Origin: Balanoglossus misakiensis
Taxonomy: Eukaryota; Animalia; Hemichordata
Direction: 5' to 3'
NCBI GenBank assembly: GCA_040954595.2
Contig: CM082580.2
Coordinates: 13,938,242 to 14,002,241, forward strand
Length of the DNA stretch: 64,000 nt
The notes under the pieces are model-generated. The model ran no database searches and was not told where the DNA came from. It saw only the letters and a program-made list of their open reading frames with translations. Both the position numbers and the translations under genes were made by a program. Position 1 is the first letter of the stretch, and the number at the start of each line of letters is the position of its first letter. Below are positions 1 through 64,000 of this stretch, piece after piece.

Positions 1-134
1 CCCATCAAAATCTGTTATGGGCTAGACTTTCTCGACTTTCCAAGTTTTCTATGCTACCCATCCCAGCCCTGTTCGGCAGTATTGTACTATTACTAAAGAA
101 TTTCATTGACACAAGCATGGCCTTAAAATGTTAG

Positions 135-1704
135 CTTTCTAGGACCAATGCTGTATGGTGGCGTTCAAGTGTCCCCTCCCAACGAACACCGCGTCGTCAC
201 AAACCCCTGGCGTCCATGGTGGGAAAGGTACCAGCCGGTTAGTTATCAGCTTGTCAGCAGAAGTGGAGATAGAGCCGCTTTTATTGATATGGTTAACAGA
301 TGTATCGCTAAGGATGTCGTCATTTATACTGATATTGTTATCAATCACATGTGTGGAGAGGGCGGTGAGTGGTCTCCATATTTGACACGCAAGTGTTGTT
401 ATCAAATGTCATATTGTGCGTGGGAGACTTACGCCAAATTTGTTGTCTGCTTTAATCTTTAATTTAAAATTCAACACGAACGATGCTAATAAAGGTAAGA
501 ACACCAAGATTTCTTGCAGTGTGAAGTTTCAAAATTTGCTATTTGTAGTTTTTGCCCCTTTACAGTTAGTGGATATGGCTCCAACAACAACTGGTACGAC
601 ACATCGTACAGTAAGCGTGAATTTCCCGCCGTTCCGTACTCAGAATGGGACTTCAATGATGATATCTGTGACCATAATATAAACGACTACCAAAACGAAT
701 GGGAGGTCCGTAACTGCAAGCTGGTCGGTCTCGTTGACTTGAAATTGTCCAAGAGCTACGTCCAAGACAAAGTTGTTGAATATCTGAATGACATGATAAG
801 CTTGGGTGTGGCTGGGTTCCGAGTGGATGCTTGTAAGCACATGTATCCGTCTGATTTGGAAGTCATCTTCGGCCGACTGAGTAACCTGGTTACCCCTACC
901 TTCCCAGCAGGCAGCAGGGCGTTTATGTTTCAGGAAGTCATCGACCAGGGAGGAGAACCGATAACAGCCGAGGAATACACCCACCTTGGACGTGTGACTG
1001 AGTTCATGTACGGACTTGAACTGAGCAACTGCTTCAAGGGGAATAATCAACTGAAATGGCTGAGCAACTGGGGAGAAGGATGGGGTTTGCTGCCACGGGG
1101 CAGTGCTCTTGGATTCATCGATAACCATGACAACCAACGCAGTCACGGTGGTGGCGGTGATGTTCTTACTCACAAAGAGCCTCGCGAATATAAGATGGCA
1201 GTAGCGTTCATGTTGGCGCACGATTATGGTGTACTTCGGGTGATGAGCAGCTACGAATTTACAGACCCTGACGCGGGACCACCATCTAACCCCGATGGAT
1301 CAACCAAAGACGTAGTCTGTTTCCAAGGAGAATGGGTTTGTGAACACGCCTGGCGACAAATAACAGCCATGGTCTGGTTCCGAAGAGCTGCTGTTGGTAC
1401 CGGAGTTGACAATTGGTGGGACAACAACAGCAATCAAATCGCTTTCTCTCGTGGAAACAAAGCCTTCATTGCTATCAACGGAGATGCTTATACATTAAAC
1501 AGTTCGATCTACACCGGGTTACCAGCTGGCAGTTACTGTAATCTAATCGTAGCCGTGTACGACTCAAATACGAAATCATGCACGAATGCAGAAAACAACG
1601 GCACCCCACACATTGTTACCGTCCAAAGCAATGGGTATGCTTCGCTCAACATTCCCAATAACGGTGACCCAGTAGTTGCTATTCACGTTGAAGCCACAGT
1701 TTGA
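135..1704 (+). CDS. Amy: Alpha-amylase (GH13, animal type), last two coding exons: 135-364 and 566-1704; 5' exons lie outside the window
   Basis: Spliced translation [17 protein letters not shown]...[10 protein letters not shown]...DIVINHMCG|VSGY...; catalytic motifs [16 protein letters not shown] and FIDNHDNQR; chloride-site Arg in LRVMSSY; [10 protein letters not shown]; C-terminal [10 protein letters not shown]. Acceptors at 133-134 and 564-565, donor gtgagt at 365. Confidence 0.97.
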
Positions 1705-1734
1705 ACTCAAATATGCCAAAATGTAATTGTTTGC

Positions 1735-1755
1735 AATAAATCTCTCTCCAATAAA
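1735..1755 (+). terminator. Tandem AATAAA polyadenylation signals of the amylase gene
   Basis: AATAAA at 1735-1740 and 1750-1755, 30-50 nt after the TGA at 1702-1704, followed by a GT-rich tract near 1785-1805. Confidence 0.7.
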
Positions 1756-2025
1756 AGCGGCATTTGCTTCATCATAAATCGACTTGTCAGTTGTCTCGTT
1801 TTGTCAAAAACGTGACTGTGTTGCTTCTAGGTTGGTTCCCATCTTTTGACGATTCCTGAGAAGGGTTGTCATGACATTTATGTCGGTTAAGAATGAGGTT
1901 TTCTCTGTGACGAATTAGAAGAAAGAATTGCGATACAAATTGATCATTCGTTCATTGTCAATGAAGACATGAATGAAGTAACTATCATTTGGGATTTTGT
2001 AGTTTATGTTCATACATTTTTTCAG

Positions 2026-2330
2026 CGCTAGGTGGCGCTCTGCAACCCTTTGTATTTGAGGCGGTCATCCCCGTGTCACACGCACAATGGCAGCGACTGC
2101 ACAAGCACTGTAACTGGTCCTGAAATGAAATGTACCATTGCAGAACGGGGTATTTCGGCGAACCACTCTACACCAAGCCAATTTCCTGCTGCGGTTGGCA
2201 CCAGGTTCAATTCAAACGGGACTCAAATGACGTATTCTTCAGTTCTACCAGTGCGTGGTCGACTCAGGATGGGACACAAGAACCAGCAGCACAGTCGCTA
2301 GACGGGAATGCTCAGTAAGTAATTTCAGAG
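2026..2330 (+). pseudogene. Degenerate, frameshifted EGF-like exon relic
   Basis: Acceptor ttttttcag ends at 2025. One frame gives SSPCHTHNGSDCTSTVTGPEMKC; after a shift at ~2134 another frame gives HCRTGYFGEP. Together they fit the EGF pattern SPCxNGxC...CxCxxGYxG, but the last Cys is missing. Donor-like gtaagt and gtacgt follow. Confidence 0.4.
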
Positions 2331-2577
2331 GTACGTAGTCTGGTGTCTGTTATTTGCATTGAACATAACATTCACCATGATTTGAAATGCGGACCAACCC
2401 TTCTCTGTCCGTTAGCTGCAATAATTGTAGCCATTTAATTTAAGGAGGGGGATGGAGGATTGGGTATGAGCATGACAGCTAATTTTTCATCCACTGTTAC
2501 AGCAAAACATCCTTGACATGGTTCAAAATCCTCCATCCCCCCCCCCCCCCAGAAAAATCAAAATGGTTCTCTTCTTA

Positions 2578-3220
2578 AAAGTCTCTCTCATGCTGCCCTT
2601 TCCCATTAAGTATGTTTGATACTAGACACCATTGATGTTAAGTACATGTGAATACATGTATATAGTGAATCAACGTTCAACCACAAACAACTTCCATCCT
2701 GCATATAGATGTGAGAGTAAAAATCTCGCCAAAATGAATAAATGGTAAACACTGATTATTCATTTTTGGCTACTTTAGAGTATTCATTTCTTGCCGAAAA
2801 TAATTTTTCATTTACTCATTAAATTCAGGGGGAGGGGGGGGGGGGGGGTCTTTTCAAAATTGTCTTAAAATTAAGACTTTCAAAATGGCCGCCAAATTTG
2901 AGGTTCAAAATGGCCGCCTATATCTGTGCTTAGTCTATGGCATTCAAAATGGCCGCCAAATTTAGTGACTTTGAAAATCTCTATGGTAAACATTATGTAG
3001 AAATTTTACTCATAGTTCAACCACACACACCTTCCATCCCACTTGTAGACGCGAGAGCAAAATGAATATTCGGTGTTTACCATTTATTCATTTTGGCGAG
3101 ATTTTTACTCTCATATCCTACAAACGTGATGATTCACTATAAATCCACATGTGCATTAGCATAGACAGTGTAGTGAATCAAACATAATAAATGGGAAAAG
3201 AAGAGTGAGAGAGAGACTTT
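2578..3220. mobile_element. Non-autonomous foldback/MITE-like element with ~190-bp imperfect terminal inverted repeats
   Basis: 2578-~2765 (aaagtctctctc...gagagtaaaaatctcgccaaaatgaataaatggtaaacac) is the imperfect reverse complement of ~3060-3220. The centre has three caaaatggccgcc copies (2881-2960). TTAA lies close to both ends. Confidence 0.75.
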
Positions 3221-3244
3221 GTCCCTTTAAGGCCTGGGCCGGTC

Positions 3245-3323
3245 TAGTCTTTGTTTAATACCCAGACTCCTCTGCTCCGCTGATGCGCTATAGAAAGCAA
3301 AGGAGTCTGGGTAACAGAGACTA
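3245..3323. mobile_element. 79-bp hairpin mini-MITE with a 9-bp target-site duplication
   Basis: tagtct...tacccagactcct / aggagtctgggta...agacta form inverted arms. A perfect direct repeat gggccggtc flanks both sides (3236-3244 and 3324-3332). Confidence 0.75.
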
Positions 3324-4752
3324 GGGCCGGTCGTGTGTTTTGAACATCAGTTAGCGGCTTGTGCAATGTGCGGCTTGCGTAATGGTGGCCCCTTGGCCCC
3401 TAGGGTTGCAATCCTTTGTGTAAGATTTGCAGTGCATGCAAAATGAGACAGCACACTCAGAATCCAGCTCTGGTAATACAGGGCACCCTCTTGTGTTCAT
3501 GAACACAAAAATGGTTTTAATGAACATACAGAACTATTGTTCAATTTTGCAACACTTGGCTTGCCATAATGATTATTATGTAAATTAAAATAATGAGTTG
3601 AAAGCTCGGCAAACTATACACTTTCAGTTGTTTACCTTCAAGAGATTTCCTTGTAACTGGGTTACTATTCTCTTCAATGTACAGTAGCCAGATAAATGTG
3701 ACACGTACATGATGGGTAAACTGGACTAAATATGACTATGTAAATTTCTGTCACTGTCAGTGAAACTAATTGATATGTGTTGTTTTATTACAATGCTAAT
3801 TTAAAAAGTATGGTAATAAAATGACAATGGATGATGATAAATTAATATCGCTTAATACCATAATGGTATTTGTCTAAGCTAAAGACTAGTTATGGATAAA
3901 ATTTAATTTAATTTTTGTTTCGGTTAATTACTTGTACATATCTCCTGGTTGATTTTGTTTCTAGTCATAAGCTTACAAAACTTGATGCCAGCAATTAAAA
4001 TATTAAGGGTAGAAATAAGTTTCTTTTCAGAATGAATTTCCAAATTCAGTCCTTTGGTGTGGAGGCCTATCTCTCAGAATACTTTGTCAGATATCATTAT
4101 GTGTTTAGCGTATGGAGCGTAGAAGAAAATTATATAATTAGCTACATTTAAAAATACATCCATTTTGTTTCAAACAAGACATTTAAGTGGCTGTTGGCAT
4201 TACATTGAATTTGTAGATTTCAAACATTGTGCCCAAGTTTAGCATAAATGCATTCAAAATAAAACAAAACACTGTGGCCATATCCATAAATCTTATGCTG
4301 TTTTGGGGTTGATTATGTTATGTTGATTTCAGTGTCAGGTGTCAAAGGTCAAAGTGGGGTCACAGGGTCACTGTGTTATGCAGATTAAAAAGTTCCGGCT
4401 CTGACTGCGTGTCATGCTGCACATCATAGTTTGAAGTTGAACTTTGCTGAAATGAAAGTAGACAAAAGGAAAAATTCTTCTGTTGGAGGATGTCTCCATA
4501 CATAGATGTAGCTGTCATTCAAAGGACAAGAAGAATCCAAATTGTCTGGTGACCAAAGAAAGTGACGTCAGATGGTGCCTATTGCTGACAGTAGTTTGGA
4601 GTGAAAAAAGTGGATTTTAATTAATTTCTTCCTATGCGTGACTCTGTAAATGTAACTTCATCAAATTCACCAGCAATTTCTTTTCAAAAGCAACTTCCTC
4701 TCCAGTGAATTCGAAAAGATTGAATGTGTTCACATTCTCTATGATATCATCG

Positions 4753-7046
<2,294 letters not shown>

Positions 7047-7257
7047 CTTCTAGAAATAATCTACAAAAGCAAAAGAGTTGGCATGATAAAATCTCGTAGG
7101 CAGATGATGAGTTCTATTTGAAATACGTCGGGGAAGTGTGTGCATGTTTGTTTGAAGAAGTCATTTCATTGGAGGAAATGAGGTCATGTTCATAACAATC
7201 GTTCATGCAGAAAAATAATGGTCATTATTGTTGACAGAGTGGTAAATGTTGATTTCA

Positions 7258-7440
7258 TTTTTAGCTCCACTGTCAGCGATGGAGAGATTTATTTATCAGA
7301 TATGTTGATTGTCCATCGGCGTCCGGTGTCCTGTGTCTGACACCACTTTTCTGATTACTTTGAAATTTGGTTTGCAGGTTCCTTGGGGTGACCAAGAGAA
7401 GTTTGTTCAAATTGTGGTGAAATGTGCCTATTTTATGCCT
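7258..7440 (+). mobile_element. Possible fragment of a HINE/Helentron-associated-type interspersed repeat
   Basis: Starts ttttagctcc in a T-run, followed by degenerate gtcc/gtct repeats and ttgaaatttgg...gtgacc. This style is typical of such elements in marine invertebrates; family not verified. Confidence 0.3.
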
Positions 7441-10400
7441 AGTTGTTAGTTGGTTGCAGCAATTAACCAAGTCTCGCGAGATCGCAGAAAATTCTCTATT
7501 TGCAAAACCCATGGAAAGTGTTAGTACTAGCAGGAGTCAAGTGCCGCGCCTGAAAGCAGATCACCCTCGTTACGCAGTATATATGCCGAATTCTCTGAAC
7601 CAGCGGAAAATTGCAGACTTAATGACCTTCTAACTCTTCAAAATTGAAGGCGTTATCGATACATCACTGAGCTATTGGGGTCTAAAAGGAACATCATATT
7701 CATGTCCTCTGATGTTTAATTCTGTGGAATGCATTTCGCAAGCATCGGTCCTTAAATGCGCGAGCTGTATAAGGTAATTGATAAACAGATGAAGGATGAA
7801 ATGAAATTTCAGTCACCAGTGCATGAATAAAGTCTTTAATAAAATGTGATGTCAATGATAGACTCAGACTCTATCTCTGTGCTTGCATACGGTACATACC
7901 TACATACACGTGAATTTGCAGAAAGAAACATGAAGCGTTTAACAACACACACTTTGCAAGTCAGGCACAATTAGTTTGCAAACATTTCTTTGATTTAGTC
8001 AAGATTTTCAACAGCCCCTCCGCAGGCCAGGATGTAAGAATCCATTCTGCCTCAAGGTTTTGTAAAAGTCGCTTCAGAGTTGATTATTTTGCCCACAAAA
8101 ATCAGATAATACCATTAATGTTATCTGTGTACATCAAAATCTGTTGGACCAAGGAAATCTTAGGGAAGCAGTATTGCTCGATACATTATATTGGGCTTTT
8201 TAAAGCAGAGTCTGAGAAAATGCCTCATGGCGAACGAGATATTCAACGTCGTTTACGCAAGCACAAATACTCAATTACCATATAAATGAACCACCTGGTA
8301 ATCATGACCACTGTGCTTCTGGTCATACCCGGTCTGCTCGCTTCCCTTTCCACATGGCCAGATTTAATGACATTTTCCAATCACTTATTACTTGTAACTC
8401 TACCTCACTCTTCAGAGCCAAATAATTATGGAAACTGGAGATTATTTTCTGTAAAAGCTGATCTTTCAAAAAAGATGTAATGGCTTATATGGCAATGCAT
8501 CTGTCACAAAATGCACATGTTGTTAAAATATTATATAAATTTTGTGAAACATAGTTGGAAAATAAAACCTAAACTGCAAATTTATGTTAAATTGAAGTCA
8601 TAGTATGATACTACTGACTGAGTCGAGTTGCATGAGACGCCAGATTTTTGTGTAGTGTATAATCAAGGACATGCTAACCATCTCAACCATGAGAACTAAT
8701 AATTGTTGGATAACTTAAGTATCTGTTTCTTTGTATTCAAACATTTTTGCTTGAATAGTGTTGCGTGGTTTGTGGTGGTAAAAACATGTATTTTCGTATT
8801 CAGCGTCCAGGAATATTGCAGTGTGTAACTGAACATCAGCATGACAGTGACTTTGCAAAGATTGATTGACCGTTTGCACCACCGACGGATATACTACATG
8901 TACCACTTAAGCAGCCTTGTTGATGGCCTTGCGTGTAATAAACATCACCGTTTGGAGTCTAAATGGCACCATAAACCGATGAAACTGTTGTACAATCTTG
9001 CATTTAGTCACTTAACCTCTTCTCTGAGAAGAGAGCTGTATAAAGTCTAGTGTGTGTTTATGTGAGTTACTTTTTAATTTTACATCAATTTCCTCAAAGG
9101 ATGTAATTCATTGTTGTGTGTTCATTACGATGTTAATACCATGCCCAATTAACATCCTTAATTAGCAAGGCCAAGTTTGAAGTCAACATTTCTTAGAATT
9201 ATAGCTTATTAGGACACAAGACAATAAATTAGTGATCCATGACAAATGCAGAAATGCATCATGAACACTCAACCGAAATGTTATCGATGCGTACCGCATA
9301 TACCCGCGAATAATCGGTATTTGTGTATCTTTTTGATACTGACACCTACCCTTATAACTGGTATAGTTACTTCTTCCATTAATATTGTAATGTAAGGAGA
9401 CACTTAACGTTTTAACAGGAAGGAAACACAATTGATGATCTACCGAGGTTATTTGCCAATGATAAAAGATTCAATAGCCTTGGAAGAACGGCCAATTAAG
9501 TCATAGAACGTTGAGAGAAAATTGAATTGCCTAAAAGTGTTAATTGACTGACATTTGATGGATGATTCCCGTTATTTGACAATTAAATTGCATTGGAAAT
9601 TAAATTCTGATTGGTGAGCTGAATAGTAGAATGTGCCATAGTTTCACGTCTGAACAAGACATGATTTACATCCACGAAGTGTGGGGGGGGGGGGGGGGTG
9701 GATTTGTCTGTCTGCAAAATGTTCAATGCTCTCTCCCAGTCCCTGCGCCGATCGCTTCAGGAATGCAGATAAAAAAGGTGAAAAATAGAGACATGTGAAA
9801 ACGAACATGTCATTGTAGCTTGATTACCTTCAAGCCCCAAGTATGTAATTAACGAAAGATTACTTGAGATCAACTTTGATGGAAAATGTAAATCTTTCAA
9901 TCGCCTTTTGGTGATCAGAGAAACTGTCATGTTGTTAGAATATATCGATTTGATTTCTTTCAATGGGTAGTACATATAGTCAGAAGGAATAAATTGACAG
10001 ATGTCAAAATACTGTACATATCAAATATTTGGTCGATTTCAGCCTGAGTCACAATAGATTAGACATCGAGTTGTTTAAGTTTACTGGATGTCAAGAAACA
10101 CAGAAATTGAAAATATATGAGTGCAATACACATCTATAATTGACTTGTATTTTACAAGAATCGAATTCAGACCGTACTGCACCATTAGTCAAGCCTATAT
10201 CGGTTGGGCCAGACTTCACTACACAGCCCTGTGATGGCTCTGTTCTCTGCCTTGGGGGCATTCCCTGCAGTATACTAGGGGCTGCTTTGTGAGAATCTTA
10301 TTGGCCACAGTAAATATACTGTCGTGGAAGATGATAATTTCTCCATTTGTTGTCTATTGCATGTACATGTCTGTAGTTGTGCAATAGCAGAAATAACCAA

Positions 10401-12802
10401 TCTGGTCTCAGATGTACTTTAAGAAAGTTGATCCATTCTGACTATAGTTGCCTCACTTGTATGTTCTTCTGACGACACTGCAATGGAGTTTGGTGATCAA
10501 CCATTTATGGCATTGACGGTTCTCTTGAAAATGTTTATATAAGTTAGCTGGGAACATGGGAAACCCGCGCTGTTTTCAAATTATTCTAGTGTCTTTGAAA
10601 TGGAAATCAAAACATGATACCAGCACAGGTTCAGAGCCACAGCTTAAACCTGTTTTTTATTTACACTTTTACAAGTTATTTACAAAAGAAGAGCGTATGT
10701 GAAATTTTAGCGGAGTGCCCACAAATTGTGTAATTTTAGTACAATTATATTGTGCGCTTCCATTCATAGCGAGTGGCTAATTGCTCCTAAAAATTCACCA
10801 TAAAATGAAGTTACAGGAAATTTACTGAAGGACTGTCTACAATAATCAGGTTATAGATAAAATACAGTCATGTATGTACAATAAGCTCTGAGCAAAACGC
10901 ATTTGGACAAGCCAGAAGCCTCGTCCAATACGTCACACAGAGAGCCTACGTTGAGACATGGATATGAATATTATTTAACTCTACAGAATATATTTTGAAA
11001 GAATGTGAACTAGGGACCTTTGGTTTCACTAGTTTTACTTAGCAACTTAATCTTGCAAGAAAGGTATTATTTTCTTGTTTTTTTGTACACTACAAGACAT
11101 ATTTGCAACATTGGAACAGGCCAGCAAATGCTTTCAGAGAGAAAAATCTTTTGCTGGCGGACATGCAATAACTTAGGATAAACTAAGATGTAGTGTGCTA
11201 TTTGTGTGATTCATCTAGTTTGCATTACCACATCTAGTTTGCAGCCCTCTTTTACTTGATGCAGAAACGCTCATCAAAACAGTGAGTATTTTACTGCAAT
11301 AGTACTAGAAAGAGATTGGCCCTCAGTTTCGAAACCATGCAAACTTCTCCTATTTGTATGAAATGTTAGAACGACACAACAGGAATCCATGTTTTGGTCA
11401 GCTGTATAATATACATTTTGTACTCCAAAGAGTTAGGTATGCAACAAAGTTTGAACTATGACAATACTTTGCCACCAATGATTGTATGGGTGAATCTGCT
11501 TGAGCGATGTCAATTATTCAGTTCATCCTCGGTTTCTAAATCTAAATTTTTGACGTTTTCTTGTTTCTTAGATCTCTTCTTTATTTTCATAGCGTGTTTT
11601 ATTTATGTCTTCTGAAACTGTATGTATTATCACGCTGACTAAGCTGATTCTTGTCGGTGCTTTTAAGAATTCCAGATTTCAGAGTCGTCATGGAATTTTA
11701 GCGACAAAGGGGGATGACTTCCCATTAGCATACTAGGAAAAACTGGAATCTGATTTTGGGCAAATTTGATTTCACACATGTGAAATCTGAGTACCAGAGG
11801 GATTGATATCAGTGTGTTAAGCATTTATTTCTAGTGCGGAACATGCATGATCTTACTATAAAATTCTTAAATTAATAATGCACTTCCTATGTCCCTCTCT
11901 AAATATTCCCCACTGGCTTTTCAACTTCAAAACTAGCATTCAATCGCTCGAATCAAATCAAATCTTTAAAAAACGGAAATTACAAATTGCTTTTCTTTAC
12001 CTTTATCGTCGGAGATGTTCTATACTGGAATGAATTATACCTAGTCGGGAATGAACACATGTATACTATTATGGAAGGGTGAGATAATGACCGAAAACAC
12101 TAACCATTTCAAATGAAAAATTAATTATTTAGTCGTTGAACGGTTAATCCACAGGGTATAATTTCTGAAAGCCTTATTATTACCAGGGGAAGAGCAACTG
12201 ATCTACGTTGAGATGTACCCATGCATTCCTGAAATTACGATCACGGAAAGTTTTCAGTCATGAAGATCTCGAGATTTAGTGGGAGAACCGAGGGACAATC
12301 TCTTGAATGGCTTTCAGATGCATATACAATGTACATGTATTGGATGCGGAAATTTTACTTGCAACGAGGTAAAATCTGAGCTATTAAATATTACCAATTG
12401 GCTGTTAGGAAAAGGTTTATAGCTGATAATGCAGTAATGTGATACTTGTATTTTACAGTAGATAACACTGTGGTTTACATTACACATGTATATGCCGTTG
12501 TTTGCTCACTGAGATAGACAACATAACTATATAAAGTACTGATCAAAAATTTCTGATCCTGTCTATTTGTTCGACATAGCAAGCATCATTCAGACAATCT
12601 GTTTGCTGTCATTCCGTAATTCATCTGTTCGGATAAAATAAACCTTACGGAAGAGTAGACTACAGTTATCAAATAGCTTTACATTGATTCGTAATGTCTG
12701 AATTTCAAAAACGGTATCCTTAAAAAATATAAATGTTAAGAGAAAATAATCATAGTAAAGGTTTCACAATGAAATAATGTTGAGTGTGATGCAAGGACTT
12801 AC

Positions 12803-13230
12803 CTGCGTGGCAAAGGAAAGCGAACGCGATCTGCCCAGGCACTATTTGTTGTATGGTGCGTCTAGAAAGAGAAACTTCAACTGTTTTGGGTTTCAGCCTC
12901 CAAGGTTGTCCGCCAAACTGTCGTCTTCAGAAGGACGCCGCTGATGTCACAGAAGCCAACTTTTTTTGTGTTGAAGAATGTGGACCCAAGACGACGCCAA
13001 TACTGATGTCTGCTGCAAATGTGTCTTTAGTTGTTACTTCCCACTCCCACGTCACACGTCTGAAGTCGACAAGAGTTTTCCAGTTGTCGCTGTTTTTATA
13101 CCGGGAAATTACGCATGAGAAATGCAGTTTTCTTCCACGTGGACACGAGGCGAATAATATATGCAAATCAGGAGCTACGAACCTTTTTCACCAAGTTCGA
13201 CGAGTTTATTCATTGTTCATAGCCAATGGA
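12803..13230 (-). promoter_or_regulatory. Predicted non-coding first exon (~13065-12803) and TATA promoter of gene A1
   Basis: Donor CGCAG|GTAAGT at 12803/12802, same context as A2; TATAAAAA at 13100-13093; octamer ATGCAAAT at 13161-13168; CCAAT near 13223. A matching acceptor lies 14 nt upstream of the A1 ATG (exon starts 7060). Confidence 0.6.
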
Positions 13231-16200
13231 AACCCAGTTATTAATAGTGTGGTCAATTCTCTCAGAGTCTAACGGGATAGCCACGCGTACGTCTTGCATA
13301 TATCGCATAATAATAAAGGGAGTCCTTGATGCCTGCAAAGACGTCACAAGCTTATTGATCTTATATGGTTGGCTCTATAGATTTCATCACGCATTGATAC
13401 TTTATATAACTTCATATATTTTTTGTCCAATTTTATTGCGGCTTTCCAAATAAGGCGATATGGAAATTGGTCCGCCTTCTTTTATTGCTCTGTAGAGTTC
13501 CAGTCAAATGGCTCTTGCTAATACGATAACGGACCTATGCGTTTGATGGTCTTATTGCAGCTGTGAAATCTCTCTTTGACTCCTTTGCCTATCCCTTAAT
13601 GACCGTGACCAACAATGCACTCGCCTAGTGTAATTGAGGACTGAAGAAAAGCTGAAGGCATATTTAACAACCAATCGAGTTCTGGAGTTCCATGACTTCC
13701 GCATGATTACAACTCATTTGCTTTCTGTCACGTTTTCTCCATAGTTATGACGTCAGCAAGTTATGACGCAGCATCCATCAAATCACCAAAACTTTAATAC
13801 TTTTTCTCCTCATAAGTACCATCTTAATTCTGTTTTCAGTAAAATATTGTGAGTCTTTAAAATACATTTTGAATAGCGAAATGTATCTGGTTAACCTAAA
13901 ATGAGAAATCGCGGAAACTGGGCCATGGGCGAGATCGCAAAGTCAGACATTTGTCTTTTATTCGCGGAACAACATTTTGAGAAAAGGTTGAGACGACTTG
14001 ACACTGACTCCAGTTTTAATCAGAAATTCATTATTCTTTAATAGCTATTAGGTTTGCTGTATTTAACACATGGATCTGTGATGTCCAATTTTCGCAGGTG
14101 ACACACAACCGAGAAACTAAGTTGAGAAAAACCTTGCTGTTGTAATGATTGAGGCATGTAGGACTTTAATCATGGTCTTGTCTGCTTCAGTCAGTGTGAA
14201 ATGTAATTATGTAAGTGATATACATCCATTTCATCTTTTTTCAGTCAAATACTGTGAAATTCTCTTAGCAGCAAATCTGTACAAGGACAGCAATATGCGG
14301 CACTTTCAGACATCATTGAGTTGAACACCTTGAAAGACAAATTGACAATTTCACCCGATCATCACTGATTGAAATGCAATTACATGAAGGCTTAATTGAT
14401 TGTCACGAATTTAACGTAGACATTTGCATTTGTGATTATAGCTTGTTAGAAGGAAGACGCCCTCTAGACTCTTCATTTGCCCTTAACGGTTCTCGTGTGT
14501 TCGCCACATGTGCAGATGCTGGGTTTGCTACCTTCAGGGTATGCACTGTACAGTTAAAACGTTCTATGTATACGGTCTATTACGTGTTCACCAAGACTCA
14601 GGTACCGCACGTTGGTAGTATTAATGTTAAACGGCACTGTCAAATTTCTTGTTAACGTACTAACAATAGACTGCATGCACATGTGAGCCATTGACATTTG
14701 CAAGGGAGGTTGCCCCTAAAAGTAATCAAATAGAAAAAAAGCCAAAGGCAAAAGTCATCACACATAGAGGTCTGAGTCATTTCTGTGATTCTATTTATGG
14801 CGCAATGATTATTATGAGATAATAAAATGATGTTCAAAATCACCTGTTTCACTCACCGAATGATCAACCCCCACATTCTCAGATTCGTAAATTAACGATA
14901 TCACTGCCAATTTCAATAGTTGATCTACTTCTTCGCCCACTAACATTTCAAAAGTCTTCCACTGTAGAACGTTGTGACCACTACATCTACATCACATGGA
15001 AGCCATAGGCTTTATCTCTGTGAGACTTTGTATTTACATGCAGCCAACATTACTGCAGGATGGAGCTCTTGACGTGTAATTTGATTATCAAATGGACGTG
15101 GGAGTTGTAATCGGCGAATACCTCTCGTCTCTCTGTGACGTTTTTTCATGGATTCCGAACATTCAGACATTTTGTGTTGTCTTTGGTCCCCCCAAAATAA
15201 ATTGCTGGTTATGTGAAAGACAGACTATATGTAACTGTATTTCCATCAGGGATTACAAAATATGTCTTTCTGTCAGTAGCTGCCTTTTAGATAATTTTAG
15301 GTCACTATTTTTAAGAATCAATAATATGCACTATGGGGCACATGTATTTTTGGCTAAATTAAGAACCCATCGATTGGTTTGGGAAATTGAACTTCCGTAA
15401 AAATCATAGGGTTATATCAAAATCTCATACAGCATAACTTTAAAGCAATTTTGACAAAGTTCAACGAAGCAATGCAATCCATTCTTGGAGTGTTGAGTCT
15501 AGATAGGCAAAATAAGAATGGAAGCGCTTTTTTCGATAAACATCATCATCTTCATTAATAATGATTTTTGTCAGAGATCCATATATCTTTCGTCAGTTTC
15601 TGTGTAATGTATTGACAGTCTGTGCTGCGTTGTACTGTGTTTTTTTCTTTACAAGAAGAATCGTGTGTATAGGATTCTGTCAGACTGAAAGCGTATAACA
15701 CACTTAAAGATTAGGATAATTCTGACCATTGGCGAATTTGTGATCACGTAAAGAGCTCACGCGCATTTTCACTGATACATCAGTGGTTTTGGTTTCACCA
15801 ACAGACTGTTTGTTAATGGCATGTGATATGTAAATGGAATTGCAATGTGTGGAAGGTGATGGAGGTGTTGTTATTGATAAACTGTGGTTGTTTTGCAGGT
15901 TATCGCGTTATCTTCTGTGATAAAGGGATTGTTTACAGTGACCGTACACATGATGTCTAATTGTATTGTCAGGACAAACTGGATTGGGTTGTCTTGTTGA
16001 GTTTCACTCATAAAATATCTTATATGAGCTAAGAGGGTTTAATCAGTACCATCTTCAAGACAGACTGTTACTCGGTTTTTAAAGGAAGTAATGGATTTAT
16101 TGGTAATGGCTTGGGTGGTTTGTTTATCTCAAGCAATTATATCCCTGTGTGCAGAGAAATTTTCAGACTTTTAAGAAGAAATGGATTGAAGCTGAAAAAC

Positions 16201-18653
16201 TAGCTTGGCACTGCATGGGCTTTAATCTGAGGCTTCAACTTCTAGAGTGCTTATACAGACTGGTGTTTATTTGGAATCAGAACTAAGAACCGGTCGTGCC
16301 AATTCTCTTAACGAAGCTGACAATTCACAAACCCACTTGGCAAAAGATTATAAAATGCCACTGCACACAGTTCTAATCATACCATCATCCATCTTGCACT
16401 TTGGCTTGAGGGCTGATGGTTCAAAGCTATTATTGTAGTTGGCATTTTCTCTATTGCTGAACATTGTCTGCCAATTCTGGTGACCACTCCTTGTTTGAAT
16501 CACTGTCTTTCACTGACTTTCTTTAAATTTGATCTTCTGAGCAATCACCCTTTAATTTCAGTGTCACTTTGAACCATCATCTTCACTGGTGGTGATTTTA
16601 TCATCTCTTTAAGGATCATTATCATCTCCATTACTATCACTGCTGTCTATGTCACCATGACTACTGTCATCAGTGCGAACATGCCTTCTTAAACCTACCT
16701 TTCTTTGGCTTCAATGCACTCAGTTACAGGTAGTACTATCATGTAAAGAAATGAATGAATGATAGAAACTAGGGTATATATCTTAGGTGACATCACTGCA
16801 TTTAATTAAAAATAGAAGATGCAGCAGGTGTTCATTATGCCAATGGTCTTCTCGATGTGACATGTTAATTAACTCGCCCACTTGTTTGATGAATATTTAA
16901 TGAATTTTACTTTTATGTGTAGAATAGTTCTGATTGAGAAAGGGAGTATTTTAATAATGAGTTACTGCGGTCAAATTTTGTTAATTAGATAAATATGTGG
17001 GGTCATTGGTGTGAGATTCTTTGAGAGAAAGTGTTCCCTTTTTCGAGGTATTTCCCCATACTGCCATAGATAGATTATTTTATTTTTCTGGGTTGAAAGA
17101 CTGAAAATAAAACTTACATTGAAAGCACAGATTTAAATTCAGAAAAGCAGCTAAATGCCACATTAATGGCATTGGAAAAAAGTAGAAAACGTGAAATAAG
17201 AAAAATTAATTTTATTGAAGTTATTATTCCAGTTACAATGATTCTTTGTGGTTCTAAAATACATAATAATTGTGGCTAATAATATTTATGATTGTATTTC
17301 ACTTCTTGAAACGTGACAGATTTTGTGTTGGATAAAAAAGACCTATTGACTAGCTGTGAGAAGCCATTTTATATTGTCATGGTACTATCGCAACTGTAGC
17401 TGTCAGATGTTTGGATGTAATCATGACACACTAAAGACAAGGAAAACATAAGAGTCACACAAAAGTTATCAGATGATGAGAAAGTAATTGTCCACTCTAT
17501 TGATTTTGTTTCCCTTGTAAACTGAATTCCATGTAAATCATCTATAGCTACGTGTTCTAATATCTATTTTCTGTCAGTTGTGGAAAAGCAAATCTGGAAA
17601 GACAGTGAGGTATCTTGGATACACTGTCGCCAAAAGACAGTGGTGTGTACATTGAAATCGAACACATCCATTGAGATTAGAGAGCCAATAGCATGTGTGT
17701 TTTGAGCAACATTACATATAAATTGGTGTACACAAAGAGACAGTGTGATTTACAGAATTGCAATGCTGGCAGCGTCCACTTCTGTTCCGTTGGTGCATTG
17801 TTTGGCAGGCGGAGTCTATGCAGAGCAGGTGTTGCTATGGAGACACCTGCAATCGGTTGAAAACCCATGGCGAATAATGGTGGGAACAAAAGTAGTGTGG
17901 TTTCGTTCAAGTAGAAGGTGACCCTTTGATGAATTTTGGAAATTGAAATTCGAGTCTCTCTGTTCTAAAACATTTCGGAGAGAAACTGATGAACACTCTT
18001 TAAATCGCGATCTATTTAGAATGAACAAGCCATGGCTCAGTCACGTAAATTGGACGAACAAATTGTTTTAGAAATGAGAACAGCATCAAAGATCCGTTTT
18101 TATTTAATCAATTGCAACCTGCATTAAGTTGCATGTGTCGGTCGATGTATTCGATTAAATGCATTTTACAAAGCTTGTGATTTTGGAAGATCGAAGCAAG
18201 GGTAAATCTTTATCCAATAACATTGTGACCTATAAAGGAACACGCTATGTTAGAGGTACACATATTCTGCAGGTTGGAAGGGCACACAAGCTGGGTATCA
18301 CCATAACATAACTCCAATGGCAATGCCATACTTTGTGTAATAAGCCTTGTTGCGATCGGGAACTCAAAAACGTTGTAAGCTGCTATGACGCCATGACTGA
18401 ACTCTGAACTGTGACAATGTCCGACGGGTAAAGGCTGTTGCGAGCTACATAAATGTGACCTGAAAAGACAACAGAAATGATTACAGCAAATGGAAATTGT
18501 GTTTCCAAAAAAGTCAAATTTGCAGTATGCTTCTGCACTCTGTGTCTGAACAGACTGGGGATTTTTTTCTGATGGCTTGGAATTTCTTTCATCTGACTCA
18601 GGAGTGTTGGAAAATCGTTACCCACCTTTGCTTGTAACTGTTTTATTGTTGAG

Positions 18654-20880
18654 TTATTTTGAACAGCCCCCAATTGTGGCACACAGTTTGGCTAAAGTTG
18701 CAAGATAAAAAGCTGTCTCTGTCTTCACGGGGTTGTCTCGTTTCACTGCTCCAAATTGTCTCTTCATGTGAGGAGGTCCCCCTGGCCTGTATATGAACTT
18801 GGGCTAGGAGAAAATTGCAAAAGAAAAAAAAAATTAGACTTGCAAATATCTGAATATTCGCCATATAAAATTTATGATTTAAAAAATTATGTCATCAACA
18901 TCAACTTGAAATTGTACCTATCATCGCACCATCTTCTTACTAACGAGCCATGCTTTGGAACATTCAATAGAATAGCATAAATCCAACACAATCCCTTATT
19001 ATACTTTAATTGCCCAGTGTGGCGTATATTGTAATTGTGTCATTAGGTCGTGTAATACATGTCTAACAATTCTGGGAATGCAGAGTATGGCATGAACAAA
19101 TGCAAATGATTAGTTGGAACTCAAATACTGCAACAGAGGCTAGGGGCGTATGGCAGTGAACCTATTTCAAACGTAGGAGATGGGGCAAGCAAAGAAAGTG
19201 GGCGATAGAAGTGGTTTTCAAATATTCTATTTTACGCACGTATTCAGAATTGTACATTTAATTGTTGACAAGTGTTACTGTACGCATAGTTGTGCAATAA
19301 ACAGCGAGACTGAAGCAGTCAATGTGTGGGAAGCTTTTAAAGCAAAACGGTGAATTGTGAGAGAGTATTAGCTTGAGAATGTCTTCCTTATCATTGGACA
19401 CAGAAAATGGGGTGGTCTTATCTCTTATTAGATTTGTTATAGAGAGGAAGGATGACGCTGATTTTCAGGGGTATCAGATCCTAGATGTCTTGTTACACAC
19501 AATGCTTTGCCATACATTTAACCATCTATATAACATCTTTCCTCTGAACAGTGGAAAACGTACCTATCGTTGATGATTGATAAAAACATATTTGACTGAC
19601 AACTAAAAAGGTCTGACCTTTTGAATATTTCGACATCTAAGATACGAAAATTGCAATTGATCAGAGTAATCGACTGTCTAGTCGACAATCTGCTGTTTTA
19701 TTTGGTTTGCGACTCGTCTGGTCACAGTGAAGTAATTCAGGTTTTTTTATGTGTGAAAATTGGTATACGCTTATCGAGTACAGGGACTCTTGTAAGTTGG
19801 TTCTTCCGCAGTTTTGTAGTTCATATCAATATTATTGAGCTGTCATTGGCTATGAAGTAGTTACAAAGATTTCAAGCTGCCCAGACATACCGGTACACAT
19901 ATGTCCACACGACTTTTAACATGTTCGGGAAAATCTCTGGCACAGAAATCGTAGATAAAGGCCTTCAACAGATGAGGATACGATCTACACCGAAATGGCA
20001 AAAATGTGTCCAGAGATACCTCTAATGTCAGTGATGTTAATGTGTCACGTGCCACGGCCTTGCCTGTATCTGATATACACAGTTTTATCAACATTGCAAC
20101 ATTCCAGAAGGAGAAGTATTTAAACACTACTATGGACATCCCCCCAAAATCATCTTGAGTCACAATTGCAACAAAATTTTGGGTCTTGAAGTTAACATTT
20201 TATAAAAAACACAAATGCTGCTTAAAATATGTATTCAATAAGAACTACAGCACCTTACGCATCTTGCGTGGATGGATCATAACAAAGTTCTGCACACTTC
20301 ACCTACGTTAATGGCCCATTTACTTTTACGATTAAACGATAATTTTGTGATCAGTTATAACTGAAGTTGACAGCTACGCAGTTCCATTATAGTCAAGTCA
20401 GGTCATATAATCGATCACTAAAGGTGTCTTTAAACTGAGTTTTTCATGTAGTTACTAGCTTTCCCCCTCTGGCACCATACAACATCCCGAAAAAGCATTA
20501 TCAGCTTTGTTTATATTACACACTGGGAAATTGACTTCAGAAGTATCGGGGCGCTCAACCCTCCTGCCCTGTCATCAGCTCCCGGCATTGTTAGGGCTTC
20601 TTCAGAAGTAATTATTGCATGGATTTTGTGTAGCCATATTTTGAATTTAACAAAAAGGTCCGTTTTAAAGGAGCTGGGTGCGCATACATATGTGTGTGTG
20701 TGTGGGGACGTTCTTTTTACTTACCCTTCCACTATATGGATCTCTTTTGTAAAAGTCAAAGTCATCACCATCAAATTCATCACCTTCAGTTTCATCTTCA
20801 TACAGTGCATTCGTTTGTGGCAACAGTAAATTTAAGATCAGCGTAAAGATTAAGAACACCACCAATAATGTCTTCTTCAT
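18654..20880 (-). CDS. Secreted prepropeptide B1 (101 aa), unknown peptide family; coding exons 20880-20725 and 18803-18654
   Basis: MKKTLLVVFLIFTLILNLLLPQTNA-LYEDETEGDEFDGDDFDFYKR-DPYSGR|PKFIYRPGGPPHM-KR-QFGAV-KR-DNPVKTETAFYLATLAKLCATIGGCSK*. Signal peptide, acidic spacer, three KR sites, gtaagt donor, strong polypyrimidine acceptor, phase 0. Collinear with paralog B2. Confidence 0.88.
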
Positions 20881-23800
20881 CTCCCAATAATCGTTTTAAT
20901 AAGCTGTGAAAATACAACACAAGAGGAATGTGTGAAGAGGAAGATGGTGAAAACTTAAAGCCTTGGTTTATTTTGGTTTTACTTTCAGCAAAGCAATACT
21001 CTTGCTACTCATGGTGAGTTGCCTATACACTGAAACAGCTTTGTTCGTGGAAGCTATCACAGTGCGTTCAGTTTTGCGCCCTCACTGACAGTTCTGTGAC
21101 AGGACACGACGTCAGCTCCTTTCTAATGAAGTACATTTTGTAGCCTGTACTTTGTATTGATTAAGAAATCCTAGAATCTATTTATTTTTGGATCTGGACA
21201 GGATATAGAGAATCATGCAGCTGCACATGATTCTTGTCTCAAATGTCCTTTTCGAAAGAAGATGGCGTTTAATTGAATATTTTGTTGTGATTCCTGTCGG
21301 TGTTTGCAATTGATTTGGCGTGGATCGGAGAAGCGTTTTCAGTCAAATTGTTGAGGGCGCTGTAAAAATTGTAGTTCAAAGGAACGACATAAAGAAAAAC
21401 ATGAGAGGTGTTACCAAAATGATTCGTGATGAATCTTTGGAAACTGAATCTTCTGCGTAGTTGACATTTGACTCACAAATAAACATTGAAGGCTTCATGT
21501 ATGTTGTACTCATCACGTCATCTCTTAAATGTGATGGGGTTTACGGTATGTGCAAGGTTCAAACCAAAACTGTTTTGAATTTTCTTGATTTGCCAGTTAT
21601 GGTAAGAATGGTACCTAACACTTCTTCCCTAAACACAGTAACCTAAATGTTCAGAACTCTGTGAGAAAATATTGTTAACTTCTCAATTATAGTCGCTATA
21701 TGTTGGGGTGTTTGATTCATCAAGATGAGCCAAGCCTTTCATAAAGTGGTACGTTACGGCACAAATTTACTCTCACTTGGCGCCAGGGACACATTGGGGG
21801 TGGACATGGGTCTCAAAATGACGTCAATGATCGTTGTTTTTTTTTTTTTTTAGAATTGCAAAAAGTGATCATATCGAGAAACCATCATCTGCAACGAGGG
21901 AAAATCAAGAGTGAAGTTCAGGCCGAATATTTGTGTTCATGAGTGAAAGACTATCGAGGTCAGCGAGTATATCTCCAGAAATGCTCTTCTGTATTGGCGC
22001 GTGATTAGCAGACAGCAACTTCAAACACCCGATTAAAAAGGACACAACAGAATAGATGTTTAAGAAGATTATCACATGAGGTGAATGGGGTCCATTTTTC
22101 TGTGAGTAATGATGACTTACTCGGTTGGCATGCTACAATTCATTTGCCTATAGTCTGTGTGGCGCCTGTGAAATTGTTACGACAAAATAAATGATGATCA
22201 TAGAACACACTGGATTGCGCTTTGTACAGTGGTTAAGTGTAATATTATGTAGCAGCAGACTATCTATCTTTAATTTTAATCGTTGGCGCCGATCAGAGAT
22301 GCGTGCTTTGTTTTCTTGGAAAGGCCCAAGACTAGCCACCAAGTAGAATTTCACACAAAAAATCTTAGAGCCTCAGACCACTTAGATGTTTTCGGTTGAT
22401 GCCAGGTGATTTGATCGACACCGTCCATCAAATATGTACCTGTACAGTATGACATGCCACCCTCAGAAGGTTTCAATCACCGACTGAAAAAAGATCGTTA
22501 GATGGTACAGCATCACAGAGGTCATCAGAGACTCAGTGCCTGGGGTAGCTCCCCTTTGCATGATTGGTATTATAAAGAAACAGTTGATGGATATGGTTAC
22601 ATTGCCATATCTTTTGCTCGTGATGTCATCAATGCTGTTCATTGAAGAAGATAGACGACCTTATAATGTTTTAACATGGCAGACAGAATGCCAGCTTTGA
22701 CCGCAAGAAAAGTACTTTGTGCAACATACTGACTAGGTGCATGTACTTGTCCATTAGTTCTTTTAATTTCCACAAATATTCTCATGAAATGAGGAGTAAT
22801 AATAAAAATCAGCTCTATCCATATTCAAAATGGATCACAAATGAGTGGATTAATCTAAAACCCTTTGATTACATGATACATAACACTACAGAAACTACAC
22901 CTCTTTGTGGTGATGTGGGCTTAGAGTATCATAGACATATCAGTACATTTTATCATAGCATTTTCACACATGGTGTAACTAGTAATGCAGAATCAAAATT
23001 TGTGGATGAATCTTAGTAGAAAGTTAGTCATTAAAAGACTGAAATGCATCATGTGTTTTGCCGTTAGCTACATTTTATGAGATACTAAGCACATCTACAA
23101 GGAACAGAGTCTTTTTTTTTCTTGGATACACCTGCAGCCTTGAGGAACCTTTACTATTGAAAACGTGTGCTATCTATGCAAAATGCGATTACCAGATAGC
23201 AATTGCTATAATTCATGAATTGCGGTTTAAATTAATAATTTGATTACATCAAATTTGTTCCCGTTTACCTTTAGTGCTCAAGACATTACGTTCGTTAACC
23301 TCTGTCAGTCAGGTGACCTGATAGGGTGAAGATACTCGCAGATGAAGATCATGTGCAAGCTCCGGTTTTGGAAAGTCATGTGCTTTTGTGAACTGCAGGT
23401 ATGAACCTATTAATAACAGTTACTATACAGCATTCTAACAGTTTATGACCCAGGCCGATGTATTAGGGCCGAGTATCATACTTAAAACATTAACGCCTTT
23501 ACTTTACATGATGGAGACACTGACAGACACATAGACGCAAATCGGCACTTAATTTCCTTGTCTCTATATGTACACAGGAGGAAATTTCATGCGAGTGTGT
23601 GCCTTTCATCAATCCATTGACAGCGCCACCACCACAGGCTTTTAGGAAACGGAACAACACATTAGCAATCTAGGAGGTAGGCCTAACAATCAATTCTTAT
23701 TATCTCAATGTGGGGCAATTTGCATTGCAACAGTGACATATAATTAGTACATCAATCACAGAAATGATAATTATACAATTGTAAGTTTGAAAACAGCACA

Positions 23801-25961
23801 AAATAAAATGAAGTAAAACCTCACACAAGATAGAATTTCCTATCATGGCTGGAACTGTTCCTCTCGTACAAGCCCTGTGCGACTCGCTCGAAGCATGATG
23901 CAAAAAATAATTACAGTAACATGTAGCAGAATCCAAATGATACAATTATTAAATTTATGTTGATGTAGATTTGTTGTTTATTGTTGCAGAGGATTAAAGG
24001 GAATGCATGGATTGGTGGTCGATTTAGGAAATGAGTGTACTCTAAGATTTCTTGGGGGAACGCATAAAAGTTTCAGATTTAATTTTCTAAGTATGCGTTC
24101 CGTTAACACAACCATTTCTGCATCAACAGATATTCACACATTTAGTCCTTACAGTTGACGGAAAAATCTTAGTTTACCACTTGAGTTATTCCTCTTGTGA
24201 ATAATGCTGTTTGCTAATTTGTTTATACGGTTGAAGTCTTAATGGCAACGACGTTTGAACTGCTTTGATAGAAGAAATGTTTCTGGATGCATTGAGAGGT
24301 GGACTATCATCTTTATCACCTTGACAACCAAACCCGGGCCGCCAAAGGTGTTTCCAAAAATAAACTCAAGACAACCACGAAGGTAGCTAGCTTGCCAGAG
24401 GGCAAATTGTTCGCAGAGATGGACGGTGGTTGCATGAGAACGTGATTTTATTATAATGAACAAATTCTACTCTGTCAGGTGAGAATTCTGCAGAAGGATG
24501 AACTGGTATTCAAGTGTATCCAAACACGCCACATTGTACAAGGAATTTCAGATTCTGATGTGATGTGAACCGACTGAACAAGAATGGGAAAAGACGCCAA
24601 GACAAGGTATTGATTTTTGTTTATAGCCGAATAACAGCAGGAATGTGACTCGGTGTCACCACAAGTGTTTTCAACGGCGCTTCCAATAACATATTGATTT
24701 ATAAATTGTGCGCGGCGCATTGTAGTTTGTAACAAACAGGTTGGACACGATGCCTTATTTTCCAGCATTTTGGCAACACATGTTGGTTCATATTTGGGAT
24801 ATTGTAAAAGCCAAAATGGTAGAATGCGTACATAGTTCATTCTGGCAGCTTTCTGACAACTTCAAACCCATGTGCTAGGGTGGGTTCCTACCTTCTCAGA
24901 TAGATTTTCTGGTTGACATATTTTTTGTCGCCATGAACACAACAGGGAGAAAAGTGTCACGTTTGGTGATAACTTGCTCGGTCTTCTTTCCGCAAAAATG
25001 ACTTAAGAGTGCCCGCAAGGTGATTTTTCCTTGAGTTGTTAATGTACCGGTATATAGAACGAAAGCCTTTTAGTCAGCTAGAAGACATTTGAAAGCCGTA
25101 AACCAGTGTGTCGTTTTTGTTGTCCTGTGGATACTAATTTTACACTAAGAACTTGTTTGTAAGCATTGTATAGGATGAACAATTGCAAAATTGTCATCGA
25201 CTCTGTGGATGTCGCTTCTTGCACATAGTGAAGAAATATTTCTGTTCTTGTAAAATGAAAGAGACGGAGGTAACCATTTTCTGATTTATCTTTCACACAT
25301 TCAAACCAGTATGCATCCCCTCCCAACAACGGTAATAATTGCTTGAAATTGTAAAATAGTGCATATTTGACTATCATCTGAGATAAATGTGAACAAAAAG
25401 AGTTTAGATGGTACACACAGAATAATATCAGTGGATGTCAAGATGACGGACTTTCAAGCACTCCGTAGGACATAATGTAGCTCGCACGCATAAATGATTA
25501 ATAACCATAACATCCTGCAAAATTCTGAATTAGAAAAGCAACCTATACTTGAAATATAAGAGTGTCAAACAGAGCCTTACAAACCATGGGGAATGGGACA
25601 GTTAATGGGATCTCTTGGAAATTATGAAAGTGAGATAGCGGACGAGAACATCTAGTTTATAGTTTTCAAACAACTCAATGCCGTGTCTTACGGAAATCTC
25701 AGATTTAAAATGCCTCATAATGGAAGTCAAATATACGCAAAAGCAAAATACGGACGGAGCATGACTGCTTTAAGAATCGGGAGTAAACTTCCTAATTGAA
25801 AGCAAAAAATGATGTCACTTGAGCGAAACATTGTTAAATGAATGCTACTACAGCAAGCTTATGGACAATACCGTAGTTAAGCGCCGACACGTAAGAAGTG
25901 ATAGAAACATTTCCCTTTTCGTAAAAAATATGAACTTGAGAAATATAATGTAAGGTCTTAC

Positions 25962-26190
25962 CTGTTGGATAAAAAATAAATCGCAGGAATCTCCAATGTA
26001 AGTAGAGGTTTCCACTAGTGCTAAACTAATTGGCACACAAGTCGACCGTAAGAAGACACTAGTTGATTTGATTCTCAAGGAGCTAGGCGGTCTTATATAT
26101 AGCCGATAAAGTTCTTCGTAGGGCATGCAAAATATCGCTGTATTGCTTAAAATGGGTGGGTATGTGTAGAGTGAGCCTCGTTGACGTCAA
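25962..26190 (-). promoter_or_regulatory. Predicted non-coding first exon (~26065-25962) and TATA promoter of gene B1
   Basis: Donor CAG|GTAAGA at 25962/25961; TATATAA at ~26100-26092; octamer-like ATGCAAAA at ~26125; full CRE TGACGTCA at 26182-26189. An acceptor lies 23 nt upstream of the B1 ATG (exon starts 20903). Confidence 0.6.
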
Positions 26191-26825
26191 TGTTGGGACA
26201 TGGGATTGCCCAGAGATGACACTACATCTTTTGTGTCTCAAGTGGGCGGGGGTGTCACATGGTCTGATGCGCAGAGGGAAATCTCTCCCTTTTCTCTCTC
26301 CTTTGCGCAGTCATTCGGAAAACGTGGGGACGTATTTGCCGCGAAACTATCGGAAGTGCTAGAATGAAATAATTGAAATTGAATCAATCTGTGCGCAGTG
26401 GACGAACCCACTAACAACCTTGGAACGAGCATGAATTTCAAGTGAGACACACAGTGCCAGACTTAAAGTCTGCACTTTCACCAAAGAGTTTCCTAATCGT
26501 GTAATTTCCGTGTGGGTATTTTCGTCGATGTAGGGTATCTCGCAGACCTACACCAATAATTGAACACCATGTGCAGATGGGTGTTGTGCTCTCTAACATG
26601 CAGGGAGTCAAATGGCGCGTTTGGAAGAGGATAAAGCTTATTAGGAGAAAACCTCTGAAGCAACGGTAAATTGCCAACTTAATAGAGTTCTAAGTGATAC
26701 ACGATGTCTGATTAATACGTTATCCGAGCTGGGTAGCAAGGAACGTCGAGTTCTTCCAGTTTGGTAGTTTTTCTCGTAGAAATTTTGTCAGTGTTCACCC
26801 CATGAGACGCATTTGTTGTAGTCTC

Positions 26826-28109
26826 ATCGAATGAACAGATGGAGGGTGAAATTCAAATTTTGCCACTTGCGCATGAAAGACATAGTAACGTAATTAACTG
26901 TTCATGCCACTCGATCAAAACGGCTAAAAACCAGCACATCGATGTTGTGAACGTGTAATTTAGAAGCATCTCATTTTCCGGTTAGAAGCAGTTTAAAATG
27001 AAGACATAAGTAAAATAAAAATCGAAAACAAACAAATATATACATGCACTTATTGGTAGACAGTAGAAGATGTGTCCCATGATTTTAATGCATCAAAAAT
27101 ACACTCAAAGAAATAACTTGTATGTAAGATAGATAAATAGAGATTGATCGACAGACAGACAGACAGAAATGCGAAATGGATTTTGTTCTCCTTGTACTTA
27201 TGTTGTAAAACTTTTAAAGCCTGTTGAAACTGTTAGAGCTTCATTGAAGGAAATCGCCTTTGGTTGCTTTTATTGTCAGCTCCACAGGGTATGTTGGAAA
27301 GGTACGTGGGGAAAAAACGAACACATATGAATCTCGCAAACTGTTACCAAAATAAAATGATAATAGTGACTCATATAATTTTTTTACTCGAAAGTGACGT
27401 CAGATATGTAAACTATAAAATCGCACAACCATGTTTAATGAAGCTGAACACATGTCTGGCATGCGCCCTGTGGTAGCTTATGATGTAATGACACAAGAGA
27501 TGACATATAGACAGCCGATGTGATGAAACATACGCAGGTGGGAATACTTTGGCATTATCATGATTATTATCATTATTCATTATTATCGCGTCACTCAATA
27601 GCCGCCTAGCAACGGAAAGAATATTTCAAAAATATGCAATTTATTGATTTCCATGCAGATAAGAGTTCATTGTCTGCAAGATAAAGAACACTTGAAGACA
27701 ATGACGTGATTTGTTCCGAATGTCCCAGCATATAATGACTTTAATTAGGATTTATTTTGTCATTTATTTATCTAATTTCTCGTTAATTTTTTTGTCAGTT
27801 TCTTCAAGGTTTTAATTATACAAATAAAATTAATTTGCATTTATCCATGCATCCAGTAGAGAATATGTCTCGCCATGTCCAATCGGTTGAACAGATGGAG
27901 AGAGAAATTTGAAGGTTGCAATTTGCGCATGAAGAACCTTGTTATAATAAGATTGAGTGGCAGGTTCACCATACATTAACATGATTAAGATTTATTCACG
28001 TGGGTAACTATAAGCTCTACTTTGATTCTTGTGTGGAACTTGTGCAGGTCTTGTTGTGTCCAATCGGTTGAACAGTTGGAGAGAGAACTGTGAAGATTGC
28101 GCTTGAAAC
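26826..28109. repeat. Three dispersed copies of a ~55-60 bp motif (26826-26880, 27876-27937, 28057-28109)
   Basis: Shared (tgtccaatcggt)tgaacag(a/t)tggag...ttgcgc(a/t)tgaa; contains an E-box (CAGATG/CAGTTG), CCAAT in two copies, and TTGCGCAT. Confidence 0.7.
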
Positions 28110-31100
28110 AACGCTGTGATGCAATTAGGTGCAGTTCCTTCTTCCTCGGTCTCAGTGACTGAGACAGCATATACATGCTGTTAGTTGTAGTGTTTTTATT
28201 CTTTTGAAATTGGCAATATTGTGTCTTACTTTTACCACTGGATGGTCTTCTTCTATCGAAAATTCGATTAAGAGTTTTTTTAGAAGTACCAGAAGCATAA
28301 TAGGCCGTGTTGAAACTGGTAGTGAGGCTGAAGCAAACAGCCGTTGGCTGATGACATAGACAACATCATCGAGGGAAATGGAGGCATTCAATCGCCTTCC
28401 AAATGAACCACCTGTTAAGGGCGGCGATGCCTGCCGGTTATTCAATTTGTCCCGCTCTGCCTTTCCACATGGCCAGACTTAATGACTTTGTTCTCGACTT
28501 TTCAGTATCGGTGCTCTAATCTATTTTCCTAGGATAGAATATTTCTCGAGATGGTTATCTCCACAGTGTTGGGAGAGGGGGGGGGGGGGGGAGGATACTC
28601 ATCTAGGTAAATGATGTCATCATATGACACTTTTTTGTGTGCGTCAGTTGTTTTCTGCATTGGCAACCTGTTTGCAATATGGACGATATATCTTGTTTGA
28701 CGGATTCGATGAAAACGTCAATTCGCACGCGCTTGGTTAACGTCAATCAAGCCTCCCCTTTCTGGGACAGCTAGAGACAAAGGCTAGTAAAGAATGGCAG
28801 AAAGATGCATCTGGAGATGGGTAGCCATGGCAACACCCGTTGTCCCGGTTGCTAGATGATAATGTGGCATGTTTGGCAGCAAGTCCTTCTTTCAAGAAAC
28901 GTAAAAGAGTGATTGTAGACCCGAGGACCTGAAAGGGAAATTTTAGCACATTTTTAAAGTGTTGATGACTTGAATATGCGCTGTGCAGAATACTCAAGGC
29001 TTTTGTATTTTGTAGCCATGCGCCATGTCTATATGGACAGTAATTATGTTTTATGAATGGGAAATAAGTGTTTGTAATTGGTGCACAAATGGGAAGCAGT
29101 TATCATTTCCACAAACAGCTGTACAGGAGCGTCTGTGTGGCAGACACTTCTTCATTTTAATAATTTGACAATTTCATCTTTTATTATAATTTGTGAATAA
29201 TAACTGATTAATGACAGTAATAGATTTATTTCTTTTCCCTCATCAATTACACTCACGTCTTGATATCTTGCTTTGATTTTCTTTCTTTTTCATATTTTGT
29301 TTTCAAAATGTATTTGCGAAAGTATCCACTACTATGCAAAAACAGACTCCCCACCTAACAATCATCTGTGAACCATAGTACAACACCCAGTAAATTATTA
29401 AGACAGAAAATCATGCTCGCATACCCGCGTATCAAAGAAGAAATTACCGATATTATTGTTTCGGTCAGTTGACCGAAGTGATAAAAGACTTCAGTCTACA
29501 TCGTGATTCCCAAGAAATTAAGCCATATACACTTAGAGGTGGTTTTATGTAAAACTTGCTGTGTGATATTTCCATTGTTGTTGACAATGGTGTCGGAAAC
29601 TAATCTCTGTCCAATTAGATAGACTCTCTTCTTTATAAGCCCGGATTTGGGAGTTATTTTGAACTCATCAATGTCACATTATAATTGAATAATTTGACAC
29701 CAATTGTTAGATTTTTCAATTCAATTGACCTTAGTCAATCACACATGAGCTGTTAATAGAGCTTAATCATTGGCGAAGAGAGTAAACATGAAACTTCTTC
29801 ATTGAATCTGTGTGCACACTTCAGCAGATTCATTTGCGTTGCGATTCAAATCAAAATATTGAAAGCTTCACTTATTTTTGAAGTTGTCAATAATGTCAGT
29901 TGATGATCAATAGCGCTGTGTCTTTTAATTTCTAATAAATGTAAAATAGTGATGGGATTGCTGTTTATAACATCGTGCCAGGTTTGGTAATGGGTTTAAA
30001 CAGTAGATTCTGTCAGGATTTGACACAGTTCTCTACTAAATTTAGTAATGTCGGATACATTTGTATACATGTAGAATTCACCTGAAATGTAAAAATGGAC
30101 CTTCTTTAAGTTCACATTGTTTAACCTTCCTGGGATCGCCCGAGATGGTAATCAGGGGTCGAAGACGAGGTCGCTATTTGTAAAACACACGGCGAGTGTC
30201 ATGATGGTCGTTTTCTTTGAAAGTATGCAAATTAGCATGCTAATCCTGCGGCAACACCGTCATAATAATTCTCTAGTCTCTCCAAGCAAGCGGGCCAGCC
30301 ACTGGGATATTTCCTAGTGCCTCTGGCTTGCATTACTTGACCGGATCTACTTAAAACAACCTGATAACACGAAGAGATAATTCTTGACATGGCATACTAA
30401 CACAAAATCAGTCTTTGTGTCAATTTAAATTTGTCTACAATTAACGAGCTTTTTATATGTCTTCTACATAATGTTGTTATTATATTTTTGTTGCCTAAGT
30501 ATGCATCTTTTTCGGCGAAGCAATTCGAGTCCGACCTTGTGGACAAAAATGCCATTAATAGCAAATGTGGTGAATGGAGTGTTGCAAAGTAGTCTTTGAT
30601 CTTTATGGATTTCCAAAAATCACGCTTTCTGATACTATGTAATCATGGTCGACTGACTTCGAACAGAGTGTCACGTACTTCTTCAGATTTTGACATTCTG
30701 GGCTGTCGTTAAGCGCGATACATTTTTGACAACAATTAAATATGATCATGAAACCCTTACAAGTGACGATCTGTCCTTTCCAAGAGCCTTAATAAACGAT
30801 TTCCCTGCACACGTCGCAAAATTAATCTATTTTTCAAAGATACCATGACATTGAACCCAAATTACCATCTGGACAAATTTATTGACAATGCCAATCAATA
30901 TTTCATGTTGCCGATGTAACTATTTGGCAAATCCAACCTGAAACCCTGAAAATTGTATTTACAACTAAATAATGCAAGCTTCAACATTCCTGTGTTTCGC
31001 AAGAAAACGTTTTGAAGAATTTTCAACGACGACACTGACCGTTGCCCATAACTTCTGTCCCAAGTGACAGGGCAAACATTTATTTCCAGAATCATTTTCA

Positions 31101-34100
31101 GCACAGTCTCGGAGAAAAAGCGTTGGTGCTAGCCTAAACTTCAAATTACTAGTGAGCCTTCTATACAATGTCGGTCACAATGGTGCTTATGAGAAACTAA
31201 ACCCACATCAATTTCTAGGTTCTGTCTTATTATTTCAGTCTCAACATATCTTGAGACTGCCTCGCTGACAACACGTTTTAAATACGTTCCCCGCCGTTCT
31301 CAATCGACTAACGATGCAGAGATCTGACAACACATGTTCTGCCTTCAAACTATTGATGAAGGGAAATTACACGACCATCTGTTCCAAACTTACATCGATT
31401 CATAAAATTCGTCTCTTGTCCCTTGTCGCCAATCGACTATTGCAAAAAACAGAGCTAATTTAGTAGAGATGACATGAAAGTATCCCTTTGGGAAACGAAG
31501 GTGAAAATGAAATTTGCCTGGTGGGATTTCCTCTCATTATATAATAGATAAAATAGGTCCCAAGATCGGGGGAATACTACACAGAGAATGAGTAAATTAA
31601 ACACCAACGCGTATAAAGACATTAAAGGCGATAATAGCAGTAATAGGCCTCGCGGTGGTTGGAGATTGGCCCAAATGTGTTATTTATTGTCCGACAGAGA
31701 CAGGAAGGCGGACAAGGGTAGGCAGACAACGGGTTGATTGAGAAACAGGGAGATAGAGACCGGACACTGAGACAAAGAAACAGAGGATTGGCAGTCGGAT
31801 TTGAAGGGACGTGAAAACACTAGAAAACATGCACAGATGGGATCGAGTCAGATAGAGAGACTGATCATCAGACTCAACAGATTTGTTCTTTGTCCAGTAA
31901 TTGTACAAAATCAAAGAACTATATACCCAATTGCGAGATTCGAACGTTACTTTTATTATAATGTATTCTTTCTTTCCAATTCATTTTGGCTTTGTTCTGT
32001 TGGTAGCGAAATAAGTGTCGTGACATACAGAAAGTTCAAATTGTGTGGTAATTCGTGTTACAGGAACGAGAAAAGAAAAGTCACTCTGTCAGTCGTTGAT
32101 TCGATACTTGGCCATCCATAGGTGGCCTCGTTGATGACTTCAACTCAGAGGAGTAACTTGCAATGAAACGTGAAGAGTCCTCTACTGTCAATAATCTTAA
32201 TTTCTTTCAAAGTAATCCATTTGGCGAGTTCCATTTGAACAGAGTCATTACGGCGTGAAGCCACAGGCTGCCCACGGGCCTGGACGCTGTAAGGCTTCAT
32301 CACTAACATCATTTATGAAGTTAACATCAATTTGGGGACCGATCTTATCTAAATGCAATTTCCTGGGAAATGAAAACTGGCCACTTGTTGTTTGTAACGT
32401 TGGGAAGAAAGTGCGGGCGGGAACTAATCTATGGCAGCGTGTAGTGTTACATTGTAACCTTGAACACTTGAAACAGTTCTTGTTCATTTGACGATGTCAG
32501 GCAGGGCGACTCTATGCACATATCTGAAATGACAGAATCCGAATTTTGATTACTAGTCGAAAAATTCCAGCGCACGACGTGGCATATGTATAACTTCACA
32601 AGATAACTGATTGGGTTTCACTGACCTCATTGTCATCAAAACATCTTACAATAAATATAGATATTTTTGCCGTAATTTTCATTGAGAAAATATTAATGGA
32701 TCGGTGGACTTGTATACGTCACACTGCGTATCATGGTGACATACGATACATGTAATAACGAAGCGGGTTGACCCTGTGAAGGCCAAAAACGTCACCAAAG
32801 CAAGGACGGTGTATTTGAACTTAATTGGAACTAAATAGATCGATGTTGAAAATGTGCTGGCTTGTAAAGCAAAACGGTATACAGTAAAGGAAATCGCCTT
32901 ATATACTGAGAAATAGTGAAGATCCTGTGTTTGGAAAGTGGGTGTTTCAGAAGGCGTGCCATGAGTGGACGTATGCTGACGTCACGCTGACATCATAATG
33001 AAGGAAATTCTACTACGCTTTGCACTACACTATTTTCGAACCTTTCACTCATAGCTGTGGTATTTATATTGACATCAAACAAGAGACGTTTCAGTGGCTT
33101 TTGGATTGGTCTTTTGCGACGGCATTGAACCAAAATTAATTCACTGATCTCAGGACAATTTTCTGCTCAAGTCTTCAATTTCAAAACCGACGTTTCCCGT
33201 AGAAATTGGAGAAGACAGTCTCATAGAGACGATTTATATGTAAATTCGTTTGACTTGGCATAATTGAAGGGCATTTAGATTGGCTGTCTTTAAACTTCAA
33301 CATAGAATGGTTGCGAGATAATGGTTGTTATCTTAAATGCATGTATTGAATGAAAAATGCTACTTTAAATCAGATCAAATATGAACAAGAAAAATTAGCT
33401 GGAAACGGATGTGTGACGTCATGTTCCAAGCCGAGTCGGATGAGGGGGTAGTGTCATCATTAATACTCATGGCAACTAAGTAACTATGAACATTGTAGAT
33501 GTGGGCTATACTGAGCAGAATTATTTAGTTCAAAGTTTGTGGGGAAAAAGTTAGAAATGTACCGATAAGCATGTAAATTTGCATTACAAATTAACAGTAA
33601 ATATCAGACAAATTGTTTTTTTCTATGTGAGGTTCTTGATGTTCCCGTTTTTTTTTTTTTTTTGGCGGAGAAGTGTTTCCTGTTAGTGTCACCACGACAA
33701 TCCAACTTGTCAGAAAAATGTGGAATTAGACCGACATCGCCATGTAAAGTGCAGCGCCCCCAAAATCAATTTCGAGAAAAGAAGCTGTTAAATGTTCAAT
33801 GGGAAATCGTAGCGTAATCAAATACTGTATTGCTCATGTCTTTACAAGCCGTAGTGGTTTCATGGCCAGCAATATCTGATCGACCATAGACAGGCGAGGT
33901 AAATGATACAAAGAATAACGATTCTCTATGTAAAATAGAAACAACTATCGCACACAAAACAGAAAATTACCCAACCAGAAGGACAGGGGTGTCTGTTGAA
34001 GAAGCTTGTTAGCAAGCATTGAACACCAACGACGTGTAGATTTCTTGTTAGAGATTCGCCTGTAGGAGGCGCTCTGACATATAGAAAATGAGTGTCTTCA

Positions 34101-35585
34101 TAACATTAATTACCCTCGAAATATTATCACAATACAACGTCCCTATTGGTCTGTAAAACGCGCCCTCACAACCACGTTTTTTTTCCTGGAAAATTTCCTT
34201 ATGCCCATTTCAACAGCTCAAATAAGGCTATATATTTTAGCAGTATCAATTACGTGTCTATGGTTGCAGAGTAAAGCAGACTTGATCTTGGACTTGGAAA
34301 CCCCTGCTAGTTATATTTTGCACAAGCTACTTTTGGCTTCTCATTTGTGAGTACAACAGAGAGAGATAAACTGGAGATCGTAATCGAACAGGACTTCTTA
34401 ATCCTATCCCAGCTTAGTTTTTGCCTGTTCTGTTTTGGTATTCTAACTGCGATCAACTGAATAAGTGTCACGCCTGCTGAGCTATATGTTCAGTAACGTG
34501 TGCAGATGGGTGTATGTCTGTGTGTGTGTCCAGGCTCACATGAACATACATGTTCATGTAAAAGAAATCACTCTAAGGCATCATGATTACAGTAACTATT
34601 TGCCTCCTTGTAGTTGTCTTTATTCGTATAAAGTTACAGAAAGAATATATGTTTCAGAAATATAGTATATGAAGATGTCTGATCAAGACTGCACACGTGG
34701 CTATTATTGATCAAGCAATCGGCAACCTGTGTTCTTCCTCATTTAATCCTTGCAAAATTGTACAAATTTCAACGGTAAAAAAGCGTCCTAAAACTTAAAA
34801 TGGACAATTGGTGGGCATGTTATATTATTTTCCCCAACATTCTATACATATATTTGCAAATATTTAAGTGGAGATAATTGGTCTTCACGATAAAGTTGAA
34901 TTTCAGCCCCAAAATTAAAACTTGTGTTCAGGGAATAAATATAGGCCATTTGCATAAAGCTGAACTATTTTCTTTATATGGTTTAAAACTGGATAATTAA
35001 GTTCACATTTACATATAATGCATCTGCACTAAAACAAGTTTGCAATTCTATAAACAACGTCATTTTTATCATTGCAAGATAGACCTGTGTCTTTGGGCAT
35101 TCATTTGGCGATTTAAGTGCATATTACTATGGTAAATAGGCCTGACTTCTTGTTGATCTACTCTACTCTATTTGATATCACACAGAAATGCTCTGGCGAT
35201 ATAATACTGTACACATCCACTTGCCACTGTTGCCAGAAATCACAACCATGTGGTATTTACAAAGTATGCAGGACCTTTTGACCGAAGTTGTTTCCGTGGT
35301 CAGTTTGAATAAAAAAAATTAACAGACTACTGTCAAAGTAGGGGCTACTGTGTTCAAATTGAAATTACGCATGCATCACTATGGTGGCCTGGTCGTGTGA
35401 TGGTTGCTGGGGACGGATAAATAACAGCATCACTTTGTAGCATCAGTCACGAGTTGTTAACAGACTAGAACATGGGAACAATTCATGTTGCAAATATAGT
35501 TAATGTAAAAAGGGGCTCTGAGATGTACCATCTACTATCCTAAAACTCTATAGGTGAAATAATATCAACTGCGCAGGTGATGACG

Positions 35586-37049
35586 TCATTGTCCTTTTCT
35601 GTCCTTAAGAATACGGAGCATGAGGGGAATCATGACTTCATACGTTCTTGCAACATCTTTAGGGTCCAGATTCCTTTTATTGACTTCCCACAACGGAGGG
35701 GTGATGTCATATTTGCCCTGATGAGATAAAAGGAAAACTGATGAAATAGGGTAAAGATAATATAACATCCTAATTGGAAAACTCAAGACTGTCTTTCGGA
35801 TCTCGGATTCGTTATTATATCGCCATGTTATTCACAATGTCATTCCATTCCTTCTGAATATTAACAAAGAGTCAGTCTGCCGTTGGTTCTTTTTCGCGGA
35901 AAGGCACTACGATGACGGTGTAACTAGCTGCATGGGGTTGTCTGGTTTCGAGATTCACTGCATATTAAGTTCACTAGAGTTCGCGTAAATTCATAAGCTC
36001 CCTTGATGTCTGAATAAAATAAAACAACCACGGGAGAAGGGAATCCATAATATGCAATTATTCTGTAATCGGGTTACTGTTTTTTTTATGTTTCAAAGAT
36101 ATGCACGTTAGAGACATTTTGTCGCAATCTCTGCAATATAGAGAAAGGCCGGCGAATGATATCATTACGTCACTTTCTACTGTGCCTCAAATGTGCAGTT
36201 ATCACGCGACGTGCAACATTGCAACAACTAAATTGTACCGGCTAGAATGACCACCCGCAATGAGCCAATGTCATCAACTAGCTTTCCTGGTTACAGCAAT
36301 TAAATGTTGTAGAGCGAAAGCAGGACGTACGTCTGTCTGTGGCCCTCCAGATATACGTATTAGACCCAACCCTTCACTTGTTACTCTCCGGATATGACAC
36401 CCAGTGTAAAAAAGCCAACGCGCACAACCTTTCCAAGGACTTCACAATTATCGCATTCAGCGCTGAGTTGAAGTCCATGGTCCTCAATAGGCGACACAAA
36501 CCACTTGTGACGTAGCCTTGGTTTAGATAATTAGTCAGACGTGACAATCAGTCAATAATGTCACACTCCAACACTTTTACGTCATTTTGAGTAATACCCT
36601 TTTGCACAATAGACAAAACCGTCCAGGGAAACGGAAAAGGGCAAAATTTTGTCACTAAACCTCGAGTACTCAGATAATAAAATGATTCTAGTAGGCTGAT
36701 TCTCATAGTCAAAATGTAGGAATAACTCAACAGTTTTGACTAAAATAGCTACAGAAAGTAAAGTTCTGAAACTCAGTTTTATAAAAATGTATGGTTTGCC
36801 GGGGTTTGGGAAATCTGGCTTTGAACAATTCACGACACTCGATCACCAAAAGAAATACTTGATGCGAATGTCAACAATACTCACTTCAATGTCATTTCCA
36901 CTCCAGTTGACATCGTTGTTGCCGACGGCACCATCGCCAAAGTCCTTGAAGAAAGCACTCCTGGCGCTCATCGCCCGTGCGCCGTGTACCGCAACAGATA
37001 CGCAACTCGATAATAGAGCCAAGCAAAGGAGCAGTGGAGAGGTTCGCAT
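35586..37049 (-). CDS. Secreted prepropeptide A2 (98 aa), paralog of A1; coding exons 37049-36885 and 35717-35586
   Basis: MRTSPLLLCLALLSSCVSVAVHGARAMSARSAFFKDFGDGAVGNNDVNWSGNDIE|GKYDITPPLWEVNKR-NLDPKDVARTYEVMIPLMLRILKDRKGQ*. gtgagt donor, phase 0, exon sizes 165/132 nt as in A1; 11 of the first 18 residues after KR are identical to A1. Confidence 0.87.
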
Positions 37050-37927
37050 CTTTGAGAAACACCTACAGAAAAAAAAATTGGCTGATAGTCTCATAGGAAC
37101 AATTGAATTCTGGAGTTAAAAAGATAGTGAAGCAAATATTTTATAAGGAACATAATTATTTGGGAAAATGCTTTAAATTAGGTACGAGGTGGTTGCTATA
37201 GTTGTTGTTCGGTGGGGTAGGTGTTGATAATTCTGATCCCTTTGTCTGCCCGAAAATTGTCTTATTATGTGAAAGTACAGGCTGCGAAGATATCTAAAAT
37301 TTGATTGATGTAGTTTGACCATAGGTCTTGTTTTATTTTCAGCGGTGAAATCTAATGAGTTCAAACAAAGGTGTTCATTAATGTTTAATGCTATTAGCAA
37401 ACGTGATAATTTGTCTTTGGGAAATGAGGCAATTACACAATTTACATAAAATAAATTGCTATGAAAATGTGGTATTTTCAGCCATTGCTGTATTAACTTC
37501 CTGCTTTGACACAAGGGAGTAAATGAGTGAAATCCGGCCAAAGCTTTATTTCCGCTCCAAGTCCATGATGCTCAGAAACGCACGAGGCTGTTGCCAGATT
37601 AAGAGGCCCTAAGTTTACTACGATAGATCGAACGGAGAAACTTCGAATCCCAAAAATGATACTTTGAACAACAGGTTGATTCTGAATATTTTGAAAGTTC
37701 ACGCAATACCAGTATTTTCTCCACGGAAAACACGAAAGATTCTTTGTCCCTTTCTGTGCGTCCCAAAGGGAGTTCTACTCAATAGACAAATGTGCCTTTT
37801 ATTTAACACAGACACCAAAACGTTGGTCGACAGGGAAACCTCAATGTAAAGGAAAACAAAGCAAATCACAGGAACCAACTTTAAAACGGATCTCTGAACA
37901 AACGATTACAACAAAACATTAGCTTAC

Positions 37928-38394
37928 CTGCGCTGAAACAACTTCCTGTATGCGACAAATTTCTAGAAATTGGAAAATTATTGCTTTCGATCAAATCCGA
38001 TATTTGCAGTAATGACCCCACCGAGTGATAGTATATTAACTTAATGTAGCTTTCGGCACAAAGGAATCTTGCCACCGTTGAAAACAGGTGCTTGCTGGCA
38101 TCCACGGGTTTAAGTTCCAAACAGCAGACTGGTTGTCTTCGCTTCTTTCGGTGAGAATTGTCAGAGTTGGATGCGGCTGGTGATTGATTTTTATATCAGA
38201 TTTATGAGCGGGCGTCCACATGAGGAGTATTATGTATGCAAATGAGCTTATAACAATTATAAGGAAACTCAGTGACATGTGTTCATACCAGCGTGTTATT
38301 AACCAATGAAAATGTAGATATTTGAAGAGATATCCCTTTTCTATGACGTCCACGTGAGCCAGTGGGCGCGGTTCCCTCGTGATTCTATGCAAAT
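37928..38394 (-). promoter_or_regulatory. Predicted non-coding first exon (~38165-37928) and TATA promoter of gene A2
   Basis: Donor CGCAG|GTAAGC at 37928/37927; TATAAAAA at 38195-38188; two octamers ATGCAAAT (38236-38243, 38387-38394); CCAAT near 38303; TGACGTC and CACGTG at 38344-38356. An acceptor lies 13 nt upstream of the ATG (exon starts 37062). Confidence 0.65.
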
Positions 38395-40582
38395 GAGGTA
38401 CCCGTGGGCAGCTTTTGGTTCTCACACACTGTTTGGTTTATGCTTTTTTTCTTCGTGTCGATTTCATCACGTCTGCTAAATTTATTGACAGTAAAACTAG
38501 ACTCCATCTTACTCCAATTAACTAGGTAATCTCAACCATAGGGACACGAGATGATGCGAAGTTAGCCTTACTGTTTCCTACTCATATTACACTGAAGGTG
38601 TTACTGATTGCTGAGTTCATGTGGCAGATTCTAGCGAGTATTAAATGGATGAATTTGATAGATACAATGTACCTTGTTAGAGTCTCGTTAAAAGTTCATT
38701 CTTTCCACCTTAATGAAATATACCTGGGTATCTGTGTATTAGAAATAATACTCGTCGAATGCGCGCTCATAGCGTCTAGTAATGAATGTTTTATTGACTC
38801 TTACACGGAGGCTTGAAGCACTCTCTTGAAGATCTCTCTCCGTAATTTGAATAAACCCAACAATGCCTGCCGAGTAAATGCCCGGATATAAATTTCGTTT
38901 ATTAGAAAATCGTGCAAGTTCTGAAATAAACCGTTATCCCCCTAGTCTACAGAGAAGCTTTGCTAATCTTTCACTAGAATTTAGCAACCATCGACATTTA
39001 AAACCCCAATTCCCAGTAGTACTAAGTCATCTAATCTTAAAGGGGCAATGGTCGCAACGTAGGACGAGTATTCAAATTTTTTTTGTTCGGTTTCTCAAAC
39101 AGTTGAAGCGAAAAGTCATGACTTAATTGAATTCAGTTGCCAAATATTACATGGTTCGCTAAATAGGCAAGTTCAGAAAGTTTAATAAAATGCTTGTGTT
39201 CATAGATGTGTATAGTTCACTGTTTTCAACAGAGAGCTATCGTATTCCCAGTAGACGCACAACAAATTAACGTGGTAAGCTAGTGCTAATGACTGCTGTA
39301 CAAATTGTGCAACTGTTTGAGTATTGCGTGTTTTCTTGAGAACCTCATTCAAAGTTGCAAGTGCAAATCATGAATGGGCATCATGATAATTATATGACCT
39401 TCTGTCCTTCCATGCAGTATTCTCCATCTCCTGGTGTGCATCATCTAAACAGAGAATACATCAACCTTGCTTCAAAATAGCAAATAAGAACGACACTTAA
39501 TATTTACAATCTACAAAGCTGCTGGACGGAATAACTTACTGGAATTACTATTTTTCCAAATGTGTTATTTCAAAGGCGAAACCTCTGAAAAAGCCAAGGG
39601 AAAGATGAGCATTAGTTCGATCTCTGACATTGTATAGGCCTGACAGAGGATTTTGTCGACGACCGATTACTTTTTTCCTGCGATAATGAAAACACGAGAT
39701 TTTACAATCAAGTTGGTGCCGTACTATAAAACAATATTAAAGGTCAGGGGATTTAAGTTTTCTGAGAAGATATACATTGGCTATATTCAGGCTTTTTTCG
39801 TCGAACAGTTCCATGATATTACTGCAGTGGGTGAAATTTCTTGAGACCGGTGAGTGATATAAAATGGTACTAAACACACAATGTCCCGAATTTGTCATTG
39901 TTGATGACAAAGTCCCAAGTCGATGAACAGGTTTAGAAGTAAGATTAGCAGAGGAAATCATTTTCGATTGAAAGGAGTTAAGACATGCAGAGCTCAGAAA
40001 ATGTGGGATGAATTCATATAAATCAAAACAAGGAGGCGTCGATCATGGCCTGTGGGTGTGTTTCCCAGACCCTTCATGCAACCGTCATGAATTTGAACTC
40101 AAAGCGACAGATGTGATGAGATGTGATTGTCCAACTTTCCCCGTTGGCCCTGCTTTGAGTTCTAATTCATGAGAGCGTGTATTCTTATCAAAAGGGTGTA
40201 GGGCTGTGGACAGACGAAATGACGGGAGGACGGACGTTACAAATCCAGTGTGTCTTACTGCATGAGTAGCTTTTTCCTGTTTTGAAGTGTGTATGTTCAT
40301 CCACCACTTACCCCAGCTTGAAAGAGACCAACAAATCACTCTCTTGTTTTCGAATTTCGTCATTGCAAGGCAATGGGATGTGAGTGTCATCATTACAGTT
40401 TTTGACAAAAGGGTCATTGAAGTGCTCAGCCAAGAGCTCATTAAGTCACTACGCACAGATCAAACTGTCTGAGTCTATTGTACTGGAGATATCATTGTTA
40501 CATCGAGTCTGGCTACATATTATCAAAACCATATGTCCTACCTACCTATCCACCTACACATACAAACCTACGGTACCTACTT

Positions 40583-41260
40583 ATACATACATACATACAT
40601 ACATACATACATACATACATACATACATACATACATACATACATACATACATACATACATACATACATACATACATACATACATACATACATACATACAT
40701 ACATACATACATACATACATACATTCATACATACATACATTCATACATACATACATACATACATACATACATACATACATACATACATACATACATACAC
40801 ACACACATACATTCATACATACATACATACACACATACATACATACACACATACATACATACATACATTCATACATACATACATACATACATACATACAT
40901 ACATACATACATACATACATACATACATACATACATACATACATACATACATACATACATACATTCATACATACATACATACATACATACATACATACAT
41001 ACATACACACATACACACATACACACATTCATACATACATACATTCATACATACATACATACATACATACATACATACATACATTCATACATACATACAT
41101 ACATACATACATACATACATACATACATACATACATACATACATACATACATACATACATACATACATACATTCATACATACATACATACACATACATAC
41201 ATTCATTCATACATACATACATACATACATACATACATACATACATACATACATACATAC
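40583..41260. repeat. Long (TACA)n tetranucleotide satellite, ~680 bp, with TTCA/CACA variants
   Basis: Direct read; explains the six HTYI/MYVC ORFs at 40384-41417. Confidence 0.98.
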
Positions 41261-42887
41261 ACAGGCAGACGGACAGAATGGTAATTGTTTAATTTATGTT
41301 TTGATCAAAGTGCTATTGCCATCGGAATATTTTTATAGATATGCGAGCTATTGTGAACAGGGTTTTCACCTTTCACAATTTTTAAACGAGCCGAGAAAAT
41401 CGGGTGATACAATGTGATTCACCTTATCACCTTGGATAGAGTAATTTTACACGCCTAAGCAGATAAGTTGTGTTTCATATATCACCAACTGAGAACATAA
41501 CAATGGTACTCCATCAGTATCGGGAGGATTAATAAACTGATACCGGAAATTAGCGCTGTCAGATGTGATTTCGTCCTCGGTGAAATAACAACGTTAGTAA
41601 AATTAATATGTGCGTTGATAGTGACCCACATTTTTTTGTGTTCTCAACATTTCTCATGGTTGCTTATTTCTGTTGTCCAACATTTCGACGTTGAACGTCC
41701 CCGGATGTAGTAGGTTTGAATATTTGCTTGTTCAAAAATGCCCGGATGCAGTTGCTCCATTCAATGCGGAGTAGAACTTGGGGTGATGAGAGAAATTACT
41801 ATGACAACACTTATACCAAAACATTGATTTAATGAACTAGCAACTTCTGCAGTTTACAGTAACATTTACTACACACAGGAAAGTTTTACAATAGTGGCAA
41901 AAGCGTGACAATGAACTCGACAGTCTTGCTGAGTAAATTGTAAGATCAAGAAATTGTCATTGCAGAAAATATCACAACAGCTGTGAACCGCATGTTCAAG
42001 TTGGCAGCGGAAACACTCTTCTGTTGAAGTAGTAACTCTTAAAGTACACATTTTATAAATGAAGAAGTTGCACAAATCAAAAGGGCTGTTCAGTAGCTTG
42101 CAGGTTTTGTTTTCATCTTGGCCAAACCAGGGTGACTGACCATGAAAGTTAAAGCATAAAGTTACAGCTAGTACAGTATTGGAGCTTTAATGAACAATTA
42201 ACATATAGTGGTGTTACTCGACATATTTTACATTGGACAAAGTTTCTTAAAAGTACAGGACAAATTCAGATCTCCTCGTACAATCATGAAGCATTCTCCC
42301 TAAATAAGGGAGTGCTGTGGCTTGATTTTTCTTTCCCACACTTTCTTTCTTTCTTTCCTTTCTTGTATTACATCATACATCAAACTTCCGACATACTTAA
42401 GATGTCTGTGAATTGAAACTAAAAAAATTTCGGCTGAAGATGTGTTCTCTCAAAGTACTTCAGTCTAGGATTTGTACTTCTGTTTCCTTGGGGGACTTTA
42501 GGCATAAATCAAAACATTGAACCAAAATATAATCAACTTCAACTTCAGCAGCCTGTGTGGGATGACTGGGAACACTTGCTTGGTGGAAGTTACATGTAGA
42601 TGGTGGTTAGTTTCGACCTGCAGAGAGACGACAATCAATATAATCCAGTTAGCCATTTTCATGACCCCTACATGACCTAGTACTTCCATTGGAATGATTC
42701 CATCTGATTGACTAAAACTTCTACAAAAACTCCATAATTGCATCTGTAGTCAAAAAAGTATGTCCTGAATTTAAAATTGACTCTTTTTCAAGCAACATAT
42801 ACGTTAAATGTCCCTAAATGTTGAATTATGACGCTTGGGTGTTGTTACTATGACTTTTCTATTAGGAGTAGTCGCCGTGTAACAACC

Positions 42888-43879
42888 TTAAAGCTTACCA
42901 CTTTCCTCCGGGCATTCGAAGGTGGCGCAGTATATTGCTAAGGTTCCTAATTGTATAGCCGTATCAACATCTGTCGGGTCTGGGCGTTTGTGAGCGTCTG
43001 TTGTTCTTTTCATCGGAGGAGGACCAACGATTTGAAAACGATGACGTTGCTTCAGTTTCTGTGAAGAAACAACAAGACGGAGACACTGACAATGATAACC
43101 ACCATGATGAATCACCACGTGACAATTAACACAAAAAAGTCAGAAATTTGTGATTTTGTGTATACTACACTGCCACATCACTTTCAACTTTCCTTACACC
43201 CAAAAATAAGTCTACTATTGATCCGAACCAAGAATGTCTGAAAATGTTAAGTGAACAATGTTATTGTAGTCATACTTCAGAAAGACATCTATGTGTCTTG
43301 AAAGAAGTTGACATTTTTACTGGAGTGAAGGGTAATGACAAAAGGAAGCAGCCGTCTCTAGTCCGTTTTCATCGCTAGTGTGATATATTAACGTCAGTGC
43401 ACGTGTGAGAAAAATGCATGTTTGGCAAGTCCGATTGTGAGTGGGTGTGTGACAAGGACGAGGTGATAAAATCCTTGAAAAAAAGAACACGAAACAATAA
43501 ATTGATAACCAGTTGCACTGTTTTACCTGTGGGCAATCCTCCTGATTTTGTTTTTTGTGTACACCAAATTGGTGTGATCTTAGTAATTCAGTGAACAAAT
43601 AAATGTCCGCCAGAGGAGTATATCATCGGAGGTCCATCAGACGTGTTTTGTCTTTTCCCATGTAAAGTGAAACCGAAGGGAATGGTGAGAATTTAAATCA
43701 ATTTCTTGTTCTTGTCTTACCCTGCCATTTCCCGGGTTTCTTTTAAGAAATTGGAAGTCTTGTTCTTTGAAGTTGTCTGCACCATTGCTGTCTTCGTAGT
43801 GCGCTTGTGCCAGCGGCAAAAGTAAATTCAAAATCAGTATGCCGATGGTGAAAATGACCGCAACGGAAGAAGTGTTCAT
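42888..43879 (-). CDS. Secreted prepropeptide B2 (109 aa), paralog of B1; coding exons 43879-43721 and 43058-42888
   Basis: MNTSSVAVIFTIGILILNLLLPLAQA-HYEDSNGADNFKEQDFQFLKR-NPGNGR|KLKQRHRFQIVGPPPM-KR-TTDAH-KR-PDPTDVDTAIQLGTLAIYCATFECPEESGKL*. gtaaga donor, phase 0. Shares LILNLLLP, YED, DFxFxKR, M-KR-x5-KR and TAxxLxTLAxxCAT with B1. Confidence 0.88.
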
Positions 43880-46228
43880 CCCGTCGTGAGTTTATTTTTC
43901 AGAAATCTGTAAAATAACAAAAGGGGGGACAAAAATTAAAGAGGGGTCACGTTTTACGGGAAAGCACAGAAAAACGACAGATGCCTAAATATTCAATCAT
44001 GCTGCGGATTGCCACGTGACAAAATTGGCACATTGCAGTTCAGAAGACTCTCTCAAGGAGCAGTTGAATAGAGTGAGGGAATTATGTGACGACGAGATGT
44101 GATTTTTTGCTGATTATATCCTAAAACATCTCATTGTCAAGTCAGGAGAAAGCTTAGAATGTTTCAGTAAGTATATCACTATGTGAAGATTCGTTTGCCG
44201 AGGAAATAGGTAGAAATCCTGATTAATGGTCATCCGTATTTGACGATGACGTCACTGGAGTATAAACCGATGACACCTAATGAAGGAACATCAAGATTGT
44301 CTCGTGAATTTTGTATGACACTTAAGAAGTAGAAAATTGGCTTCAAACACTATATGAGAGGATGCATATTTCCCTGATCTAAAAAACTCAAAATGTAAAT
44401 CAGTTAATGACAACTTCATAAATTCGTGGTTTACAGTTTTAAAGGAATATTTCATATTTCGCGAAAACTTGGTTATTAATGTTATCCTAGATTTTAGATG
44501 TCTCTTGTCCAGGAGGTTAGTGTTCGAAGATAGATTAGGGATTAACAGAAACATGTTAACACGTTAAAAGAACAAGCAAATTCTTGGTTACAAAATGATC
44601 GAACTTAATGAACATTTTGGAAATCAAAATGGCCGAGTTTGGTCTTTGATAACAACCTCAGCCATGCTTCGTTGGTTATTTCATGAAAGCTGCTCCCATC
44701 CGTACAAATGCATGGACACTAAATCGGCTCAAGTGCGTTAACCTTTATTCGGCGGCAAAGTAGCAATCATAAGAAGAGAATGAAATGTCAAGACATCCTA
44801 AGAAGAAAAAGTGAAAATAATGTTTGGTACAAGTAATGACGTAAGCTCTTGTGACTGCACTTTTATTTGATGATTTGGTGACAGGATTACTTGTCCAGTG
44901 ACGCATGTGGTGTTGCTGTCAAAAAGTACTTTGTGATACTACAGAGGAATAGTCCAAAAGGGCGCAATATGTCAATCAAAAATATGTACATGTACATGTA
45001 TGTATGTATGTATGTCTGCATGCGTGTGAGTGAGTGTGCGCGTGCGTTCAAATAGTTTTCTATACTACTGAATGAAAGGTGAAATATTATCTCACAGACT
45101 GCTGCCGTCAATTGTGCTCCTTCTCAAATCACCCAAACCTCCTCCCCACAATAATCAAGTACTTGCTTATCAGCAATGTAGGTGAGCCCTCTATCTCGCA
45201 TCAAAAGTGACGGGTGATCTTCCAATGCCAGATAACGAGAGAGGACGCTGTTTAACCGGAATAGTTGAAAATGCTAAACTCTCCTGTATTAAATGTGGTC
45301 AGACATACATACAGTCATGACATCATAAAAGGGTTTGTCGTATATCGCAGCAATGAAACATTGTATCCGTATCTGATGTTTAAAGGCGTCTATGTTATGT
45401 ACAGCTGCATGGCCATTTGTTTCCGAGTTCCGTTTACAAACAACAGATACATGTATATTGTTTATATGCATAGAAATGCCCAAGTCTTCGAGTATGGGCC
45501 TTTAAGTAATAAATTTGAATTCTCGGTTTTGTAAACCTTGTGAATGGCAGTTTCCCCTGCAAGTGGTGCATATTGCGAACAATGGTGTTGGTGGTGATTC
45601 CAAATTGACTGTTTCAGCTGTCGTACTTCCAGGAGGCGAATGACATCCAAAAATGTTCCGAGATTCGTGCAATGTGGTGAATAATTATCGAACTGATAAT
45701 AATCTTCCTTCATTCTCTGACAGGCAAACATTAAAGGGAGCGCGTGTCTAACAAACCACGAAGAAGCCTAGAGGGGACCTAACAATAAGGAAATTGAAAC
45801 TGCAGAACTATAAGACAACGGAAATGATGTTGTATTGTAGTCTTATCTCCACAATTGTTCAGTCTGTAAGGGACTTGACAACCTTCTTATCGTACAGTCT
45901 CGCTTTCGAACATTTTCTAACCTTTATGCAACTTCTTCCAATCTAAAGACGTGTTTGCAGATATTGAAACAGACAAGAAGAGGCTGGGCACAAGCATTGC
46001 CCATTCAAAATGTACGTCGCAGAAGAATAATTGCAAAGCTGCAGCAAAGTTATGTTGTGTGTTCCAAGCCATCGTAGCACGGAACGTACGCCTGAATTAA
46101 ACATCTATACTTAGCTGTTGAGAAATGAATGTCTTGACGTCCAATCACACATAGCATTAAATGTGTTAACCTGCCTCATCGCAAAAAAAAAAAATTAAAA
46201 TGAAGTACAATGTTTTGTTTTTCCTTAC

Positions 46229-46363
46229 CTTCAGGAAATTGTGTGAATAAACGTCAAGAGATATGTCGTTTTCCAAACGGCGCCAAGCAAAGTAATGCGA
46301 GTCCCTTTGTCAGAGATCAGAGGACCTGGTTGATGTGAAACCCAAGGAGCAGTCCCTATTATA
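46229..46363 (-). promoter_or_regulatory. Predicted non-coding first exon and TATA-like promoter of gene B2
   Basis: Donor AAG|GTAAGG at 46229/46228; TATAATAG at 46363-46356. TATA-to-donor distance is ~134 nt versus ~138 nt in B1, and caaggagc lies next to the TATA in both. An acceptor lies 27 nt upstream of the ATG (exon starts 43906). Confidence 0.5.
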
Positions 46364-47565
46364 GAAGATTGGAAAGAAAACTTAAAAGTGGACTACGATG
46401 TTGCTTCGGTAAAATGCCTTACCGGAAGATCGTCACACACGCAGGGAATTTCTGTGCAGTGAGGGACTTCTCTTCGGCCACACACAGTCAAAGAATCATC
46501 GTGAGTTTATTGGAAGAGTTTTGATGAAATCACTCAAATTGACTTGTAATGAAATACTTAAAACACGCGTACATTATAATTATGGGAACAGTTATTGTCA
46601 TATCGCAACTTTAAATGGACATAATGTTTGAAGTTTTTCTCCTGCATTTTTAGGGGGTGGACCGATATGTGAAAGGAAAAAAAAGAACTTGCCAGTAAAT
46701 CCTTTTATCACTGATTGTGATTATAGTAAAAGCATTGCCATCACAACAAAGTTTTTGTCTCATTTTCGCTCTCCAAACTTTCGTGAAGGGAGGAGTTTGT
46801 TTTCATTATCTACAACCTCCGAGAAAGATCGAGCGCCGTATCGCTTAGTCATATTGGTCGTCATGGTAATGTTAACTTAGCGGGTGGTCTCCTATTAGTT
46901 TCAATGTTCAAGTTGATATCATTATGAAAAAATACATTTGTCCATTTTATAATGACATTGCATAAACAGCGTCCTCTACGAATGATGAAAGCAAGTTTTA
47001 TGTCTGATGTTCATTGGTGTGTACAACTCTGTTACTTTCACGTTTTATGAAGTCGATAGCCATATAATGATAGAAGTGGGTTCAAAGTAACTAGTGAAAG
47101 ACATGATATCGATACACAATCATGATGCATCTCTGAACCACTATTTGATCTTGTAGAGCGAAAACATTATAGGGTGATGTGCCCATCCAGTGCATAAGGA
47201 ATCAAATGACAGATCTGGAAGATGATCGCTCCATGATGGAGAAATTGTCTGACATGAGCAAAGGGAAGATGATTCAAGGATCACCTGAACAACTTCATTA
47301 ACTGCAAGTCGCCTCTATGTAAGTGTGAATTTTTTTGGCTGTATTTTTCCATTTTTACCTAATCTGCACTGTGTGTATGGCAGCTACAATGTAACTGATA
47401 ACTCATAAATGAAAATCTGAAACATTTGCTCATATTTAGATCCAGAAAACTTTATTCTTTTACAAAAACAAACAAAAACAACCTCAGAAGACATTGTGTG
47501 TATTTTGCAGGATCCAAGTTCATGGAATTCATCATATGAAACTGCACAAGAAAGGCATTACACTC

Positions 47566-50500
47566 CTACAAGACCGTCCACTGCTGCGACATTTCATCAT
47601 AAAGTTGATCTATCTGGTTCTCAGTTTGTTCCATTTCAGTCAGATACTCATCCGCGCAGAGGTTGCCGTATACACCACTGGACACATCAGCCACACACTG
47701 CTGTGCATTTCCAAATACATCAGGAACACACTGTACTCTTTCGTCCTGGTGGGAAATTGAAAACAAAATGTTACTACTACATGTTTTCATGATTTGACTG
47801 AAATTCACAGAAACAGTGAAATCCATACTTAGACTGACCTGTGTATCTTCAACCTGAGAGGAGTCACTATAATAACCTGAATAAAATCGTAACTTCATGG
47901 CTTCAGGAGTTGATTTGGGATCTGTAATGCATCAATATGAATCAAGATTGATTGCTGTTAATGACATTCAGCTCATTGAAAAAATGAATGCAAGTCTGTA
48001 AAATTACAATGTGTGTTGCCAGTGGTTTTCTAGAAGATGTAATTAATTGAAAAATCAAGCGTGTTAATACTCCTCGTTTGACACCTTTTGTGAAAATTTC
48101 AAAAATGACAATATTGTAACAATGTTTTCAACAAATTCTACATGTAGGGCTATGGAATGTGATAACCACGCACTGCATCTGGGTAGTCATCTACCTTAAA
48201 TAGTTTTGTCAAGTAATTCTGATGCCTAATAATTTGATCCATACCAGAAGTAACTCTTTCAACTACTCGGTCCAACTGATTGCAGGGCTCAGAATGACGC
48301 AGGAGTGGTGCGTCAGAATGGAAATTGGTCATCATGTTTTCAATGTCTTCCATTTCTTTCATGGCTTCTTCTGCATCACTGGTGATGTCTTCCAGAGAGG
48401 CACTGTCTGTGACTGATTAGAAGGAGAGGCATAGGTAGATGTGATACATAGTTAGAATACTCCTCGGATTAAGGGAAACAATGTGGAAACTATGAGGGGA
48501 ATTTAGGTGTGATAAAAAAACTTAAAACATAAAGTCACAGTATTTTTGGTGCCACTTTTTAGTAGACATAATCGATTCAGTATGTATACATTTTACAACA
48601 TAGCAAGAGGTTAAATAAATTTTTCATGAGCAGAACTTTAATTAAATGGCTTTCCAGGAATGCCCTCAAATGCTAGGACTTCTTAAGATTTTCCATGAAC
48701 GTATGGACCCTGTATAAATTACTAGCAGGAAATGCAAGCTCTTCCTGGAAGAACAAGTACTCAAATCTTATCAGCATTTCTCTTCTTTATCACCTTTCAG
48801 TTGGTTGACTGCGAATGGAATTTCTTTTATTTCTTCTGATGTCATGCAAGATTTAGTCGAACCATTCGATTTTGATGTATCAGGCATGACAATGTCGTAA
48901 TTCTTGCCTGCTTTGTACAGTTCATACGGAAGCAAATTTCTGCAGAAAAAAGAAGATATTCAGGCTTTATTTAGACAAAAATTGTAAAAAAAATGAGTGT
49001 TACAACATATCATGAGCAACACTGTTACTGCTATCAAAGTTAAACAGTAGAGCTATCACAGCAGTTAGAAATGCCCAAGAGGATGATACGAACTCCAATG
49101 CCAATGCTACAATACATCAATGTTTAATCAAAATTGAAAGAAAATGTAAGTTTTTCTGCAGACTCTAACCTTTGATAATAGATCTTGGCAGTTTGTGCTC
49201 CAGAGTTCCTTGTTGTGTTTATTCCTGTTGACTGTTTATAGACAGTGGCCCAGGCACCAGGGCTTATGCAAACCTGATTCAACCAAGGCAAGAAAAATAG
49301 TTCAGAATTTTCTGCTTCAGTATGTAGAAATAAAGCAGACTATGCACAGAGATTTCAAAACTGGTCTTGTACTTTCAATGGGTTATTGTTAACACTATGC
49401 TTAAATGGAAAAAGAAAAAAAAATGAAAACCTTACTTTGTGAAAACCTCCACCATCTTGAACAGCTGAGTACAGCTGATACAGATTGACAGATACGCCAT
49501 GCCAGAAAGGCAGTCTTTTTATTGGCATGGCTCTTGTTTTCATGAAATTCAACACTGTCTCCTGGAAAGCTGCTGCTTTTACTTGCCAAGCCTGCAAAAC
49601 AAGAATTGTCTTACCAAAATGTACAAGCATAATTATTTGAAAGACCAAACTTTCCTTGGTGGCTCAACCAGCACATGGAGACAAATGTCACAAAATTTAC
49701 CAGAACAGCAGCAGTAAATGTCTCCTCCTTTGAAGAGTTGGCAAGTGTTGATAAAGATGGACTCCATATATTGAGAGATGACTCTGCCACCATGCCCGGT
49801 TCCTGTAAATGCATGGGGTTATTTTCATGTGGGATACACACTGTCAATTCAACAGATAAATTTCAACTGTGAATTTTTGAAAGCAAAAGGAAATGAACAG
49901 GTTGGCTAATATTACTATATTAGTATACTACTGAATACCTGCTCTGACTGAGTTTCATTTACTTGTGGGATGTCATGAGATGTCAGTTTCTTCTTTGTCC
50001 CCCCACTCCCATCCGCGCAATCCTTGAGTTTACAGCCAGACTTGCTTGCAGACGCCTTCTGTAATTTTCTTTTCCTTTGTTTAGGTACATGTGTAGGTTT
50101 CTCTGTTGGGTCCTGTGATGTTTCCTTCTGTTGGTGGTCAGATTTTGGGTCTGGAATCCCATTGCCTTTATCTTGTGTTTGGGGTTCTTGATACCTGTAC
50201 ACACACTTGCTAAGACGATCACTACAGGATTCTAACACTAGTCTGTCTGCTTCATCTACAGCCTCTTGAAGAGCCTTTCCATTTGCCTGTGAGCAAGATT
50301 TTTCGAAGGGTTTTCTTTTCTTTGTAGATTTCTGTACAGTAGAAAGACAGAGAGAATTTCATGGGTGTTGTTTCAGTTTCTACAGCTGCTTGAGAAGGAG
50401 ATGAGGAAAAATAACCACACACTTACAAATGATTTTGTGCAAAGCTATTTCTGGCCTTGACAACAATATTATTTTCAATCACATCACAGGAATAATTACT

Positions 50501-52221
50501 AAATGCAGTTATTGGGCCAATGGTATTCTCCACACAATGGAAATATTGCAAAAACAATAAGTGAAAAAAAGATTTTTTACACTTTAAAGCACACAACTTA
50601 ATTTTAGAGATATTGCAGGAGAGGCAACGAGTAGCAGTTGTTGGTTAATAAAAGAGTAGGGAATCCTTACAGCTGACTCAGCATTGCTAGAAAATTAATG
50701 AAGCCATTTAATGTCAAATTACATAGTCTACTGAGAAAGATAAGCCTGTTTGACGCATCCAACTTCTGATTGGTTTTTGAGAGAGAGAAGGGGATTATGT
50801 TTCCTGTTGTTTCTGTTTTATTGTACTGACCTATGGCTAGACATAAGTTCATAACTTACAAAAAAGTAAACCTGCAGATTATGAAGGGATTTAGACCAAA
50901 CAAAGGTGTGGTGAAATAGTTCTCACAGAACTGTCTGTCTTGCACAGGTCAACACTTAAATGATATTTTTGAAAATTGTCAGCCTTGACTTACCTTCCCT
51001 TTTACAGAAAAAGCCTGAGTTTTCATCGGCTTCATCCCTTTTGCATAGACTTCCACATTATAGTATAACACCCAGTAGTGTGAATGTCTTCGACCCAGGA
51101 ACTCCACATGGTACCACAAGACGTCACCTTCCTCATCATGACTAACATATGTGTTGTCCTCTGGGGCTGGGCATAATATGGCAGGCCAACTGAGTACAAA
51201 AATGCAGTTTATCAGAGAGCTTGTTGCACTGTTTGGTTGGTCTTGCTCTCCAGAAAATCGAGGAGAGACTGTGATTGAGCCAACAAACCTGATGATGCAA
51301 GTGGAAGATGGATGCAGACATATAAACATTGCTAACTTACCTAACATGCCCTGGCATCCTGGCCCAAACAAGAGAACCCATTGGCAACTGACTATACACA
51401 TATCGATAGCCATACTTCCCAACACCAGATTCATCACATGTCTCTTCTGGGCACTCACATCTGTTGTGCAGCACATCCTGGTTCAGACTACAAAACCATT
51501 GCTTACTCTCGCATAGTTGACTGGCTTCTTTATATGATATTTTTCTCCATTTGAGGCAGCGTTCATTTTCACACTGGACCCAAGTTTGGTCTGTCACCTG
51601 TGTGAATGAACACCACTTTCAATTTTCATTAATAATGTCACAAAAAATCGTTGAACATTTTTGGGTAACAAACCTCTACATCACTGGGTTCAACAACTGT
51701 GGTAGGATGAAAATTAATGTGTACTAAGACTAAACAGCCAGTCGCTTCATAAATTAATCTTTTTTGGCTCATAAATCAAGACAGGAATATATATCTTGTT
51801 AACATTACCTTTTTGCTGTTTTCTGGATCAGCAATAGGGTTGTTGTTACCATCAGAGAATTGGCTTTCACTTTTTTCATTTGGATTGACACAAGATTCCC
51901 TCTGTAGTATATGCGGTGATGCACTAACTTCCAACAGCTCAGTTGTTTGACGCTCTATATGTAAAGGAATAAATCACATGCCTTCAAAACAGGTATGTAG
52001 ATCTGTTGTAGCTATAACTTTGGGTTATTTTGTGCATTTCACCATGATGAAATGTCCACTACTCTCCTGGTAATGGACATTTCGGATATGTTTCAGTGAT
52101 GAAGAGAAGATTTGTCACGAGCAGCAAGATAAGAAAAAAGTCAGAAACTTTAAAGGAACACTAAAAACACCTGTCTTGAGAAAAAACACAAACCTTTTCG
52201 CGTTTTACTTCTAGTAATCAT
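47566..52221 (-). CDS. ZCWPW2: ZCWPW2-like zf-CW + PWWP chromatin reader with a C-terminal ARID domain (multi-exon)
   Basis: Predicted exons 52221-52194, 51954-51809, 51597-51341 (CW: WVQCENERCLKWR...WFCSLNQD...NRCECPEE; VYSQLPMGSLVWARMPG), 51189-50994 (PWWP: SWPAILCP...YHVEFLGRRHS), 50331-~49939, 49802-49701, 49591-49436, 49273-49170 and 48939-48794 (ARID: FMKTRAMPIKRLP...VNLYQLYSAVQDGGGFHK|VC...WATVY...YYQR|NLLPYE), 48412-~48167, ~47921-47566. The 3' exon borders are uncertain. Confidence 0.8.
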
Positions 52222-52378
52222 CGTCGTACACGCCACCAACCTATAAAAACAAAGGAGAAAGTATATAAGGATAGAGGTGCACTGTGTCCCCCCCCCCCCC
52301 CCCCGATTTCCAAGCCATAATATTTTCTTTTGCATACACTTTCATGACAAACACCATGTATACAGTGGAAAAACTGAC

Positions 52379-53669
52379 CTCAACTTTATCAGATGACCAG
52401 CATCTTAGACTAATTTGAGCAAAAGTTTGTCTGCAGACGACACACGAAGTCGCGAGTCTACGATATATCTATCGAAACTTTTCAGCGTGTGTTAACCGTT
52501 GGTGGCGCTGTTGTCGACAGGCTCACGATATCTCAAGGCGCAGCGTCGCGTTCATCTCGAAGAATCATGCATATCCAGCAAATAAGTTCATGCATCATGC
52601 TCTTTTTACTTTGAAATGATAGAGTACAATATAATTTTCCTCAGTATCTGTGCAAAGTATGACGCAGTACGTGCGATGTACTATCCGAATTCATTTTCTA
52701 GTTACGTCTTGTTTCTTGCTGAATTATGTGTGCTTCGACTTTTGTTGCATTTTGTTCTTCGTTGGCGTATTAAATTGGGTAGGAAGCTTATTTTGCCTCC
52801 AAACCAAGTCGTCCCTCGTCCAATTCAAAATAAGTGTTTGCTTTGAGTGTCATTGATGCCAGGCGTTTCGCGTCATCTATTTGCCAATGAATGGCATCCT
52901 GTACTTGTAGGGCTTCTAATGGGTTGAAAATCAAGTGCTACTTACTGCCAAAGTGGTACTAAAATGTGTACGTAATATGCTTTGAAATGTTAAAGTTTTG
53001 GAAGAATTAGAGTTTATTGCCGAATCGCATGACATCTAAATATCCGAATAATCAAAATGACACAAATAAAGCACGAAAAAAGGGTCAAAAAGTTAGGGTT
53101 AAAAATGACGTGAACAAAACCCCCAACAATCTTTACATTCCCCAACGGCATAGGCGTAGGAACCGGGGGCAGGGGGCACTGGTATTGACGTTTTGCGTTG
53201 GGAATACTCCAGTAATAATTAATATTAGGCCTTCATATTCATAATTAGTTTTAATAATAATACCAATATATTGGTATTGACTAATGGGGGAGTAATACGC
53301 ATTGGGCCTATGGAATTCGCAGTTAGGAAATTGTCACGGGATTCACTGTGAGAAATGCTGTAGCATTGATGATCCCCGGACCTTGTTTTAAAAATTAATG
53401 TATAATGTCGCCGCATATACGTTACATTTTAACGTTGGGACCGAATGACGTCATTGTTGAAAGTTTTGATTTTTAGGTCAAGCTGCTCTCGTGTAGATTT
53501 TTCATGTGATCCATATACAGCGTTTTGATTGGCTAACAACTAAATCGCCATCTTTGTGTCCTGAACGGAGCAGAGAAACTTGTTTCTGGACCGAAGATCT
53601 ACGATATTAAATGAATTTTACTCCTCGTTGGAAACCTTAGGTGGCCCATATTTGGGTCTGGGGTGATAG
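52379..53669. promoter_or_regulatory. Divergent promoter region of ZCWPW2-like (-) and TMEM98 (+), including predicted 5' non-coding exons
   Basis: Minus-strand donor at 52379/52378 and plus-strand donor ag|gtaagt at 53669/53670. CpG is visibly richer here; CRE at 53446-53453, inverted CCAAT near 53530, YY1-like cgccatcttt near 53547. Confidence 0.5.
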
Positions 53670-56148
53670 GTAAGTTTGTATTCCAAAGATACGTAGGCCT
53701 AGTGTGTTTCTAATGTCGTAAAATAACGTTCAGTTGGCAAACTCATATTTTTGTGTTGATCAACTTGTTGCTTTCAATCGTCAGATGTAAAGCGCAGTGG
53801 TGTAACATACATAACGGTGGGGAATCGTACGCTAAAGGAAGTTTCACTCTTTTCTCAAACTGACAATATCCGACGGAAAGTAATCACGATTTCAGTTGAT
53901 CATATAGTCTACGAGAGTGGCCTAAATATGGGCGATTTACTGAGGAAATGGCACTTCATTAACCAACGGGGTGTTTGTTTTGGTACGGCACGTTGGTGTA
54001 TGACGTGAGCACGTACTGTACACACTGGCACTGATACGCAGTGTTGATGTGTGAAAATCTCTGACACGCTATTTATAAATAAAACGTTTCCTCGTATAAT
54101 ACGTGTTCAGCCCGTAATTTGAAGCATTAGATGTAAGCGATTTTAGAATATCTACCAGTGTACCGAGTCGAATACTAGTATACTAATTATAAAGACCAGT
54201 GCACATTTTCCTGAGTGACAAGACAACTTTTGTACGAAACCAGAACAACGTTTCAATTATTTCTGAAGTAATTCATGGGAACAAACTTGTCGTGTTTACA
54301 CATTGTTTAGAATATTTTGGAAGAAGCCATATTATTGATCCATAAATTATGAACATTGAGAGACCAACAGTTCAGTTGTTTTGAAATGACTAAAGGGTCA
54401 CACCCACTCTGCCAGAGCCCTTGACACCAAGCCAGAATACTAGCTGAATAGCTTCTGTTGTAACACAGGAAAGAGACACATGAGTTATATCATGTCTCCC
54501 TGGAGATGGTATGAAATAATCATTCAAACATGAATCATGGCAATAAAGTCATTGATTCAAAGTTGTAGACAGGAGTACACCATCCTTAACACATTTGAAC
54601 CTGATCAGTCCAGGTATGCCTGGGTCGTGGACCTCGTGGTGTACATGTACAATTTGGACACACAGATGAATGCACAGATCAATGCACGCATGCACACTAC
54701 ATGTGTTCTCCAGGGTCTATGGTTATCCACCAATCCTCCCAGAGTACAACCAGGGGGACCAAAAGAGCAGTTGGCCTAAAGTACTAAATTTATTTGACTC
54801 AATTGAGATGGGCTAAAAATACATTCAGATGTTATCTTTGGACTGATTGGGTTAAAAATAGCATCACATTGTTTAGTGACTGTCACCTCTTCAGGAATCT
54901 GTTGCATCCATCATGAGACCTGGGGCAACCCAATTTTTTTTTTCGATATTAAACTTTGACCTGTACATGTACATACAGAAAATAAGGTTAAATGTTCACA
55001 CACTTCTTCTTTGAAGTCTACATATGCAATTTGCTGTTCTGGAAATGTATTGCCAACGATGCTGGGAAATTATTTAACCCCATCAATTTCCCATGTAACA
55101 TTTCTCCTTTCCTGTGAAAATGACAAGGTGACAACATGTACTTTGCACAAAGTGTGTAACAGTGCATGCATCTGTTTCCAGCTACCTGCTGCTATTGTAA
55201 TATCTGCTACAAATTTGTGTATGAGCTGACTTTAGTTGATCATTTATTGATTTAACTGGTTTGACCAGACAAACAAACTGTAACTGAGGGAGGATTTTCT
55301 CCATTTATGAAAAATTAATTCTGCATAATCATGTCATTATTATGAGAATCATCGTTTTTTTGTTGCTCAAATTTCCCACAACCTGTGCATTGTACCAATA
55401 TGGCATCCTGCTGTACTCCTCAAATGTGACGGACTGACCTCGAGTGGTATGCCTGTGAATTCAGGGGAACTGTCATCAACAATGATGTGTTTTCTTTTAG
55501 CCCCAAATATTCTCACACAGTTTTACATGAGACCTTGAACTATTATTCCAAGTTACGTATTTAAGTGGTAGTACTGTAGTTTTGTCAAACAAGCAATAAG
55601 CAAACAAAAAGGTTGACAGGAAAATGATAAATGTATTTGTCTAAACAAGTAATATTGGCTTCGTGTATTTACAGCAAAAGCGTCTGGGACACTGCACAGA
55701 AAAAATACCAGAAGTACAATCATTATGTTGCAAAGCTTCAAAACACATAAATACTTTGAATCCTTCATGAGAGTATTATTTAACAAAGATTGTATTGGGA
55801 AGGAACAAAAAATGAGGAACAGAAAAGATGTATAGACTCTTGTTTGTATGATGGGTGCAGAGGTTAAAATGTCCAGTAGTCCAAGGTTCTTTCAAAATAA
55901 CGTCAGCAGTAGGTGTTATCATGTTGGATAATACAGGGAAGGCTAGGCTATTGATATTTATTTTTTACTGAAGAATGCAACATGTACAGTGTTATATGTC
56001 GTGTTGAGATTAGTTCAACAAGACTAAAATGGGCAGAAGAAAGGAGTCAGTGTGAAGATCAGTGAAGTCTAATTTCTGAGTTCTCTTTTGTTTGATTACA
56101 GGTCTGTGTACAGTAAGTTAATGGTGTCTGCTGTGTGAGTACTTAACG

Positions 56149-57876
56149 ATGGATGTGGTGGTAGCCATAGCGATCGCTATACTGGGTATTATATTCATCG
56201 GATCATTAGTGGCTCTTATATTGGTCTGCAGGCACCGATATTGCAGGAAAATTGATTTCAGTCGAATGAAGGAGGACATGTCCAGGTAAATCTTGGTGTA
56301 TCCAGGTCTCAATCTTGTCAAAAAAGGCAACAATTACCCTTTTGAAATAGAATATTGACATCGGTCTAAGAAAAAGGTCCCCAACATGTAGAATTTGTCA
56401 GTGTCTCCCCCCTTAAGAATGATTCATGTTTGTGTCACTAGATCAGTTTGTCCATAAACTGTGGAAAACCAATATATGTAGGTACAATGTAGGTGTACTT
56501 TCTAGTTCACTATTTACTTTGGGATTTTACGAGGTAGGATGTACATGTACACTGTTAGGGGAGGCTGTCAAACGTCTGATGAGTGATGTATTCACTCTCC
56601 TTCATGGCTATATTTAGAAACAAAGTTGAAAGGACACTGGATTGGTACTTTCAGCATTTTTGTTGCGTGCATATGAACCACAGTGTTATTTCATTTTACT
56701 CAGAAAAAGGAAAACTCCATTGCCTTGCCCAGTGTTTGAATTATCAACATAACATACCCAATACATGGTCTTGACAGCTTATACTGAATTGTGTTTGACA
56801 TTGCAGACCCAATGTAACACTAGTGAGAGCATCAGAATCAGGCAGCACACTTGATGATCTTGGTGTGGAGTTAAGTGATGTGAATTTCACAAATCCTACA
56901 TTAGAAGAGATTTTGTTGGATGAACACTGGATCGATGATGCAACGTAAGTATAATCTAAATCTGGTCCCATAACAGTTTTAGCCATGAAATGTTTGTGTT
57001 ATTTCACATTAGGAAAAAAGTGACACTTAGCCTTTTGGGGAAGACAAAATAATATTCTCTCACGTGGATTGTATTTTGTTTTTCCATCACAGGGGACTTA
57101 TGCCACACTGTATAGAAATTTTGAAAACTTGCAAGCATTTAACCGAAAAGTTAGTTGCTGTGACAATGGGCAACTCCACAAACCTCAAGACACCCGACTA
57201 TTTGCAGGAAATCATTGTGGTAGCGAAACGCATCAGCCCCAGGTGAGTGGTAATCTTGAATTTGCTAAGATCTGTGATGTGAATAAATGATATTTTCATG
57301 TTTTTGCCTTTACTGATTTATTCTAAGTTAACACAAGCAAAATACAGTTTGAAAAGATGTATGAGAACGTTGCATTCTTTGTTTGCAGGTTAGACGATGT
57401 AGTTCGCTGCCTCTACCCACCGTTGGATCCCAAACTTCTTGAAGCAAGGTATGTTTGTCACCTGTCTCATGGTCTGATTTGGTACAATGACCAGTGTCAT
57501 TTCCTTCAGATTAATCATAAACAGGCATAGAAATATAATCCTGCATACAATGTGTACACCTTTACCCGATGTATCTGTATCACTATCACATGACTTATTC
57601 TGCGTCTATTTTCTATAGAACCTATAGTAAGGTCTATCCATGATTTTCTCCCACAGGTTCACAGCACTGACACTGTCAGTAGGACATCTGGCATTGGTCA
57701 CCAAGAATGCATGCATCACTCCAGAAAGTATGGTTTGGATCGACGACTCTCTGTCGAAAATGGAGGAACATTTGCAAGTGCTGCGAGAGGCTGCCATTGC
57801 TGATGAAAGCACCGATACCAGGAGTTTCTCTCTGTCCTCCACAAACTCGCATCAACCCATAACATCGCACACCTAA
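56149..57876 (+). CDS. TMEM98: Transmembrane protein 98; exons 56149-56285, 56807-56944, 57093-57242, 57389-57448, 57657-57876
   Basis: MDVVVAIAIAILGIIFIGSLVALILVCRHRYCR...WIDDA|GLMPHCIEILKTCKHLTEKLVAVTMG...VAKRISPR|LDDVVRCLYPPLDPKLLEAR|FTALTLSVGHLALVT matches the TMEM98 signature; all introns GT-AG with consistent phases. Confidence 0.95.
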
Positions 57877-60800
57877 CTTTTCCAGAGAATATTTATATTG
57901 CAAACCTATAGTGTATTTATATTTGACCCCCAAAAAAATCTGCACCGATTAATCTGTTGGTGTTCCTGTACCACGTGATGTGTGGAGTGAAGATGTGCAG
58001 CAGCGGAAAAGTTTGATGAGTGGTCTTTACATTGGAGACTTTCTGCAGCATCTTGCTGAACGCTTGCATCCACAGAATGATTCAAGAATTGGACTAGCAT
58101 GTCTGTGGTACCTATCCTCCAGGTGTGACACTCGAGAATGCCACCTGGATAAAGTCACATGTCCGAATGTGTCCCTGTCTGATGTCATACTAGATGCCAG
58201 TAACAATCCAGGGGTTGAACAGTCAGCTTTCAAATTATTAAAAAAATAAGAGGAAAATATGCAAAAATGAGAAAATGTTGGACCAGCATTTTGGCAGGAA
58301 AAATTGTGATCTTCAATGGGTTAAGGACCCCATATAATACAAACTGACAGCTCGGACACCTGTACATATCTGCAATCCATTCATTTGAAATTTAAAATGT
58401 GCCAAACACTCAAAGAGCTATATTCTTTTTCTGGAATTAGCTGTGAAGTTTTATTATATGTTTTTGAAAAGTTTGTGTAACTCATAAGAAATGAGTTGTC
58501 TGTCTGTTGGAATATCTGTGTGTGAACCTATTGTCAAAGATCTAGTTCTGTGTTATTCAGTGTGTATTTCTGTTGTTCAACTTCTCTTAGCAAAGCTTAG
58601 AGCTCTCTTTTGGGGGGAATAATTGTGACAATTTACTATGAAGTATGGTGTCTTACCCAATGTAATAAGTTGGGTAATAAATATCTGGTGTTCAGTATGG
58701 TTTTTGAGGACTCATTGTAAAACTGTGATTTTGATTTTTTTTTTTATTTTATCCTCTAGGTGTCGGCTGTTTTGTGACCTCGTAAGTGTTTTGCCCAGTG
58801 AAGATTTTAACATTTCGATTTTAGAAATGCCAGATCATGTATTCATTTTCACTAATGTCTGTTTGAATCGTGTAAAGCTGTTTTTTTCGTCATCTTTTTT
58901 GTCTCAATGCAATAGTCAGTTTTCACAGTCTTTTCAAATGTTTTTTTTTTTAAATTGTAAATATTTTCGTTGAAAACATTGCATGTTCACACATATAGAT
59001 CAGACAATGTATGTGCAGAGAATAGATTTTTAATCAACTAGATGCCAGAGAATTTACTGTTAAATTGTTTTAACAGTGCTGCTCAGCTGCAATTAGATCA
59101 ACTGCCATGCCTACTACAGTGGTTGAATTTATCATGTAGATAAACAAAAATATTTTGGCTTTTACAGTACAAGATATTCTGTAAATGCTTTGCTTGTATC
59201 TAGTGTCACATTTTAATGCTTTATGCATGCCTTGAAAGTAAAAATGAAATTTATATGAAAAGAGATTTTGTAGAGAATATTAACAATTATGTGGAAAACA
59301 TTATATGTACAAATGAAGAATATACATTGAATTTTTTAGCTACTGTTTACCTGTGTCTGTAGAGGCTATGTATTTGGTTGGCTGTACTACCATGACTGTC
59401 TGTCTAAGTGAATGAATGTGCGTGCGTCTGTCTGTCTGCTGGTCTATGACCTGTAGAAATTTGAGAAGCCTGTTTTTTTTGTTACTTAGGTATTTGCTAT
59501 GTAGGTGGGTTTTGGACTGGAGCTTGGATTGAGTTCAAGTGATTGGGCTGGGAGTAGAAAAATGTTCAAGAACTCAGAAAGTACTGGTCGGGCAGCAGAG
59601 GCAGAGAGGTAATGTTCATGTGTGTCAACATCTGCAGATCCTGTGCTATTCTTTATAAGTCCCAGCGGCTCTCCACTTGCAAGTTTTGCAAGAGCGACTG
59701 CACATGCATTGCTTTATGGGAGATAGCATGTGACATCAGAAAAAGTTACTGAAGCATTTTGTAAAAGTATTGTTGTTTGCATCACATGATATACAGCACA
59801 CGCAGTGTTGAAAAGACACACGGACACATTTCTACATGTTACACACACTTAGTTTTTATTGCTATCAAAGATCAGCAGCTATACAAAGTCCTATATAACA
59901 AAGGCACTCGAGACTTGCAGGTGAAAACTGCAAACACACGTACACAGGTTTGAAAAAAAACCTACTAGTATAATGCTTGGATTAAGTAATATCGCTGTTG
60001 GTAGTCCGAATGATACAGCTTTTTGCATGCTCTCTTAGGTCAAAACGAAACCATGCACACCAAGAAAATTACATGATTCTAATTAATTCTCCATTGAAAA
60101 GCCCAAGATGCTGTGTTGAACCAGATGCGAATTAAAGACCGGAAATGTACAAATTATAACTTCAGCTACCACAACTTGGATGTCAATTATTTTCTTGATC
60201 GGAAATGTTCAGTAATATAGCCATACATTTTTTTAGTGATCTGCAAGTGTTCATTGAAAGGAAGCATGATTGCCATCATCTCTAACATTGATAAAATATA
60301 CACTATTTTTCCTTATACTCCAAGCTTTCCTTTGCTGAAATTACAATAGCTGGAATGTATATCTCTTGACAGAAAATCAAATCAAAAATGGTCGTGAAAT
60401 TTCAGAGGAAGAACAAAGAAAGCACTTGATATATGTAGCTGGAGCTGGGAAAATTCTGATGAATTTTGGTACTGTGAATGTAGGGCTTGCTTACATGTAT
60501 GTACCTGCATTCATAGTACCACCATTCGTCAGGCCACATGTGCAATCAACATGATCAACACTTCCAGTGTTCTTGGGAAGATGATGAATTCCTGTGGGTG
60601 CGGACGTCTGTTGCCCTGGTAAGAAGATTCTTGAACAAGAACCCAGTGAAGACATCATGTAGGAGTTATTCTAATCAGGATTATTGAGAAATGAAAGCTA
60701 CTTGGACAAGACAAGACTCATCAAAGTGCTGTAAGTAGAACACAAGTCTGAAAATAATTGTACATGTACAAACAATAAGGCCTGTTTAACAAGCACACCT

Positions 60801-61795
60801 TTCCACTAGACTATAAGTTAGGATAAGGAAATTTAAACACTGCTAGGCACTGCACATAAAAAAAAAAAACCACCAAAAGACAGTTCACAAACTTCTGAAA
60901 ATTCTGTGAAGGGTCCCCTCCCCTTGCAGAATTATACTCTCTTGTCTCTAGAGGGCGATAAACAAAGCACACAACTTTTTCTTGATCACACCACTAGTGC
61001 AAACAAGGCAAGAAACATCAACCACAAGCACAGCAGCTTTGCTACTGCAGCTCTGATGGAAGAGTAGAAATAAATTAAAACTTTAAAACCAAAAAATGTG
61101 AACACTTGGGGAGGGGGAGAATGCAAGCAGTTTATAACCAAGCAGAATTCACAGTCTGCAAAAAAAAACTTGTGCTAAAATCAAATTTTCCTAGATCATC
61201 GTCATCATCATCAATAACTGGATATAGAAACAATGTTTACTATTGAGCATTCTGTTCAAGCAGTTCTTGTGTCAAAGCTCAATTCTGCGTCAAATTTTTC
61301 GTTTGTTTCAAAACTACACTGGATTCCAAAATTGTCACATTCTTGTCAAGCAAAACCTACCATTGCACATTTGAATAAAAGGAGATCATACTAAAATATA
61401 ACATTTGTGTGAGGCTTGTAGGCTGGAAGAAAACAAAATGTTCAGATTTCAGTTTTCATTCTACTATGGCCCAAGTCATCACAAATTGATCGTGGCAAAG
61501 TGAAACCATCTACTGCTACACCCACGTGCAAACTCTGAACAATGCTAATATTTCTTGTGGCTGTCAAAACATGGAAAAAAGTTCAATCTTGCTCTCTATT
61601 TTCACACGCACACACAACTAGCATCAGCACCATAGTAATACTCTAGTAACATTTTAGTAGTATTAGCATCTTTCCACGGAAACTGGTGCAGAGCTAACAG
61701 AACAGATCAGATGAATTAAAATGGATCACACTACCCCATGTTAGCTTGTTTACAGGGACATTTCAGTCAGACTTTTATATAAAAAATATACACAG

Positions 61796-61922
61796 TCATT
61801 CTTTTTGTTTATCCCTTTCTTTCTTCTACCAACTTCAAGACTTCAGCACAGCTTTCTTGAGCAACCTTCAAGGCCTCTTCTATGTCAGTTTTAGCCTTTG
61901 GAGAAATAATAATAATAATAAT

Positions 61923-61955
<33 letters not shown>

Positions 61956-63844
61956 TTTCTGCCACCAACTCACCACATGTATACAACATTGCTACTTTAA
62001 ACATTTTGAGATAATTACCTTGTTTTTGAATTCCTCATCCTTAACATCTGGTAGATTGATCATAACATTGTAGTAAGCTCCCCATAAAGCTGTTTCCAAT
62101 GCACGTGCTCCGACCTATCATGAGATTGAAAGTCAGCAATCTTGTTAGATGGGTGCTATCACATCTCAGCATGTCTCTTCATGTGTGTACTACAAACTTT
62201 ACATCTTGCACCTGCAGAGGCTACACATATACAATAGTATGTGCTTTCCTACCTGTACATCTGACCTGCATTGTATATTTCCCTTGACTGCCAATTCTTT
62301 CATGGAGGGCCAGCATTTGTTTGTAGTCACAGCTACATGCATGGGCACAGCCACGGCTGTCTTCAGTGAGGATTGCATACACTGTTCTCGACTACGTGGA
62401 AAAGACAACACATGAGAAATGTTCAGTGACAAAGGTTTTCAAATTATTATCTTTCCTGGTCCTCCTACCCCAACCACATACAGTCCTTTGAGCCTTCAGC
62501 TCCTGGAGTCTGAAGGTTTTCAAGTGGTTGTACTTGCATATTACATTTCACTCAAAATCAATCAACAGAACATTTGTTTCTATGCATGCCACACTCAATA
62601 GGCCTATACTCACACAAGCATTTCTTCATCTGATTTCTTTGGTAATTTACAAGCAGCCTGTAAGTCAATCAGAATATCATCCATAGATTAGTGTTATCTC
62701 CCCCTTCTCTATACAGTGGTGACCTTCCTTGTTATGTTTACAGGTCATAGTCTATAAACTTTGTAGTCTAGTTATTACTGCATATATACAGAGCTTGCTT
62801 CTCATCTCAGGTTTCTGGTTGTGAACCCAATCACCAAGTGCAGCGTTGTGAGCTTGGCTGGGTGTGTTGAATTCACTCACCATATACTGGTTGAAAGCTG
62901 TGGTGTCTGCATCCACCATGGGGATCAACTCATGCATGGCTTGGTGCAATGGAGGAATGAGTTTTCTCATCTCTTCTTCCAAGGGATGGAATTTCTTGTT
63001 ACCGTATGTCATCCAGCCGACCATGCTTCCAAGTGCTGCACCCTGTGTGTTGGACAAAGGTTCTTTATGTGTGTTGTATCTGGTGATAGTCAACCTTTGT
63101 ATAAGAATGTGCTTGTACAAGCAGATCTCATTGTCCCCAGATCATGTTTTTTCACTGTGTTGGAGTGGCCTCGACAAACTCTGCGCTGTGATTTGACAAC
63201 TTACCATTGACCCAATGGCTGCAGCTGCAGAGCCTCCACCAGGTGCTGATGACCTCGCCCCAATGTTCAGAACAAATGATTTGACACTCATTGACACCAA
63301 TGGACCATCACTGTCATCACGGATCATGTACCTGACAAATACACAATGGACAGCAGTGATTGTCTGGCAATAGATGTTGTGTGACTCTCTGCCTTTAGTC
63401 AACAGTCAGGAAGTCAGACTTTGGTTGTATGTTTATTTTGATGCAACTGTAACTACTGGTGGAAAACCCCTCTTTGTCTGTGTCTGTGTGTATTCAAAAT
63501 CTGGGTTTCATCATTGAACTTTGACCTGTCCATACTTACTCTATAATTCTCTCTTTAGGGTTGAATGAACCAAGCGAACCAAGTCCAAGTCTGTTGACAA
63601 CCTGTCAGAATAGGAGTAACAATAATGATATGAGCAACAGGTGAATAACTGATAGGAATGAGGGATCCTCATGTGACATTTTTGCAGGATTATTGATATT
63701 TGGAACTCTTACCAGTCTGATTTTCTGGTCTTCTTCCAGAATGAAGAGATTTTCTTTTTCACAGTAATAGTCTGCAGCCATCATTATGGCTTTCAGTGGC
63801 ACCAAACCGACCACCTGGGAACCACACACAGCCCAGTTGAGTTC
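61796..63844 (-). CDS. FTCD: Formimidoyltransferase-cyclodeaminase, 3' exons: 63844-63713, 63601-63540, 63331-63205, 63042-62881, 62657-62614, 62391-62253, 62114-62019, 61895-61796; 5' part outside the window
   Basis: [12 protein letters not shown]...ENLFILEE...NRLGL...FNPKERIIE; [18 protein letters not shown]|[14 protein letters not shown]; [12 protein letters not shown]; [21 protein letters not shown] are FTCD cyclodeaminase motifs; GT-AG introns in consistent phase. Confidence 0.96.
61905..61952. repeat. (AAT)n(CAT)n compound microsatellite in the last FTCD intron
   Basis: Direct read. Confidence 0.9.
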
Positions 63845-64000
63845 CTGCTCAATGAAATATGAACAAGAGAGATCTCGAGTTAATTAGGAAACTCAGAAGT
63901 GAGGAACACAAAGAAAACATTATATACCACACTCACAACAATCTTCAGGACAACCACCACTAAGTAACACGCACTACACTCACACCCACTCCCTTCAAGA

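What the first reader, a model, noticed from the sequence alone, without database searches (positions are those of the whole stretch)
18657..18737. Family B C-terminal peptide with a small disulfide loop at its C-terminus
B1 DNPVKTETAFYLATLAKLCATIGGCSK versus B2 (42983-42891) PDPTDVDTAIQLGTLAIYCATFECPEESGKL: 10 of the first 21 positions are identical (P, TA, L, TLA, CAT). These two Cys are the only ones in each precursor, spaced C-x5-C and C-x4-C. The M-KR-x5-KR spacer is conserved in length but not sequence. A helix followed by a C-terminal ring differs from calcitonin (N-terminal ring) and from the somatostatin/allatostatin-C and MCH ring sequences. It recalls the 'Rana box' topology of frog antimicrobial peptides, but these peptides are not strongly cationic. 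Each B precursor would release at least two unrelated peptides.
Basis: partly seen in the sequence, partly recalled or inferred. Interest (0 to 1): 0.7.

Follow-up and report, generated by a model that had tools for sequence, protein, structure and literature searches.

The report
New acorn-worm helix-and-loop prohormone family
This acorn-worm genome stretch holds two copies of an unnamed gene, shared with two other acorn-worm species, whose predicted secreted precursor would be cut into several peptides, the best-conserved being a predicted helix ending in a likely small disulfide loop that most likely acts as a hormone or neuropeptide and fits no known family tested here.

Summary
B1 (18737-18657) and B2 (42983-42891) end two clean gene models with two coding exons each. 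They match at 10 of 21 positions (0 of 20,000 shuffles) and carry their precursors' only cysteines. The neighbouring amylase places the window in an acorn worm. Three RefSeq 'uncharacterized' proteins (Ptychodera flava; two Glandiceps talaboti isoforms) share the layout: signal, acidic spacer, KR, Arg-rich peptide ending G-[PV]-P-x-M, KR, 5-6 residues, KR, last peptide. In 5 of 5 precursors the first Cys is residue 19 of the last peptide, but ring size varies (x4, x5, x5, x5, x6). The helix, not the loop, is the fixed part. The last peptide is the most conserved segment (22 of 27 B1/P. flava) and is not consistently cationic, which favours a receptor ligand over a Rana-box antimicrobial. The Glandiceps isoforms differ only in the last part, implying alternative terminal exons. 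Defining motifs of somatostatin/allatostatin-C, MCH, bombesin and calcitonin were not met. Processing, disulfide, expression and receptor are inferred, not shown. Verdict: a real, apparently undescribed enteropneust prohormone family, testable against hemichordate receptors whose ligands are still unreported.

The parts
18657..18737 (-). B1 last peptide (27 aa): predicted helix, Cys19 (18683-18681) and Cys25 (18665-18663), C-x5-C
   Evidence: 22 of 27 identical to P. flava P0121; helix predicted
18738..18764 (-). B1 KR (18764-18759), 5-residue linker (18758-18744), KR (18743-18738): predicted convertase sites
   Evidence: three KR sites in 5 of 5 precursors
18765..18803 (-). B1 exon-2 part of the first peptide, ending G-P-P-H-M; acceptor AG after a pyrimidine tract immediately upstream of 18803
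18654..18656 (-). B1 stop codon TAA; an AATAAA starts at 18647 (its use as poly(A) signal is untested)
18804..20724 (-). B1 phase-0 intron, 1921 nt, GTAAGT...TAG; no convincing internal exon
20725..20880 (-). B1 first coding exon (52 codons): hydrophobic signal peptide (about 25 aa, cut site judged by eye), acidic 19-mer (net -10) ending F-D-F-Y, KR (20748-20743), first 6 residues of the first peptide; acceptor 23 nt before the ATG implies a non-coding leader exon
   Evidence: tblastn of P0121 E 4e-21
42891..42983 (-). B2 last peptide (31 aa): Cys19 (42929-42927) and Cys24 (42914-42912), C-x4-C, 7-residue tail, net -5
42888..43058 (-). B2 second coding exon: Arg-rich peptide ending G-P-P-P-M (to 43011), KR (43010-43005), linker, KR (42989-42984), last peptide, stop
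43059..43720 (-). B2 phase-0 intron, 662 nt, GTAAGA...CAG
43721..43879 (-). B2 first coding exon (53 codons): signal peptide, acidic spacer, KR (43744-43739)
   Evidence: 50% identical to B1 exon 1

Best explanation
B1 and B2 are duplicated acorn-worm genes for a predicted secreted prohormone that would be cut at three conserved Lys-Arg sites, releasing an Arg-rich peptide and a 27-31-residue last peptide with a predicted helix and a likely Cys-Cys loop, which most likely signals through a G-protein-coupled receptor. Shown: gene models, coding constraint, homologues in two other enteropneusts, fixed KR sites and fixed first Cys. Inferred: signal removal after about residue 25; convertase and carboxypeptidase processing; an intramolecular disulfide (the only two Cys lie on one peptide); receptor contact made by the N-terminal Pro cap and the hydrophobic helix (positions 10-12, 15, 16, 18), with the variable loop acting as a C-terminal cap or tuning element rather than as the pharmacophore. 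A helical ligand of this length would fit a secretin-type (class B) receptor better than a somatostatin/MCH-type one (receptor-class generalisation recalled). B1 is the orthologue of the P. flava protein; B2 is a diverged paralogue.
For: Canonical GT-AG phase-0 introns at the same place in both genes. Codon-position identity 23/24/12 of 35. A profile of the two last exons found 4 proteins at E<=0.001 among 1.84 billion representatives: two full-length homologues (P0121 P. flava E 3e-15; P0123 G. talaboti E 4e-7) and two repeat proteins judged chance. A wider profile returned 3 of 2153 candidates, adding G. talaboti isoform X1, P0125. In 5 of 5 precursors: exactly three KR, exactly two Cys, first Cys at residue 19 of the last peptide, G-[PV]-x-x-M before the second KR. 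B1 versus P. flava identity by segment: last peptide 22/27, signal 16/25, acidic 12/19, first peptide 12/36, linker 2/6. The two Glandiceps isoforms share residues 1-53 ending in Arg, where window exon 1 ends (52 and 53 codons, ending in Arg), which independently supports the splice point. The nearest ESM Atlas clusters of P0121 include several prohormone families (DH31-like 0.87, PDF 0.84, galanin, NPS, UTS2B, NPFF, NPY 0.82), all under 0.9 and leads only. PC2 is expressed in S. kowalevskii neural territories (PMC10508912, passages).
Against: There is no transcript, peptide or receptor evidence for the window's genes. The homologues are predicted RefSeq models whose RNA support I did not see. 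Structure models are weak (mean pLDDT 59 and 66, pTM 0.22 and 0.31). Only 1 of 5 last peptides carries an amidation signal (P. flava, G-K-stop), whereas most class B ligands are amidated (recalled). High conservation does not prove ligand status: conserved non-ligand domains occur in neuropeptide precursors (orexin 'cryptic' domain, PMC5860471, passage). Paralogues diverge strongly (B1/B2 11/31, B2/GtX2 7/31). Among the Atlas neighbours only 3 of the ten best share a family, so no receptor class is indicated by it, and rank 2 was a non-hormone micropeptide family.
Confidence: 0.6

Rival explanations
1. The Arg-rich first peptide (ending G-[PV]-P-x-M) is the ligand, and the Cys-pair last peptide is a conserved folding or sorting domain of the precursor with no receptor of its own.
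For: The last five residues of the first peptide are conserved in 5 of 5. Conserved non-ligand precursor domains are known (PMC5860471, passage). In the starfish bombesin precursor a similar KR-bounded C-terminal stretch was not detected as a mature peptide (PMC12002301, passages).
Against: The last peptide is freed by its own KR in 5 of 5, has a fixed 18-residue distance to the first Cys, and is more conserved than any other segment. The first peptide varies from 17 to 36 residues.
Confidence: 0.15
2. Host-defence precursor, convergent on frog skin peptides: an acidic propiece masks a Pro/Arg-rich peptide and a helix with a Rana-box-like loop.
For: Signal + acidic spacer + KR layout; rings of x4 or x5 in 4 of 5 match the Rana-box spacing (PMC6280737, passages); first peptides are cationic, +2 to +8; tandem duplication is common in defence genes (recalled).
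Against: Last peptides have net charge -5 to +3, a K+R fraction of 0.03-0.16, one basic residue across five rings and a low helical moment of 0.19-0.44. Identity of 22/27 between species whose amylases are 75% identical is unlike fast-evolving antimicrobial peptides (recalled). The second Cys is followed by 1-7 residues.
Confidence: 0.12
3. A rearranged, non-amidated relative of bombesin-type precursors; the first peptide would be the ligand of hemichordate BN-type receptors.
For: By-eye register match: echinoderm BN precursors have R-x-x-G-P-x-x-G before KR, while family B has G-[PV]-x-x-M before KR in 5 of 5, with a basic residue three places before the Gly in 3 of 5. B1's last peptide matches the starfish precursor's residues 65-81 at 5 of 16 ungapped positions (by eye); the A-x-Y-[IL]-A-x-L motif is in 2 of 5. 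S. kowalevskii has putative BN-type receptors, and the passages read name no hemichordate precursor (PMC12002301).
Against: The peptide is not next to the signal peptide, there is no Gly amide donor (0 of 5) and no PRXN (0 of 5), and there is one phase-0 intron instead of a phase-1 intron in the peptide. The paper reports residues 65-81 as not highly conserved in a second starfish. The match was picked after the fact from many families.
Confidence: 0.07
4. A highly diverged somatostatin/allatostatin-C-type precursor; the last peptide is the missing ligand of hemichordate SS/ASTC-type receptors.
For: Two Cys at the precursor's C-terminal end and a single phase-0 intron upstream, as in SS/ASTC genes (PMC7536072 section 3.3). 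PMC8851493 (passage) states that hemichordates have the receptors but that precursors had not been identified.
Against: FWK/IWK and F-x-P are absent in 5 of 5 last peptides, and 4 of 5 rings have no aromatic residue. Ring size and content vary while the upstream helix is fixed. A single phase-0 intron is a weak character; here it lies mid-precursor.
Confidence: 0.06

Closest known systems
P. flava XP_070566472 and G. talaboti LOC144434453 isoforms X1/X2 (XP_077979027/8), all 'uncharacterized'
   Same: Same family: full layout, three KR, two Cys, first Cys at residue 19; on contigs of the same length as those holding the best amylase matches, so probably the same chromosome.
   Different: P. 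flava has a longer first peptide (36 aa), a 6-residue linker and a possible C-terminal amide. Glandiceps has two last parts on one annotated gene, where the window has two whole genes. Accession numbers do not show close linkage to amylase.
Somatostatin / allatostatin-C / MCH precursors
   Same: Two-Cys peptide at the precursor's C-terminal end; phase-0 intron (SS/ASTC).
   Different: No FWK, FXP or C-[MI] motif; ring of 4-6 small residues; 18-residue conserved helix in front; an extra conserved peptide upstream.
Starfish orphan precursors Arnp22, Arnp23, Arnp24 (PMC4772807, passages)
   Same: Ambulacrarian KR-bounded peptides with a Cys pair (C-x4-C in Arn22/23; C-terminal position in Arn24) and no known receptor, so small rings have precedent.
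   Different: No RGW ending (0 of 5); one Cys peptide per precursor, not two; full sequences were not compared.
Rana-box antimicrobial peptides (brevinins, nigrocins, esculentins)
   Same: Signal, acidic spacer, KR; helix followed by a C-x4/5-C loop.
   Different: Not consistently cationic or amphipathic; Cys not terminal as encoded; multi-peptide precursor; no sequence evidence of common ancestry.
Bombesin-type precursors of echinoderms
   Same: Arg-rich peptide with Gly-Pro five residues before KR; intron inside that peptide; weak likeness of a later hydrophobic stretch.
   Different: Not adjacent to the signal, not amidated, intron phase 0 not 1, Cys pair present.
Apelin (likeness recalled, compared by eye only)
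   Same: Arg-rich, non-amidated peptide with Gly-Pro near a hydrophobic C-terminal residue, most evident for B2's first peptide.
   Different: No Pfam match; apelin receptors lie in a vertebrate-specific clade (PMC10792014, passages); family B carries a further peptide after it. Convergence is more likely.
Calcitonin/CGRP gene (alternative last exons, recalled)
   Same: Glandiceps isoforms share the first part and swap a paralogous peptide cassette.
   Different: Ring is C-terminal, not N-terminal; no Pro-amide.

Membership tests
Neuropeptide/peptide-hormone precursor (general kind) | N-terminal signal peptide | tested here: met
   Hydrophobic core, 11-residue mean hydropathy 3.41 (B1) and 3.06 (B2), and small-residue cut site; judged by hydropathy and eye, no dedicated predictor run
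Neuropeptide/peptide-hormone precursor (general kind) | Conserved dibasic cleavage sites bounding conserved peptides | tested here: met
   Three KR in 5 of 5; last peptide 22/27 B1/P. flava
Neuropeptide/peptide-hormone precursor (general kind) | Processed, secreted peptide that activates a receptor | not testable with these tools
   Needs peptidomics and receptor assays
Somatostatin/allatostatin-C | [quoted passage not shown] | tested here: met
   5 of 5; definition PMC8851493 passage
Somatostatin/allatostatin-C | [quoted passage not shown] | tested here: inconclusive
   One phase-0 intron, after codon 52 of 101 and 53 of 109, mid-precursor
Somatostatin/allatostatin-C | FWK/IWK or F-X-P motif between the cysteines | tested here: not met
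   0 of 5; one aromatic residue in five rings
MCH | Met/Ile after the first Cys; basic residue penultimate to the second Cys | tested here: not met
   0 of 5 for both; definition PMC4772807 passage, which also lists a separate S. kowalevskii MCH precursor
Calcitonin | Two Cys in the N-terminal region; C-terminal amidated Pro | tested here: not met
   First Cys at residue 19 in 5 of 5; definition PMC4772807 passage
Bombesin/GRP | Peptide adjacent to the signal peptide | tested here: not met
   18-19 acidic residues and KR intervene in 5 of 5; definition PMC12002301
Bombesin/GRP | GPXXG amide donor and PRXN motif | tested here: not met
   0 of 5 each; Met stands where the Gly would be
Bombesin/GRP | Phase-1 intron inside the peptide | tested here: not met
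   The intron is inside the first peptide but phase 0 in both window genes
Rana-box antimicrobial peptides | Two Cys four or five residues apart | tested here: met
   4 of 5; definition PMC6280737 passage
Rana-box antimicrobial peptides | Second Cys at the C-terminus | tested here: inconclusive
   0 of 5 as encoded; 2 of 5 (P. flava, Glandiceps X2) would be terminal after inferred trimming
Rana-box antimicrobial peptides | Cationic amphipathic helix | tested here: not met
   Net -5 to +3; moment 0.19-0.44 over residues 8-19
Rana-box antimicrobial peptides | Antimicrobial activity | not testable with these tools
   Bench assay needed
Apelin/Elabela | Sequence homology to the apelin family | tested here: inconclusive
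   No Pfam family at E<=10 for window exons and only a weak ETRAMP match for P0121, but short queries are insensitive; no apelin sequence was on hand for direct alignment
Apelin/Elabela | APLNR-type receptor in the same organism | not testable with these tools
   No genome held; PMC10792014 passages place the receptor group in a vertebrate-specific clade
Starfish Arnp22/Arnp23 | C-x4-C with C-terminal RGW | tested here: not met
   RGW 0 of 5; x4 in 1 of 5

The most novel reading that the evidence does not exclude
Family B is a dual-ligand prohormone that fills a known gap in deuterostome peptide signalling: its helix-and-loop peptide and/or its Met-ended peptide activate hemichordate somatostatin/allatostatin-C-type or bombesin-type receptors for which the papers read report no precursor. 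It would do so with a ligand design unlike any described for those receptors, and the cassette would be switched by alternative last exons in Glandiceps and by gene duplication here.
Probability: 0.13. Interest if true: 0.8.

Novelty: new variant of a known kind. Interest (0 to 1): 0.5.

Why it matters
Hemichordates are a key outgroup for tracing chordate hormones, and their peptide inventory is thin: PMC8851493 says outright that ligands for their SS/ASTC-type receptors are missing. A conserved precursor family with fixed cleavage sites gives defined peptides that can be synthesised and screened against cloned acorn-worm receptors. A helix closed by a small C-terminal loop of variable size is an unusual design for an animal signalling peptide. 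If the family proves enteropneust-only with its own receptor, it is a solid but specialist addition.

Tried and rejected
No whole genome is held. No RNA run was listed, so splicing and expression could not be read; this is no evidence either way. The word-indexed search with the two last exons among longer proteins scored 0 of 44 candidates, although P0121 and P0125 lie in that length range: these searches miss true relatives, so the lack of Saccoglossus or echinoderm hits is not absence. P0122 and P0124 are unrelated repeat proteins and were left out of all counts. Pfam: 0 families for 8 window pieces, and nothing above a curated cut-off for family A exons or the homologues. PDB sequence searches: 0, 0, 7 and 1 weak matches, none a peptide hormone. 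Fold searches: Foldseek 0 matches; VIA-align best Z 2.9 among 48,161 chains, generic helices. Atlas search of B2 exon 2: best 0.76, uninformative. A possible third B copy at 28663-28631 (blastp E 0.008) scored E 8.9 with the five-sequence profile and had no blastn match: rejected as chance or unprovable. A missed middle exon in B1, suggested by the longer P. flava peptide: none found at strict settings, and one unrelated Cys-containing candidate at relaxed settings. Microsynteny from accession numbers: not shown. A urocortin/CRH likeness of the Asp-Asn-Pro start and of family A (recalled) got no Pfam or PDB support, and the peptides are shorter and mostly unamidated: dropped. Three look-ups in earlier findings returned nothing. 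No complex prediction was run, as no binding partner is claimed.

Full report
Setting. The window is animal DNA of about 38% G+C. The long amylase exon at 499-1701 has its best matches in three acorn worms (P. flava 75%, S. kowalevskii 72%, G. talaboti 71%); further hemichordate paralogues follow at 61-63% and the next taxa at 56% or less. The source is therefore most likely an enteropneust hemichordate other than those three. No genome and no RNA run were available.

Observation. Ten of the first 21 residues are identical, a score that 0 of 20,000 shuffles reached. Across the 35-codon ungapped block, identity by codon position is 23, 24 and 12 of 35, as expected of protein-level constraint.

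Gene models. A scan for hydrophobic starts and splice sites gives each peptide an upstream exon. B1 is 20880-20725 joined to 18803-18654; B2 is 43879-43721 joined to 43058-42888. Both introns are GT-AG and phase 0, and both ATG exons have an acceptor 23-27 nt upstream. The precursors (101 and 109 aa) read: signal peptide, acidic 19-mer, KR, basic peptide ending G-P-P-x-M, KR, five residues, KR, last peptide. Each has two Cys, both in the last peptide. No third B exon and no convincing middle exon were found in the window.

Homologues. A two-sequence profile searched against 1.84 billion representatives gave 4 hits at E<=0.001. Two are full-length precursors, from P. flava (XP_070566472) and G. 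talaboti (XP_077979028), both named 'uncharacterized'; two are repeat proteins that I dropped. A broader profile returned 3 of 2153 candidates, adding G. talaboti isoform X1. The homologues lie on contigs of the same lengths as the best amylase matches, which suggests the same chromosome, not close linkage. An earlier word-indexed search missed these proteins, so the lack of Saccoglossus or echinoderm hits is weak.

What is conserved. In 5 of 5 precursors there are three KR sites and two Cys, and the first Cys is residue 19 of the last peptide. P3, L12, L15, A16 and C19 are invariant. The ring is x5 (B1, P. flava, Glandiceps X2), x4 (B2) or x6 (Glandiceps X1), with tails of 1-7 residues. Between B1 and P. 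flava the last peptide is the most conserved segment (22/27, against signal 16/25, acidic 12/19, first peptide 12/36). AlphaFold2 predicts a helix over residues 3-22 of the B1 peptide, with pLDDT 83 in its core but 66 overall; the P. flava precursor model has the same helix at low confidence. The helix is hydrophobic rather than amphipathic (moment 0.19-0.44), and net charge runs from -5 to +3.

Alternative last exons. The two Glandiceps isoforms share residues 1-53 and then carry different paralogous cassettes, each with its own Met-ended peptide, linker and Cys pair. The break falls where window exon 1 ends. This supports the splice model and suggests alternative terminal exons, although a merged annotation of tandem genes cannot be excluded without the genome.

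Mechanism. Most likely a regulated-secretion prohormone. Signal removal, cutting at KR by PC1/PC2-type convertases and carboxypeptidase trimming would release an acidic peptide, a free-acid Arg-rich peptide, a short linker and the helix-and-loop peptide, with Cys19 bonded to the second Cys. PC2 is expressed in S. kowalevskii (PMC10508912, passages). Only the P. flava peptide has an amide signal. I infer a GPCR ligand that binds through its helix, the loop capping the C-terminus. Everything after the gene model is inference. The Atlas's nearest named clusters for the P. flava protein are mostly assorted prohormones, all below 0.9, which is a lead only.

Known families. Pfam, PDB sequence and fold searches named no family. 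Tested motifs fail for somatostatin/allatostatin-C (FWK/IWK, F-x-P), MCH, bombesin (position, GPXXG, PRXN, intron phase), calcitonin and starfish Arnp22/23 (with definitions). Small C-x4-C rings in ambulacrarian orphan precursors have precedent (PMC4772807, passages). The Rana-box spacing is met in 4 of 5, but charge, amphipathicity and conservation argue against a defence role. Two partial likenesses remain open as receptor leads. One is the C-terminal Cys pair plus phase-0 intron of SS/ASTC genes, whose hemichordate precursors PMC8851493 reports as not yet identified. The other is the Gly-Pro register of echinoderm bombesin, whose receptors S. kowalevskii has (PMC12002301). An apelin likeness of the first peptide is recalled and compared by eye only; apelin receptors are placed in a vertebrate-specific clade (PMC10792014).

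Literature seen. Ten searches were seen as listings with abstract starts. The motif search listed 9 papers, none by title on neuropeptides or hemichordates. Read as passages: PMC10508912, PMC6188537, PMC4772807, PMC10792014, PMC8015242, PMC5818035, PMC8851493, PMC5860471, PMC6315173, PMC6280737. PMC7536072: passages and section 3.3. PMC12002301: abstract, passages, supplement passages and one of ten supplement parts. I found no description of this family in these. Jekely 2013 and Mirabeau & Joly 2013, whose supplements may list Saccoglossus precursors, were not held under the ids tried, and figure alignments are not searchable, so novelty is probable, not certain.

Verdict. A real, conserved and apparently undescribed enteropneust prohormone family: a new variant of a known kind. 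Interest 0.5; about 0.8 if it proves to be a ligand for one of the unassigned hemichordate receptors (probability about 0.13).

Noticed in passing
window 7046-6882 + 4884-4753 (A1) and 37049-36885 + 35717-35586 (A2), minus strand: A second pair of secreted-precursor gene models (98 aa each) with the same two-exon, phase-0 layout, one KR site and a 28-29-residue amphipathic C-terminal peptide without Cys (moment 0.53 and 0.63; A1/A2 similarity 0 of 20,000 shuffles).
   Followed up: partly
window 43879 to 4753, minus strand: Gene order B2, A2, B1, A1 suggests tandem duplication of a B-A pair. A D-P-x-D-V start is shared by A1, A2 and B2 last peptides, but A-B similarity is weak (314 and 722 of 20,000 shuffles for B2, none for B1; B1/A1 exon 1 0 of 5,000), so common origin is unproven.
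   Followed up: partly
P0123 and P0125 (G. talaboti LOC144434453): Two annotated isoforms share residues 1-53 and carry different paralogous peptide cassettes: likely alternative last exons.
   Followed up: partly
window 20763-20743 and 43759-43739, minus strand: The acidic spacer ends in a conserved [DE]-F-[DEQ]-F-[YL] before the first KR in 5 of 5 precursors; it could be a third bioactive peptide or a convertase recognition site.
   Followed up: no
window 28663-28631, minus strand: An 11-codon stretch resembles the B2 linker region (blastp E 0.008) but is not significant with the family profile (E 8.9); chance or a decayed relic.
   Followed up: yes
window 127-1701, plus strand: Alpha-amylase gene with one very long coding exon; best matches in enteropneusts.
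   Followed up: partly
window 47569-51618 (minus), 56149 onward (plus), 62755-63883 (minus): Exons of an ARID + CW-zinc-finger gene (PF01388, PF07496), a TMEM98-like first exon (label recalled) and a formiminotransferase-cyclodeaminase gene (PF04961).
   Followed up: partly
window 40583-41261; 2708-3117; 26811-28100: A 170-copy ATAC microsatellite, a 59-nt inverted repeat with 95% complementary arms 292 nt apart (possible small transposon), and three copies of a 53-66-nt direct repeat.
   Followed up: no
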